Shown: positions 1 to 64,000 of the stretch, piece after piece
How positions within the stretch are numbered: position 1 is the first letter of the stretch
Layout: every line of letters begins with the position of its first letter
NCBI GenBank assembly: GCA_964187785.1
Contig: CAXLNC010001016.1
Span: forward strand, 1-64,000
Direction of reading: 5' to 3'
Source: Amphiscolops sp. MND2022
Lineage: Eukaryota
Length of the DNA: 64,000 nt
Notes under the pieces: generated by a model
Database searches by the model: none
Told to the model about the DNA's origin: nothing
The model's input: only the letters and a program-made list of their open reading frames with translations
Program-made: the position numbers and the translations under genes

Positions 1-1219
1 TCATTTGAGCACGAGCTTCGTGCGGCCATTCGTCATGATCTCATCAAGACTGCCGCTAAGAACCGCCCAGCTTTGGCGGGGCATCAGGGGATTGATTTAG
101 AGGTCACCTCAGTGCCATTCCAGCGAAAAGGGTGTAGAGATTTTGCTGAGCATATCACTATGGTCACGGACGGGATCTGGACCGGTAAGAGGTTGTGTCA
201 TGCTGGCCATCAGGATCATCCAGGCTGTGTTCATTGTCCTTGTGACCAGGAAGCAGCCCAACGCATACTCTGGGAATGCCCACGGTGGGCTGCTCTGAGA
301 ACTCTGGAACTTTCTGATAAAGAACACCGCGCTCTTCAGAGAATCCCTGCCTCCGCTGTCTGCGGGTTGTACCATCGGGATTTGGGAGAGAGGCTTAAGG
401 GAATTTGGAGCCGCCTGCAGGGACAATTGGCCGCCATTATACGGGCACATAATTTTACACATTGATTTCCGGATCAGGCATCCCCAGACATCCAAAGGAA
501 TGGTCAATAGTGCGCCAGTAAATGCCCTCAGCGAGGTTAGTCATGAGTTCCCCCCTCTGCCTCCAAATGACACTTGGAAGCGCACTCGACCCCTGGATTT
601 TGAATATACCGGCCGCCGCTGGTTGAATGGGGTATCATGGCCATTCTCTTCGGAGTCATGGAACCTTTTGTTGCACTTCCTGAGCAAGATCCGAGTGCCC
701 CACGGTGAAGATATTCACAGGGTTCCGAGGGTCACTTGTCTTGAGTTCTATGTGTGTTTTGTGGTTGCAAATGGGGGCGGAAGGTTTCGCACCGACCTCC
801 CTCAATCCATGCATGGGCACTGGATCTTTACTCAGATGGACAAGTGGAATAAGGCACTTCATGCCTTCCAGAAGACGGTAGCTGTGGATCTTTTTTATCC
901 AATGCAGATCACTATATCGGATAAGGATGACACCTGGAAGACTGTGGGATTCCCACCACAGCCAATGCTCACATGCCAGCTCCTTCTTCCGCACCTGCAG
1001 AAAGCTAAGAGGTTATTCGGGAGACGCTTCAGGGTTCTCCTGATTCGGAGGGTCAACAGCCTGTTTTCGCCGAGGTGTGGAGAAGGTATGCTCTTGGCAA
1101 GGCTGACTCTCAATGCCAGTACACTGATTCTGGGGCTATCCATATATCCCTTGCCATGGAATCCTTTGCCCTGTTTATGTGCCAAGTTGCCCCCTCCTCG
1201 TTGGTATCAAAGTGCTTAG
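1..1219 (+). mobile_element. 3' part of a non-LTR (LINE-like) retrotransposon, disrupted
   Basis: Frame 1 is open from base 1 to the stop at 465 (SFEHELRAAIRHDLIKTAAKNRPALAGHQGIDLEVT...CVHCPCDQEAAQRILWECPRWAALR). The Cys-rich ...LWEC motif resembles the zinc-binding domain that follows RT in non-LTR elements (zf-RVT-like). A protein-like frame resumes at 500-1219 after a stop/frameshift. The RT core would lie left of the window; the 3' end is not defined. Confidence 0.65.
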
Positions 1220-2239
1220 ACGCTCGGAGGTTCTTGTCGAACCTGGTCAAGAAGCTCTCAACATTGTGGCCCACTATCTTGTTCTTGCGGGTGTCTGCTG
1301 TGCAGCAGACATTGGACATTACAGGAATTGGGAGGCGATTGTCGTACACTAGCTCTGAAGAATGCACGAAAAGCCACCTGGTCATTGCTTGGCCAGGAGG
1401 TGAGAGAATGCAGTGCTGCAAACGCAATTTGTATATCCCACTGAGTTGCGCTTGGCGGTGGCTGATTAAACCATGTTCTGTTGTCACAACTGCTCAGGCA
1501 CGGAGGGATGCGCTCTCTCACTTGCAGCAATCTTCCCGTCAAGTCATGGACTCGACACGAGTGGTGCAGAAGCTGCCACTTTGAGCCATTGATTGAGGAA
1601 CCTGTGGACACGGCATTCAGAGGATGCCATTTGCTTGCCTTGCCCCCCGGAAAAAAATCTCAGAGTCCTGTCTCAGGAACTTGGAGCCCAGGTCCAGGTC
1701 CCGGAAAATGATGTCAAAAAACACACCCAGCCATTCATGTGGAAGACCCTCACCCCACCGGAAGATATCCAGACCCCAAAGTTTGAGTTTGTGCGTGCTC
1801 CTTCTTCTTGCCTGAAAAACGGCCATTAAGGAGGGGAAACGGCCCATTAAGACCATGCTGCTGGTTGGTATTGGCATTTCTCTATACCGAGCACATGGAC
1901 GCGGTGGGTCGCAAACTGCTGCCTACCCCCTCCCCCCCGGCAACCCCCGGAAACCCCCTGAAATTATGTTGCCCTTGTCCTCCTAGAGGTTCCGAGAATC
2001 CCAGAAATTCAAGGAGGTCGAAAGTAGGTCCGAAAGTAGGTTTCGGGGGGTCCCTGAAAAGCAGACTGTGGTTACTGTGACAGCATCTCACAAAATGCGC
2101 ACCCTGCAAGCACTCTCGAGTTCTCTCAATGCCGGCACTGCAAATTTGAGAGGCTGCCTGGGCCGAGGAAAGGCTTTTGGGTGACCTCCGGCGGTCTGTC
2201 CCCCAAAACGGCTGCATCCATTTACACATTACACACAAA

Positions 2240-2870
2240 AATTACCGAATTAATTCCAAAACAATTTCAGTTCGGTAATTCCTCCACCAAAATACCGAAT
2301 ATCATTCCCAAAGCCATTCGGTAAGGGATTCGGTAATCCTGTGCTCACACTACTTACCGAGACCAATTAATTCCAGAGACAAATCGGTTCGGTAATCACA
2401 GAACAGAAATTACCGAAAAATATTCGAAAGTGATAAAGTTCGGTTCGGTAATCATTTTGTGTGTAATGGTACACACAATAGAATTTCAGTCGGCTGCTCA
2501 ATGGGCTGGTTTCGGGCATGCCTGCCATGGTGGAAAACGGCTGTGCCTCGGAAGCGAAGAAAAAAAACAACATAAACATAAACATAAATAATTTCCAGCA
2601 AATTCGCCAAAATACCATCGTCCACGCATATATTACCTAATTAATCCCACGAACATTTAAGTCGGTAACAAGTCGGTAATGATTACAGGAATTAATTATC
2701 TGAGAGTTTTCTCAGTAATGGTTACAGACTGGTAGACAAACTTTACAGACTTACAAGCCAATGAAGTCGGTAATCCTCACAAAAACAATTCTGGAAACAT
2801 TTTAGTCGGTAATCATGCTGTAATCTTTACCGAAATGAATTCCCCCAGAATTTTTTTCGGTCGGTAATGT
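2240..2870. repeat. AT-rich block of dispersed ATTACCGA/TCGGTAAT motifs
   Basis: Many motif copies in both orientations. Confidence 0.8.
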
Positions 2871-3790
2871 TTGTGTGGAGAATGGTAGACCCCCCTCCCT
2901 CGGGCCCCCTCAGACCCCTGATTTTTTCATATGCTAGACCGCCTGGCTGCCCCAAATTTACTTTATTATGTTAGGAACTTTGTTCACCCAGAAAAAAAGG
3001 GAAAACTCCTACCATTAAAAAAAGCCCTAGACCCCCACCCTACTAGAGGCCGCCCAGGAAAATTTACGCCGCGATTTTTATGGCATTTTTCGGCTCTGAG
3101 TTCCCCCCCCCCCAAAAAGAAAGAAGCCCCACTAAGAGCTAGGTCTATGAATTAAATTCCTGCCCAGGGGGGGGCGGCGGGTTTCAAAATACATACACCC
3201 CTCACTGAAGAATGCATGCACCCTAACTCATCCCTGACAAAGCCAGTCATCCCAATATTCCTCATATTCAATCCATAGAATATGCGGTGCATGCGGATCA
3301 ACCCCGGGCATGCTGCAAAACACAGGAAAACAGGAGGAAAATGCTGCCCCCAAAAAAATGGGAGCAAAAAAACACATAAAGAAAAAAAACACGTAAACAA
3401 AATTTTCACGTGATTGTCCCGGCATTTTGGATGATTTTGTTTATGTGTTTTCTCTCTCCCATAAGGAATGAGCCGAAAAAGAAAACATAAACAAATTTTT
3501 CCAACCACCCAGTCCCGGGACAATCCCGCACATTTGTTTATGTTTATGTGTTTTTTTTCTTTCCCTGAAAAAAAGGAAAATGCGGAACGTGCGGACGGTC
3601 AGCGCGAGAAAAGAGGAAAAAGTGGAAAATGAGGAGGGGTGGTTTTGTCAGGGGTGGCTTTGGGTGACGTGGAAAAAAAGCCTTGTAGTGGCGAGAGACT
3701 GGGCAGCATGGGGATGAATCGAGCTGGAGTCCTGCATTCTTAGCGCCTGACAATCAAAGGCCCCAGGCCCTACACCGACAATTAATATAA

Positions 3791-3988
3791 TCAGGAGTCG
3801 CCCCGGCAACCCAAACCAAAGAAAGGGCCAAAACGAAAAGTTCATGAATTGCGCCCATCTTTGTGAATTCTGGTGTTTTTCCTTAGGAAAACAAGCACGA
3901 TTCACATTGAACCTTTGTTCCGGAATGCCCCTGCGAAAAGTTCATGAACTGACCTTTCTTTGGTTTGGTTTGCCGGGGCCACTCCTGA
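3791..3988. mobile_element. MITE, TCAG termini, 5-bp TSD TATAA
   Basis: TIR TCAGGAGT(C/G)GCCCCGGCAA(C/A)CCAAACCAAAGAAAGG; TATAA on both flanks. Confidence 0.9.
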
Positions 3989-5914
3989 TATAATTTGAAC
4001 AAATAAAAGGGGCCCGTAAGGGGAACCCAGGGAGTAACAACGGTGCTTTCTAAACGGTGTTTTTCAAAGTGGTGTGTTCAGATGGTCGTCAGGACTCGCA
4101 TGGGAAGAAGGCACCAAAATGCTTGAAAACACTGGTGTTTCAGACATTCTCTGTCCATCTGAAAGCATTTACCTCTGCCGCAAGCCCAGGAGGGGAATCT
4201 GAAAAACACCGTTTTGAAAACACCGTTTGGAACCGTAAGGGGAACGGATGGCCTGTAAAAGGACCGGATGGCCCCGTAAGGGGAACGGCCCCCCCCCTTA
4301 AGGGGAACGGACGGCCCTTTTACTTGTCGAAAACGCCTTTAATTCCGACGGTTCCTCTTGGGCAGACCAGCTTTTACCTAAAATCATTCTGAAGCAATAA
4401 GGGTCAGGCAAGTAAAAAGAAATTTGGTTGAGTAGAAATTCTTTGCCGGGGCTTTGGCCTCAGCGGCACAGGATCGCGAATCGCGAATCGCACGATTCCC
4501 TGAATTGCGGGCCGGGAATCGCCGGAAATTCCGCAACAAGAAGCACAAAAGGAGTGGAAATCGCAGCAAAGTAGAATCGCAGAAAATCGATTCAGAATCG
4601 CCATCTGAATCGCGGCCTATCAATCTTTAGAGTGACGTTGGAATCGCACGATTCGAATCGCACGATTCTAAATCGCCCGATTCCCGATTCAGAATCGCCG
4701 ATTCAGTGTGACTAAGACTACCCTGACAACCCATACCCCCTTCATTGAGAGGGTGGCATTTCAACCCCTTAATTAAGGGGGTGGGGGTCAACAAAAACAC
4801 TATAAAACAAGGGGCTTTGGACAGTCCACCCCCCCATTCAGAATCTCCAATTCAGTGCCACTACGGCTTTGACTTTCTTTGGGATTTTCAAGGGCTTTTG
4901 GGAAGCAATTTCACAACACCGTGATGCAGCTCTTCCCATGCATTTGCAGTCAGCGCTGTCATCGGGCCTTGACTTTGCTGGCCAGAGCTTTCGGGTCCAC
5001 CTCTGGTCGCGGATCGCAACATGCTGGAGTGGCCAATCTGCAGACATGTGTCAGAATCGGGGGGTTCTCAAACTCGCCTTGGCGCAAACATGCCTTTTGC
5101 AGGAGCCTCCGAAATGACAACAAATTTCTGACAATAAATTCGCAAATTTTGCGAATTTTGTTGTCATCGTACCCTCTGACACGAAATTATTATGAAAATA
5201 ATTCCCCGAGAATTACTTTTTGTAATTTTGTGAGGAATTGCGCCCTCAAAATCTCCGGGAAAGAAAGACTTTTCCCAGAAATTACGTGTGAGATTCGTAA
5301 CTTTTCAAAAATACTTATTTCAGAATAATTTTTCGTAAGTAATAATTTTGTGTCAGACGGTATTTCCCAAGAAAAACAGCATTTTGGGACAATTTTCCTT
5401 CAATTTCCCCCCCTCCCCGACCCCCTTGAAAACGGAAATTTTATTAATATTGTCGTTTTGGTGTCTCTGATTTTGAGGTTTTCTTGCATGATAAATGGGG
5501 TGGTAGACGCGTTTCTAGAGTGCAAAATTTTAAAGCAGCATTTGCCTAAAGAGTGTTGGAAGGGACAGAAAAAGGCAAACCTAACAAAACTTACTTGAAT
5601 TTTTACCGCTTTAGTTCATTTTTGGCAGCGCGCGTGGGCTTAAAGTTAAACAGCCAAAGGTAGGCTTTGAGTCGGGGTTTCTCAAACGTGCCCTGGCGCA
5701 AAAGTGTCTTCTGGCCTGGTGCTAAGCACCTTTTTCTAGAAGTATTTTGCGCACTTGGGCATCCTTACGGGGCCTGAGCAGGGGAGAGGTGGCGCCCCTG
5801 GTACGATACCTTTGCAGAACCCAAAGGTCACTTCACGAAGGCATGTCTGAGAAATGCCGAGACAGAAAGTGGGCCTACCAGAGATTCGCGCCCACTAGTT
5901 CGTGACTGTAATTA

Positions 5915-6127
5915 TCAGAAAAATCCTCGTGTCCGTAAAATTTTGGTCTGCACTTCTGGGGCCGGAAATGGCTGCGCCAATTTTATGGACGCCTGGAAAA
6001 AAGCGTCCGTTCTGCAGGAAAAGCCATGTCCACAAAATTCCTCGGTTTTAGGGGGGGGAGGGTATTTTGCGTTTTGGGGGGGGGGGGAAGTGCTGATTTT
6101 ATTTTTGTGGGCGCGAGATTTTTCTGA
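5915..6127. mobile_element. MITE, TCAGAAAAATC termini, 5-bp TSD AATTA
   Basis: TIR and TSD visible; reverse-oriented family member at 35805-36019. Confidence 0.9.
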
Positions 6128-6507
6128 AATTAGAGTGCAGAAATACCCTTTGCCCTTCCCATGACCAAAACCAAAACCATGGTTTTAGTTTTTGGTTTCA
6201 GTTTCCCTTTTTCTGCCGGCTTCCAAGGAAAAAGTGGTTTTAGTTTGGGGAAAAAAGTGGGTTTTAGTTTTTGGTTTCAGTTTTTGCCCGAGAGAGGGGT
6301 TGGGGTATTTGGGTATTTTTGCCTCCTTTGATGTAAGCGCGCCTGTAGGCGAACCTGCCTAAATTCCCACAAATCTGTCATTGAAATGAAAATAAATTGT
6401 CTCCAGACGAAAACAATCTGCAGTGTTGTTGGAATCAGTTGGATCGAATGGTAAGACCAGTAATTTGGATGAAAATTCAGTCGTCTTGGTAAAGGAACAT
6501 GGACTTG

Positions 6508-6716
6508 CCCTGAGGGCCAAAGGCACACTAATTAGTGAGCCCCGATTTTCTACCCCCTGCGAGATGCGATTTTTCACACGCGAGAAAGGGAAAACGGCCT
6601 TTTCAAAGAAAAGCCCTCGGCAAAGGCCGTTTTCCCTTTCTCGCGTGGGAAAAATCGCATCTCGCAGGGGGTAGAAAATCGGGGCTCACTAATTAGTGTG
6701 CCTTTGGCCCTCAGGG
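6508..6716. repeat. 209-bp fold-back inverted repeat
   Basis: About 95-bp arms (CCCTGAGGGCCAAAGGCACACTAATTAGTGAGCCCCG...) with one mismatch and a spacer of about 19 nt. Confidence 0.95.
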
Positions 6717-7489
6717 TGCTTTTAAAAACTCGCTCTTCACCTTTTTCAAGTTTTCCTGTGCCCACGACACGGTGTGGTCTAGCAAAAAATGCAGCGCGGG
6801 CCGCGCGGAGCCACTCTTTCCGGCTTTAGGTGCACAAGTGTTCTTCAATGACTTTGATCAACTGGGATCCTTCTCTTGGTTATTACAAGTCAGGGGTTTC
6901 AATTCAGCAGACATTTTTCGGGCGTTTCTAAACCTATGGTTTGCCAAACCTAAGGTTTGTAACCGGATGGCCTTCACGAAAACGCCGGGAAGCACGAAAC
7001 GACGGGAAGCACGAAAACGGCGCAAACAACAAAGCAACTCGACACCGAATATGACCGGGCGAAGGTTCCACCGTACAGTGGAAATGATCCCCCGCCCGCC
7101 CCTCGTAGTCTAAAAGGCGCTTCTCTTTCCACCCCTATTAAACGAAGTTACGAAACAAGGGGACGCAAGGGGTACAAGCGAGGTGCGGCGCGGAACTTCC
7201 TCCATTCATTTCCTAAGACGTGGGCCAAGGGGGACGAGCCACGAAAAGTTCCACGCAGCACCTTCTTAGAAGCAAAGGGGGCTTCTAAGAAGGTCTCTTT
7301 TCCCTTTGGTTCTAAAAGAAAGGGGACCTTCTAAGAAGCGCCCTTGCTTCTTAGAAGGTGCTGCGTGGAACTTTTCGTGGCTCGCCCCCCTTGGCCCACG
7401 TCAAATTTCCATTGTTCGGTACCCCGTTCGTCCAGTCATATTGGGCATGGAAACAACTTCAGACAGCCACAAACAAGAGGGCAGGGTGC

Positions 7490-7730
7490 CCAGGAACGGA
7501 ACCAGAACCGGAAACCGGAACCGTCGGAACCGTGTTCGCAGGAACCGAACGCGGAACCGGCACCGCCGGAACCGTTCTCCACGGACCGAAACCGGAACCA
7601 GAACCATCCTTTCTGTGAAGCTGTGCTGAAAAACACAAAAACCCCTCCTTAGAGGATCCGCCGGAACCGAAAACCGGAACCGCTCGAACCGTTCCATCCC
7701 CAAACCGTAACCGAACCGAACCGAACCGGG
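7490..7730 (+). repeat. ACCGGAAC/AACCGAA motif array inside a short repeat element
   Basis: Numerous degenerate 6-8-mer copies. Confidence 0.8.
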
Positions 7731-8932
7731 CCACAAGCAAGAGGGCGAGTTTGGGAGGTTCTTAATGGGGTTGGTGTAGATGGGGTCGGAGTGATTTTCC
7801 CCTTTCTTCACGCATTTTTCCCCTTTTTCTACGCATTTTTCCCCTTTTTCTACACATTTTTCCCCTTTTTCTACGCATTTCTCTGCGTCTCTTAAAGGAC
7901 AAGGGCAAACAACAGCAATTTACTGCAAAATTGGGGAATTTCACTCCGACCCCGTCTGCACCGACCCCGTGCAAAACTTCCCGATGAGTGCTGGATTCAC
8001 GGAAATCGCGGAAGCGACGGAAAATGATGAAAACCGCGGGAATCTGGAGTGTAAACCATGGGTTCCCCAAACAATGGGCTTAGAAATACCTTCGGTGGAT
8101 TCCCTGCAGAACCCCTGAGAAATGATTCGGGGGCGAATTTTCGGGGAAATGATTCGGGTTTTCGGCCCAAAAGTCAGAGTTGCGAGTCAAATGTCAAGAG
8201 CCTCTTAATGCCCCTTTTCTTAATGGGCTGTTTCCAGTGGATTTTCAAGAGGTAAAACGGCCCCTTAGGACGAAATCAGCGAAACGCCCCATTAAGGTCG
8301 GAAAACGGCCCATTAACGAGGGAAAACGGCCCATTCAGGCCAAGGTGCTGGTTGGCGTTTCAGTCGGCTGCTTAGTGGGCTGTTTTAGGGCACCCCCGCC
8401 ATGGCGGAGAACAGCCCCTCTAAAAAGGTTGCAAGTCAAAAGTCGGAGTTACAGACCAGAAGTCGGAGTTACAGCCAGGGAGAACCACAGAATCCGAACC
8501 GAATTGCCCAAAAAAAGGACCCGAATTGTGTTGTCGCGATGGCCCCAAAAATAATTCCTCTAGAAGTTTTTGCGTTACTATTATTTTCTGCGCGGGGGGG
8601 GGGGGTTATTAGACGTTGTTCGACATTCTTAGACGCTATTTAGATTCCATCCCTCACCCGTCAGCGTTGGCGCAAAATTACTACGAAAATAGTTCGAGAA
8701 CAATTTCTGGAATGTAATCCGTATATTAATCATTGCTAAACTTTTTAAACAATTTATGTTATGTAATCCATATGTAGTTTTACAGAAGATTACAGAGAGA
8801 ACCGTACGATTATGTAAACATCATCCCAAAACAATTTCTGCTATGTAATGATTACGGCGTGATTACATAAAATTCTGTATGTATGTAATTCTCTTTGTTG
8901 CAATGGTATTAGACGTTCGTTGCCTTCCCCAA

Positions 8933-9193
8933 GAGGGCGCACACGAAGGGTCGTACTCTCGAAAAGGCGTGTTTGTGCCTTCTAGAAGTGCCTTCTCGAA
9001 AGTCCCTTCTTAGAACCCCTTCTACAAAGCCTTCCCAGAACCCGTCTTCCCTCTAAAACCCATAGCAAGACATCTTCTAAGAACCCTTCCTAGAACCTCC
9101 TCGAAAGCAGTCTCGAGAACCCCCCCCCCCCCCCATTCTAAGAACCCTTCTTAGAAGGCGTGCTGTCGCATGACCCCCTTGGTGTGCACCCTA
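8933..9193. mobile_element. MITE, (G/T)AGGG termini, 5-bp TSD CCCAA
   Basis: GAGGGCGCACAC...GTGTGCACCCTA; interior of TTCTAGAA/GAACCC motifs. Confidence 0.85.
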
Positions 9194-9423
9194 CCCAAGA
9201 CGTTATTGCAGAACAGCGTCGGGGAAGTCTGGTGAATGGAGCCCTCTTTTCACACACACAACTTTTCCTGGAGGATGGTTCTGGGCGTGGTGATTAGGCA
9301 AAACCTTTTGCGCACGACGTTTTTAAAAGAAATTCCTTTTTCCTCTGGGGCACCAAACGTCCAGACCCCTCTCCAAAACCCAGCCCCTGCAGATTCCCTT
9401 TCCTCTACAAAAAAGCATTCTGA

Positions 9424-9705
9424 TTGACAACCCACGAGCCAGCTACAGAGCAGAAAACCCCACAAACCCCAAAATAGGCCAAAAATACCTGCCCGACATA
9501 CAAATTCCCCCTGCAGCAGGGGATCGGAAAAAAAATACCCCGAAAATACCAGAAAAATACTCCAAAAATACGAATTTCGTATTTTTTTGAGTATTCCAGG
9601 GGGTATTTGAAGGGGTATTTCGGGGAGTCTCATGTTTTGTATGTTGGGGGGTATTTTTGCATTTCGTTGGCTTTCCTATTCTGTAGCTGGTCGAGGAGTT
9701 GTCAA
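9424..9705. mobile_element. MITE, TTGACAAC termini, 8-bp TSD (C/G)ATTCTGA
   Basis: TIR TTGACAAC.C.CGA.CCAGCTACAGA; 7/8 TSD match; nested in the family also seen at about 18800-18970. Confidence 0.85.
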
Positions 9706-10662
9706 GATTCTGAGGTCCCAGAAAGAGGGTGGTTTGGGGAAGAAAAGTTCCTGAGCAGGGGCGGGGTGGACAGGGAGAAAAAAGGAAAAAGGATGCGCAA
9801 AAAGGGCGGGTTAGGCAAAAGCAAGAGTACTGTGAACATAGGGCTCCTGGAGCACTGTGGGACCCCCTCTCAGATCTACCATTCACCCCGAAATTTTTAC
9901 AAATTAATTCCTCTCCCGGTTTTTTGTTTGGTATTTTTTTTTGTTATTTTTACGGGAATTCGTTGCGGCACTGATTTTTTTTGTAACTCCCATGCGCTCC
10001 TCGGTGAGTCGCGTGGATATTGCACAAAAACCAAACAAGAGTGGCCAGATTCTGGATCAACGCTGGAGAATATTTTTTGTAATTTTTACGAAACGAATTC
10101 CTCGCAAGATTTTTTGTATTGCAAAACTTTTGGTGTTGATGGTAGTGGTTTTTGAGTAGAACAACCTTGTCACCGGGCACTTCTGTCGTTGTTTCTTACT
10201 CTTTCGTGGGGGCATCAATTCTCCACAATCTGTTTTGCAAATGCCCTTGCGTGCTTCTAACCCACAGCTTGCATGGACACATTGACCTTTACAAGATTCT
10301 CCTTTTGAGTTTTGGTTCGCTGGAGGTTGCCAAGCTCTGCTCGTGGCTCTGGTGTCACCCTGCGGAGATGCAATATGCGAGAGATACCTGATGCCCGAAA
10401 ACATGTGGCCAAAGGTGGCTGGACAAAGCAGGCAAGAAGCGGGTGAAATTTGGGCAAGATTCGGAACAAAATCGTACAAGACTTCCTAATATTCATATCT
10501 TGTCGTCATCTTGTCGAACTGGGTCCTCGACAACTGGGTCTACCGGTTTCTGAAAAAATTGGACAAAAATCGTTTCTAGAAGGGTTTTCTTCAAAAATGT
10601 ACACCTCTCGACACTCGACTCTGCAGAAACCCCCTTTGCCAAAACCCCCTTTTCTAGACCGA

Positions 10663-10897
10663 GCAAATGGACGCGGAGGGTTTGTGTCGCAAACTGCTGC
10701 TGACCCCACCTGATAAACCCCCGTAGAGCCCCTGAAAAGCAGACCGTGGGCACTGTGACAGCGTCTCACAAAATGCTAACCCTGCAAGCACTTTCGAGCT
10801 CTCTCAATGCCGGTACTGCAAAGAGGGGCTGCCTGGGACGAGGAGAGGCTTTGGGGTGCCCTCCGGCAATCTGTCCCCCAAAACGGCCGCGTCCATT
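10663..10897. mobile_element. TIR element (GCAAATGGACGCGG termini); second copy at about 1894-2222
   Basis: Shared interior CCCTGAAAAGCAGAC...CTCTCAATGCCGG; the first copy carries an extra 88 bp between CCCTGAAA direct repeats. Confidence 0.8.
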
Positions 10898-12708
10898 TGC
10901 ACATTATAGACCTTTTCTTGGTTCCTGGATAAAATTCGGGAAAAAAGTCGGGCCGTTTCGGGCGTTTTTGGGTTTTGGCCGAATTTTAGCGAATTTTGCC
11001 TGAATTTTGCCCGATTCTCGGCTGCATTTTCTAACGCCCTGTGCGGGCAGCACCTGGAGCTCAGCTTAATTGTCTGGACATCTTTGGACCGTGAGTGTAA
11101 GGGGAGCTATATAACAATTTGGCCACGCCCCTGACAACCTCTGATTTAAAGGTGAGAGGAAGCTCCTCACTTCGCAGAAACATGTGGAGCAAAAAAGCGC
11201 TCGAAATGAAATCTCTAACTGGATGGGTTTGGAGGGTCCAAATTTCCATTGGAATACCCTTGTCTTTCAGGGAGTCCAAACGTATAAGTTTCGAGAAGGG
11301 GGCGTTCGTGAGGGGGGCGTTGCGTAAATTTGTCGCAAATTTTGCCGCAAACTGCACGCCAAATTTGTGCAAAGGTGCATCAGGGAAAGGGGGCGCGAAA
11401 TTGTCACAAAGTAGAGACTCAACTTTGGAAAATTATAAGCAAAAACTCCGTTTCCGATGCCCCCTTCTCCGAATATATGACCAATCGACAGTGTGCAAAC
11501 TAGGTGCATTCTAAACGGCGAGGCTCAGAAAAGTCCACTTTTCTTGTGATTTTCTGGAGCCTTGTGATTTTCTCAGGAGCGCCTGCTCTCTAGGAATTCC
11601 ACTAGAAACCTTAAAATTTAATAAAATCACCGATTTTTACACAGACACCCCTTGTAAATCCACTTGTCTTACAGATGCCCTAGTTTGCACACTGTTGAAC
11701 AAACCATGCACTTTGTCCAGACATAGGCATGGGGAAATCGGGCAGGTTTGATTTTGGAAATTGCTCTCCTGAGTGCTCCAAATCACAAATCGCAAATCGC
11801 TAGTGATTTGAAATCGCGGAGCCCATATCGCAATGATTTCCCCCAAATCGCTGTCTTGGGCGGCTCAAATCACACTTTCAAATCGTGCGATTTGTGATTT
11901 GAGCCTCTGTTAAAATCGCCGTTAGAATCGCAATGCCATTTCCTGCACAAGTAGTCAGAACAATGAGCTTTTCTGAGAATGTTCACAGTGTTTCAAACCG
12001 CTAGTGATTTGCGATTCGCAATTCGAATCACAAATCGCAATCGCAATCAAATCGCACGATTTGGAGCACTGGAAATGCTCTCTGTGTACGCAAAAGAAGC
12101 AAAGCATCACCTGAAGTCCTCACTTAATCAACAAGTTGGGAAAAAGTTACATGGAAGCTGCACACCTCTTTACACTCCAGCTCCAGAAAGTATTGCGAAA
12201 CTAATTCCGAAAACAGTCTTTCATGTTATGTGCACCTAGGTGTGGAGTTATTTTAGCCACTGACATTGCGATTAACGTCGGCTTAGCGTCCGTTTAGCGT
12301 CCGTTTAGCGTCTTTTTAGCTCATCGCCTTGGTGGGGAGGTTGAGACACATCGATGTATTTGGTTTTCTCGGCGGAATATTTGGCTAAGAAAGCCAAGGG
12401 GTTGGCACACCAAATTTCATGTAACTGAAATGAGATTTTCCAAGAAAATATTCCCAAAACGCTAATTCCATGTAATTCTGTGAGTCACAAACAAATACGT
12501 GATAGGTAATTCTTGGGAGATTAATTCTAGAAAAATAGTTTCTTGTAACTGAAATGTAATTTTTCGGGAAATTAATTCCAAAAACAAAAATGTATGTATG
12601 TAATATTTTCTGGCTAGAGGAGTGTAGATACTGTTTCATTCGACATGAATCCCAGTCAAACTCCAGAATGATTGAAGTCGGTCTCGGTTTGGTGGCTGTA
12701 ACAATGCT

Positions 12709-12785
12709 TCAGCGAGCTCCAAACCCACAACCGGATTTGCGCAGCTACATTTGAGTTGGGCGAAATGAGGGCGAAATGACACCAA

Positions 12786-12830
<45 letters not shown>

Positions 12831-12993
12831 CACACGCACACACACACACACAAATTTGTAGCCTCACACCTGCGTAATACCAGCCATCTAGGAACAAACA
12901 CACCCAAATTTGTACCCTCTCGCTGGGGATGACAGCCGTTTGACCCTACTCAAACGGGGCTGTGCAAATTCAGATGGGCTTGGAGCTCGCTGA
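12709..12993. mobile_element. MITE, TCAG termini, 5-bp TSD ATGCT, carrying a (CA)n microsatellite
   Basis: TCAGCGAGCTCCAA...TTGGAGCTCGCTGA; (CA)n at about 12786-12850; related element at about 25937-26140. Confidence 0.9.
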
Positions 12994-13869
12994 ATGCTTA
13001 TTTCTGAAGATACAGAAAGTCAGTGACTGTAGGTGTCCCTTATTCAGAGTTGCAAGCTACTCAGAATTACAAAGTTGGTATCGGCAATCCCAAGACTGAT
13101 TCCCGAATAGTTAAACCTCACTTCTGCGGGGCGTGCAGAAGTGCTGCCGTGAAATTTTCTCCTGAGATCGTGCATGAAAGTTGCCATGGAAAATGCCGTG
13201 AAATTTCTGGTGAAATTTCGCTGCTCCTCGTTCCTCAGGAAACAAAGCTCGAAAATGCCCAGAACTTTTCACGACAAATTTCACGCCGTTTTTCACGAGA
13301 CGTTTTGCAGCTGCAAATGCCCAATTTCATGGCGTTTTTCATTCTGCAGACGTTTGTCCTTGATAAACCCCGAGACTGATTTCCGAATAGTTAGTTGGTA
13401 ACTGTAGCTCGCCCAACAGTTCCCAAATCATGTAACTCAGTCGGCAATCAATTTGAAACGAATGGCAGTGAGGCTGAGAGTTTAAAGGTCTGTCTTTTTT
13501 GCTGTTCTAGCATTTGGGGCCTTTTGAGGTGTGATTTTCGGGATTCTCTTCTAATCGTCGCAAAGGAAAACAGACCTTCTGATCCCTACCCTTAGGTGTC
13601 AAATGATGGAAGTCTCGTTTGATCCAGCCGAAGCGGACATAGCAGATTTGGACAGAAATTTGGAGACAAATTTGGCGAGTTGCCGGAAGGGAGCCAGGCT
13701 TCCCCGAGCTTCTGGAAAGTCCCCGGACTTCCCCGGAAGCTCCCGAACATCACCGGAAGTTCCCTGAACTTCTCCGGAAGTTCCCCTGCAACTTCCCCGG
13801 AAGTCCTCTCACTGTGGAACTTAAAAGCATCCAGAGGTTCCCCGGAAGTTTCCAAGACTTCCCCGGAAG

Positions 13870-14131
13870 CTTAGTTGCACACGATTGCGGGTACCCCCTG
13901 TCGCGCTACACGTGTCGCGCTACACGTGTCGCAGCTGATTTCCTGGATTTTATAGCATTTTGCAGGTGTAGCACCGGTGTCGCGCTACACCCCCTAAAAA
14001 TTTTGGTGTCGCACCTCCCCCCCCCCTGTGCCGGGAGGTGTCGCACCGAAATTTGGGTCTGAAAAGGTGTCGCGCTACACGGGAGTGTCGCAGCTACAGT
14101 TGCGGGTGTCGCGCTACACTGTGCAACTAAG
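13870..14131. mobile_element. MITE, CTTAGTTGCAC termini, 8-bp TSD CCCGGAAG, nested in a CCCCGGAAG-motif element
   Basis: TSD at 13862-13869 and 14132-14139; interior of GTGTCGCGCTAC repeats. Confidence 0.9.
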
Positions 14132-16356
14132 CCCGGAAGTTCCCCGGACTTCCCTCGAAGTTCCCCAGGCTTCCCCCGGAGGTCAGCCCCTTTTTCTGGG
14201 AAGCCTGACACCCTCTCCTGACTTGCTCTGAGAAATTAAGGGAAAACAACGGACACTAACGGATTTCAACGGGAGGCTCCCGCCACAAAGTGTTGGCGTT
14301 GCCATGTCTGCAGAAGTGTGTTGTGAAATTTTTGGGTGAAATTTGAGCGAACTGATGTGAAAAATCGGGTGACATTTCGGGGGAAGACTTTTCCCTGTCC
14401 TTCCTTTCCTTGTGTTTTTCTTGGAATCCCTTGTTTTTTTCCCTTGCGAGGAAGTCCTTGTTTTTTCGAGCGTTTTTCCCTTCTTTTCCAGGGATTTCAG
14501 GGGTTCGGTAGGGATAAAAAATCCTTGTTTTTTTGTGGTGGTTTTTCGTGCGTTTTTTTCCAAAAAAAGAAGGAAAGGAAGGACAGGGTTCCACCTGCTA
14601 ACAAAGCATTAAACTTGTCGGGCCGAATTTCGGGGAAAAGTCCGGAGAACCTTTTTGGAAACTTCGTTTCAAATTTCGCCCTTTTTGCGGAAGCTTCGTT
14701 CAGCAGAAGTGCGATGTTAACAAAGTGGGGGGACACAAAAAGCGTCCACCTTTTGACATCTAACTTGCTGCTCCACCTCGAAGATGGACTCGTATCCAGG
14801 GCAATGCAAGTACCACAGCACTTTCCTCAGTCAACGCTTGCGGCTGTGACCCAAGCTTCGTGACCCGACCAAAATACTCCCCCCCTACCGCGAGACAGGT
14901 GTAGCAATACCACTGTCGCACTGTGTTTCCTGTCGTATCGCAGACTATCGCTGCTACACTCCCACCTCTTTCCGTAAAAATGGCCTATCGCAGTCCAAAG
15001 ACAAGCCTGACAAGGGGGTATTGCTGCTACTATGGCAGAAAAAGCTAGCCTCTGAAGCCTATCGTGCTATAGGGGGCGTCGCACGAAATAGTGCCGCCAA
15101 TCGCGCTATAGTTGGACACTACGGCCCCAAGAAGCTACCATGGTCACTCAGATCAATACCAAATGACCATCCTGAACGGAAACTCTACATTACTAATTCC
15201 CTGAAATCTTTCACATCTAAAACAAGGGTCTACCCCTACCCCTTGGGCGCGGGGTCTGCGAGACCAAATCCAAAAATGAGGCTCCAGACCCAGAAAACCC
15301 TTTATTTCTAGGGTTTTCTGTGCTCAGAGGGGGCTTCCGAGACCATGGTCTCAGACCATGGTCTCGGAAGGGGCCAGACCATGGGGTAGGGGTAGATCCG
15401 GAGACTGTGAGAAATCTTTCACATCTACCATTGCTTCTATTACTATGCAGAGCAGTTGAGGCATATAGAGAGAGAGGCAAAGCTTCTTAATTGGCTAGTG
15501 CCATGACTGTGCATCATCGGACTCGTCACTAGACACCTGCTTGTTTATGTCACCCATGGTCTGTATCTCTAGCAGGTGTTTGTGGGTGAGCCCAAATGGG
15601 CACATGCTGATGTCTTCCTAGACTCACCCGTACCGCGTGTGAGGCCGCCTCTGGAATGAAATCTTTCACATGTGAAGTGACAAAAAAAACAAATAAAGAA
15701 CAAAAACACATACACTCGAGCCAGAAAATATTGCGAAAGTATAGAGAAAAAAAACATCCTTTTATGTAAATGAAATGAGATTTTCCAAGAAAATCCCAAA
15801 CAATTTATCCATGTAACTCTCTGAATCACAAACGAATAGGTGTAATGTAATTTTCGGGAAATGAATTCCAGAATTATATTTCCTGTAATTGACATGTAAT
15901 TTCTCGGGAAATCAATTCAAAAAAACAAAATTAATGTATGTAATATTTTCTGGCTAGAGTGTACACATATATAAAAGTAGCAATCTACCCATTGAAAGAT
16001 GCTTGAAGCTTGTATCCCCCTTTCTCCTTTCCTCGCGTGGCTCATTTGAGTTATCATCAGGCCAAAGACCTCATCTGGTGGAGTGTAATCAGGGAAAGAC
16101 CCCCTGGGTTGATTCAGCGTGTGCTGAATGTCCTGGTCTTTTGAGCTCTGGGTGCCGCTCCTGCCCCGGCTTCCACCTTCGTCTCGGAGCCTCAGATTGT
16201 TCCCCTGCACTAGCATTTTGCTTGAGGGGCCCTTGGACATTTGCTTGGATCTGCTGCCCGCAGCTCCCCTACCACCCGTGCAATAACGGGACGCACAGCA
16301 CATGTTTTTACAGCACAGGGGGGCACACGCCGATGTAAACAAAATAATCACGGGAT

Positions 16357-16642
16357 TTACGAGTCAGGCTGCCTGGCATAGAATGGAAAACGGGCCGAAA
16401 TCCAAAAATGGGAAAAAATTGGCCAAAAAACAGAAAATGGCCCTCGGCCCGAAACGGGGGAAAAATGGCCCAAAAATCGCGAAAAAATGGGATTTGGGGT
16501 CATTTTTCTATTTTTTCGCCATGTTTGGGCCATTTTTCCCCCTTTCGGGCTGAGGGCCGGCCATTTTCTATTTTTGGCCAATTTTTCCCATTTTTGGATT
16601 TCGGCCCGTTTTCCATTCTATGCCTGGCAGCCTGACTCGTAA
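16357..16642. mobile_element. Fold-back MITE, TTACGAG termini, 8-bp TSD CACGGGAT
   Basis: Long, nearly perfect inverted arms; TSD at 16349-16356 and 16643-16650. Confidence 0.9.
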
Positions 16643-19027
16643 CACGGGATTGTTCCGAGATTCTCTGGGGATTTATTTTTTAGCGTTGTTCCCCCCTCTC
16701 AGGAATAACCCCCAATAGACACGTAAACAAGTCTTGGACACGCACCCGGTTGCGTGACAATCCCCCAAATTTGTTTACCCTTGGGCAGGGGAAATCAAAG
16801 TATCTACCTCCACCGTAGCGGCCCTCTTCTCGAAATGGCCTTGACAGGCCAGAGAGAATCGCTATGGTAGATATGGTTTTGCTGGTTTTTCCTGGATTTC
16901 CATATCTACCGTAGGGGTGGATGGAGCCAGAGTTTCAGTCTGAAGATTTTCTTTTCTTTCTCTCTGGGTGGTGGTGGTAGATGTTTTTGAGTTCCCTGCA
17001 GTTGCGTGACAATCCCCCAAAATTGTTTACCCCTGGGCGCGCCCCGATTACATTCGTAATTCAAAAACAATTAAAAGTGTAAGTATAAGTGTAAGTTTTT
17101 GGTAATTAATTTGAAAACACTTTAAGAGTGCAAGTGTTATCTCCAGAGTGTAAGTGTACTCCCTAAGGGGGGGCACATTCAGGAGCAAGGGAGGAGAGAT
17201 ACAGATTCCACCCCGGAAATTGGTCCGAAAACAAAAAACTCTCCGATTACGCTCTTCAAATTAATTTCGAAAAGCGATTAAAAGTGCATGTGTAATGAAT
17301 TCGAAAATTCATTCCAATATAATGTGAGTGCATCTAATCTCGGTGCACCCGCCGGTATGTCTATGTGTTTTTCTTTCAGTGATAAACACTGACCTTATTT
17401 CACGCAGATTTCGGGAAGGAGTTTTCTTTCCGAACTTTGTGGAGAGGTCCACCCTGAAACGGCCCCTCTTGAAACACTGTGCTGTACCAGTCGCTCTACA
17501 GAACAAAGCACTTTTCGAGGGGGAGAAGAGGGGGAAAGCTGCTGAGAAAAGGGAAGGAAGAGGGGTCGCCAGCAAAGGGGGCAAAAAAGGAAAACAGGAC
17601 GCTTGAAAACAGGTCAGAACACTCAAATGCAAAGTTTACATGTTTAATTCCCAATACTTTTTGCATGTAATGTTCCCAAAGGACCGCCGTACTAAAAATA
17701 CTACGCCGTAGTAAATCTACTACGCGTAGTAAATTTGCTATCGCACACTGATTTGCTATCGCGACCCCATTGTGCAGACATCATTTTCCTTGGGTTGTAC
17801 AGGGATTTCTCTTCTCAAAGAAGGGTTAGCAGCATAGTAAACATGGGGGGCGTAGTAAAAACACTACGGCGTAGCAATTCACTATCCCGTAGTGTTTTTA
17901 GTACGGCTGGGTCCTTTGGGTTTATATGTGGTATCGCAGGGTAGGCTAACGCACACAAGCACTACACTGAGTCCACTTACATGTCATAATTCGAGGAAGT
18001 GTTCCCATGCAAACCGCATGTAAAATTTACATTTGTCAACGAGCGCCGAAGGGCCGACTCCATGAGGACCCATCCACAAGCGGAGTTAGGGTGGGTTTTT
18101 TTGAGTTTTTCTGCCCTTCTCCACACGAAGCAACTGGTTTGCCGTCTGCTATAGGGGACCGCCAACCACGCACCATCCCCACAAAAGACCTTCCTCACCA
18201 AGTGGTATTTGGGGGGGGGGTGGTGTGCGAATTGTCGGGACCTAAGAAAAATGCAAAATACGCACCACCCCCAGTTTTGCACTCGCGATGTTGATCGTCG
18301 ATTTTGTGGGGGTGGTGCGTGGATTTCACGGTCCGATGCTACCATTGCCAAAAACATTTGTATTTTTCCATTCGAATGAGCTCCTCTCTCCTGAAGTGCT
18401 TGATCTTGATGGTTGCTTCAGTAGTGAAAAACCCTACCATGATCTGGGTGACTCTGTTGTCTGGAAGGGCCCTCAGTGAGAGGGCCCTCTGGCTGTTGCT
18501 GAAATTGCTGATCCGCATGGATGTATCATTTTTCCTGGGGACTAACATGCTGTAAAGGTAATGTATTTTGCATTATGCCGCTCGGGGGAATGCAACTGGT
18601 AAGAAGACGCTTTCGAGCCAACCCAGCCACAGGTACAGGTAGTTGCAGTTCCAATTCCATTCTGCATGGATAAGGAAGACAAAGGTAAAGGCAATGTAAC
18701 TCCCACTTCTGCACCTAAAGAATGAAACAGACAAGTCATCATCTCACCTTTTTTCGCGCGCCTGAAAAAAAGGATTTTCCTTTTTTTCCTGTGGGGCGAC
18801 CCCATCCAGAACCGTCCCCAAAACCCAGGCTCTGGAGGTTGCCTTTTCTCTACTAGAAAGAGTAGATCTGAGGTCCCAGAAAGACAGGATTTTGGGGAAG
18901 AAAATTACCTGGGGAAGGGTGGGGGAGGACAGGACAAAAAAAGGAAAAAAGGATGCGCAAAAAAAGGTGGGTCATTTGTAGTGGGATGGAACTCCACGAT
19001 TGTCCCGGTGTTTCCTGGGATTTTCAA

Positions 19028-19287
19028 CTTAGTGACCCGACCGACCCCCCCCCACCTATCGCGAGACAGGTGTAGCAATACCCCTGTCACACTGTATTTT
19101 CTGTGGTATCGCAGACTATTGCTGCTACACCCGACCACTTCTTGCCTTAATAAAAGTGGCCTATCGCGATCCCAAGATAGGCCTTGGAGGGGGGTATCGC
19201 AGAAAAAGCTTGTCCCTGAAGCCTATTGCGCTAGAGGGGGCGTCGCATGAAATAGTATCACCAATCGCGCTACAGTGGGACACTAAG
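19028..19287. mobile_element. MITE, CTTAGTG.CCC termini, degenerate 8-bp TSD
   Basis: ATTTTCAA / ATTTTCTC flanks; diverged relative at about 14856-15122. Confidence 0.75.
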
Positions 19288-21221
19288 ATTTTCTCAAGGA
19301 GCTTTCTTTATGTGCTTCCTTTTTCAGACGAATTTTGGGGTACAAAAGGCCTGCAATGCTCTCCCAAGAAAGAGAGGGAGAACTGAAAAGGGCGAGGTTG
19401 GAAGTGCTGGAGCAATTCGTAGCTGACAAGTTAAATGATGCGTTGTTAAGACCCGGGTAATGCTGGCGCAGTGATTCGAATCACGTGATGCGATATGAGA
19501 TGGAAAAATCGGCAGACGCTGGGGGTGGGGGTCGAATCAGACTCCTTAGAAGAAAAAGGCTGAAGAAAACAACGCAGAGTGGCAGAAAAGGTCACAAACA
19601 AAAATGCCGAGCCTTTCTTGGGGTCTTTTAAGGAAACCCCTCTATAAGCCCCTGGACAAATGGGGTCGGACGGATTTAAGCAGAGTTTAACCGGATCTGA
19701 CTTTCTCAGCCCTGTCGGGGTATGCGGTGCGCCTCTGAAGACACAGGATGTTCACCGCATCTTAACCGGACTTCAACCGGATTTTAACTGGATGCCATGG
19801 AATCTGGTTAAAATCTGGTAAAAAGCTGCTTGGCCCCCTTCTTGGTGGCCACCATTAACTTTTCTCCGTTCACGTGCTGTTTCCCCAAGTTCTTTAGGCC
19901 TTCATTCACGGGCTTTTTCCACAACGAGAGCGCCGAATTCATACCAGGCCGTTGGAAATTATTACCTGAAGTATTCCTGGGAATGCTCTATGCAAAAACA
20001 ATTGCATAACTTATTCCTGTATTCTGAGCGCCCCGAATACTTTAGGCAATTTCTGTTTGCTGAGAAGCACAGACATTCGTGAATACTTTAGGTAAAAATG
20101 CATTACATACTCGGGATATTCAGGCCCCTCCGAATAAATCATGCATGCGAAAACTTTCCGCCCGCATGGTAGAATCACTCCTTTGTTCACGGTCCGCTAT
20201 CTAAATTCACGGGCGAATGGTTCACTAATCGCTCCAATCACATTCACACATTCACCCCAATCACGCGAATAGTGGCCACTAAACCCACCTTCCTCGGCCC
20301 ATTTACTCGGTGCCGAACATCTCAACGCTAAGTTGGCGACTGCGCTGTATCAATCTTCGCGGCATCCTCACTGCTGCAGGGACTTCCTGCCGACATCACT
20401 GGCTCATGCAGCCATCCCTGCCTTCCCCTTGCCTTGCATGCCCTAAAAAGCAATCTGCTCTTGAGACCGCAAAAGTCGATTCTACACTTTCTTCTGCGCC
20501 CGGAAATCGGGGAATTTTCTCCAGATTTTGGGGGCTATGTCCTTACCAAATTACATAGAAAACCTGGAGCAAAAACGGAAAAAATCCACTTGAGAAATTC
20601 AAAAAATCCGGCGGAGACGGTGCCCCGAATTTGCAGATGAGTCTGTCCCTGTCGTAGTCGAATGTGTCCTGATACTCATATCAGGACACATTCAATTTCC
20701 TTAAATGAGGGGCCCTCGAAGGAGGATGGGGCAACTAAGGCTAGAACTAGGAAACCGGCAGAATGCTGTTCCGAGAATACTATGATGAGGCCCGAAATGA
20801 GTACAAAAATGATTCGGAAACATTTCTTTTGTGTAACAGAGGTGTGTGTAATTGGAAAAGTAATTCTCAGACAATTAATGCGTGTAATTGGCGCATTCAC
20901 AGAAAGTACCTTATGAAGGCGCCGAATTACACAAAAAAACGTGCCAGAAAACCCCAGTGCAATTTGGAAATTAATTCCCAAATCATAAAATATGTGTGTG
21001 TAATCATTTTGGGCCCCACAGTACTGTTTCGGAGGGGAGAACTCACTGAGTTCTGCGGCAAACTCGCTGAGTTCTGCATGAGAAACAGGTGAGTTCGCTT
21101 TGGCCAACAAATCATAGGCTGACAGGAACTCACTGAGCTCTCTCCCCAGAACTTGGCGAGGACCAAAAAACTCACTGAGCTTGGTGTTTGAAACTGTGCA
21201 CCCCGAAACCGTACCCCCAAT

Positions 21222-21437
21222 CTTAGACGGCCCAGCGATTCGCAGAAAAAAACCCTGTTTTCAGAATGTGCGAGCGATTCGCGCGAATCGCCTCAAACCT
21301 GCGATTCGCAATTTTAGCCCGCCCGAAGCACGATTCGCAAAAAAGGGGGTTCGGTTCGGGAACCCTGAAATGATTCGCGAGAATCAGGCGATTCGCGCGA
21401 ATCTGCGAATCGATTCGCGTGAATCAGGCCATCTAAG
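21222..21437. mobile_element. MITE, CTTAGAYGGCC termini, 8-bp TSD CCCCCAAT
   Basis: Interior of GCGATTCGC/GCGAATCGC motifs; similar motif blocks at about 4470-4710, 11770-12065 and 46960-47070. Confidence 0.9.
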
Positions 21438-22014
21438 CCCCCAATTTTTTGACATTACGTAAATAATGCAAGCAAATGCTGTAACGCGACGCTGCTGTAA
21501 CTCTAATGCTAATTGATTGAAAACAAGTATGTAATGTAACTGTAATGTTTTCTAATTCCCTTCTGTCTCTTTGGCTATCTGAGTATGTGCGAACAGCAGA
21601 GAGAGAGAGAGAGAGAGAAAGGCCAGACCCACCCATTACAGCTCCCCAAAAAATTCCCGGGAATTGCTGTAATGTAACTGTAATGTCTAATTCTAACTAC
21701 TAACTCTGAAAATGTAGAAGATGTAAGTAATATCAAAAAAAGGGGGGTTTTCGGCCCGTCTCAGCGGGTTGAACTGTCCCCCGGGCGCCTCTAGTTGCGA
21801 GTCCAAACAAGGTTTGATGGTGTTCATCTCCGAAGTCTAGTATAGTCTCTGTGAAGAGAGCTGCTACCACATATGGAAATAAGGACAAGTTAGGCGAGCC
21901 CTGGTCCTAATACTCTTAGGGACACCCGGGAACCCTGACAGCTAAAACCCCAGGACCCTCAACCAACAATTAAAGTTCAGAAGTCAGCGTGCTCCTAAGT
22001 CTACAGAAACCCAG

Positions 22015-22220
22015 AAAAGATTAAAGTGACCCAAAAGTGACTCAAAAGTGACTCAGGCAGACCGACCCCAAAGTGACCCAAAAGTGACTCAGAAGTGACT
22101 CCGGACCCCATTTTTGAGTCATTTTTGAGTCACTTGGGGTCACTCTGGGGTGGGGCCCTGGGAGTCACTTTTGAGTCACTTTTAGGTCACTTTCATCCTT
22201 TCTGGGTCTCTGTAGACTTA
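22015..22220. repeat. Fold-back element built of AAAAGTGACTC/GAGTCACTTTT motifs
   Basis: TIR AAGTCTACAGA.ACCCAGAAAAG; related block at about 22820-22970. Confidence 0.8.
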
Positions 22221-24113
22221 TTAGGAGAGCACTGACTTCCCAAAATTAAAGAAGCAAACAAAAAAAGGGGGGAAGGCCCCGTAAAGGAGAACAGAAGGGT
22301 CCTTTTAATTTTCGAAAACGAGGAGATGCCCCTGAACAATTTAAATCGCGATATGTTTGAACCATTTCGTTCTCATGGAGGTTTGCTTGGTTGATATTCT
22401 GGCCGAGTGCTTGAGGATTCCACTGGTTTTAAAAGGGTTTCTTCCGAGAGACACATCTATGAGAGCACTTTGGTCAGACAGACAAAATTGCTCTCATAGC
22501 GTGTCTCAAAAAGTTAAACGTATCAGGCGCTTTTCTGACTTCTCAGAGCAACTCTCAGAGCGACTCTCGGAATTGGTTAGACGCCAAAATGTCAGCCCAG
22601 ATTCTTGGAGCGTTTTCTTTCAAAGTTGGGGTGGTTTCCCGCACACCAACTTTGCTCTGTGCTTTAAACAATGCTAAATTGCGACCCATGGATTGCTGCA
22701 CCCTGCAGCGTTTCCGGAATGTTATTACCCCTGGGTCGATGGTACGTCTGCAACGCCTAAATAGTCAGAAACAATTCCTCACGGATTTTCTCCTGACTGT
22801 CTATACTGTTATTATTCAGTGACTCAAAAGTTACTCAAAAGTTACTTTTGAGTCACTGTTGAGTAACTTTTGAGTCACTTTCACCGGGATCCCGAAAGTC
22901 GCTTTTCACTCACTTTTTCGTGTCTTTGAATTTTTCGGGGTTTGGGGGTCTGTAGGGCTACTTCCGGGTCACAACTTTAATTGCAACGGTTCTCCTTGGG
23001 GCTTCAATTGTCAGGGCTTGCACGGATCTCTTATGAAATGCCCAAAATATATAGGACTCGAGCTTGCCTAAAGTTAGGTGTAAGATTCCCTGGCCCTTTT
23101 TTAGCCGCAAGCCTCCTGCATTAACGTCGATTAACCGCAGAAAATCGACTAGCAACCCCAAAATAGCGTCTATTAACGTCTGTTAACGCCCTATTTTCTG
23201 CGATTTTCCCGCCGTTTCTGCGAAAATCCTCACTGTCCCCTTTCAAATTGGCACCCGCAATATGTGGTCTTCGGCACAATTCCCGGCGAAAAAAGGGCCA
23301 GGGAATTTAACACCTAACTAAAGGATACGGCTTTTGGGGCTCACAAAGGTGACCATGAGCTCATGAGAGAAGGTACACCTGGGGTTTCCCAAACCGGGGG
23401 GGTGGTTGCCTTTTTTTGGGAGGAGGGTCATGATGATGTCCCGAACCCCCCTTTTCGGGAATTTCCTTATAGGTCCTCTTGATAGACCAAGAAAGAGGGA
23501 CAGCTAGTGGGAGGGCAAAACAGGGTCGATTTGTCATTTTGCATTTTCACTTGTTTTGCAGTGTTTGGGGGTCCCAAGATACCCAGATGCTGGGAAAAAA
23601 CAGCACGAAAAGTGTCATTGTCACACCCCTTTTGGTGTGCACCAAACAAATGCTAGTAAAAAACTAGGATTTGAGATCAGTGTCCCCATACGCTAGCAGG
23701 CAAAGCACGGGGAAAATGACAAATCGACCCCATTTTGCCCATATACAGGGACAGCTAGAAGAAGGAGACATCGAAAAAGTTCATTAAAAACAACCAAAAA
23801 ATGTAAGGAAAGTCCCCAAGAAGGGAGGAAAATTCAGAACTCACCGGATCGGGGCCTATCCCGAAAAATCAGATTTAGTAAATTTCCGGGGTCCGAACTG
23901 AAGAAAATGTAGTGAACTTTGCGTTTTGGTTTTTCATAGGAAAATTGAAAAATCCTCCCAAAACCCCGGTTTGGTAAACCAATTTTCGGCCACTCTGCGG
24001 GGTCAACTAAATTGGACCGGCCCTATAATAATTGCAAACAGTTCCGAAAATTCAAAAACAGATTGGACGGACGAGTCAAAATCGGGAGAAGGCCCCATGT
24101 TTGAACCTTAGTG

Positions 24114-24195
24114 TTACGATCTCGGCCGCCATTTACAGGAGTGCTCCGGGGCCCGGGCCCCGGAGCACTCCTGTAAATGGCGGCCGAGATTGCAA
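24114..24195. mobile_element. 82-bp mini-element containing a perfect 72-bp palindrome, 8-bp TSD CCTTAGTG
   Basis: 24119-24190 equals its own reverse complement; TSD at 24106-24113 and 24196-24203. Confidence 0.9.
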
Positions 24196-25357
24196 CCTTA
24201 GTGGCCACCATTAACTTTTCTCACGTGCTGTCTCCGCAGGTTTTTTAGGCGTTTTCGCAACGAGAACGCCCCGAATTCACATGATCACACTTATATTCAC
24301 TATTCACTATCTAAATTCACGGGCGAATGGCTCACTAATCACTTCAATCACACTCACATAATCACTCCAATCACGCAAATACCGTCTGTTTCCACATGGT
24401 TACCGATCTAGTTCAAGATCGTTTAAAGTCGGCGTCGGTTTCGGTGTCGGTAACCGTAATCAATCGCGGCCGACTTGAAGTCGGCAACGGCAACTGTTTT
24501 GACAAAAAAGTGTGTCATGGGCCCTGGAAAATGGTAGACGGAACTACCAAGTCGGTATTGGTAACCCCGGAATTAACTCCCAGACAATTAAAGTCGGTAA
24601 CGGTAATCGGATAATTATTATTGTTAAGTCCCCAAAAAAAAGTCGGTCGGCAACCATTTTGAAACAAATGGTAGCAGTGGGAGGTATCCCACTGCTGCGG
24701 GGCAATAGCTACAACCCACAGACACTTTAGACACTTCAGGCACTTTAGCGCTTCATCACTACATTGCTGTGATGTGGACATGCTACAGAGAAGGAAGGTG
24801 ATCTGGCATACATCAGGGCAGAGCCCGGATGCCAAGCATTGCTTGGTGGCACTTTGCCAAAAGACTTGGAATTTCAGGAGCCTGGGGACCACCCCAATTT
24901 CAGGAAAAACGCTCTCGGAGTGAAAAGGCCATTCTCGGAGCTCTCGGAGAGTTCCGGGGTATTCTCGGAGCAACTCTCGGAATTCAAAATTCCATTCTCG
25001 GAATACAAAATTCCATTCTCGGAATGGCCTCCCAAGACTTGAGCAATACGAACACCACAATTCTCGGAGCAACTCCCGGAGCGATTCCCGGAATTGATGG
25101 GAACCCACGTGAAAGATTTTCATTTGCCCCGGCATTCTCGGAGCGTTTTTTCAAGAATTGGGGTGGTCCCCGCGCACCAGAGAATTTGAGCCTACATAGG
25201 ACTGACCTGTGTCGTGCTGCTGGCATAATGAAACAAATAGTAGTGGCCACTAGGGCTTGAACCCCCCATCACCGGCCCTTGACAGAAATCGCTGCCTAAT
25301 GACTTTGGAAAAAGTTTCGTTGTGCAACCCACTGCATTACATGGCAACCAAGTACAA

Positions 25358-25586
25358 TAGGGCGCACGCCTAAGTGGGTGTACCCTTCGAGGGGGCGTTC
25401 TAGGCACCTTCTGGGAAATCCCTTCTCAGAACCCCTTCTGAGAACCCTTTTCAGACTGTAAAACCCACAGCAAGCTCCCTTCTCAGAACCCTTCTGAGAA
25501 CCCTTTTCCAGAACCCTCCCCAGAACCTTCTCAGAACCCTTCTTAGAACGCTGTGTTGCCGTACGACCCCTTAGGCGTGCACCCGA
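25358..25586. mobile_element. MITE, TAGGG/TCGGG termini, 5-bp TSD TACAA
   Basis: TAGGGCGCACGCCTAAG...CTTAGGCGTGCACCCGA; interior of CAGAACCCTT repeats. Confidence 0.85.
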
Positions 25587-25638
25587 TACAAGTTTGTGCT
25601 ACGCAATGGAAACAACACTGTGATAATGAAAAAAGAAA

Positions 25639-25859
25639 TCAGGATGTCAGAAAAGGGGGGTTGAGTTTAAGGGGGGTAGCCTTCGTCACGGTTTTGAGGG
25701 TTTTGACAGTTCTGGAGAGCACCTTACCCTCCTTTTGCTTGTCCTACAGAATACAGCACAATGAGGCAACTGTGGCGGTTTGACGGTTTTGGCGGTTTCG
25801 GCGGTTTCAGTCATGACGGCTACCCCGCTTAAACTCAACCCCCTTTTCCGCGATCCTGA
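25639..25859. mobile_element. MITE, TCAGGAT termini, 5-bp TSD AGAAA
   Basis: TCAGGAT...AAAAGGGGGGTTGAGTTTAAG vs CTTAAACTCAACCCCCTTTT...ATCCTGA. Confidence 0.85.
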
Positions 25860-26594
25860 AGAAAGGCGAGCATTCCCTAGCCGTGGCCTATGAATTCACT
25901 CCAAACCATTTTCTCATGTGAGGCATTATATCATACTCAGCAAGCTCCCAACCCACCTGAATTCGCACAGCCCCGCTTGAGCAGGTCGAAATGACATAGA
26001 TCAAACACACGTGAATTTGCAATTTGCACCCTCACACCGGGGTAATGACCAGCCATGCAGGAACAAAGCTGGAGATGGCTGCCCTTTGGACCTACTCAAA
26101 CAGGGCTTTGCAAATTCGGGTGGGTTTGGAGCTCGCGGACATGATCCAGCCCAAGATTAATTGAGTCAGAGCATGTCGTCTGTTATGTCGTGCTTTTGGA
26201 CTTCATGGTGGGGTGCACTTTTCATGGCCGCTGGCAAGCAGGCGTGAGACTAGGCCATTGCTTGAATGCGTAGTGGTGATCTGCCCTTGGCCCTCTGCCA
26301 AACCTGTCCAGTTGGATCATGGCACTTTCCTCTGGATAACTTATTTGACAATGTACTGTCCACGCAGAAATTGGTACCTGATTCTATCTGCGGAGGGCGG
26401 TTCCAATGTTTCACTGGAACTAAAGCCTTTCAGACTGACTCCAGCAAATTGTCGAAAGAATAACTAGTTCCAGGCAGGGCCTATCCCGTAATAAACTCAG
26501 TAAAACTACAGAAATTAATTTCTGATGCAGTTTCTGGATCCGCTATAATTTTGGTGCCGACAGTCTAATTATATTTGTACTGGTCAGGCTGCTC

Positions 26595-26794
26595 NNNNNN
26601 NNNNNNNNNNNNNNNNNNNNNNNNNNNNNNNNNNNNNNNNNNNNNNNNNNNNNNNNNNNNNNNNNNNNNNNNNNNNNNNNNNNNNNNNNNNNNNNNNNNN
26701 NNNNNNNNNNNNNNNNNNNNNNNNNNNNNNNNNNNNNNNNNNNNNNNNNNNNNNNNNNNNNNNNNNNNNNNNNNNNNNNNNNNNNNNNNNNNNN
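26595..26794. other. Assembly gap (200 N); others at 38877-39048, 52390-52589, 54325-54604, 54637-54777
   Basis: Runs of N. Confidence 1.
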
Positions 26795-29700
26795 TGACGC
26801 CTCAAACTCAGATGCAGAGGTCATATCCGCTCCTCTACAAAACCACTCTCTCAATGGTTCCATAGAATGCAGAGAGCATCCTCTTGGATTTTGGTCTTCA
26901 GGAGGGATGTTGGTCTGTCTTGATCTGGGTGGTGCCTCTCGGTGATTTTCAGGAAGTTGTTCCCTTCTTGGAGGATCTAAGTCATGATAGTCAACGCCTC
27001 CTCCAAATTCAGGACTTTCTCTAGAGCACCCACCTCTACCATGATCACGGACTGGTGTCTCAGGGTTCCTATTTTCTGTAGGTGGTGAGATCCGGATATC
27101 AGAGGAACTGACGTCCCGGCTCGGTGGCTCATCTACCCAAAATCTCACAACTCGCGTACCTGACACTGAGTTAGTATCCACTATGGCTAATCTGCCATCT
27201 AGCTCTTCTAGCTGTTCAGTTGACAGAAGGGATCTCACTTCAACTCCTTCCTCGTAGTCATACTGGATTGGTGTCTCAAAGATCAAACTCCCAATGTCTC
27301 GCACCTTTTTGGCCTCTTGATTGCGTATCACCGCAACATCCCCGGCTGCCCATTCTTCAGGATTGGTAATGTCCATTCGGATTGCTCCGGCACGGACCTG
27401 ACTAACTACAGTGCTAAAATGGGGCTTCTGCCTTGATTGCGATTGAGGTGAATTTGAAGATGCTTGTGACTGAGAGGATAATTGATCCCTGGGAGGTGGA
27501 ATTGGAGGTGGTGTCACCGTTGGTGGTGTAGGTATCTGAATAGACGCTACTGGTGTCGCTAAGCTTGATGCAGAAGCACCGGGCACATATGTCTGGGACA
27601 CACCTTGATCACTCACATTCATCACAGATTGGTGAGTGGCCTTAGGAGGTAAAGCTCCCTTAGCTATTTGCTCAAGATGTTGCTCGACATGTTTGGCAAA
27701 CTTTCGTAGCGCTGCTAGGTGTTTTTCATTGCTCGATTGGGCTTGTCGAATGGTCTCAAACAACTCATACAGCTGTGGAACACGCTGCGCTTGTTCTTTG
27801 ACCTTATCTAGTTCAGCCCATATCACCTGTTCAGATGCTGCCCACGTCTCCATTTCCGCACCGACGTCATCAGACTGCATCGGTGTCGTTCTCTGAGAAT
27901 GCAATGCTTGCTCAAGTTCTGTCACTCTTCCAGACAGTGAAGTAACAGAACTTTCAACCAATGTACTCACTCGGTTGCTGACGGCCTCCCATGATTCCTC
28001 TCTTGAGTTCTGAAGTGTGGTAATCATGCCTTCAAGAGCCTTGATCTTGTCAGTAAAGTGACGGAACTTTGCGTAGCATGTGTTGTCCAAGTCAAGAAGC
28101 TCTTCTCTCACTTCAGAGGCAGTAGGCAACTTTTCACCATCTTCATCCGTTCCTTCCAATTCTGGGAAACGGTGGTTCCATTTCACAATCTGAGCTCCGA
28201 GTGCTTCAATGGATTCATGAAGTGACTTGAGAAAGGACACATCACCGTCCATCTGGACATAGTCCTCGGTCAATCTAGCAACCTTGGTCTTCAAGTCTCC
28301 TATATCCAACAGGACACCAGTACTGGTATCACCCTTTGGAGTACTCGGACTGTCTTGTGACTGGTCGAATCGACGAGCCAGTTCATCTACCATCTTCCTC
28401 AGATCTTGTTGTTCTTTGATGATTCCTACTGTGGATGCCGTCTGTGACTGGTTGTTCTGATCCATTGTCTGGTAAACCTGATGGTTATGTTCACCGATTG
28501 TCTTCACAAAAGTGTCAATTCCTGTGAGACGGGCTTGCACCTCTTGAATTGATTCAGACAGCCGTCGAAGTTCTCGACAATGAGCACTGATATTCTGATC
28601 ATGGCCCTGAACCAAAATTGCCAAATCGCCAGCATCACGATGGATAGCAAACCGAAATTGGTCAAACCTGTGCTCAAGTTGCCCTGTCCTATTCACACAT
28701 TGATTGTAAGCTGCATGCAAACGGTGCACTGCTTGTTGTCCTACGTCAACTGTTGGTGTGACCGTTGCTTCAGGAGCTTGAGGTGGTGGTTGACGTCTCG
28801 GCATCGGGCTACGGAAAACTTCCTGAGGTGGAATGACCCTTCTTCGTCTCCTATTGGCATTCCTGTTTTCCCGACCAGAAATGTTCTCAGAATTCTCTTC
28901 CGACCATTCCCAATTTCCTTCTTGCGCTCTCACACGGCCTTGCATGTCATCCAACACTGCTTGTTGTTGATCTAGGCGTCTAGAGCACAACCGGATTGCC
29001 TCACCTACCGTACCTCCATCATTATCTACCAACATGGATTCTAGTCTATGAATCTTAACCATGAACTCTCGGAAAGTGCGGGCTGATGCATACTCTTCAA
29101 CCTCGTCGAGTCGCGTCACTATGGCGCGGTGATCCCTTCGAATGCCTTGTGTATCTCGAAGGTCCGCCACCTGAGTCAATCGAGTCCTTAGTGTCTCAAC
29201 ATTATGCTCCGCGCACCTGAGTCTCCGTTGCAGATTCAACATTGAATCATGCTCCTCATCTGCAGCTGCTTCATGCTCAAGAAAGATAGTAGTGCTGAAC
29301 AAGAACGGATCCGGTGAGTCATATCCTCCTCTCACTCTTCTTGCTCCTTGCGGGGCGTACGGCCCGTAGTCTTGTCCTCTTGAAGTCTCTAGAACACTTG
29401 CTCCTCTCCTAGGATTGCCATTCGGAGACACTGTTCCTCTTTCTTCGCCAAATGATCCATACTCCTCATTTTGAGCATTCAAGAGTCGCTGGACAACCTC
29501 AACCACTCTTTCCGCTGTATACGAGTCTTCTGAATCTGGCTCAGGAGCACGCTCCTCTTGTTTCACAGGAGTGGCAGTCTCCCTTTTGGTTTCAGACTCC
29601 TCATGTTCCACTTTGACCTCACGAGCAGGACTACTACTTTCCGCTTTTACTTCCTCGGGTGACTCACATTTGACTTGAGACAACGGTTCATCCTTGACTT

Positions 29701-30307
29701 GTGACTTTTCTTGGCTGTTCGAGCCGTCCACTGGTGGTATCACTGGTGGAACTTCCTGGCTGTTCGAGCCGCTTGACAACTGTTGATGTGCATTGATCAG
29801 CGTACCTTCCACGCTTGGGCTCATAACCTGTGGAGGGGAGACTGCTTTCTGGTCGTCCCCAGAGTCGAGTGGAGCAGGGGTATTTCTAGTGGTAGCAGTT
29901 AACAACTCAATGCACTCCTTCAATGATGAACTACCGTAACCCCCTTGGAAATCCGATGACCTTTGCGGTTCAACAGTGTCGTCAGACTCATCTTTCCGAA
30001 TTGGTTCTTCTGCTGCGTCATGGTATTCTGAGGTGTCCAAATCCTCCCCAAACCCTTCAACTTCCTTGGTTCCCACTTTCGTGATCCCCATCACTGCATC
30101 GTAGTCGTAGGGTAATCTCCCGGAGGTGGACACTGGAGTGGTTGGTTCTGATCTCTGCCTCTTCGCTTCCTTTTCTCCGGCAGAGTCATCGGAGTGTCCG
30201 CATTCAGTATCACTGACTCGGTCGAGTCTAGGCATAGTAGGCATGGGCGGCGGTCCTTTATCTCTACGTCTTCTTCCTGCTGTAGGGTGTGTAGATGCAT
30301 CTGCCAT
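26795..30307 (-). CDS. Large gag-like/ORF1 protein of a retroelement, at least 1170 aa, 3' end lost in assembly gap
   Basis: Uninterrupted frame from ATG 30307 (MADASTHP) to the N gap at 26794. It has an acidic/Pro-rich N-terminus, long coiled-coil-like stretches, a compact beta-type domain (AGAIRMDITN...GSLIFETPIQYDYEEGVEV) and a LREWFCRG motif, both also present in the decayed copy at 61550-62170. No RT, integrase or protease motif is visible before the gap, so the gag call is inference. Confidence 0.7.
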
Positions 30308-30337
30308 AGTGTACTGGGCAGAGGAGCTCTCCAGCAA

Positions 30338-30604
30338 TTACTTCGGCGCAAGGTTACTCAACTGCCGCAACAGTCTACCTTGACCTTGGCCAAAGGTCGC
30401 TCTGATTCGAGCAAGATGTGGGTTCGCCACTGCTCTCACTTCAGGACGCTGAAGGTAATTCCCTAGTATACCCCAATATCTCCTCTGAAATGCTCGCAGG
30501 ATGACTCGAGCAACAATGTGCCACCACTTGTTCCAATTCAACACTCTGTGAAGGGGAACTTGATATAGCAACGGTAGTGGCTCTTCAGGTACTGCTGCGT
30601 GCAT
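30338..30604 (-). CDS. 88-aa upstream ORF with basic amphipathic segment
   Basis: ATG 67 nt downstream of the SL relic; contains KWWHIVARVILRAFQRRYWGILGNYLQ; ends in TAA at 30340-30338, in frame with the large ORF. Confidence 0.5.
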   Translation of the reverse strand: MHAAVPEEPLPLLYQVPLHRVLNWNKWWHIVARVILRAFQRRYWGILGNYLQRPEVRAVANPHLARIRATFGQGQGRLLRQLSNLAPK

Positions 30605-30671
30605 ACAACTGAGGAGTTATGTCCTATATGCTGGAAGCTCTCTCTGGATCAGTCCAAGCAAGTGCCTTGGA

Positions 30672-30687
30672 CTTGAGCCAAAATGGC
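30672..30687 (-). other. Relic dinoflagellate spliced-leader sequence (3' 16 nt)
   Basis: Minus strand reads GCCATTTTGGCTCAAG, identical to the last 16 nt of DinoSL (DCCGTAGCCATTTTGGCTCAAG). Chance expectation for a given 16-mer in 128 kb of both strands is about 3e-5 under equal base frequencies. Confidence 0.85.
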
Positions 30688-33600
30688 ATTGCCACTTTGG
30701 AATTCCAAGACCAACACAGACGATTCCATCATGTCTCCACCCTATTGGTGGGGCGCCTTGGGGATTTGTGGGAGTGGATAGTCTTAAACCATCAACATGT
30801 AATAGTGTCGCAGTCGTGTCGAATGCTGTCTGGTAGCGTCTTCTACTCGGCAACCTCAAGCCGGCCAACCATTAAGGTGAATTTTTCATTAAAGTTTTCC
30901 GGTTTCAAAAAAATGGGGATTTTTATGCTACTACCAATTGATGGTCTGTAACAATGTTCACAGATTTCTGCCTGTGGTTGGGTGGGGACTCTCGTCTGCA
31001 TCGCTTGCAAGATTTTTGTGTTCTGTGGCTACTTGCGCAGGGCTGTGGGGAAAACCACGCTTTCGATCGAAAATATCATATAATGCAGGTCTCTTGAACA
31101 AATTTGTTCTTTTTTGTGGGGTGGATGGCAAGGAAAAGGGCGAGCTGTTCGGGAATCATTGTTGGAAATAGGGGCCCCTTACCGTCGGCAATTTGCGTGT
31201 GCCTTGGCGTGGCACCAAATGCCTGTTGCAAGAAGAGGTTTTGGGGAAAATTGAAACACGCAGAAAACCTGCGGAAAAATAGCGGTCGGGACGCTAAGGG
31301 GCACGCTACGGGGCACGCTACGGCGCATGCTTAAGGGGCACGCGCCGGGGCAACGCTACGGGGCACTTGGGGTTGCCTAATGGCAACGACACTGCAACAT
31401 CCTTGCTGAAATCACGGCTCTCTCAAGTGCATGCGGGTTGTTTGGGAATATGATGAGCTGGTGTTTGGATGTTGGTTTCTTGGCAGAAACCTCAATCAAT
31501 AGTTTGCTAGTCTTGACAGTTTTCGTAAGATGTTTGTGGGAATACGGGGAGAACACTTGGGCAGCAAGAGTCCTTCTTTTTCTCATGAGCATAAGAGCTG
31601 CAAGCGTTGAAAAGGGATGGGTTTGAGGCGTAGAAAATTTGCAGAACAATTGCGCATGTTAAGGGACGCGCGTTTTGGCCACATTGGGGGCATCGATCTT
31701 CTATTGTTTGGAGCGGTTTTGGTCGATTGGCACGACGATGAAGACAAATGTCACGTTGCAACAACATTTTGTTCATATTCAGCATGGAAGAGGTTTTGCG
31801 CTGAAGTCATGCTGACATCATGTGGCGCGCACCAGCATATCATGACATTGCCGACGCCCTTCTTCCAAACTTCTGAATTTGCGACGCTCACCAAGCTGAA
31901 CTAGGAGGACCGGCATTCTGATTGTGAAACCGATAGATTTCTGCTCATCCCCCTACTCCAACTCTCTCAGAAACCCTTCAGAAACCAGATGCACTCTCAA
32001 ATTTCATGTGTCCTCGTGCGACACATCCACAAAACCAAAACGTATGCTGTGACACGAGTTTTTTACAAAAACGTTTTGCAGTTGTGACAAAAGTTTTCGT
32101 CGTCGTTCCAACCAACGTTTGAAATTGATTCGCCAAATGAAACATTCCAAAGTGAGCACTTTCAAATTATTTTCGCAGACCGTGTGTTTGGGTCACAAGG
32201 CGCTAACTAAGCAAGTAAACCTGCAACTCAGATAGTTGACTTATTGTCCCACCGAATGCAATCTCAGATTGGTAGCGATCAACAATCACAACCAATCACA
32301 AACATTTTTGGCCGCCGCACGTGCTTTGGTAGGTGTCCGACTTCCCTTCCATCAAGATTGCAGACTTCGCGTTTTCCAAGTGGATTGCTATTCGATTGCC
32401 TTCAGAAGCCCCGCTCATGAACGTACAGGTACGCGGTACACTTAAAGGCGCAAATTTGAGCGTCAGAAGGGGCAAAAAGGCCCTCAACAAAAAAACCCAA
32501 ACTCGATTGATTAGGGCCCAAACACACATCAAAAAAACATGCAACCTAAAGGCACTCATCCTTCAACAGATGACGATGGCTCTCTGCCGTCATCACCAAA
32601 TGAGCACATTCCGTAAACAAAACTTTGGTGTTCGCAAATAACGAACGGTAAAGAAATTCAAACCGATGTCAGCTGGTGTTCCGCTCCGCGTTTGAGTGAT
32701 GAGGCACCGAAGCACACTTGGTTGGCCCGAGCTGCTCATGTGTGCAAATCGTGCTCCGTCAACTAGAATGACGAGAACATAGAAGGGGAGGGAGGAAATA
32801 AACATCAGGCGGCGGGATCGCCTCAGAATAAAAAACAAACATTTGAACCAACACGTGAATGTGTTTGAGAGTTGAAAAGATCACGCAATCAAACCCCGCT
32901 GACATGGTTTGGCAAGCGCTGCATGCCTCACAAACAAACATTGACCTCACATTCTTCTGATTGGGATGGAGGGCTGTACAGTTGCACCCTTCTGTTCCTG
33001 ACTGACGCATCTTTCCAAGAGCAAAAAAGTTTCAATGGTTCCATTCCATGATCCGTGGGGTTGAGTGGCCCTGTGGGCGCCGGAAAAGGTGGAAGCACAC
33101 ACTTTTTACGACACTACAAGGGCAAAAAAAAACCTGAATTTTGTTCACAAAAGGGCTCCAACATTTTACACCTAAATGAGTAGACAAAGACACGCGAGCG
33201 TTCTGTGAACGCTACTGCTTCTCGTTTCAACAAGTAAGGTTTGGTAGACGGAGAAGTTCAAACGCAAAGGGGTTTCCTGATTTGGGATCACTCATCCGTC
33301 CCGATTTTTCCTTTTTGGGGGAGTTGCCGATCTCGGGATTTTCCCAATTTTCGGGGATTTTCCCGATTGTCCTTTTTGTCCTTCTCTTTCGTTTCGGACC
33401 TGGAAGGAGCATTCCCGATAGGGTCCACAAACACAGTACGTGTCACCTTCAGGAGGCTTAGGAAGGTTTTGTTTGTGGGGGAAGAAACTTGAAGCGCGCA
33501 CAAATGCAGATCCAGCTACTGCTGATCCCTCCACCCATGTTCTTTCTCAGCCCTGAGCCTCTGATGCCTTCGGCCTGAGGATGAAGAGACGAGAAGTGGC

Positions 33601-35170
33601 AGCGCCAAAATCCAGCAGCTGACCTGCAGTGAAGTCTCTCCGACTCTGAGTTTTCTCAATTGCTTCCAATTCTCTCTGGCCTCTCATTTTTTGTGTCATG
33701 TCTTGGAGTGTTTTCATAGTCAATGGGCCTTGTCGCAATCTTCTTTGTTGAGCCAGCTCTCCTTGAAATCCTTGAAGTTCAGCAGGACATAAATACAGTA
33801 TCTAGACTCCACTTGAGTTGAGCAACTTTACAAAGTGCGAAGAGTTCTTGGCAAAGTTGGCATGATGTTAGCAGTATTTGACGTCTCCTGCAATATTGTT
33901 TTGACAATACCTTGCCACAGTTCTGATAGCGAGGCTCCTTTCTTGTCAGCGTTGGCAAGTGAAGCTGGCAAGCTGGACGATAAAACAAAGCGGACAGGTG
34001 CAGCACTTGGGAGCCCACGATACATATCAAACAGGTGTAGAAGAGTAACTCCGTGTGAGTGTGTAAGTTGTGCGCATGTTCAGAGGCCTGACACTGAAGG
34101 GACAGCAGGCAGGAACAACCCCGGCTTGGCGTGGGCCATCTGGCCATCTTGAAGAGAATTTCTGTTTCATCACAGTCTTCTTCTTCTTCTTCTTCTGCTC
34201 TTCTCATCTGGTGCACTCCTCATATCATCTCCCTCCTCCCTGCTTGCCCTTATACTTGCATCCTCCATTCTTGTTGGTTGGGCCTGCATAGTCCCTCTGG
34301 GGGTGTCCTACCTCAGGGCATATCTCACGATTTTGCCTCTGCACGTGCATGTGAAAAGTCTTGACTTGCAAGGAGATGCTGCAAGCGTTGCTTTGAAACC
34401 TTGTCTTGCATCCATGTCAGCATATCTGCCTTACTCTTCCTGCCCCAGCGATCACACATTGCCGCATTGAACCTCCACAACCCGTTTGAGCCATGCGAAG
34501 CTCCTGCATTGACCAGCCCCCCCCACCGATATCTGCAGAACCTCCCGCTACAGCTTCGTTGCTTGCAAAGGGTCTGCCAAGAGTTTTTCTTGTTTGACAA
34601 TGTTTGAACTCGAATCTTTGGCACAAGCAGCCGTTGGTTGCGCATCCTTGTTCCCAGAGAATCGCACCAACAACTGAACCATTGTGTTACAAATTCTCAT
34701 CTTGTTGTTCGGCAAGACTTCTTGAAGGGCAACCAAGCAAGCGAGGAAGCCGGCAGAATGCCCCAGTTGGAGGCACCAGTCCAGAAGCAAAAAGATTGCA
34801 AGAAAGGAAGAGTTCCGCTCGAACGCGGCCCTCTGTTTGAAAAGAAGACAAGAGGACTCCCTTTGAGGGAGCAGCATTGTACAGGAGGAGGCATACTCAT
34901 TCTTGCTAGCTCAGCCAGCCTAAACACAAGTACCAAGAGGATTGCAGCTGAGAAAGTCACGGCCAGTTTCGGTATCAGGGAAGCAAATTGGGGTCCCCAG
35001 AAATCTTGCCCCTTGCCACATCACAACAGTATGAAAAACAAGGTCCCGTGTAATAACTCTAAGAGACGTTGGTGTTTGTTGATTGTCAGCTGTGATGGGC
35101 CAGTCACCAGTGCATGTCAGGTACAGTGTCTTTCTAGATTGCCCACATGTGGAACTGTTGCAGGGACCAC

Positions 35171-35327
35171 GAAGAGGACAGAGTCACGGAGAATTGACTC
35201 GCAGGCCTCGAAGAAAACGGAGTCACAGAGAACCGACTCGCAGGCCTCGAAGCGAACGGAGTCACAGAGAATTGACTCGCAGGCCTCGAAGAGAACGGAG
35301 TCACGGAGAACTGACTCACAGGCGTCG
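35171..35327 (+). repeat. 39-bp tandem repeat, about 3.8 copies
   Basis: Units start at 35181, 35220, 35259, 35298 (GAGTCACRGAGAAYYGACTCGCAGGCCTCGAAG.RAACG). Confidence 0.95.
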
Positions 35328-35804
35328 TGCAGCAGCACTACATTGGAGCACATGTGACAAGAAAGCTGTGCGGAGGCTTGGTCATAGCTGCTTGCCAACA
35401 CGAAGGCATCGCCAATAGACTTGTGGCACCACCAGCTGATGTCAGTGGGAAAACCCAGCTTGTTGACCCCAATCAGGCCAGAGGCACAACAGTTGATGTC
35501 TGCGTTTCTGTTGCAGTCATGTTTTCTGAACACAAAGTGACAAATATCACAATCATGAGCATGAGAAGAGAGCAGAAGCACCCTGTAAGCATTGGAAGAT
35601 GCTGATGGTTCAGTGTTCATCGTGGAGCTTCGTCAGCACTCGCCCATACGTCATGTCATGAAGCGCGAATGTCGAGGCATCAGATGGCGTTCAGCGTGAA
35701 GGCCATCCGTGAGAGAGAAGGGTTGAACATGAAGCAAGATAAAATGAATGATCGTGTTGGTGGTTATAACGCTTATTGCGCGTCTGCAACACGCCGTGTT
35801 CATG

Positions 35805-36019
35805 TCAGAAAAATCCCCGCGCCCATAAAAATAAAATCGGCACTCCCCCCCCCCCCCAAAAACCCAAAATACCCCCCCCCCCCTAAAACGCAGAATTTTA
35901 TGGACACAGGTTGTCCTGCAGAAAGAACGCATTTTTTCCAGGTGTCCATAAAATTGGCGCGGCCATTTCCGGCCCCAGAATTGCGGACACGAATTTTATG
36001 GACACGAGGATTTTTCTGA
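35805..36019. mobile_element. MITE, same family as 5915-6127, 5-bp TSD TCATG
   Basis: TCAGAAAAATCC...GGATTTTTCTGA flanked by TCATG. Confidence 0.9.
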
Positions 36020-36989
36020 TCATGATTGCGTGACAGAGAACGCCGGGGTTTAGTGGTCATTGTCAATTTCTTCATAAAGTGATCCTGCCACATGGGCCGA
36101 ATCGGGGACCGGCAAAGACAAAGCTCATATGAGCACCTCCAATGAAGTTTGATGCATCTGAAGGAATCTTTGGCACACCAATTTTCCATGAATCAACCTT
36201 ATTGCCTCGTGCCAGGCAGCAGTTCCTCTTCGAATGGTGCGTCCGCGCACACCTTTACTTGGGCCCAGGTGCTCTGAGTCTGAAGAGCCAGAGATATTGT
36301 GAAGAGCTTTAGTTCGCAGAGACAGGGAAGGTCATCGCAAGATGAATCATCAGCGACATCCACATGCTACACATACACATGACTTGGTTGTCATCACATG
36401 TCTTTGCCCTTCTCCCAGCAGTCTTATTGTCATTTCTTGCTTGTTTTGCTTGCCTTGGAATCGTCATCAGCCAAAGAAGAGCCTAATGCAGTTGTATGCC
36501 TCTGATCAACCACCTCGTGGAGGAAATCTGCAGAATGACTCTGGCTTCAAAGAAGCATAACAGCCAAACAAGTGGACAACAAGAACACACTAGGGCCCGA
36601 TAGCCCACGATTGCAGGAATTACATGAAGTCACCAGCTACTACTAGAACATCAAGACTCAAGAGAAACGTCCAATGCTGAAAACAGCCACGTGATGAACA
36701 AGAAACACCACAACACGGATGCCCACAGAATAACCAATGGAATAAAATTGCCAAACAAATATCCCTGACTTTTTTGGTCCTGGAGGGTAGTTTTTCGAAT
36801 CTTTTGGCTGATGTTTCAATTTTAAGCAGAGGATGTTGTAGAGGCAAGGAACAGGAACCAATGAGCAGCAACCTTGCCTAGCTCCAGAGCTCCCAACCAA
36901 GAGCTGGCCTCAGATCCTTTGGCGTGCCGACCAGGGGGATTTTCATGAAAATGCACGGTTCTGTTGTTTGGCGCCTTCTAGAAAAATCG

Positions 36990-37130
36990 CTAAAAATCCC
37001 CACCCAAATCCGCACACCCAGTTGAACAATCCGCGCCGCAATCCGTGCCAAAAATCCGCGCCAAAATCCGCACCCAAAATCCGCACCCAAACTCCGCACC
37101 AAAATCCGCGCCCAAACTCTCAACCAATAC
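36990..37130 (+). repeat. 12-13-bp tandem repeat (AAAATCCGCRCC)
   Basis: About 9 degenerate consecutive copies. Confidence 0.85.
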
Positions 37131-37874
37131 CCACAGAGACCCACAATGAAAAGGCCACAAGGGGTGTTGCCTGAGCTGCACGTTGTCTCTACTCGTGCAG
37201 GTCTCCGAAAACCAATAAAATTCGCACCAAAAATCCGTTACGCGACTCAGGAGGAAGCCTGACTGCAAAATAATAATAGAAAAGCACGGCAGCCAGAAGG
37301 TCAGCAAGCAGACTGACACCAGGAGCACCAACATGCATTTCACTAAGTTCAGCAACGATAGTCCTCACTGAGTCTTCAGCAACCCCAAGAAAAGAACCAC
37401 GACCAGACCCAGAATACCAGAGCCGATTTTTGGGCAGGGGATCCGACGAAGCACTTTTCAGTGAAGAAAAAGGGCTTTTCAGTGAAAAGGGGGGAGGGAT
37501 TCAGTGAAAGGGGGGTTTGGTAAGGATTTCTACAGGAAAGGCAATTCAGTGAAGAGGTCCGGGCCATTCAGTGAACCGCCGGACTCCGAAAATTGAAAAG
37601 TTGCTGTCCAAATCCACTTCCCAAAAATCAGCTCCTAGATTCAATACCAGGTCACCCCTGCGAACCGTTAACAACAATAAGAGTCCCTTCTGTCATTTAC
37701 TTGTCAGGAGCTGCGAAAGGTGCTGACGTTGAAGCAAAGGTGCAAAGCACACTGCAACAACCACCGCCACACAGAAGGTAAGGCATTATAACAGGAGCAA
37801 GTTGATACTTCCGCCCTCCGTTGTGTGTGGGCGCGCGTGTGCATACGACTCTCTCTCTCTCTCTACAGCATATA

Positions 37875-40800
37875 CGGGTGCGTAATTGAACCCCATTTTC
37901 GTCACTTCAAGAGAGCTTAATTGAACCCCGCCTTTTTGGAGCCTCGAAAACGCTACAAAATAGGGTTTCGGTCCCCCCCAGAAACTAAGCCAAATATGTC
38001 GAAAACACAATTTCTTTTTCTGTCCCTGGTTTATAGAGGTTTTCAGAAAAGTGCATTTTTCGACAATCCCGCTTTGTGAAGTCCCGAAAACACTATAAAA
38101 ATTGTGGTTTCGGAGACACGACGCCAAAAGAAGGAAAAGCGTGCAAATTCTAAAGGTCTCTGTGTGCTTCGACAAAGCGCGAGATTTTCGCACGGGGGGC
38201 GATGGGTCGGTTCACGGGATTTCTCCGCCCTATGCCTGAAACCACAGATTTTCTAGTGGTTTCGGGCACATACACTGGGATGGTTCTTCCTCATGTGCCT
38301 GAAAACACTAGTTTTATTGTGGTTTCAGGCACATGAGGAAGAACCAAGACAAACAAGAAGAAGACAAAGAAGAAGCAAAACAAGATAAATAAGCATACGC
38401 AAAACAAGAACAATAAGAGAAAGAAGAAAAAGGAGAAGAGGAAGAAGAAGAAAAAGGAGGAAAATAAGATGAAAAAGAAAAAAGAAGAAGAAGAAGAAAA
38501 AGAAGAAGAAGAAGAAAACGGAAAATAATAATAAGAAGAAGAAGAAGGAAAATGACAGAAAGACAAGAAGAAGAAGAAGACGAAGAAGAAGAAGAAGAAG
38601 AACAAGGAGAAGAAGAAGGAGGATAATAATAAGGAGGAGAAGGAGAAGGAGAACAACAATAATAATAATAATAATGATAATATGAAGTTGTCTGCCCTAT
38701 GCCTGAAACCACTATTTTTATAGTGGTTTCAGGCACACACATTGGGGTGGTGTCGGTTGTTTGGTTGTTGCTGTTTTTGTGGTTGTTTGTTTGTTTATTT
38801 GTTTGTTTGTTTGGGTGTTTGTTTGGGTGTTGTTGTTGTTGTTGTTGTTGTTGTGTTTTTGTTGTTCTTGTTTTTGNNNNNNNNNNNNNNNNNNNNNNNN
38901 NNNNNNNNNNNNNNNNNNNNNNNNNNNNNNNNNNNNNNNNNNNNNNNNNNNNNNNNNNNNNNNNNNNNNNNNNNNNNNNNNNNNNNNNNNNNNNNNNNNN
39001 NNNNNNNNNNNNNNNNNNNNNNNNNNNNNNNNNNNNNNNNNNNNNNNNAAGACACATAAGTAGAAGAAGAACAAAGGAAAACAAGAAGAAAAATAATATG
39101 AAGAAGAAAAAGAAAGAAAGGCAATGAAGAAGAAGAACAAGAAGGGGGTCAAGAACCAAAGGAAGAAGAAGAGAGCAACAACAACAGGACAAATATGAAG
39201 AAGACAAACCAGAAGAATAATAAGAAGACGAAGAAGAAAATAAAAAGAAGAAGAAGAAGAAGACCAAGAAGACTAAAAATAAGAAGAACAAGAAGCAGAA
39301 ACATAAACAGAAGAAGAAACATAGAATACGAAGAATAAACATAAAATGAAGAAGAAAACAATCAATATAAATACGCAGAAGAAAAAGAAGATGAAGAAGA
39401 AGAAGAAGAAGACAATAAGAAAAAATAAGAAGAAAAAGAAGAAGAATGAGAAGAGAAATGAGAAGAAGAGGAAGAAAAAAGAACAAAAATACAAAAAGGG
39501 GGGGCAAACCATGGGGGAAAACACACTTTCTCTGCCCTTCTCTCCTCCTTGTTCTTCCTCTCCTCGTTGTTCTTCTGCTGCTGTTGCTTCTTCTTCTTCT
39601 TCTTCTTCTTCTTCTTCGCCTTCTTCTTCTTCTTCTTCTTGGTCTTCTGATGGTTCTTCCTTTTCTTCTCTTCCTCATCTGCTTCTTCTTCTTCCTCTCC
39701 TTCTTCTTCTTTTGCTTATTTTTTCTAGTTCTTCACCTTGTTCTTCTTTTTCTAGTTCTTCTTCTTGCGTTCTTCTTCTTCTTCTTCTTCTTCTTTTTGT
39801 TTTTCCTTCTTGCTCTTCTCCTTCTTCTAAGAATCTCTTCTCCTCCTTCTTCGCTTCTTTCTTCTTCTTGTTCTTCTTGGGAACAGAAGACCCGAACACC
39901 CCCCCAAACAAAGGGGGCGTTTGCCCAAATATGTTGCAGCAAACGCAAAATAGTGGTTTCAGGCATAGTGTTTTCGTTGTTATTCTGTTGTTCTTGTTTT
40001 TGGTTGTTGTGGTTGTTGTTGTTGTTTGGTTGTTGTTGTTTTCTTCTTGTTTTGTTGTTTTGGTGGTTCTTGTTGTTTTGTTGTTTGTGCTGTTTCAGAA
40101 AAAAAACAAAACAGATAAGCAGAAGAAGAACAAAGTAAAACAAGACAAAGAAAAAGAAGATGAAAAAGAAGGAAAACTATTATGAGGAAGAAGAAGAAAA
40201 TAAAGGCAACTAAGAAGAATAAAAAAGGAGGTCAAGAACCAAAGGAAGAAGAAGAGAGCAACAACAAACGGACAACTATGAAGAAGACAAAGCAGAAAAA
40301 CAAGAAGAAGAAGACCAAGAAGAAGAAAAATACTAAGAATAAGAAACAGAAACAAAAACATTGAATAAGAAAAAGAAGAATATGATTAATAAGAAAATCA
40401 GTATAAATAAGCAGAAGAAAAACAAGATGAAGAAGAAGAAGAGGAAGAACATAAGAAAAAAAAGGAAGACAACGAAGGGAAATGAGAAGAGAAATGAGAA
40501 GAGAAATGAGAAGAGGAGGAAAAAGAACAAACAACACAAAAGGGGGGGGGCAAAACATGGGGGAAAACACACTTTTTCGCCCTTCTCTCCTCCTTGTTCT
40601 TCCTCTCCGCCTGGTTCTTCTGTTTCTTCTTCTTCTTCTTCTTCTTCTTTTTCTTCTTCTTCGCTTTCTTCTTCTTGGTCTTCTTCTGGTTCTTCTTTTT
40701 CTTCTCTTCCTCCTCTGCTTCTTCTTCTTCCTCTCCTTCCTCTTCTGCTTCTTCTTTGTCTAGCTCTTCTCTCCTTCTTCTTCTGTTCTTATTATCATCC

Positions 40801-41660
40801 TTGCGTTGTTGTTGTTCTTCTTCTTCTTCGAAGCCTCCTTCTTGTTATCTTCCTCCTTCTGACTACTCTCCTCCTGATTCTGATAATTCTTCTTCTTCTG
40901 GTTCTTCTGGTCCTTTTTCTTCTTTTCTAGTTTCTTTTTTTTCCCTTCTTCTGCTTCTTCTTCTTCTTCTTCTTCTTCTTGTTCTTCTTCTCTTTTGTTT
41001 TTTTTTTTGGGGGGGGGGGCTGGTGGTTGCTGTTGTTGGTGTTGCTCTTCTGGTTGTTTTTCTTGTTGTTTTGTTGTTTTGCTTGTGTGCAGCAAAAACA
41101 AAAACGAAAAAAAAAAAAAAAAAGAACAAATGACAACAACACGAAGAAACATACCTGTTTTTCTTCTTCCGGTTCTTCTTCTTTCTTATGTTGCTTCTCT
41201 CTTCCCTCTGTTCCTGCCTCTGCAAATTCTTTTCCAACGGTCCAGCCCAAAACGCAACACAAAAAAAGAAATGCGGGAAGAGAAGACACACAAACAACCC
41301 ACAGAGGAAAAATAAAACAACAAAAGATTTGAAACCCAGATGCCCCCACGTTTCGCACCAATTTCTCGCAGCAAACGCGTTTCTCCCCGTGTTTAGGCCC
41401 AAAAAAAAAAAAAAAAACGTCGCACTCCCCGTAGCTCGGGGCCATCCGGGAGCAAGAGCAGGGCAAAAAACCTGTTTTCCCCCGAGAAAAATGGAAAAAA
41501 GGCCAAAAATGAAGCCAAAATTCATGGGTGCTTAATTGAACTCCAAAAGTGGCAACCAAAATTGGGCCTTTGTTGATCAAAAAAATCATTTCCGCACTAC
41601 GTTTTCGCAGGTTTCGTGCAAATAGGGTAAAAAATGGGGTTCAATTAAGCACCCGGCAGC
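37875..41660. mobile_element. TA-flanked TIR element G (3.8 kb) with GAA/TTC/AAC low-complexity interior
   Basis: TIRs CGGGTGCGTAATTGAACCCCATTTT ... AAAATGGGGTTCAATTAAGCACCCG(GCAGC); right end followed by (AT)n; no coding capacity. Confidence 0.8.
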
Positions 41661-41679
41661 ATATATATATATATATATG

Positions 41680-42031
41680 GCTGTGGGGCCATTTGCCGCC
41701 GCAAATCTTGCCATTTTTATCGTTTTTTCCCCAGTTTTATAGCAAAAGCTGGTCAAAAAGAGATGTTGCAAATTTGCCCCGTCTCTGTTCGTTCCCGGTC
41801 AATCGAAATCAGCCAAAATTGGCTTGAGACTGCAGTCCCAAGCCTTTTTTTTCAAAAAAAATGATTGGGACTGCAGTCTCAGGCCTTTCTATTGGTTCAT
41901 GTTGGGTTTAAATGTTAAATTTGTTGGCCTTTTTGGCCCCAAAAGGCTTCAAGCTGCAGAAATGTTAAACATGTAAAACTTGACCTTTCCAAAAAAGGCT
42001 AAAAATTGTGGCGGCAAATGGCCCCACAGGC
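41680..42031. mobile_element. TA-flanked TIR element F (352 bp)
   Basis: TIRs (G)CTGTGGGGCCATTTGCCGCC ... GGCGGCAAATGGCCCCACAG(GC); (TA)n on both sides. Confidence 0.85.
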
Positions 42032-42085
42032 ATATATATATATATATATATGGCCTTATATATATATATATATATATATATAGAT

Positions 42086-42838
42086 GCTGTAGGGTTGATA
42101 ACTTGGCCATTTTTTGGCCAAAGTAGGGTCAATAACTTGGCCATGGTAGGGTGAATAACTTGGCCATCTTTTTTTGAGCCTACAAATATAGGGTTTTTTG
42201 GAGATTTTTTGGTGCACAGTTTTCAGGGGGTGGTGCAAAATTAGTGTTTTAGAAAAACAAATTTGGTCAAAAAAGGGGTTTCCGAAAAAAAATGTGCACC
42301 TTTTTTTGGGGAGTTTTGCTTTACTTCCTTGTTGCTGCATGATGGCACTAGATGCTTTAGAAGGGTGTGCAAAAAACCCTATAAAAATAGTTTTTTTTTT
42401 GTGCACCCTCTTGCTAGATGCAGAAGAAACAGAAAAAAGAAGAAAAAAAAAGTAACACCCAAAAAATGGGGGTTTCAGAATCCTCAAAAACCCTATTTTT
42501 ATAGCGTTTCCCGAAAAATGGGTGGTCGCCATTTTTTTTGAAAAAGGCTATGTTACAAGGAGGACACTTTTAGAAGGGCAAAAAAAAATGATAACTTTTT
42601 GGTGTCTTTTAGACAGAAATGTCTGAGAAGATGCCAAAACAAAAAAGGGGGGGGTTGGGGGGGGGGGGCGAAGCCCCCCCAGAAAGCAAGAGAGAAGCAG
42701 AGTCATGGCAGAGTTCTGGGTGTTTTTGTTGTTGTTTGTTGTTGTTTTTTTTTGTTTTTCTGGTTGTTGTTGTTGTGTCTATGTTTATTGGTTGTTGCTT
42801 CTTGTTGTTGTAGTTGTTTTGTTTTTGTTGTTGTTGTT

Positions 42839-42870
<32 letters not shown>

Positions 42871-44094
42871 CTCATTGTTGTTGTCATTCTTTTTGTTGTG
42901 GTCATTGTTGTTGTCATTGTTTTTGTTGTTGTTCTTGTTGTTGTTGTTTCCCCAGAACACCCCCCCCAAAAAAAAACTTCAAAAAACACGTGTTTTTTTT
43001 CCAGTGTTTTTTGCCTTATTTTCTTCTTCTCCCTCTGTTTCTTAGTCTTGATTTCTCTCTCTTTCTTTCCTTTTTTTATCCTTTTTCCCTCTCTTTCCTT
43101 CCTTTTCTTTCATTCCTTCTTTCCTTTCTTCCCTTTCTCTTTCTCTTCCTCTTTCTTCTTTCCTTCCTTTCTTTCTTTCTTTGCTTCTTATGTTCTTTCT
43201 TATTTTCTTCTTGTTGTCCTTGTTCTTCCATTTTTTGGTTTCATTGTTTTGCTTGTTGCTCCTATGACTCTTGTTTTTGTTGTTCTTATGTTGTTTTTTT
43301 TTTGTTTTTGTTGATTTTGGTGTTTTTTGTTCTTGTTGTTGTGTGTTGTGTTGTTAAGATAGGCATAGCCTAAAAAAACAGAAACCAAAAAAAACACCCC
43401 CCCCCCCAAAAAAAAAGTGGAAGTACTGTCTCCCCGAGAAAGATTACCCGCCCGAAATTTATTTTCTGAATTAATTAGAAATTGCCCTTACCCGCCGTTA
43501 CCCGAAATTAATTTTCAGAATTAATTGTCGAAGAAATTACCCGGAAATGCCCCTACCAAATGCGTGGGCTCTTACCCGAATTGCCCGAAATCGGCTTCGC
43601 AAATTAATTAAAGATTACCCTTACCTGGGGTTACCCGGAATAAATGTTTTGAATTAATTGGGTAATGTTTGTCGGGAGGAGAGTACTTCCGGGTATTTTT
43701 TACAAGACAAGTTATGGTTGCATGTGCCAAAGTTATTGCTTTTTTTTGGCTGTTTTGTTGTTTTTTGCCTTGCTGCTCAAAAGCACTACAAAAATAGGGA
43801 TTTTTGATGATTTTGAGATGTTGAGTTTTAGCATTTTTGGTCAACAAAGTAGGGTCAATAACTTGGCCATGGTAGGGTCAATAACTTGGCCGTCTTTTTG
43901 GCCAAAATTTTGCCCAGAAAGATGGCCAAGTTATTGACCCTACAGTTTTCACGATTTTTTTTGGTTAAAACTCCTTTTTTCCAAAAAATCTCATTCTCCC
44001 TGCAGAAAGAAGAAGTATTTAAAAAACAAAAAAAAACAAAAACAAAGATGGCCAAGTTATTGACTTATGATGGCCAAGCTATTGACCCTACAGC
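42086..44094. mobile_element. TA-flanked TIR element A (2.0 kb)
   Basis: TIRs GCTGTAGGGTTGATAACTTGGCCA ... TGGCCAAGCTATTGACCCTACAGC; subterminal GGTCAATAACTTGGCC repeats; TA-rich flanks. Confidence 0.9.
43428..43681. mobile_element. 254-bp insertion inside element A
   Basis: Flanked by AGTACT at 43422-43427 and 43682-43687; element B shows the empty site with one AGTACT (54013-54018); interior built of ATTACCCG/GGGTAAT motifs. Confidence 0.85.
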
Positions 44095-44181
44095 ATATAG
44101 ATATATGTATTTTTTGTATACATATCTTTCTCTCTTGCAAACAACCTCGCTGTCCCTACTACAACTACCGCCGCAGCAGCA

Positions 44182-44225
<44 letters not shown>

Positions 44226-45649
44226 TATTGCTACTGGTGTCCTGCAGGATGGCTTACTGAAAGGGGAAGCCTAGAAACACAGAGTGTCATGATCAGTCCC
44301 CACAGGGTCCGGCTACACAAAGAACGCCATGAAGAAGAAGATCACTTTACAATATTAACCTTGAAAACCCTAACCTTCTTAAATAAGGAGTCTAGGCCGT
44401 TTTTCCTAAGCGATAATAGCATTTGGCGCCTAGCCTCTGTTTCTTCCCTTAGCGATTCCAGCATTTGGAGGTCTTGCAGGCTATTTTAGCCTTGCGATCA
44501 TAGCATTTTGGAGCATTTGCGTCCGTTGTCCCCAAATACTATTTTCGCCTAGGAAAAATGGAATTTAAGGAGTGTAGCCTCCTTATTTAAGGAGGTTACG
44601 GTCTTCAAGGTATTAAGGCTGTGAATTGAGAAGGAATCTCATATTCTAAACACATCCCAGCACAAGACTTGGCAACTAAAACGTGAACAGAACACGCCTG
44701 TTTGGGGGAACGTGACATGTCTAGTACAGTAGAGGAACCTTAGGGAGTCATATGCGAGTGATGGCTTTGAAGATGTTGCTCATGCCAGGCGCATGCAAGA
44801 CGCATGGCGTCTCCCTCTCAAACAGAGCATAACCAAAACGAGCATGAAACACCTTCGGTTGACAATCCCAGCACTCAGCTTCTCGAACATGAGCTTGTGC
44901 GGCGGAGATCCATGAGGAACACGAAGACTTCAATGTGTAACCCCTGACATGTCACAACCAGAACATCATGCCACGTCTACGGACTTGTACTGAAATTTGA
45001 CAAAGCAAAAATATAGGGGCAGCAGAAGCATGCATTAGGAAATCAGGGCAACAGAGCCATGCATTAGGAAATCAGGCCAAGTGGCGTCACATCAAGCACT
45101 TTCTGTGTGTTGTAAGACAAGTCATTGCATGAATCGATTTGACATGTTGAAGCACCACACACCACGGAAAGACAGGAATACTTAATTGTGAGCATCTATG
45201 AATGCAACCATATCTCGTTTCAAAGAGAGTTGCCCCCCAACACCCCTTGTTCCTAAAGGTCTAACAACCTCACTCTTCTTGGCCCTGCTCAAATGGGGTC
45301 GGGCCTTGAGGGGGTCATGCAATTCTTACTCAATCCTGTGAGGCTCATGTTAAAATCCGACTAAAATGCGGTCCAAGCCCCTCAAATCATGTGTTCTCGA
45401 ACGTGCATGGCGTACCCTGAAAAGGTTGAAAATGCAAAATCTGGCAAGTATCCAGTTCAATCCGTCCTGCTCCATTTGCGTCTGACCCCTGTAGCCAGCA
45501 CTACCTTCTTCTAGAAGAGAGCAAGCTGGCCTCTGGAGGGTCCAAGTCTTCCGGCTAATAACTCCGATTCTCCCTGGCCTCTCTCTTTGTGTAGTGTCCG
45601 CGGTTCCATCTCCGCAGCGCTGATGTTCTCTGGGCTGGATCGCATAAGC

Positions 45650-46690
45650 GTTATAGCCAGTCTCCATTTGAGCTGAGCAGCTTGCCAAAGTGCACAGGGG
45701 TCTTGGCGAAGCTGATTGGATGGCAGCATGGATGATGCTTGAGGCCAAACGAGAAGTAACCCACAGTGCCACGTGGGAGAACGAGGAGGAGGGGTAGGGG
45801 GGTTTCCCAGCAGTCTTGCCGTGAGAAAGACGTTCTTCTACAGAGAAGGGGACCGAGGGAGAGAATAGAGAGAGATAGAGAGAGAGAGAGAGAAAAAAAA
45901 AAAACACAAAAAAGGAGTGAGGCACGCATCGCCACCTGAAGTCATAGCGAGGCCCCTTTCTTGTCAGCATTGGCAAGCAATGTTGGCAAGCTGGACAATA
46001 AAGCACCACAGACAGGTGCCGCCCTGAGACAGGTGTAGACGAGCAGTTCAGCATAAGCAGGTAAGTTATGCACATGTACAGGGGCCTGCCCTTACCGGGA
46101 CACTGGCTGGAATAGCCCCTTATCGCGATAGGCCTTCGGTCATCGTTTTTCTTTGTTTTTTTTTTGTTTTGTTTTTTTTTTTTTGGCTTCTTTTTTTTAT
46201 TACGACATTGCTTTCCTTTTTCTTTTTCTAGTTATTCTTCTTCTCCTTCCCTTCTGTTTCCGTTTTCTGCTACATCGTAGTATCACCTTGCATCTCCACA
46301 GCCAATATGTTATTTCGTAGATCTCCCACAAGATCCTCGGTCAGGAGCAAATCCAACACTTGTTGCTTGAAAAGATGTCTGCCATGTTGATGGGGCAACG
46401 TACCCTTCTTTCTTAACAAGAGAGCTTGAGAGCAGACAAGCAAGCAGCAGGCAGATTGTCCCGACATGTCAAGAGGATGACCAATCCCAACGCAAGAGAT
46501 GCACCAAGAGGATTGCAGATGAGTAAATCATGGCTAGTTCTGGCATCAGGAAAGCAAATGGGATCTTCGGCCATCATGTTGATTGCCACATCACAACAGT
46601 GAGCAAAAACAAGACTCCGTGCAATGATTCTAGGAGACGTTCGTCTTCAGTGAATCGTCGAAAGTCCCCGACGCCCTGTCTTGGTTACCC
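45650..46690 (-). repeat. Diverged second copy of 33800-35130 with its own insertions and deletions
   Basis: Collinear matching blocks, e.g. GCGAGGCTCCTTTCTTGTCAGCGTTGGCAAG (33930) vs GCGAGGCCCCTTTCTTGTCAGCATTGGCAAG (45947); ACCAAGAGGATTGCAG (34932/46504); GCCACATCACAACAGT (35015/46586). Confidence 0.8.
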
Positions 46691-47461
46691 CTCCAACTGG
46701 GCTTTCCCACATGTTTCTAGGACTTGAATGGTCTTGCTCCTCTAGGGGCAGGCAACAACATATAAACTCATTTTTCTAGCTGAGAACTCGCCAGTGCGGA
46801 GCCTTACCCTTCACCACCCCAGAACCTCTCATGCTATTTCTCTTGCTCATTCCTTTCTTAGTGGCTTAAAACTCGACAATTCTAAAACACTTGCATTGGC
46901 AATTTGCTTGCTTTTGTTCTCTGAAACGCTGTGATTAAAACGCAGTGTTTAGGCCGTTTTCTTCCTTTGTTATCAAATTGCGTGCCAAAACGCAGCGTAG
47001 CCAGCTGAGATTTGCAATTTGCGACTGCGATTGTCCCCTTTCCTAACCCCCTAGGAGCTGCGATTTTAAAAGTGTGTTGCCAAAACGCGTCGATCTGGAC
47101 TCTGCATACACATGTTGCCAGGAGCTAGCCATCGACAACATACCATCATTAAGGTGCAAAGCTATTATGGAGCACAAAAGCGCTTTCCTCCCCCAAAACT
47201 ATTTGGGAATCATTGACAATCCATTCAATGATTTCAACTCTGTTTCACCACAAGGTTGTGGATCAAGTTTTCGAGTGGAATTACCCGTCGGGGGAAAGGA
47301 GCATACCCCACACAATCAGAAGAGTGCGGTTTTCCTCTGCGCTTCCACTTCCCAGAAGAATGTCATTCTTGAGAGAATCATTGGGTAATCCTATCACACC
47401 TCAGGGTATCACATACCTTCTTCAATGCTGGAAATGCATTGCTGCAATGATTGCAGTAGGG

Positions 47462-47755
47462 TTGCGACCCTGCGGGCCTGGTACAGATTACAAAAACCCC
47501 TGAATCCCGAAAATACGAAAAACTACGAAAAAATACAAAATCCCCCTTCCCGGGTCGGGGCCCGAAACTTTGCAAAAAAATACCGAAAAAAATACAAAAA
47601 TGGTGATTTTTGGGCCATTTTTGAATTTCTTCGGTAATTTTTGCAAAGTTTCGGGCCCCGACCCGGGAAGGGCGATTTTGTATTTTTTTCGTAATTTTTC
47701 GTATTTTCGGGATTCAGGGGTTTTTGTAATCTGTACCAGGCCCGCAGGGTCGCAA
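47462..47755. mobile_element. Fold-back MITE, TTGCGACC termini, 8-bp TSD CAGTAGGG
   Basis: Long inverted arms; TSD at 47454-47461 and 47756-47763. Confidence 0.9.
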
Positions 47756-49129
47756 CAGTAGGGGTTTGGCTCCCTTGGCCGCACTCATTGATGTGATCAT
47801 GGCAAGTTCGTAGCATTGATCTCGCCAGCTTGGTCGTGGGTTGGTTGGTGTGTTCCTGCGGAACTTCCGAAGACATGGCAGTCATTGCAGTTTTTCGAAA
47901 TATGTGGCGAGCTCGTCTTCCAATCATCATTGCAGCTTCAATTCCAGCAAAACGTTCTGGGGACCCTAAACACAACAATTTCGTCCACAGTGGTGGGAGG
48001 TTTGGCATGTGGCCCTGGAGTGTGCGAAGCCCTGTTGGAGCAAGCCCCACTGCGGTAAATTGTGTTCCCCCCCTCCCCCCCCGCCCGGGACCCAGAAGAC
48101 CCTTTGAACCCCCGCTGCACCCCTCTGGGATCCTTCTGAACCCCCCCCCATCCCAAGGACCCTCTTCCCCCCTCACCCCCCGAAATCCCTCCAGCCATGC
48201 ACAATTTGCTGCATGGCTGTTTGCCCCACAGGGGCTTGCTGGGAGGGTGGGCCGCTGGGGGAGGGGGGGGTTGAATCTTGTTTCGGGGGTCAAAATTCCC
48301 ACCAAGTATTATTGCAAGTCTATCAGGTCAAAACTTTTGCATAACAAAATGTTTCATAACAGGGCAGAGAGTGTTTTTACTGTAAAATACAGAAAATCTG
48401 GAAAATACCATCTAAATCTTTGGATTACATACATTGAAAATTTTTCCGGGAATATTAATATGTAACAGTCGCCCTGAAATTACATAGAAATATTTTTTTC
48501 CTGGAATTTTCCTACGTAAGGGTTACGTAAGGTTACGTAAGGGTCATGTAATGGCTCTGGCCTGTGTCTCGCTCCCCTCCGTGGCCCTGTCCTCTTGTGC
48601 TTGTCTGCCCTTGCAGGGATGGAGAGCACAAAAATCCTGGAAATAGCAGCACTTTTGGGTGCAGGGAGCACAAAAATCATGGAATTTTTGCAGCACTTTT
48701 GGGTGCCAAGAGCACCAACATCCTGGAAAACGCAGCACTTTTGGGTGCAGACAACACAAATCCTGGAAAGTGCAGCCTTTCAAAGTGCACCCTCTCGTGT
48801 TTCACGCCGCTTCACATTGCCCACAGGATAAGATCTGCGGAGTCACGAAATGAGTCTTGAAATCTACAGGATTATTTAAGTTGCAAGGGTACATATTCAA
48901 AATCCCTGGACAGCAGACCTTTACATGAGAAAAATTTCGGGGAATAGGAATATGTAATGGGCATGTAAAGCAATACGTTGGTTACATAGAAATATTTTCC
49001 AGGAATTTAATATGTAATCCAAAGATTTGGATGGTAAATTGCCCAAAATACAGTGGAAAATCGGGCTCGAAAATTGAATTTTGTTCTCTGTTATGGTTTG
49101 TTTCAGGCCTAGTCTAGATCCACTTATTC

Positions 49130-50400
49130 TCACTCTATGCCAGAGTCTATGGTAGTGCCACTTGCGACACGATCGAATAAGGTAGCGGTCGAAGCCCTCT
49201 TCTCATGCATTCCGCCAGCTTCCAGTCCGGACAGAAGGCTGAACGCCAGTCACTCTGTCACAAGCTGCCCTGGCCAGGGAATGAAGGGGACAAGTTCAAG
49301 AAATGATTGCGCCATAAATCTAAGAGCACCGGTCTGCTCAGACTCTGCTGTGCCATTGATGTTCTGGGCGTGCTTAAGGGGACAAACTAAGGGGACAAAC
49401 CGAACGCAGATCTTCGCAGATTTTTGCAGATTCTCGCCTAAAACAAAGCATTTGGGAAGCGCAGATCAGGCCACTCTGTCTCAGTCCAGAAGCTGACAGC
49501 TGAGTGAACGAAGGTTGTGTGACATTCCCGCCTCCACTTTACGATCTCCTCTTCGTTCTCAGGCTCCGCTTCGTGTTCCACTCCAGCATTGGCCCAGGGC
49601 TCCTGCAACATGTCTGCCCCAAACGCTCTTGCAAAGGTCCGTTGCCAGAGGCTGTGAACGTGAGGCCCCAGAAAGTTCATTGCCTGTAGCCCACGCCTTC
49701 CAATTTCCTCTGCAGAGTGTTTTCAGAGAAAGTGCCTGGAGCAGTCTTGAAAGCCAGAATGCCAGCTTGCGTTGAAGATGCGCTTGGGATTCGCAGCAAC
49801 CAACTCCTTTGCAGAAATGGCCCACATATGTTGCATCTTGCCAATTGGCATTGAGAAGGCATTCAGAGACGGCACGTACTGTAGCTGCAGCCTGTGCTCG
49901 TTCGTTGGTGGGGCAGAAGAGAGATAGGATGTATTCTCTGTACTGTGTGGCTTGTGGAGACATGTTGTTGTGCCGGATGATGACACATGACTCCTGTGCA
50001 ACCTGCACAAGTCCATCTCGAAATCGCTCTTGGGGCACGCAGAGTCAATATCGACTGCATCACTCTGGTCAAAGCCGCCTCCGTCCAGGTCAAGGAACGG
50101 TTCTGCTGGCACATGTGCTAAGTTTTACAGGTGCCCTGACACCTTATAAGTTGGGATTTGCAACATTGACACACCAAAATACTCTGCAAGACCCAAATCT
50201 TCAATGGTGCAACAAAGCAGGAGAGCGCACACAGAGAGACTCTGAAAACGTTGGATGCCCAATCGGAAACTTGTATTTGGTGCCCTGCTTCCGAGGAACT
50301 TCCGAGGACATGCGAGGACTTCTGTGTGCACAGTTACCTATTTTGGACAGGCGTACTGTCCCTGATGCTGCACCTTCTCGGTGCGCATGTTAGTTCTCAT
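49130..50400 (-). pseudogene. Decayed ORF, possible DDE (hAT-like) transposase remnant
   Basis: Successive minus frames: QVSDWASNVFR (50270-50240), Cys/His patch VCQCC...HMC, frameshift into QERFRDGLVQVAQESCVII...LNANWQDATYVGHFCKGVGCCES, then WQRTFARAFG...KWRRE. SDWASN recalls the TDNASN motif of hAT transposases; weak match. Confidence 0.3.
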
Positions 50401-50629
50401 GCGTTTGTCCCCCTCTCCCCTTATGCGCGGCCTTGTTAAAGGGGTCTTTTCAGCACGGTCCATCTTCTAGAGATCTAGTGGAGATTCTAGAGACGCCAGA
50501 GCGCGGCAGAACAAGGTGCACTCGACCCTCTTCTAGAGATACGTAGATCTCAGGGATCCTCACGGTAAAAGATCACTTTCGTAATGACCCCCTTTAATTT
50601 CCGTTTCCGAGCATGAATAGTAGATTGAT

Positions 50630-50878
50630 TTACGATTACAATCCCCATATGCAGGAGTCTCCACACCCCCGAGCCCCGAAATCCTCAAAACGTCTCAAGA
50701 AGGTCTTCGCGGGCCTCCCCACCCGGAGAATCAAAAAAGTGTCGCAAAAGTCCCCGAACACTGATTTTGACACCTTCTTTTTGACACCTTTTTGGGACTT
50801 TTTGGACACTTTTTGACACTCTGGGCCGGTTCGGGCCCAAAAGGCCTCGGGACTCCTATATGTCTGTTCCCATCGCAA
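50630..50878. mobile_element. MITE, TTRCGAT termini, degenerate 8-bp TSD
   Basis: AGATTGAT / GTATTGAT flanks (6/8); imperfect TIRs. Confidence 0.65.
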
Positions 50879-50901
50879 GTATTGATGGCACTATCATTCT
50901 T

Positions 50902-50932
<31 letters not shown>

Positions 50933-52639
50933 ATATTAGCAACGCCACCCCAATTATCATGATTATCACAATCATCAGCATGTGGCTAGCCGCTAGCGAT
51001 TGGAATGTTGACCCACCATATGTTACTTGGCCTTCTGTTTTCAGCACCATTCATGATTGAGCACACGTTGGAGCATCAAGTCGGACACAACAACTGCTCG
51101 AGACACAAGAGCAGAGTGAAGACCTTGATGCACCGCTTCGATCTGCAACAACAACCAGAAGTGTTCCTTCCTCAGCGAGACTTGAGAAGACTCTAACTTT
51201 CATTTCCAAAAAAAAAAAGCGAAGAAGACTAGGACAGGGCAGTGTCGACGCAAGCTTCGTGGCAGCTTTGCCTTTAGGTGCCCAAAATCCTGGAATCTAG
51301 CGATTCAGAAAAATTCCTGAAACTATCCCGGCATTTTCCTGGAATTTTCCTCGGGAACCCCAGAAAAGATCTCGGAAACAGCCACAGGCTTTCGAGCTTT
51401 TTGAATTTCACCCTGGCTTGTCAATGAGCAGCATGAATAGTTTCATCCGCTTCAGTTTCAGCGTTTGGGGGGCCAATAGGCTCTACTCAAATCCAACAGC
51501 TTGAGGAGCAAAAAGAGGGCTTTGGAGCAGATGTAACTTTGGCTCTAAAAGACTTATTCTCTACAATGGCTGCATCGCTTGCCTGAACTTGCCTCTCGCG
51601 AGAAATGCCTTATTGCCCATCGAATACGCGTTTTTCGGAAGGAGTGACCCATCAAGGCAGAGAATTCACCTAAAAGTTGCACAGGACAAGACAGGGCCAG
51701 TCATGGCAGAGGAGAGATTCCAAGTAGCCCTCATCGAGTTCTGTCATATGGTTGTTGCCAGAACAACCATGTTTCTGACCTTGCTACGTCATCACGAAAG
51801 GTCGGGGCAGGCCAAACAGGGTCGGGGAAGTGGTTTTAGCCAGATGTCATCAAATCCAGTCAAAATTAAAGCCACTCCAAACACATGTTTCAAGGGCACA
51901 AGGTGCACCCCAACGGGGCTAAGAACATAAAATTCGTGAAATCTATCCGACTCCATATGCGGCCAGTCCCATTCACCCAGCATGACAGAAGAATTGCGAC
52001 TCTTCACCACAAAACCTTGACCCCGCCCTGTAAAATCTACTGAATCTGACAGCTGGTTTCCCCTGGAAAATACAGACAGAAGGCCTCAAAAGCCCCACAT
52101 GTTGTAAATCTTTTCCTCCTGTCACATCAGAGACTCATTTCCCAAAGGACCGAGCCGTACTAAAACACTACGGCGACGCAAATGATTGTGAATTACTACG
52201 CCGTAGCGTTTTTACTATGCCCCCTTTTTCTATGCCATGAACCCTTCTTTGAGAGGAAAAAGGCCTGTAAAAACAAGGAAACGGTATTCTCACAGGGCCC
52301 GGGTCGTCGCGAGGGTGAATCACTGCGCATAGCAATTTCTGACACTACACATAGTACATTCACTACGCGTAGTATTTCTAGTACGGCCGNNNNNNNNNNN
52401 NNNNNNNNNNNNNNNNNNNNNNNNNNNNNNNNNNNNNNNNNNNNNNNNNNNNNNNNNNNNNNNNNNNNNNNNNNNNNNNNNNNNNNNNNNNNNNNNNNNN
52501 NNNNNNNNNNNNNNNNNNNNNNNNNNNNNNNNNNNNNNNNNNNNNNNNNNNNNNNNNNNNNNNNNNNNNNNNNNNNNNNNNNNNNNNNNCATAAACCACA
52601 CCAAAAAAGAAGCAAAGGGTTCGCTTGCAGAAGTCCCAA

Positions 52640-53360
52640 AGCGTTGGATTGCTCACCCTTCAGTCCTGGACAAAAATACAAAACAATGGGGGAGGTTTCC
52701 CCGTAACAAAAAGCATACTTTTAAAAATGAACAAAGCCCGGGTTCACATCGTGGAGAAGGGACATTTGTTTAAAACCCGGCTTTTGTTCTTTTTGTTGGT
52801 TTTGTTCCCCTACAAAAATAGGATAAATTTGAAAAAGTGCTCGAAACCCGGGTTTTGTTCATTTTGTTGATCTTAGGTGTTACGTAAAAATGCGTAAAGC
52901 CCGGATTTTGTTCATTTTGTTCATTCCTGTGGGGAGATTTCCCCTTAAAAAAGGCTAATTTTTAAAGAGGTGCTCAAACCCGGCTTTGTTCATTTTATGG
53001 GGAAGGGAAAAATGAACAACACTTGTTCATTTTGTTCATTTTTTGGGGAACCTTTGAGGGTCTTATTAGACATCCCTCAAAAGGTTCCCCGAAAAGAATA
53101 ACAAAATTAACAAAATTAACAAAACCCGGGTGTTGTTCATTGTTGCGTCAAACCTAAGATCAACAAAATGAACAAAATGATCAAAACCCAGGTTTCGAGC
53201 ACTTTTTGAACTCTATCCTTTTTTTTAAGGAGGAAATCTCCCCCCCCGAGAATGAACAAAATGAACAAAATGGACAAAACCCGGGTTTTGTTCATTTCTC
53301 GCAAGGTAGAAGGAACAAAATGAGCAAAATGAACAAAACCCGGGTTTTGTGGACATTAAT
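52640..53360. repeat. Two adjacent fold-back blocks of AATGAACAAA/TTTGTTCATT and AAACCCGG motifs
   Basis: Motif copies in both orientations. Confidence 0.75.
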
Positions 53361-53611
53361 TTGTTTATAGTAACGCTGTCAAGGATTCTCTTATGAGGAA
53401 TTTATACTAATTCTGTGAAATGGTATCTTATGATGATTTTTTTACCAGAATCAGATCTGGATTGAGAAATTGTCAGGGGGCAAAACTTTGGCCCAATATT
53501 GGCCCAACTGTTTTGTGCCCCAAAATGCGTGTTTCTGCAGTCCCAGTGTGATTTTTGATATCTTCTGGCGGAAAAAAGGTGAGGGCCATGTATATATATA
53601 TATGTATATAT

Positions 53612-55560
53612 GCTGTAGGGTCAATAACTTGGCCACCATAAGTCAATAACTTGGCCACCTTTTTTATTATTTTTTGTTGTTTTGTTTGTTTTTCAAAAAT
53701 ATTCTTCTTTCTGCAGGGAGAATGAGATAAAAAACAGTTTTAGCAAAAAAGCACGTGAAAACTGTAGGGTCAATAACTTGGCCACATTTTCCAATTTTTT
53801 TGCAAAGAATGTAGCCAAGTTATTGACCCTACCGTGGCCAAGTTATTGACCTACAATTTTGACCCAAAAAACTAAAAATCAACATCTCAAATCATCAAAA
53901 AACCTATTTTTATAGTGTTTTTTGAGCAGCAAGGAAAAAACAACAAAACGGCCAAAAAAAACAATAACTTTGGCACATGCAACCATAACTTGTGTTGTAA
54001 GAAATACCCGGAAGTACTTCCACTTTTTTGTTTTTTTTTGTTTCTGTTTTTTGGCTATGCCTAACTTAACAACATAACAACACAAAAACACAACAACAAG
54101 GACAAAAAACACAAAAATCAACAAAACCAAAAATCAGCTTAAGAACAACAAAAACAAGAATTAGAGTTACAACAACAAAGACAATGGCACAAACAAAATG
54201 GAAGAAGAACAACAACAAGAAGAAAAGAGAAAGAAAAGAAGAAACAAAGGAAGAAAGAAAGGAAGGAAAGAAGAAAGAGGAAAATAAAGAGAAAGGCAAG
54301 AAAGGAAAGAAGGAATGAAAGAGANNNNNNNNNNNNNNNNNNNNNNNNNNNNNNNNNNNNNNNNNNNNNNNNNNNNNNNNNNNNNNNNNNNNNNNNNNNN
54401 NNNNNNNNNNNNNNNNNNNNNNNNNNNNNNNNNNNNNNNNNNNNNNNNNNNNNNNNNNNNNNNNNNNNNNNNNNNNNNNNNNNNNNNNNNNNNNNNNNNN
54501 NNNNNNNNNNNNNNNNNNNNNNNNNNNNNNNNNNNNNNNNNNNNNNNNNNNNNNNNNNNNNNNNNNNNNNNNNNNNNNNNNNNNNNNNNNNNNNNNNNNN
54601 NNNNAAAACACGTGTTTGTTTGATGTTTTTTTTCTTNNNNNNNNNNNNNNNNNNNNNNNNNNNNNNNNNNNNNNNNNNNNNNNNNNNNNNNNNNNNNNNN
54701 NNNNNNNNNNNNNNNNNNNNNNNNNNNNNNNNNNNNNNNNNNNNNNNNNNNNNNNNNNNNNNNNNNNNNNNNNNNNNAGCAACAACAAAAAACACAAAGA
54801 TACAACAACAACAACCAGAACAAAAAAAAACAACAAAGAACAACAAAAACAACAAGAACTCTGCCATGACTGTGCTTCTCTCTTCCTTTTTGGGGGGGGG
54901 GGGCTTCGCCCCCCCCCCCAACCCCCCCCTGTTTTTTGGTTTGGCATCTTCTCAGGCATTTCTGTCTAAAAGGCACCAAAAAGTTATCATTTTTTCCCCT
55001 CTAAGTCTGTCCTCTTTGTAACATAGCCTTTTTGAAAAAAATGGTTGCCACCCAATTTTTCGGGAAACGCTACAAAAGTAGGGGTTTTTGAGGATTTTGA
55101 AAAACCCGATTTTTTGGAAAAAATGGTGGAACTACTTCCTGCCCGTTTTCAAGCCCCCCCCAAAAATGGGTATTACTTTTTTTTTGGCCTTTTTTTTTTC
55201 TTCTTTTTCTGTTTCTTCTGCATCTAGCAAGAGGGTGCTCAAAAAAAACCTATTTTTATAGGGTTTTTTGCACACCCTTCGAAAGCATCTAGTGACATCA
55301 TGCAGCAACAAGGAAGTAAAGCCTAAACTCCCCCCAAAAAAGGTGCACAATTTTTTTTTCGGAAACCTCTTTTTTTGACCAACAACAACTTTCAAAAACA
55401 CTAATTTTGCACCACCCCCCTGAAAACTGTGCACCAAAAAATCTCCAAAAACCCCTATTTTTATAGGCTCAAAAAAAGGTGGCCAAGTTATTGACCCTAC
55501 CGTGGCCAAGTTATTGACCTTAAAATGGCCAAAACGTGGCCCAGTTATTGACCCTACAGC
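53612..55560. mobile_element. TA-flanked TIR element B, inverted copy of element A
   Basis: Same GCTGTAGGGTCAATAAC...GTTATTGACCCTACAGC ends; interior is the reverse complement of A (e.g. 54940-54980 vs 42600-42640). Confidence 0.9.
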
Positions 55561-55582
55561 ATATATACATATATATATATGT

Positions 55583-57252
55583 GCTGTGAAGTTATTATCT
55601 GGGCCAAGTTTGGCCATTTCAGGTGTTATTATCTGGGCCAAGTAGGTGTTATTATCTGGGCCAAGCTGTTTCTAGCCTATTTTTATAGTGGTTTCAGGCT
55701 TTTTTTGACACACTCAGTTATCATTTTGTGTTTTTTTTTGGTGCCCAATTATCTGCTAATTCTCTTAAATAGCCTTTTGCAAAAAAAGGGTGCACAATTT
55801 GGGTTTTTCAATTTCTCTGCTTTAAGTTAACTTTAAAAATCTCTTTTTTAGGTTTGCTATAACACTATAAAAATCGGGGTTTCGGCAGATTTTTGTGTGC
55901 GTTTTTGTTGTTGACAGAGAAGAAAAGAGCCCCCCAAAATGATAACTGGAATTTCTGGATTTGGTTTTTTTGTCCAAAAATGGCCGTTTCGTGACGCATA
56001 ACTGTTTTTCAAAAATTTGTTCTCGGAATCCCCAAATTTTATAGTGTTTTGGAGGTGCGCGCTTTCTGGGCCAAGATGTCAAAAAAAGGCAATTTTTGGA
56101 CATCCCCCCTGAAAAAGAAAAATTGGCTGATAACTGAAAAGTTCATTGTTTGGTAGTTTCTGGTTTGTCTTGTTTTTTTTTCTTTTTTTCTTTTCTTTGG
56201 TTTTTTTGTTTTTTTGTTGATTTTTTTTTTTGGAGGGTTTACGGGTCAGGTGAGATGGCCCGAAGGGCCACCTCACTTGGCCCTAGACCCTCCTTATTTT
56301 TTTTTGTTTTAAGTTATTTTTGGTGGGTGTAAGGGTCAGGTGAGGTGGCCCAAAGGGCCACCTCACTTGGCCCCAAGCCCTCGTTATTTTGTGTTTTTTT
56401 TTTTGTTTTTTTTTCGTGTCTTTGCTTTGAATAGAAAAATGTTTTCCCCCCTAACAAGGGCATTTTTGCATATTTTTGAGTGTCGCCCTTTGTTTCTCCT
56501 TACCCTTTTTTGACCTCCCCCTTTTTCACTTCCTCTTTCTCTGTCTCTCTCTTGTTTTTTTTTTTCTTCCTTCCTTCTTGTCTTTCTTTGTTCGCTTTCT
56601 TTTGGTTCCTTTTTGTCTCTTTCTTTTCCTTCTTCTTTGCTTTCGTGTCATGAAAAGAACAACATGAAACTATTAAACTTTAAAGTTTTTTATTCCGTTT
56701 TTTTTGGGGGGGTTTCCTGTCTTGTTTTTCTTTCAAATCCCTTTTTCTTGTCTTTGCTTTTTCTGATTTTAGTTTGTGTTTTTTGTTCAACATCAATGTT
56801 TTTGCTTTCAAAAAAGACAAGTAAAAAAAACAAAAAAACACCAATTTTTGAAAAAGGGGTTGCAACAAAACGTTTTTTTTATGAACCCCTGTTTTGCAAA
56901 ATGTGAAAAGTTATCGTTTTGTGGCCCCTTTTGCCAAATTTTGGTTGATGTTACAAAAGACTCTGAAAATAGGTATCTCAGCACATTTTTACTGGCAAAA
57001 AAAATGCCATTTTGAGGTGTTATTATCTGGGCCAAGTGGGTGTTATTGTCTGGGCCAAGTTTGGCGCAACTTAAAAATGGCCAACTTGGCCCAGATAATA
57101 ACACCTCAAATTTATGCACGCAATTTTCAAACAAACAAAATGTGCTGAACCCCTATTTTATAGTGTCTTGTGACAAACATTGTTTTGGAGAAAATAAACT
57201 TGGCCCAGATAATCACACCTCAAAAGGGCAAATTTGGCACAGATAATAACAC
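55583..57252. mobile_element. TA-flanked TIR element C (1.7 kb)
   Basis: Starts GCTGTGAAGTTATTATCTGGGCCAAG; motif TTATTATCTGGGCCAAG repeated at both ends in both orientations; right end GGCACAGATAATAACAC then (TA)n. Confidence 0.8.
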
Positions 57253-57328
57253 ATATATAAATAGATAGATAGGTAGATAGATATATATGTATATGTATAT
57301 GTATAGGAATATATATATATATATATAT

Positions 57329-58887
57329 GCTGGAGAGTTGTTAGTTTGTCCACTTTTTGGAGAGTTATTCGTTTGGCCACCTCGAAAGTTGTTAGTTTGT
57401 CCATCTCTTTGGGGGCATTTTCGCACTACAAAAAGAGTTTGTTTTGAAGATGTTTGTTTCGAACGTTGGTCACAATTAGTGTTTTTGTGTTTTCTGTTCA
57501 CTATTTTTCTGCGGGAGTTGGCGTTTTTGAAAATGCCCGTTTTTGTGCCCGTTTTTGGGTTTGCACGAATTGTGCAAAAAGGGTGCACACTGTTTGTTTC
57601 ACAACTTAAAAACAGAACAAAAAAACTCTGAAACCACTATTTCTCAGCAAGAATCTGGTTTTTGTTGCAAAGCGACAAAAACTGATTTTGCTTCTGGGTG
57701 GTCAAAACAAAAAACACTAATTGGGCACATGGGTGTTCTTGGATCCGAAGAATGGTTTTGTTTTAAAAACAAAATGATGATGTTTAAAAAATCTGCAGGT
57801 TTGTGAGGTTTTTACTCTTGATTTTGTAACCCTTTCCCCCAGACTTTTGGTTTTCTCTGTCTATTTTTCTTATGTTTTGTTCTTGTTTTACTTGTTCTTG
57901 TTGTTGTTTGAAAGGCTCGTTTGTGTGTTCTGGTTGTTGTTTCCTTTTTTGGTTCTTGGTTCTTCGGGCCACCTCACTTGGCCCTAAAACCCTCCTTATT
58001 ATTTCTTTGGTTTGTTTTATATGTTTCTTCTGTTTTTGGGAAGGGCTTAAAGGTCAGGTGAGGTGGCCCGAGGGCCACCTCACTTGGCCCTAAACCTCAT
58101 TATTATTTGTTTAATTTTTGGGGGTACATTTTTGGGGTTTTGTTTTTCTTTCTTTTCTTCATAAGACAAAATCCTTGCTTCATCCCCTAAAAACCATTTT
58201 TGTTTGTTTGCTGAGCGTCTGCCTTGCTTTGTCCTCAGCCTTTTTTCAGGACCCCTGTTTGTTATTTTCTGTCTTTTTGGTTTTCTTATGTTTTTTAGGT
58301 TTTTGGGGTTTTCTTCCTTTCTTTCTTTGTTTTTATTTGTTTCTCTTTCATTGTTTATTTATCTTTTTTTTCCTTTTTTTGGTTTGTTTTTTTTTTGTGT
58401 TTTGGTTGTTCTTTCTTGTTTGTTGGTACAATGCTAACATAAGATAGTAAATTATGAGAAGATAAAAACATAATATGGAAGCATGAGCCAAAAAAGGAAC
58501 AAAAATAACAAATACAACAACATAACATGTTTCTTTATAAATACGACGTTCGAATTGAAGAAAGTTATTAGTTTGTCCACCGATGTGTCAACCTGGCTTT
58601 TAATAAAGGTTCTACTTTTTCAAAAATGCCCCAATGAGACCCAAATATTGGAAGACATAGAGCCTTTTGAAAGTGATGAGTTTGGCCACCTCGAAAATTG
58701 GTAGTTTGTCCACTTTTGGGGGTCAAAAATCGACCCCAAAAGCGGACAGATAATAACTCTCCGCAGTGGCCAAACTAATAATTTTCATTTTGCTTCTGGC
58801 TGCTGTGAGAATGATGTCTTCAAAAAAGTGGCCAAACGAATAACTTACGGAAAGGCCAAAAAGTGGGCAAACTAAAAACTCTCCGGC
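57329..58887. mobile_element. TA-flanked TIR element D (1.56 kb)
   Basis: TIRs GCTGGAGAGTTGTTAGTTTGTCCACTTTTTGG ... CCAAAAAGTGGGCAAACTAAAAACTCTCCGGC; (TA)n on both sides. Confidence 0.85.
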
Positions 58888-58911
58888 ATATGTATATATA
58901 TATATATATCT

Positions 58912-59860
58912 GCTGTAGAGTTAAAAGTTGGTCCAATATTTGGGGGTTTATGTGTTTTCGCAAAATTGTCGGGCTGTCAAACGTGAGGTTTTCGAAAGGA
59001 AAATTGCATTTGGTTTGTCTTTTTTATGTTGCTGAAAGAGAAACAGAAAAATTGGAAAAGGCCCCAAAGCCCTAGAAAAATAGTGATCATCCAAAAATTA
59101 GAAAAATGAAAAATATGGATTTTAGCAGAAACTGCCGGACGCTATTTGTGTCGGGAAGTGAGAAAAAAACGCGCATTTTCGTGCACACTATCTGTTTTGG
59201 CCAAGATTCTTTTGGGGTCCAAGACAGTCCAGACCAGGAATAAACTATAAAATAGTGGTTTCAACGGAAGCTGCCTAAAACCCAAAAAGACATTTTTTTG
59301 AAAAAGGTGTTTTTTGGGGTGGGTGTAAAAGTGGTTCTTACTAACTGTCTTTTTGAAAAGCTGTGTTCTCCTGATAACATTATTTTTAGTGTTTTCAGCA
59401 AAGCACAGCAATTGCAGTAAACAGATGTGTGTTGAAAACACAGAAAATATATGAAAAATTGTAGGTTGGGTTTGAACATGGCAAAAATATGTTTTTAGTT
59501 TGTTTTTTGAGGTTTTAATGGTTTTGTGGCAGGTAAAGTTGCAGAAGTGTTAAAAATGCCTGTTTTTTCTTCCCATTTGGGGGGCCTTTTCGGGGGTGGT
59601 TTATTCTTGTTTTCTTTGCGTTTGGAAGGTTTAGGTGTTGTGTTTCTTGCTTTTGTTTTCTTTGGTTTAGGTTTTTTTTGTTTATTTTTGTTTTGTTCTT
59701 TTTTGGTGTTGTTCTTGTTTATGTTTTTGGGGGTTGTTCTATTTTTACTTTTATTTTTTATTTTTGTTTGTTCTTGTTTGTTTTGTTTGTTTGTGTTGGA
59801 GTGTATTTGTTGTTTTTGTGTTTTCATGTTGTGTTTTTCGGTTGCTTTTGTTTGGTTCTT
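58912..59860. mobile_element. TA-flanked element E, right end not found
   Basis: (TA)n then GCTGTAGAGTTAAAAGTTGGTCCA; interior resembles the other stacked elements; no matching right TIR seen. Confidence 0.6.
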
Positions 59861-60439
59861 GTCAATGAACCTCCTCCCTCCGGTCCATTGGGGTCGTGGT
59901 TCCAGAAACATGCAGGCATGTCAGTTAGATTCAGGTTCAGGTGAGGACCTACCTGTCTCGTCTCATGTGTGCATGTGCACTGTTTTTGGTGACCCATCAC
60001 TGACTTGATGGATGGACGTCCCACAAGCCTTAAAGGCTCAAGGGAGTAGTAGCTGTAGCAAGATAGAAGTTGCATCACCAGCGGTACCAGTAGCACATAG
60101 CCTGAGTCATCAGCTGCCAGATGCCAGCAAGCGAGTGCGATTGAGAAGAAAGCAGGTATCAATCGATCAGCTCTGTTGCACCATTCCCACTAAGGGACAA
60201 CATGGTGGAGCAGAGCGGTAGAATACCACGGGACGCACTGGGGATGGACTTGCCAGTGGGGCATTACGCAAGGAGTGACGCTCCACCCCCGTCATCGTCC
60301 TGTGAAAAGACGAGTCCGCTCTAAAGCAAGCAGTGCGTCAGCCTCTGGAAGGGAAAGGGCACCTATGCCTCAGCTACCCCAGTGGCGAGCCCTGCAACAA
60401 GAATCTCAGGATGCCTCATTGAGCGAAGGTTCGATTCCA

Positions 60440-60960
60440 TCATCATCCCCGCGAAGTGGGCCAACAAGAGCACTCCTGCATTTGCTTGATTCGATCCACG
60501 ATTTCACCCATCGCGCTGGCCACATTCTGCAACCTCTCAGCGTCCACCTTCTGCTCTGATACCGATCCCACATGTTTCAATCCCTGATAGAGATAGTCAC
60601 ACGCTTGTTGTAGGACATAGATGGCCGCCTCGATGTTCTCAGATTTGACTCTATCCGCAATGGCCATGTCTGAGCGATCTGTGTGAAAGTCCTTTCCACA
60701 CTCCCATCTTCAGCCTTATCCTCCGCCCATTGCTGCAAGATGGCTCTTGCCATGGTCGGATCAAAGACTTGTTCATTGTCCCTTTGCGGAGGCGTGGCAG
60801 ACGAAGCACTTGCTGCCGCCAGGTTTGGGCTCATAACCTGTATTGGAATTGGCAAGATCGGAGAAGAGAGGGATCTGGGAATCGGTGTCACATTAAAGCT
60901 CTCGTCAATCCTTGAGGCGCGGGGAGTTTGGGTAGCCATGGATGGAACAAAGCTCAAAGG
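60440..60960 (-). pseudogene. Inverted fragment of a decayed TE-like ORF
   Basis: Overlapping minus frames 60577-61008 and 60443-60667 read as one frameshifted protein-like stretch (PIQVMSPNL...ARAILQQWAE / ENIEAAIYVLQQACDYLYQGL); QVMSP also occurs in the large ORF. Confidence 0.4.
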
Positions 60961-62850
60961 ATGAGTAGATGGTGGAGAGCTCGCAGAAGACGGAGACAAT
61001 ATCCGCAAGGATCGAACAGATGTCTGAAAGGATCACTGATGCCCATAGACGGCTTGAAGAGGTTCAACACCGATTCGAGCAGGGAGAGCACCAGCATCGA
61101 CAGCTTGTGCAGTCACGTTCCAAGAATGCCGTGAAGGCCTGGCGAGAGCGCAGGTGCCAGAAGGGAGAGCACCTCATGAGGAAAGGTACCAAGAACATGC
61201 TAGAGGGGTGGAGCAAGCTCTCGAGGATCTGCATTCCAAGATGTCTGAACTTGAGAAGAAGTTCAATATGGGGAGAAGCGATGCGCCAGCTCCAAGATGA
61301 CATGGCAAGTATGAGCGACAGACCTCAAGGGTCTGGGGTGAATCCTGAAGCCTTTCCCGAAAGTGACCGCAGGTATGAGAAGGATCGGCAACGTTTTGAG
61401 CTCTAAAGACAGCAAATTCAAATTGATTGTACGCAAGTGGACACTATTGAGCTATTTGGATGAGGTCCACGGAATGGTCACAGAGCTCTATGAAAGGCAG
61501 AATGCTTCACCCGCTAAGGGAGGGACATCAGAAGAGGACCCTGAGTGCGGATGCCAGAAAGGGTGACACCACGGTGGAAGTTCAGTCCACGGATGCATGC
61601 CGAGTTGGAGAAGTTGCGCTTGCCGGCGGTCAAGAAGCAAGGACGGTCATTGCCAAAGGAAGTCTCATTGTATGACTTCCTTTGGAGCGAGATTATCCGA
61701 TGGGGACTGTGGTCCGACCACAGACTGATGAAGAGTTTCTTCAAGAAGAGGACGGTCGAGAATGTCTCTACAGGAAAGGCAGCGAAGAGGACATCCATTT
61801 CGTTGGCTATGTTGATCTCGTAAAGAGACATGTTCCCGAAAGGGCGGAAAGTCACAATGAGGCACAGGACCGTAACTATGCTGAGGATCTAGAGGAGAAG
61901 ATCGAGCGAATGGTCGATGCCGGCTTGCTGCGCAGAGATCAGTCTCAGGAGGTGGTGGCCCTATGGTCCCACATTGGTCCTCTGCGCATGAGTGGGACAA
62001 TCTGCTCACTGGCCGTCAAGTGCCCAACCTTCGTGACTTTAGTCGCCAGAGTTGTGAAGGACAAGAGTGCCTTGGGGATGGTTCCCATTGGCCTCCAATT
62101 CGAGTAAAGCAAGAAGAAGGAGCACAGCGGCATCCTCTGGATGATTATTTCTGCAGAGGGATGGACACCACCGGTCCGTCATCGTGGGATAAGATACTCC
62201 AGGAGAAGGAACAAAAGACGCTCGACAATGTTGGTGCCATCAACCAGCAAGCCGAAGTTTGAGAAGAGAAATGGTCAATCTGGATTTGAAGCATCTCAAG
62301 TTCCCGCAGATGACCGTGTCCTCCGTTAAGATAAGGAGAATGGTTGAAGCAGATTGGCAGTCGTGCTGAAGCTACTGTTAATGTGCAGCTCTAAGGGATA
62401 GGAATTGCGCAGGAATGCTGGGATCTAGCGCGAACGCTGCGTCATGATCCACTGGTAAGGTTGATCTTGATGACCGCATACCATCGGCTGCACCAGTATG
62501 TCAAGGAGCCTGCAGTAGGTGATCAGGGTGCAGTGTCAACATTCCAAAATCTCCAGATGTGGAAGAGTGCTGCGCGAAGACTGAGGCAGATGGGAGGTAT
62601 GCTCCCAAGAGTCTCGACTCTCATGTCCGCCCTCGACAAGATCTTGGCAGCCTTTAACCGAAGCAATCAAAGGGGAAATTGGCTCTACCAGCCTGAGCGC
62701 AATAAGATCCCCATGGCAGATGTCAGCCCGGAGCAAGCGGCGAACTTCTTCTAATCCGTTGAGTCAGACGACCACTTTGGTCGAACACATGCCAGCCACC
62801 GCTAAGGTGCATGCAGTGGATGCTAAGCTGAAGTGGAAGGCTAAAGAGGT
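60960..62850 (+). pseudogene. Decayed, diverged paralogue of the 26795-30307 gag-like ORF
   Basis: Coiled-coil segment (60969 onward), then ARKGDTTVEVQSTDACRVGEVALAGGQEARTVIAKGSLIV*LPLERDYPMGTVVRPQTDEEFLQEEDGR aligning to AGAIRMDITNPEEWAAGDVAVIRNQEAKKVRDIGSLIFETPIQYDYEEGVEVRSLLSTEQLEELDGR, then PLDDYFCRGMD vs PLREWFCRGAD. Multiple stops and frameshifts. Confidence 0.7.
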
Positions 62851-62859
62851 TCCTCCGAA

Positions 62860-64000
62860 TGGAGGAAGTATGTCATTGACCTGCAAGATTGATGATGTAG
62901 GTGGTGTGTTGCAAGCTGGGTCTGATGACATTGTGTCGTAGATGATCGGGTCAATGATGTGAATTTTGGCTGCTGCTTCATCCTCGACGCGGCCGATGAC
63001 TGGCTTGAGTGCCCTGATTGATGGTGACAAGGGAGCGATGACCTTCTGCTCTGATGTCTGCTCCTGCGATGATGCCACCTGCTCAACCTCTGATGTCTGA
63101 TGCTGCTGGTCATCAACGGTGATATCCATGGCCTGGGATGATGCTGATGCTCCTGCTGGTGCTGCCATCTTGCTGAAGATGCTCTTGAGGTGCTGGAGAT
63201 GTTCCATCAAGATGAATCGATGCAGCTGATGTTGCTGATGTTGGCGATGCCCCAGCTGGTGCAGATGCTCCACAGATGCTTCTCAAGATGCCTGATGCGA
63301 CCACTGATGGTCGTCGCTTTGCTGTGGAGGTGTTTGATGTAGTCAACGGTTTTGATGGCAACTGGCACTGAAGATGCAAGCACAGATGAGAGGGAAGAGT
63401 GAACAAGATAAGAGAGGAAGTGGCTATGATGATTGTCTGGTTGTGATGTTTCCTGATGGCCACAATTGCTGTCTGATGTGATGGAGGAGGATGTCCTCTG
63501 TCATTTCCTCTCCTCCTTCCTTCTCTTCCTTGACCCTTCCTGGGGAAGATGTCCTCCTTCTTCATGGACATGATGGCGATGATGACAATGATTGTAGTGA
63601 TGATAATGACAACCCCCTCTCAGATGAATACCCTTCCTGCGGACATGGTGCTGATGACTCTAGTTGAGAGTCTACTGGTGTTGGTCCCACGTCACTTCGA
63701 CATGCCCTTTGCAGGCCTGACTGGACAGAGTTGGATTCCCCTCAAGGGCTGTGCGCGACCACGAGTACACCGGTGGACCCGCAAGGGTCATCCTCGTCCG
63801 ACTTGTGACATCTAAGGGCCCTCCATTGCTCATCAGTGGAGGTGCCCCTACATGCATGCGCAGTGTGCCACCGACAAGGTCAGTCGGACTGGCCGGTACA
63901 CTGCATGATGTGCTCAAGAAGAATAAATCCTCGGCGTGCTCCATCAGTGCGGGACTATGTACACCCGATCTTGCGTCGGTTTTGTTGCACGTCCTCCCGT
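62860..64000 (-). pseudogene. Decayed coding-like segment, unidentified, probably TE-derived
   Basis: Coding-like composition and protein-like frames (e.g. 62764-63273) with scattered stops; abuts the plus-strand gag-like remnant in opposite orientation. Confidence 0.35.

Follow-up and report, generated by a model that had tools for sequence, protein, structure and literature searches.

How does a row of separate transposable elements come to be joined end to end by TA repeats? The question is raised by positions 53612-59862 of the 64-kb window (the whole stretch of DNA that was analyzed), where four elements with terminal inverted repeats (TIRs) followed one another as B, C, D, and E, the last a half copy, with nothing but TA-rich DNA of 22, 76, and 24 nt between them. 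Direct reading confirmed the preliminary description of this train as four TIR elements with only TA-rich spacers between them.

Element B copy 1 (53612-55560) spanned 1949 nt including two N runs, read GCTGTAGGG...CCCTACAGC, and had the TIR GCTGTAGGGTCAATAACTTGGCC, with the same 20-nt motif repeated near both ends. To its left was a 21-nt TA-rich tract (53591-53611) that exactly mirrored the opening 20 nt of the 22-nt TA-rich B/C spacer (55561-55582); the flanks of this copy were mirror images rather than direct repeats. Element C (55583-57252; 1670 nt) had an intact left terminus, starting GCTGTGAAG, and lacked the last 6-8 nt of its right end. At least 40 near full-length relatives of C were found in the assembly at identities of 71-83%, and an end-to-end alignment spanned seven C copies. 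The C/D spacer (57253-57328; 76 nt) was rich in TA and GATA and preceded element D (57329-58887; 1559 nt; GCTGGAGAG...CTCTCCGGC), in which the GCTG end and the GCCG end could be told apart in every copy. After the 24-nt TA-rich D/E spacer (58888-58911), element E (58912-59862) started with its one terminus, GCTGTAGAG, and broke off within a T-rich core at about 59862, followed by G+C-rich unique DNA. It aligned to the rightmost 1.07 kb (positions 2129-1056) of L032 5814-7942, a complete copy of 2.1 kb. The inverted-repeat arms measured 45 nt in B (98% identity), 53 nt in C (89%), and 52 nt in D (92%).

Such a row might arise on a small unplaced scaffold if the assembly had collapsed sequence or made chimeric joins at its gaps and TA tracts; the window contained four N runs, of which B held two, and the contigs are small. 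However, both sides of the two N runs in B copy 1 aligned collinearly, and without a change of orientation, to two B copies that lack gaps (42086-44094; L024 3016-4789) at 84-90% identity, and B copy 1 is thus one element across its gaps. The gap-spanning stretch measured 456-467 nt in B copy 1 (421 of these N) and 296-307 nt in the two gap-free copies, and the N-gap sizes within B copy 1 may be overestimated. Since the same junction type also occurred on dozens of independent contigs, and complete TIR pairs lay at a regular spacing of 1.5-2.2 kb, an assembly artefact is extremely improbable.

A second train of TIR elements was found at 37876-44094. It contained element G (37876-41660; 3.8 kb with one N run), which ended ...CACCCGGCAGC on the right and lacked 6 nt of its left end; the MITE-sized element F (41680-42031; 351 nt; G(G/C)CTGTGGGGCC...GGCCCCACAGGC), with TA tracts on either side; and element B copy 2 (42086-44094), inverted relative to copy 1 and bounded on both sides by an exact 8-nt direct repeat, ATATAGAT. 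A second copy of F, 90% identical, adjoined a D element on another contig.

Neighbors and order varied between loci. Element B had different neighbors at each of three readable loci, and element D stood alone between unique flanks on C1603 and beside other families elsewhere. Single insertions between unique flanks were found on C1603 (7038-9077) and C1585 (6181-7960), and further arrays on C1140, C1333, C145, C284, C902, and C972. The train is therefore not one fixed composite repeat, a candidate ruled out by the differing neighbors; the contexts of B and D bear out the earlier view of a non-fixed assembly of separate insertions. No GCTG element was interrupted by another in the 300 kb read. 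Trains might instead grow mainly as satellites do, by unequal crossing-over or slippage between TA tracts, and runs of same-family, same-orientation copies, several with uniform 12-nt spacers, are as this would predict (four copies on C284, two on C902, and two to three on C1763). But the two trains in the window differed in families, order, and orientation, neighboring copies on C1140 were inverted, and lone copies with unique flanks and 8-nt duplications existed. The C284 copies also varied in identity to the query (73-77%) and so were not fresh duplicates. Growth of this kind is accordingly improbable as the main source of the trains.

The families were related through their ends and cores. 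The shared terminus, GCTG-YRRAGTTAWTA-nYTGGnCC, had 164 matches assembly-wide against one for a control. Alignment of 45 termini gave a common 40-nt consensus with G1, G9, T10, and C22 invariant; all ends began G-C/T-T/C-G, and the inverted repeat extended for about 40 nt. The terminal bases previously noted as shared among families were thus recovered as a consensus, and the clear 40-nt TIRs ruled out a Helitron or a retroelement. Extra copies of the terminal 20-nt motif lay near both element ends. Element size was 1.5-2.2 kb, apart from F (0.35 kb) and G (3.8 kb). Core sequences of C, D, and E and of two other families matched at 78-88%. The T-rich core of C held, at 56232-56383 and with a 90-nt period, two copies of a 62-nt module that forms a near-perfect hairpin (fold -23.1 kcal/mol, z = -6.3); the module also occurred in D, E, and further families. 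By their shared termini and cores, elements of the B-G type probably form one clan of cut-and-paste transposons. An Rfam search of the window returned nothing, and the terminus pattern had no match in viral contigs. A single JGI metagenome match to the 24-nt pattern was taken as chance, as it had no TA flank and no conservation past the pattern.

No transposase-domain ORF was found in any copy examined, nor did any of 30 long ORFs, drawn from the sampled contigs as well as the window, contain a transposase domain; for one long ORF the protein atlas returned nothing. Among the matches listed, no TIR pair lay more than 2.2 kb apart. Paired ends 1.5-2.2 kb apart and no transposase ORF indicate that the elements are non-autonomous, as first described, and no long copy was found. 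The best 150 assembly matches to PF10551 (MULE) and to PF05699 (hAT dimerization) were almost all host copies on C1-C13; the best 150 matches to PF13358 (DDE_3) were nearly all on C1-C13, and none was linked to a GCTG element.

The association with TA repeats was strong. All eight (TA)n runs with n of at least 4 in the 64-kb window sat at element ends. In the 264-kb sample, which comprised the window and contigs chosen for holding such elements, about 28 of 35 merged TA tracts were at element ends (21 flagged by script and seven checked by eye), a share that is biased upward outside the window by this choice of contigs. An alternating A/T flank was present at 45 of 45 aligned termini. Assembly-wide, ATATAT occupied positions -8 to -3 at no fewer than 95 of the 164 terminus matches (none in the control), and it was perfect at 30 of 49 perfect terminus matches. 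Genomic copies are thus TA-flanked, as expected, rather than mostly unflanked.

Two orders of events could give this association. In one, the insertion site is short and TA-rich, and long tracts form later by duplication, polymerase stutter in gap repair, and slippage, so that most TA microsatellites of the genome stem from the elements, as proposed for TAFT in maize. The attachment of some 80% of sampled TA tracts, and of all those in the window, to element ends fits this order, as do certain element flanks beside unique DNA that were just 8-9 nt long. Empty sites of 6-8 bp in maize are likewise described as expanding after insertion (Wang and Dooner 2006, as cited in PMC5907723). On the other side, seven element-free tracts of 11-29 nt in the sample indicate that free targets occur, and spacers within trains were no longer than tracts at train edges. 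We give later growth of the tracts a little less than an even chance.

In the other order, tracts come first and elements home to (TA)n, as the preliminary description proposed; the TA association stood, and we infer both mobility and which came first, tract or element. No empty or polymorphic site was found, an all-against-all comparison of 300 kb containing no paralogous flank, and the flanks of the two single insertions had no second match in the assembly.

The phase of the flanks constrained the length of the target duplication. Position -1 was T at 42 of 45 ends, alike on both sides, and the same TA phase at both ends excludes target duplications of odd length, leaving only even lengths. 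An exact 8-nt direct repeat flanked seven of 16 complete copies, compared to 19% in shuffled pairings (p = 0.004), and exact repeats of 6, 10, and 12 nt showed no excess over shuffled pairings. Three 8-nt repeats were irregular in sequence, ATATAGAT twice and ACATATAT once (p = 0.0007). The shortest spacer between elements was exactly 8 nt. The repeat was absent in nine of the 16 complete copies, and one copy (L006 1502-3266) had just ATATA before unique DNA on one side. Copies were 71-95% identical, which makes most insertions old enough for their flanks to have altered since. The phase and the excess of 8-nt repeats point to an 8-nt (AT)4 target duplication, hAT-like, that renews targets on both sides. 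The earlier idea that each insertion regenerates targets thereby gains a concrete basis in (AT)4 on both sides, the duplication being one that we infer.

The fixed phase would also fit a Tc1/mariner-type element that targets a single TA, duplicates 2 nt, and strongly prefers TA runs, provided that the T and A beside GCTG and CAGC were counted as element ends (TGCTG...CAGCA). However, the full copy at L032 5814-7942 had AC at one end, which fits the 8-nt repeat ACATATAT and breaks a 2-nt duplication. The excess of repeats over shuffled pairs was found at 8 nt with none at 2 nt, and no CAGT-type ends were present, leaving a Tc1/mariner-type element very unlikely.

Plant elements offer a closer parallel. 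SaTar elements of guayule, rice, sorghum, and citrus are non-autonomous TIR elements of 0.4-1.9 kb, mostly (TA)n-flanked and Mutator-like; outside microsatellites their duplications measure 10 bp in guayule and 9 bp in rice, and they have autonomous partners, MULEs whose TIRs are similar (PMC5907723). MuTAnT of Medicago truncatula has 9-nt duplications and an autonomous copy with a mudrA-like transposase, and it consists mostly of 200-300-bp foldback copies (PMC4486113). Micron in rice (Akagi et al. 2001) and TAFT in maize (Wang and Dooner 2006) are TA-microsatellite elements as cited in PMC5907723, and accounts of the MuTAnT, Micron, and TAFT group describe TA tracts as longer at filled than at empty sites (PMC4486113; PMC5907723). 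The elements described here resembled SaTar in their (TA)n flanks, linear mixed-family arrays without nesting, and flanks often unlike a simple duplication (PMC5907723), and they resembled MuTAnT, Micron, and TAFT in their strong TA-microsatellite association and variable loss of the outermost TIR bases (PMC4486113). Modular, non-nested arrays of microsatellite-targeted TIR elements have therefore already been described in plants (PMC5907723, PMC4486113), and what is new here is the fixed TA phase, the 8-nt duplication, and the different ends, while the array architecture itself is known.

The same likenesses could mean true kinship with SaTar, MuTAnT, TAFT, and Micron and mobilization by a MuDR-type transposase, since both groups show the same architecture of TIR elements in (TA)n, arrays that mix families without nesting, erosion of the terminal bases, and flanks that often do not look like a simple duplication (PMC5907723, PMC4486113). 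No Mutator-type duplication of 9-10 bp was found. The identical TA phase bars odd lengths and so rules out the 9-nt duplication of MuTAnT and most rice MULEs, and a guayule-type 10-nt repeat showed no excess and failed in three of three informative copies. No MuDR-type gene was tied to the element contigs among the best 150 PF10551 matches. Compared to SaTar, the elements had an 8-nt duplication, GCTG ends, and longer bodies alignable between families; no partner is known for them, and they most likely belong to a dinoflagellate, whereas SaTars are plant elements. Membership in the Mutator-like group is thus doubtful.

The ends of hAT elements are usually (C/T)A(A/G)NG and their TIRs short, whereas the ends here were GCTG, not YARNG, with an inverted repeat of up to about 40 nt. 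We know of no hAT family that homes to microsatellites or builds such trains. Among the best 150 PF05699 matches, no hAT transposase (BED finger, RNase-H-like core, and hAT dimerization domain) could be tied to the elements. The likeness to hAT instead concerned the 8-nt duplication, the subterminal repeats, and the target. The flank phase gave the target ATATATAT, with T at position 2 and A at position 7, at 42 of 45 ends, and only in this observed phase does it fit nTnnnnAn; of the irregular repeats, ATATAGAT fit as well and ACATATAT fit at position 7 only. Described hAT elements (Hermes, Ac/Ds, Tol2) combine an 8-bp duplication with an nTnnnnAn target preference, have dissimilar ends with short subterminal repeats needed by the transposase, and include gene-less derivatives of 0.4-2 kb (PMC10368747). 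Of the enzyme types considered, a hAT-type one best accounts for the length of the duplication (8 nt), a target compatible with nTnnnnAn, and the repeats near the ends.

The explanation we favor, and hold to be likely, is a dinoflagellate-borne clan of non-autonomous cut-and-paste elements that insert at TA targets with an 8-nt stagger and build non-nested trains. The repeated 20-nt motifs would be putative binding sites for a transposase acting in trans, which would cut its target at ATATATAT with the 8-nt stagger. Every insertion would leave (AT)4 or more on either side, and these flanks, as fresh targets beside a resident element, would let later insertions line up as non-nested trains. The tracts may then lengthen through replication slippage and excision repair. 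Microsatellites would in this way serve as safe landing sites renewed by each insertion, which would also explain the origin of most TA microsatellites in this genome. To date, the only reported arrays of unrelated transposons that arose through microsatellite targeting are those of plant Mutator-like elements, and an independent alveolate case with another duplication would show that the strategy evolved more than once. A bolder version, which we regard as rather unlikely, posits an undescribed dinoflagellate lineage that both makes and uses TA microsatellites: most TA tracts would result from its 8-nt (AT)4 duplications together with excision repair of the hairpin type and would go on to seed the trains, and the conserved non-coding bodies of 1.5-2.2 kb with their hairpins would be functional.

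The owner of these elements is most likely a dinoflagellate whose DNA was co-assembled with that of its animal host. Three spliced-leader copies of the dinoflagellate type were present in the assembly, all on small contigs, and the assembly-wide pattern search placed almost all terminus matches on small contigs. A 2024 review of dinoflagellate genomics makes no mention of microsatellite-targeted or MITE-type elements (PMC11453091). The terminus pattern also picks out element clusters at C4:64.45 Mb and C2:18.46 Mb, two sites on chromosome-scale scaffolds where mis-scaffolding, or else real transfer to the host, may have occurred. The 40-nt terminus with its TA flank offers a marker for symbiont-derived contigs in the host assembly.

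Direct reading confirmed the preliminary description of four TIR elements (B, C, D and E) joined only by TA-rich spacers, at window positions 53591-59862. The train opened with a 21-nt TA-rich tract (from 53591), after which came B copy 1 (53612-55560), C (55583-57252), D (57329-58887) and E (58912 to about 59862). The spacer between B and C was 22 nt long and TA-rich, that between C and D 76 nt and TA/GATA-rich, and that between D and E 24 nt. G+C-rich unique DNA lay to the right of E. The inverted-repeat arms measured 45 nt in B (98% complementarity), 53 nt in C (89%) and 52 nt in D (92%). In each of these three elements, the 20-nt motif of its termini recurred close to either end and, at one end, also formed an internal inverted pair; the right end of C was without its final 6-8 nt. 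E was a half copy: its alignment to a full relative of 2.1 kb covered positions 2129-1056 of the latter, with homology ending within the T-rich core. Left of the train, window 52700-53360 contained a distinct repeat with many copies of a ~25-nt module (AATGAACAAAATGAACAAAACCCGGGTT) in both orientations, which looks like another foldback-type element.

B copy 1 contained two N runs, and none of its N letters was read or filled in. Sequence on both sides of the runs was collinear, in one orientation and at 84-90% identity, with two gap-free B copies (window 42086-44094, hereafter B copy 2, and 3016-4789 of L024, a fetched piece of another contig); thus, B copy 1 is a single element. The gap-spanning interval was 456-467 nt in B copy 1 (421 of them N) vs. 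296-307 nt in the two gap-free copies, and the N-run sizes may be overestimated.

A second train (window 37876-44094) was comprised of G (3.8 kb), F (351 nt) and the inverted B copy 2. F and G had only their outermost bases and TA flanks in common with the other families. At window 43428-43683, B copy 2 contained a 256-nt MITE of another kind, not present in the other two B copies, with TIRs of roughly (G/C)TCTCC-CCGA-AAA-ATTACCC, repeated TTACCCG motifs and the 4-nt direct repeat TACT on either side (43424-43427, 43684-43687). Other transposons are therefore able to interrupt GCTG elements. At window 37863-37875, a (CT)n run was followed by a 7-nt relic, CTACAGC, then ATATAC and the left end of G, eroded by 6 nt. 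The relic matches the final bases of B/E-type ends and may represent either a solo end or the footprint of an excision.

The terminal bases previously noted as shared between families extended to a common 40-nt consensus across 45 termini taken from the window and from further contigs, GCTG-(T/G)(A/G)(G/A)AGT(T/C)A(T/A)TA-n(C/T)T(G/T)Gn-CCA-nnTTT(T/G)GGCC, in which four positions were invariant. A genome-wide search with GCTGNRRRGTYAWTANYTGGNCC (≤1 mismatch) returned 164 matches, vs. one for the reversed control. Element C had at least 40 near full-length relatives in the assembly (71-83% identity, all 1.6-1.8 kb), and seven C copies aligned end to end at 75-95%. Two further families had core modules in common with C, D and E, at 78-88%. 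These included a 62-nt near-perfect hairpin (GGAGGGTTTAAGGGTCAGGTGAGGTGGCCC / GGGCCACCTCACTTGGCCCTAAACCCTCC; -23.1 kcal/mol, z = -6.3), found in one to three copies within the T-rich cores of several families (window 56232-56293, 56322-56383 and about 58043-58096; 4030-4190 of the fetched piece L026). Short palindromes, GAAACC-ACTATAAAAATAGT-GGTTTC, were dispersed through all elements. No transposase for these elements was found in profile searches of the assembly (best 150 matches each) or among 30 long ORFs from the window and fetched contigs, and no relatives were found in metagenome or viral collections.

Within the 64-kb window, all eight (TA)n runs of at least four repeats were at element ends. 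Across 264 kb of window and fetched contigs, approximately 28 of 35 merged TA tracts were in contact with an element end (21 flagged by script and seven confirmed by eye) and seven were element-free; only the window figure is unbiased, because the fetched contigs were picked for holding such elements. Outside the 45 aligned termini, positions -10 to -1 alternated between A and T at 78-93% per position, with T at position -1 in 42 termini. ATATAT occupied positions -8 to -3 at no fewer than 95 of the 164 genomic termini vs. none in the control (≤1 mismatch overall), and was perfect at 30 of 49 perfect terminus matches. These counts support the earlier reading of a TA-targeting TIR group. At about a quarter of ends, short GC, GT or GCAT insertions lay between TA tract and GCTG terminus (e.g., window 55581-55582, and 7036-7037 of L018 and 5774-5781 of L020, both fetched pieces); these may be earlier excision footprints or slippage involving the terminal GC.

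Tract phase was the same at both ends (top strand ...ATAT|GCTG...CAGC|ATAT...), which excludes duplications of 3, 5, 7 and 9 nt, since an odd length in a TA tract gives opposite end phases. For each of 16 complete copies, the k left-flank bases adjoining the element were compared with the k right-flank bases adjoining it, with shuffled pairs as control. Exact matches at k = 8 reached 44% vs. 19% shuffled, compared with 69% vs. 70% at 2 nt, 50% vs. 40% at 4 nt, 31% vs. 30% at 6 nt, 19% vs. 17% at 10 nt and 19% vs. 14% at 12 nt. The exact 8-nt direct repeat was present in seven of the 16 copies (permutation p = 0.004). Three of these seven were irregular 8-mers (p = 0.0007): ATATAGAT, at B copy 2 and a D copy on contig C765, and ACATATAT, flanking an E copy on C145 in which the left flank was precisely those 8 nt, with unique DNA beyond them. 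The minimum inter-element spacer was also 8 nt (ATATATAT). An 8-nt repeat did not fit the other nine copies, many of which had GC, GT or GCAT immediately beyond the terminus, and the flanks of B copy 1 were mirror images over 20 nt, one interruption included. Misfits to simple duplication are also reported for plant TA-flanked elements (PMC5907723).

That the train is one fixed composite unit was ruled out by neighbors that varied between loci. B copy 1 lay between unique DNA and C, B copy 2 between F and unique DNA, and B on contig C1333 between two inverted copies of another family. In the window, D had C and E as its neighbors; it was solitary with unique flanks on C1603, and adjoined other families on C765, C1140, C1293 and C1126. 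Within the window and fetched contigs, no GCTG element was interrupted by another. The C family also formed runs of two to four copies in one orientation (C284:15626-22394, C902:14833-18382, C1763:8623-12124), several joined via spacers of exactly 12 nt; either serial insertion or tandem duplication between TA tracts might account for them.

The same architecture, TIR elements in (TA)n forming mixed non-nested arrays, is known from plants: SaTar (guayule, rice), MuTAnT (Medicago), Micron (rice), and TAFT (maize). All are of the Mutator-like type, make duplications of 9-10 bp and have autonomous partners that are known (PMC5907723, PMC4486113). The GCTG elements differ from Mutator in duplication length; with hAT elements they have in common the length of the duplication, the target pattern and the subterminal repeats, but not the terminal bases. 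The hAT element Hermes prefers nTnnnnAn targets, generates 8-bp duplications and needs subterminal repeats well beyond its TIRs (PMC10368747). ATATATAT satisfies nTnnnnAn solely in the observed phase. A transposase supplied in trans would bind the repeated 20-nt motifs and integrate at ATATATAT with an 8-nt stagger, presumably leaving (AT)4 or more on either side, so that a second element would insert next to the resident one and not within it. The tracts would be lengthened and homogenized by slippage and excision repair. Enzymes of the hAT, Mutator-like and Transib groups leave hairpins on flanking DNA at excision; speculatively, hairpin opening in a self-complementary TA tract might add further TA. 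The transposition reactions of these three groups are reported to be similar both to one another and to V(D)J recombination (PMC5499845). No empty site was found in an all-against-all comparison of 300 kb or by comparing the flanks of two single insertions with the assembly. Plants already provide examples of the phenomenon itself; the new points are that it occurs in this host lineage, that the GCTG elements form a clan whose non-coding bodies are conserved, and that there is evidence of an 8-nt duplication. Microsatellite-targeted or MITE-type elements are not mentioned in a 2024 dinoflagellate genomics review (PMC11453091), and a literature search found no report of microsatellite-targeted elements for dinoflagellates.

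The 1.07-Gb assembly contained 13 chromosome-scale scaffolds and many small contigs, of which the window is one; approximately 96% of element matches were on small contigs. The 21-nt dinoflagellate spliced leader occurred three times in the assembly, always on small contigs, vs. zero for the control. Its last 15 nt matched exactly at window 30672-30686 (-), and the full 21-mer was not found in the window at ≤2 mismatches. A dinoflagellate origin of the element-bearing contigs is probable, though not proven. The chromosome-scale host scaffolds held almost none of the 164 terminus matches, apart from TA-flanked GCTG elements at C4:64451900-64455451 and C2:18458703-18460944, which may reflect either symbiont DNA placed there by mis-scaffolding or transfer to the host.
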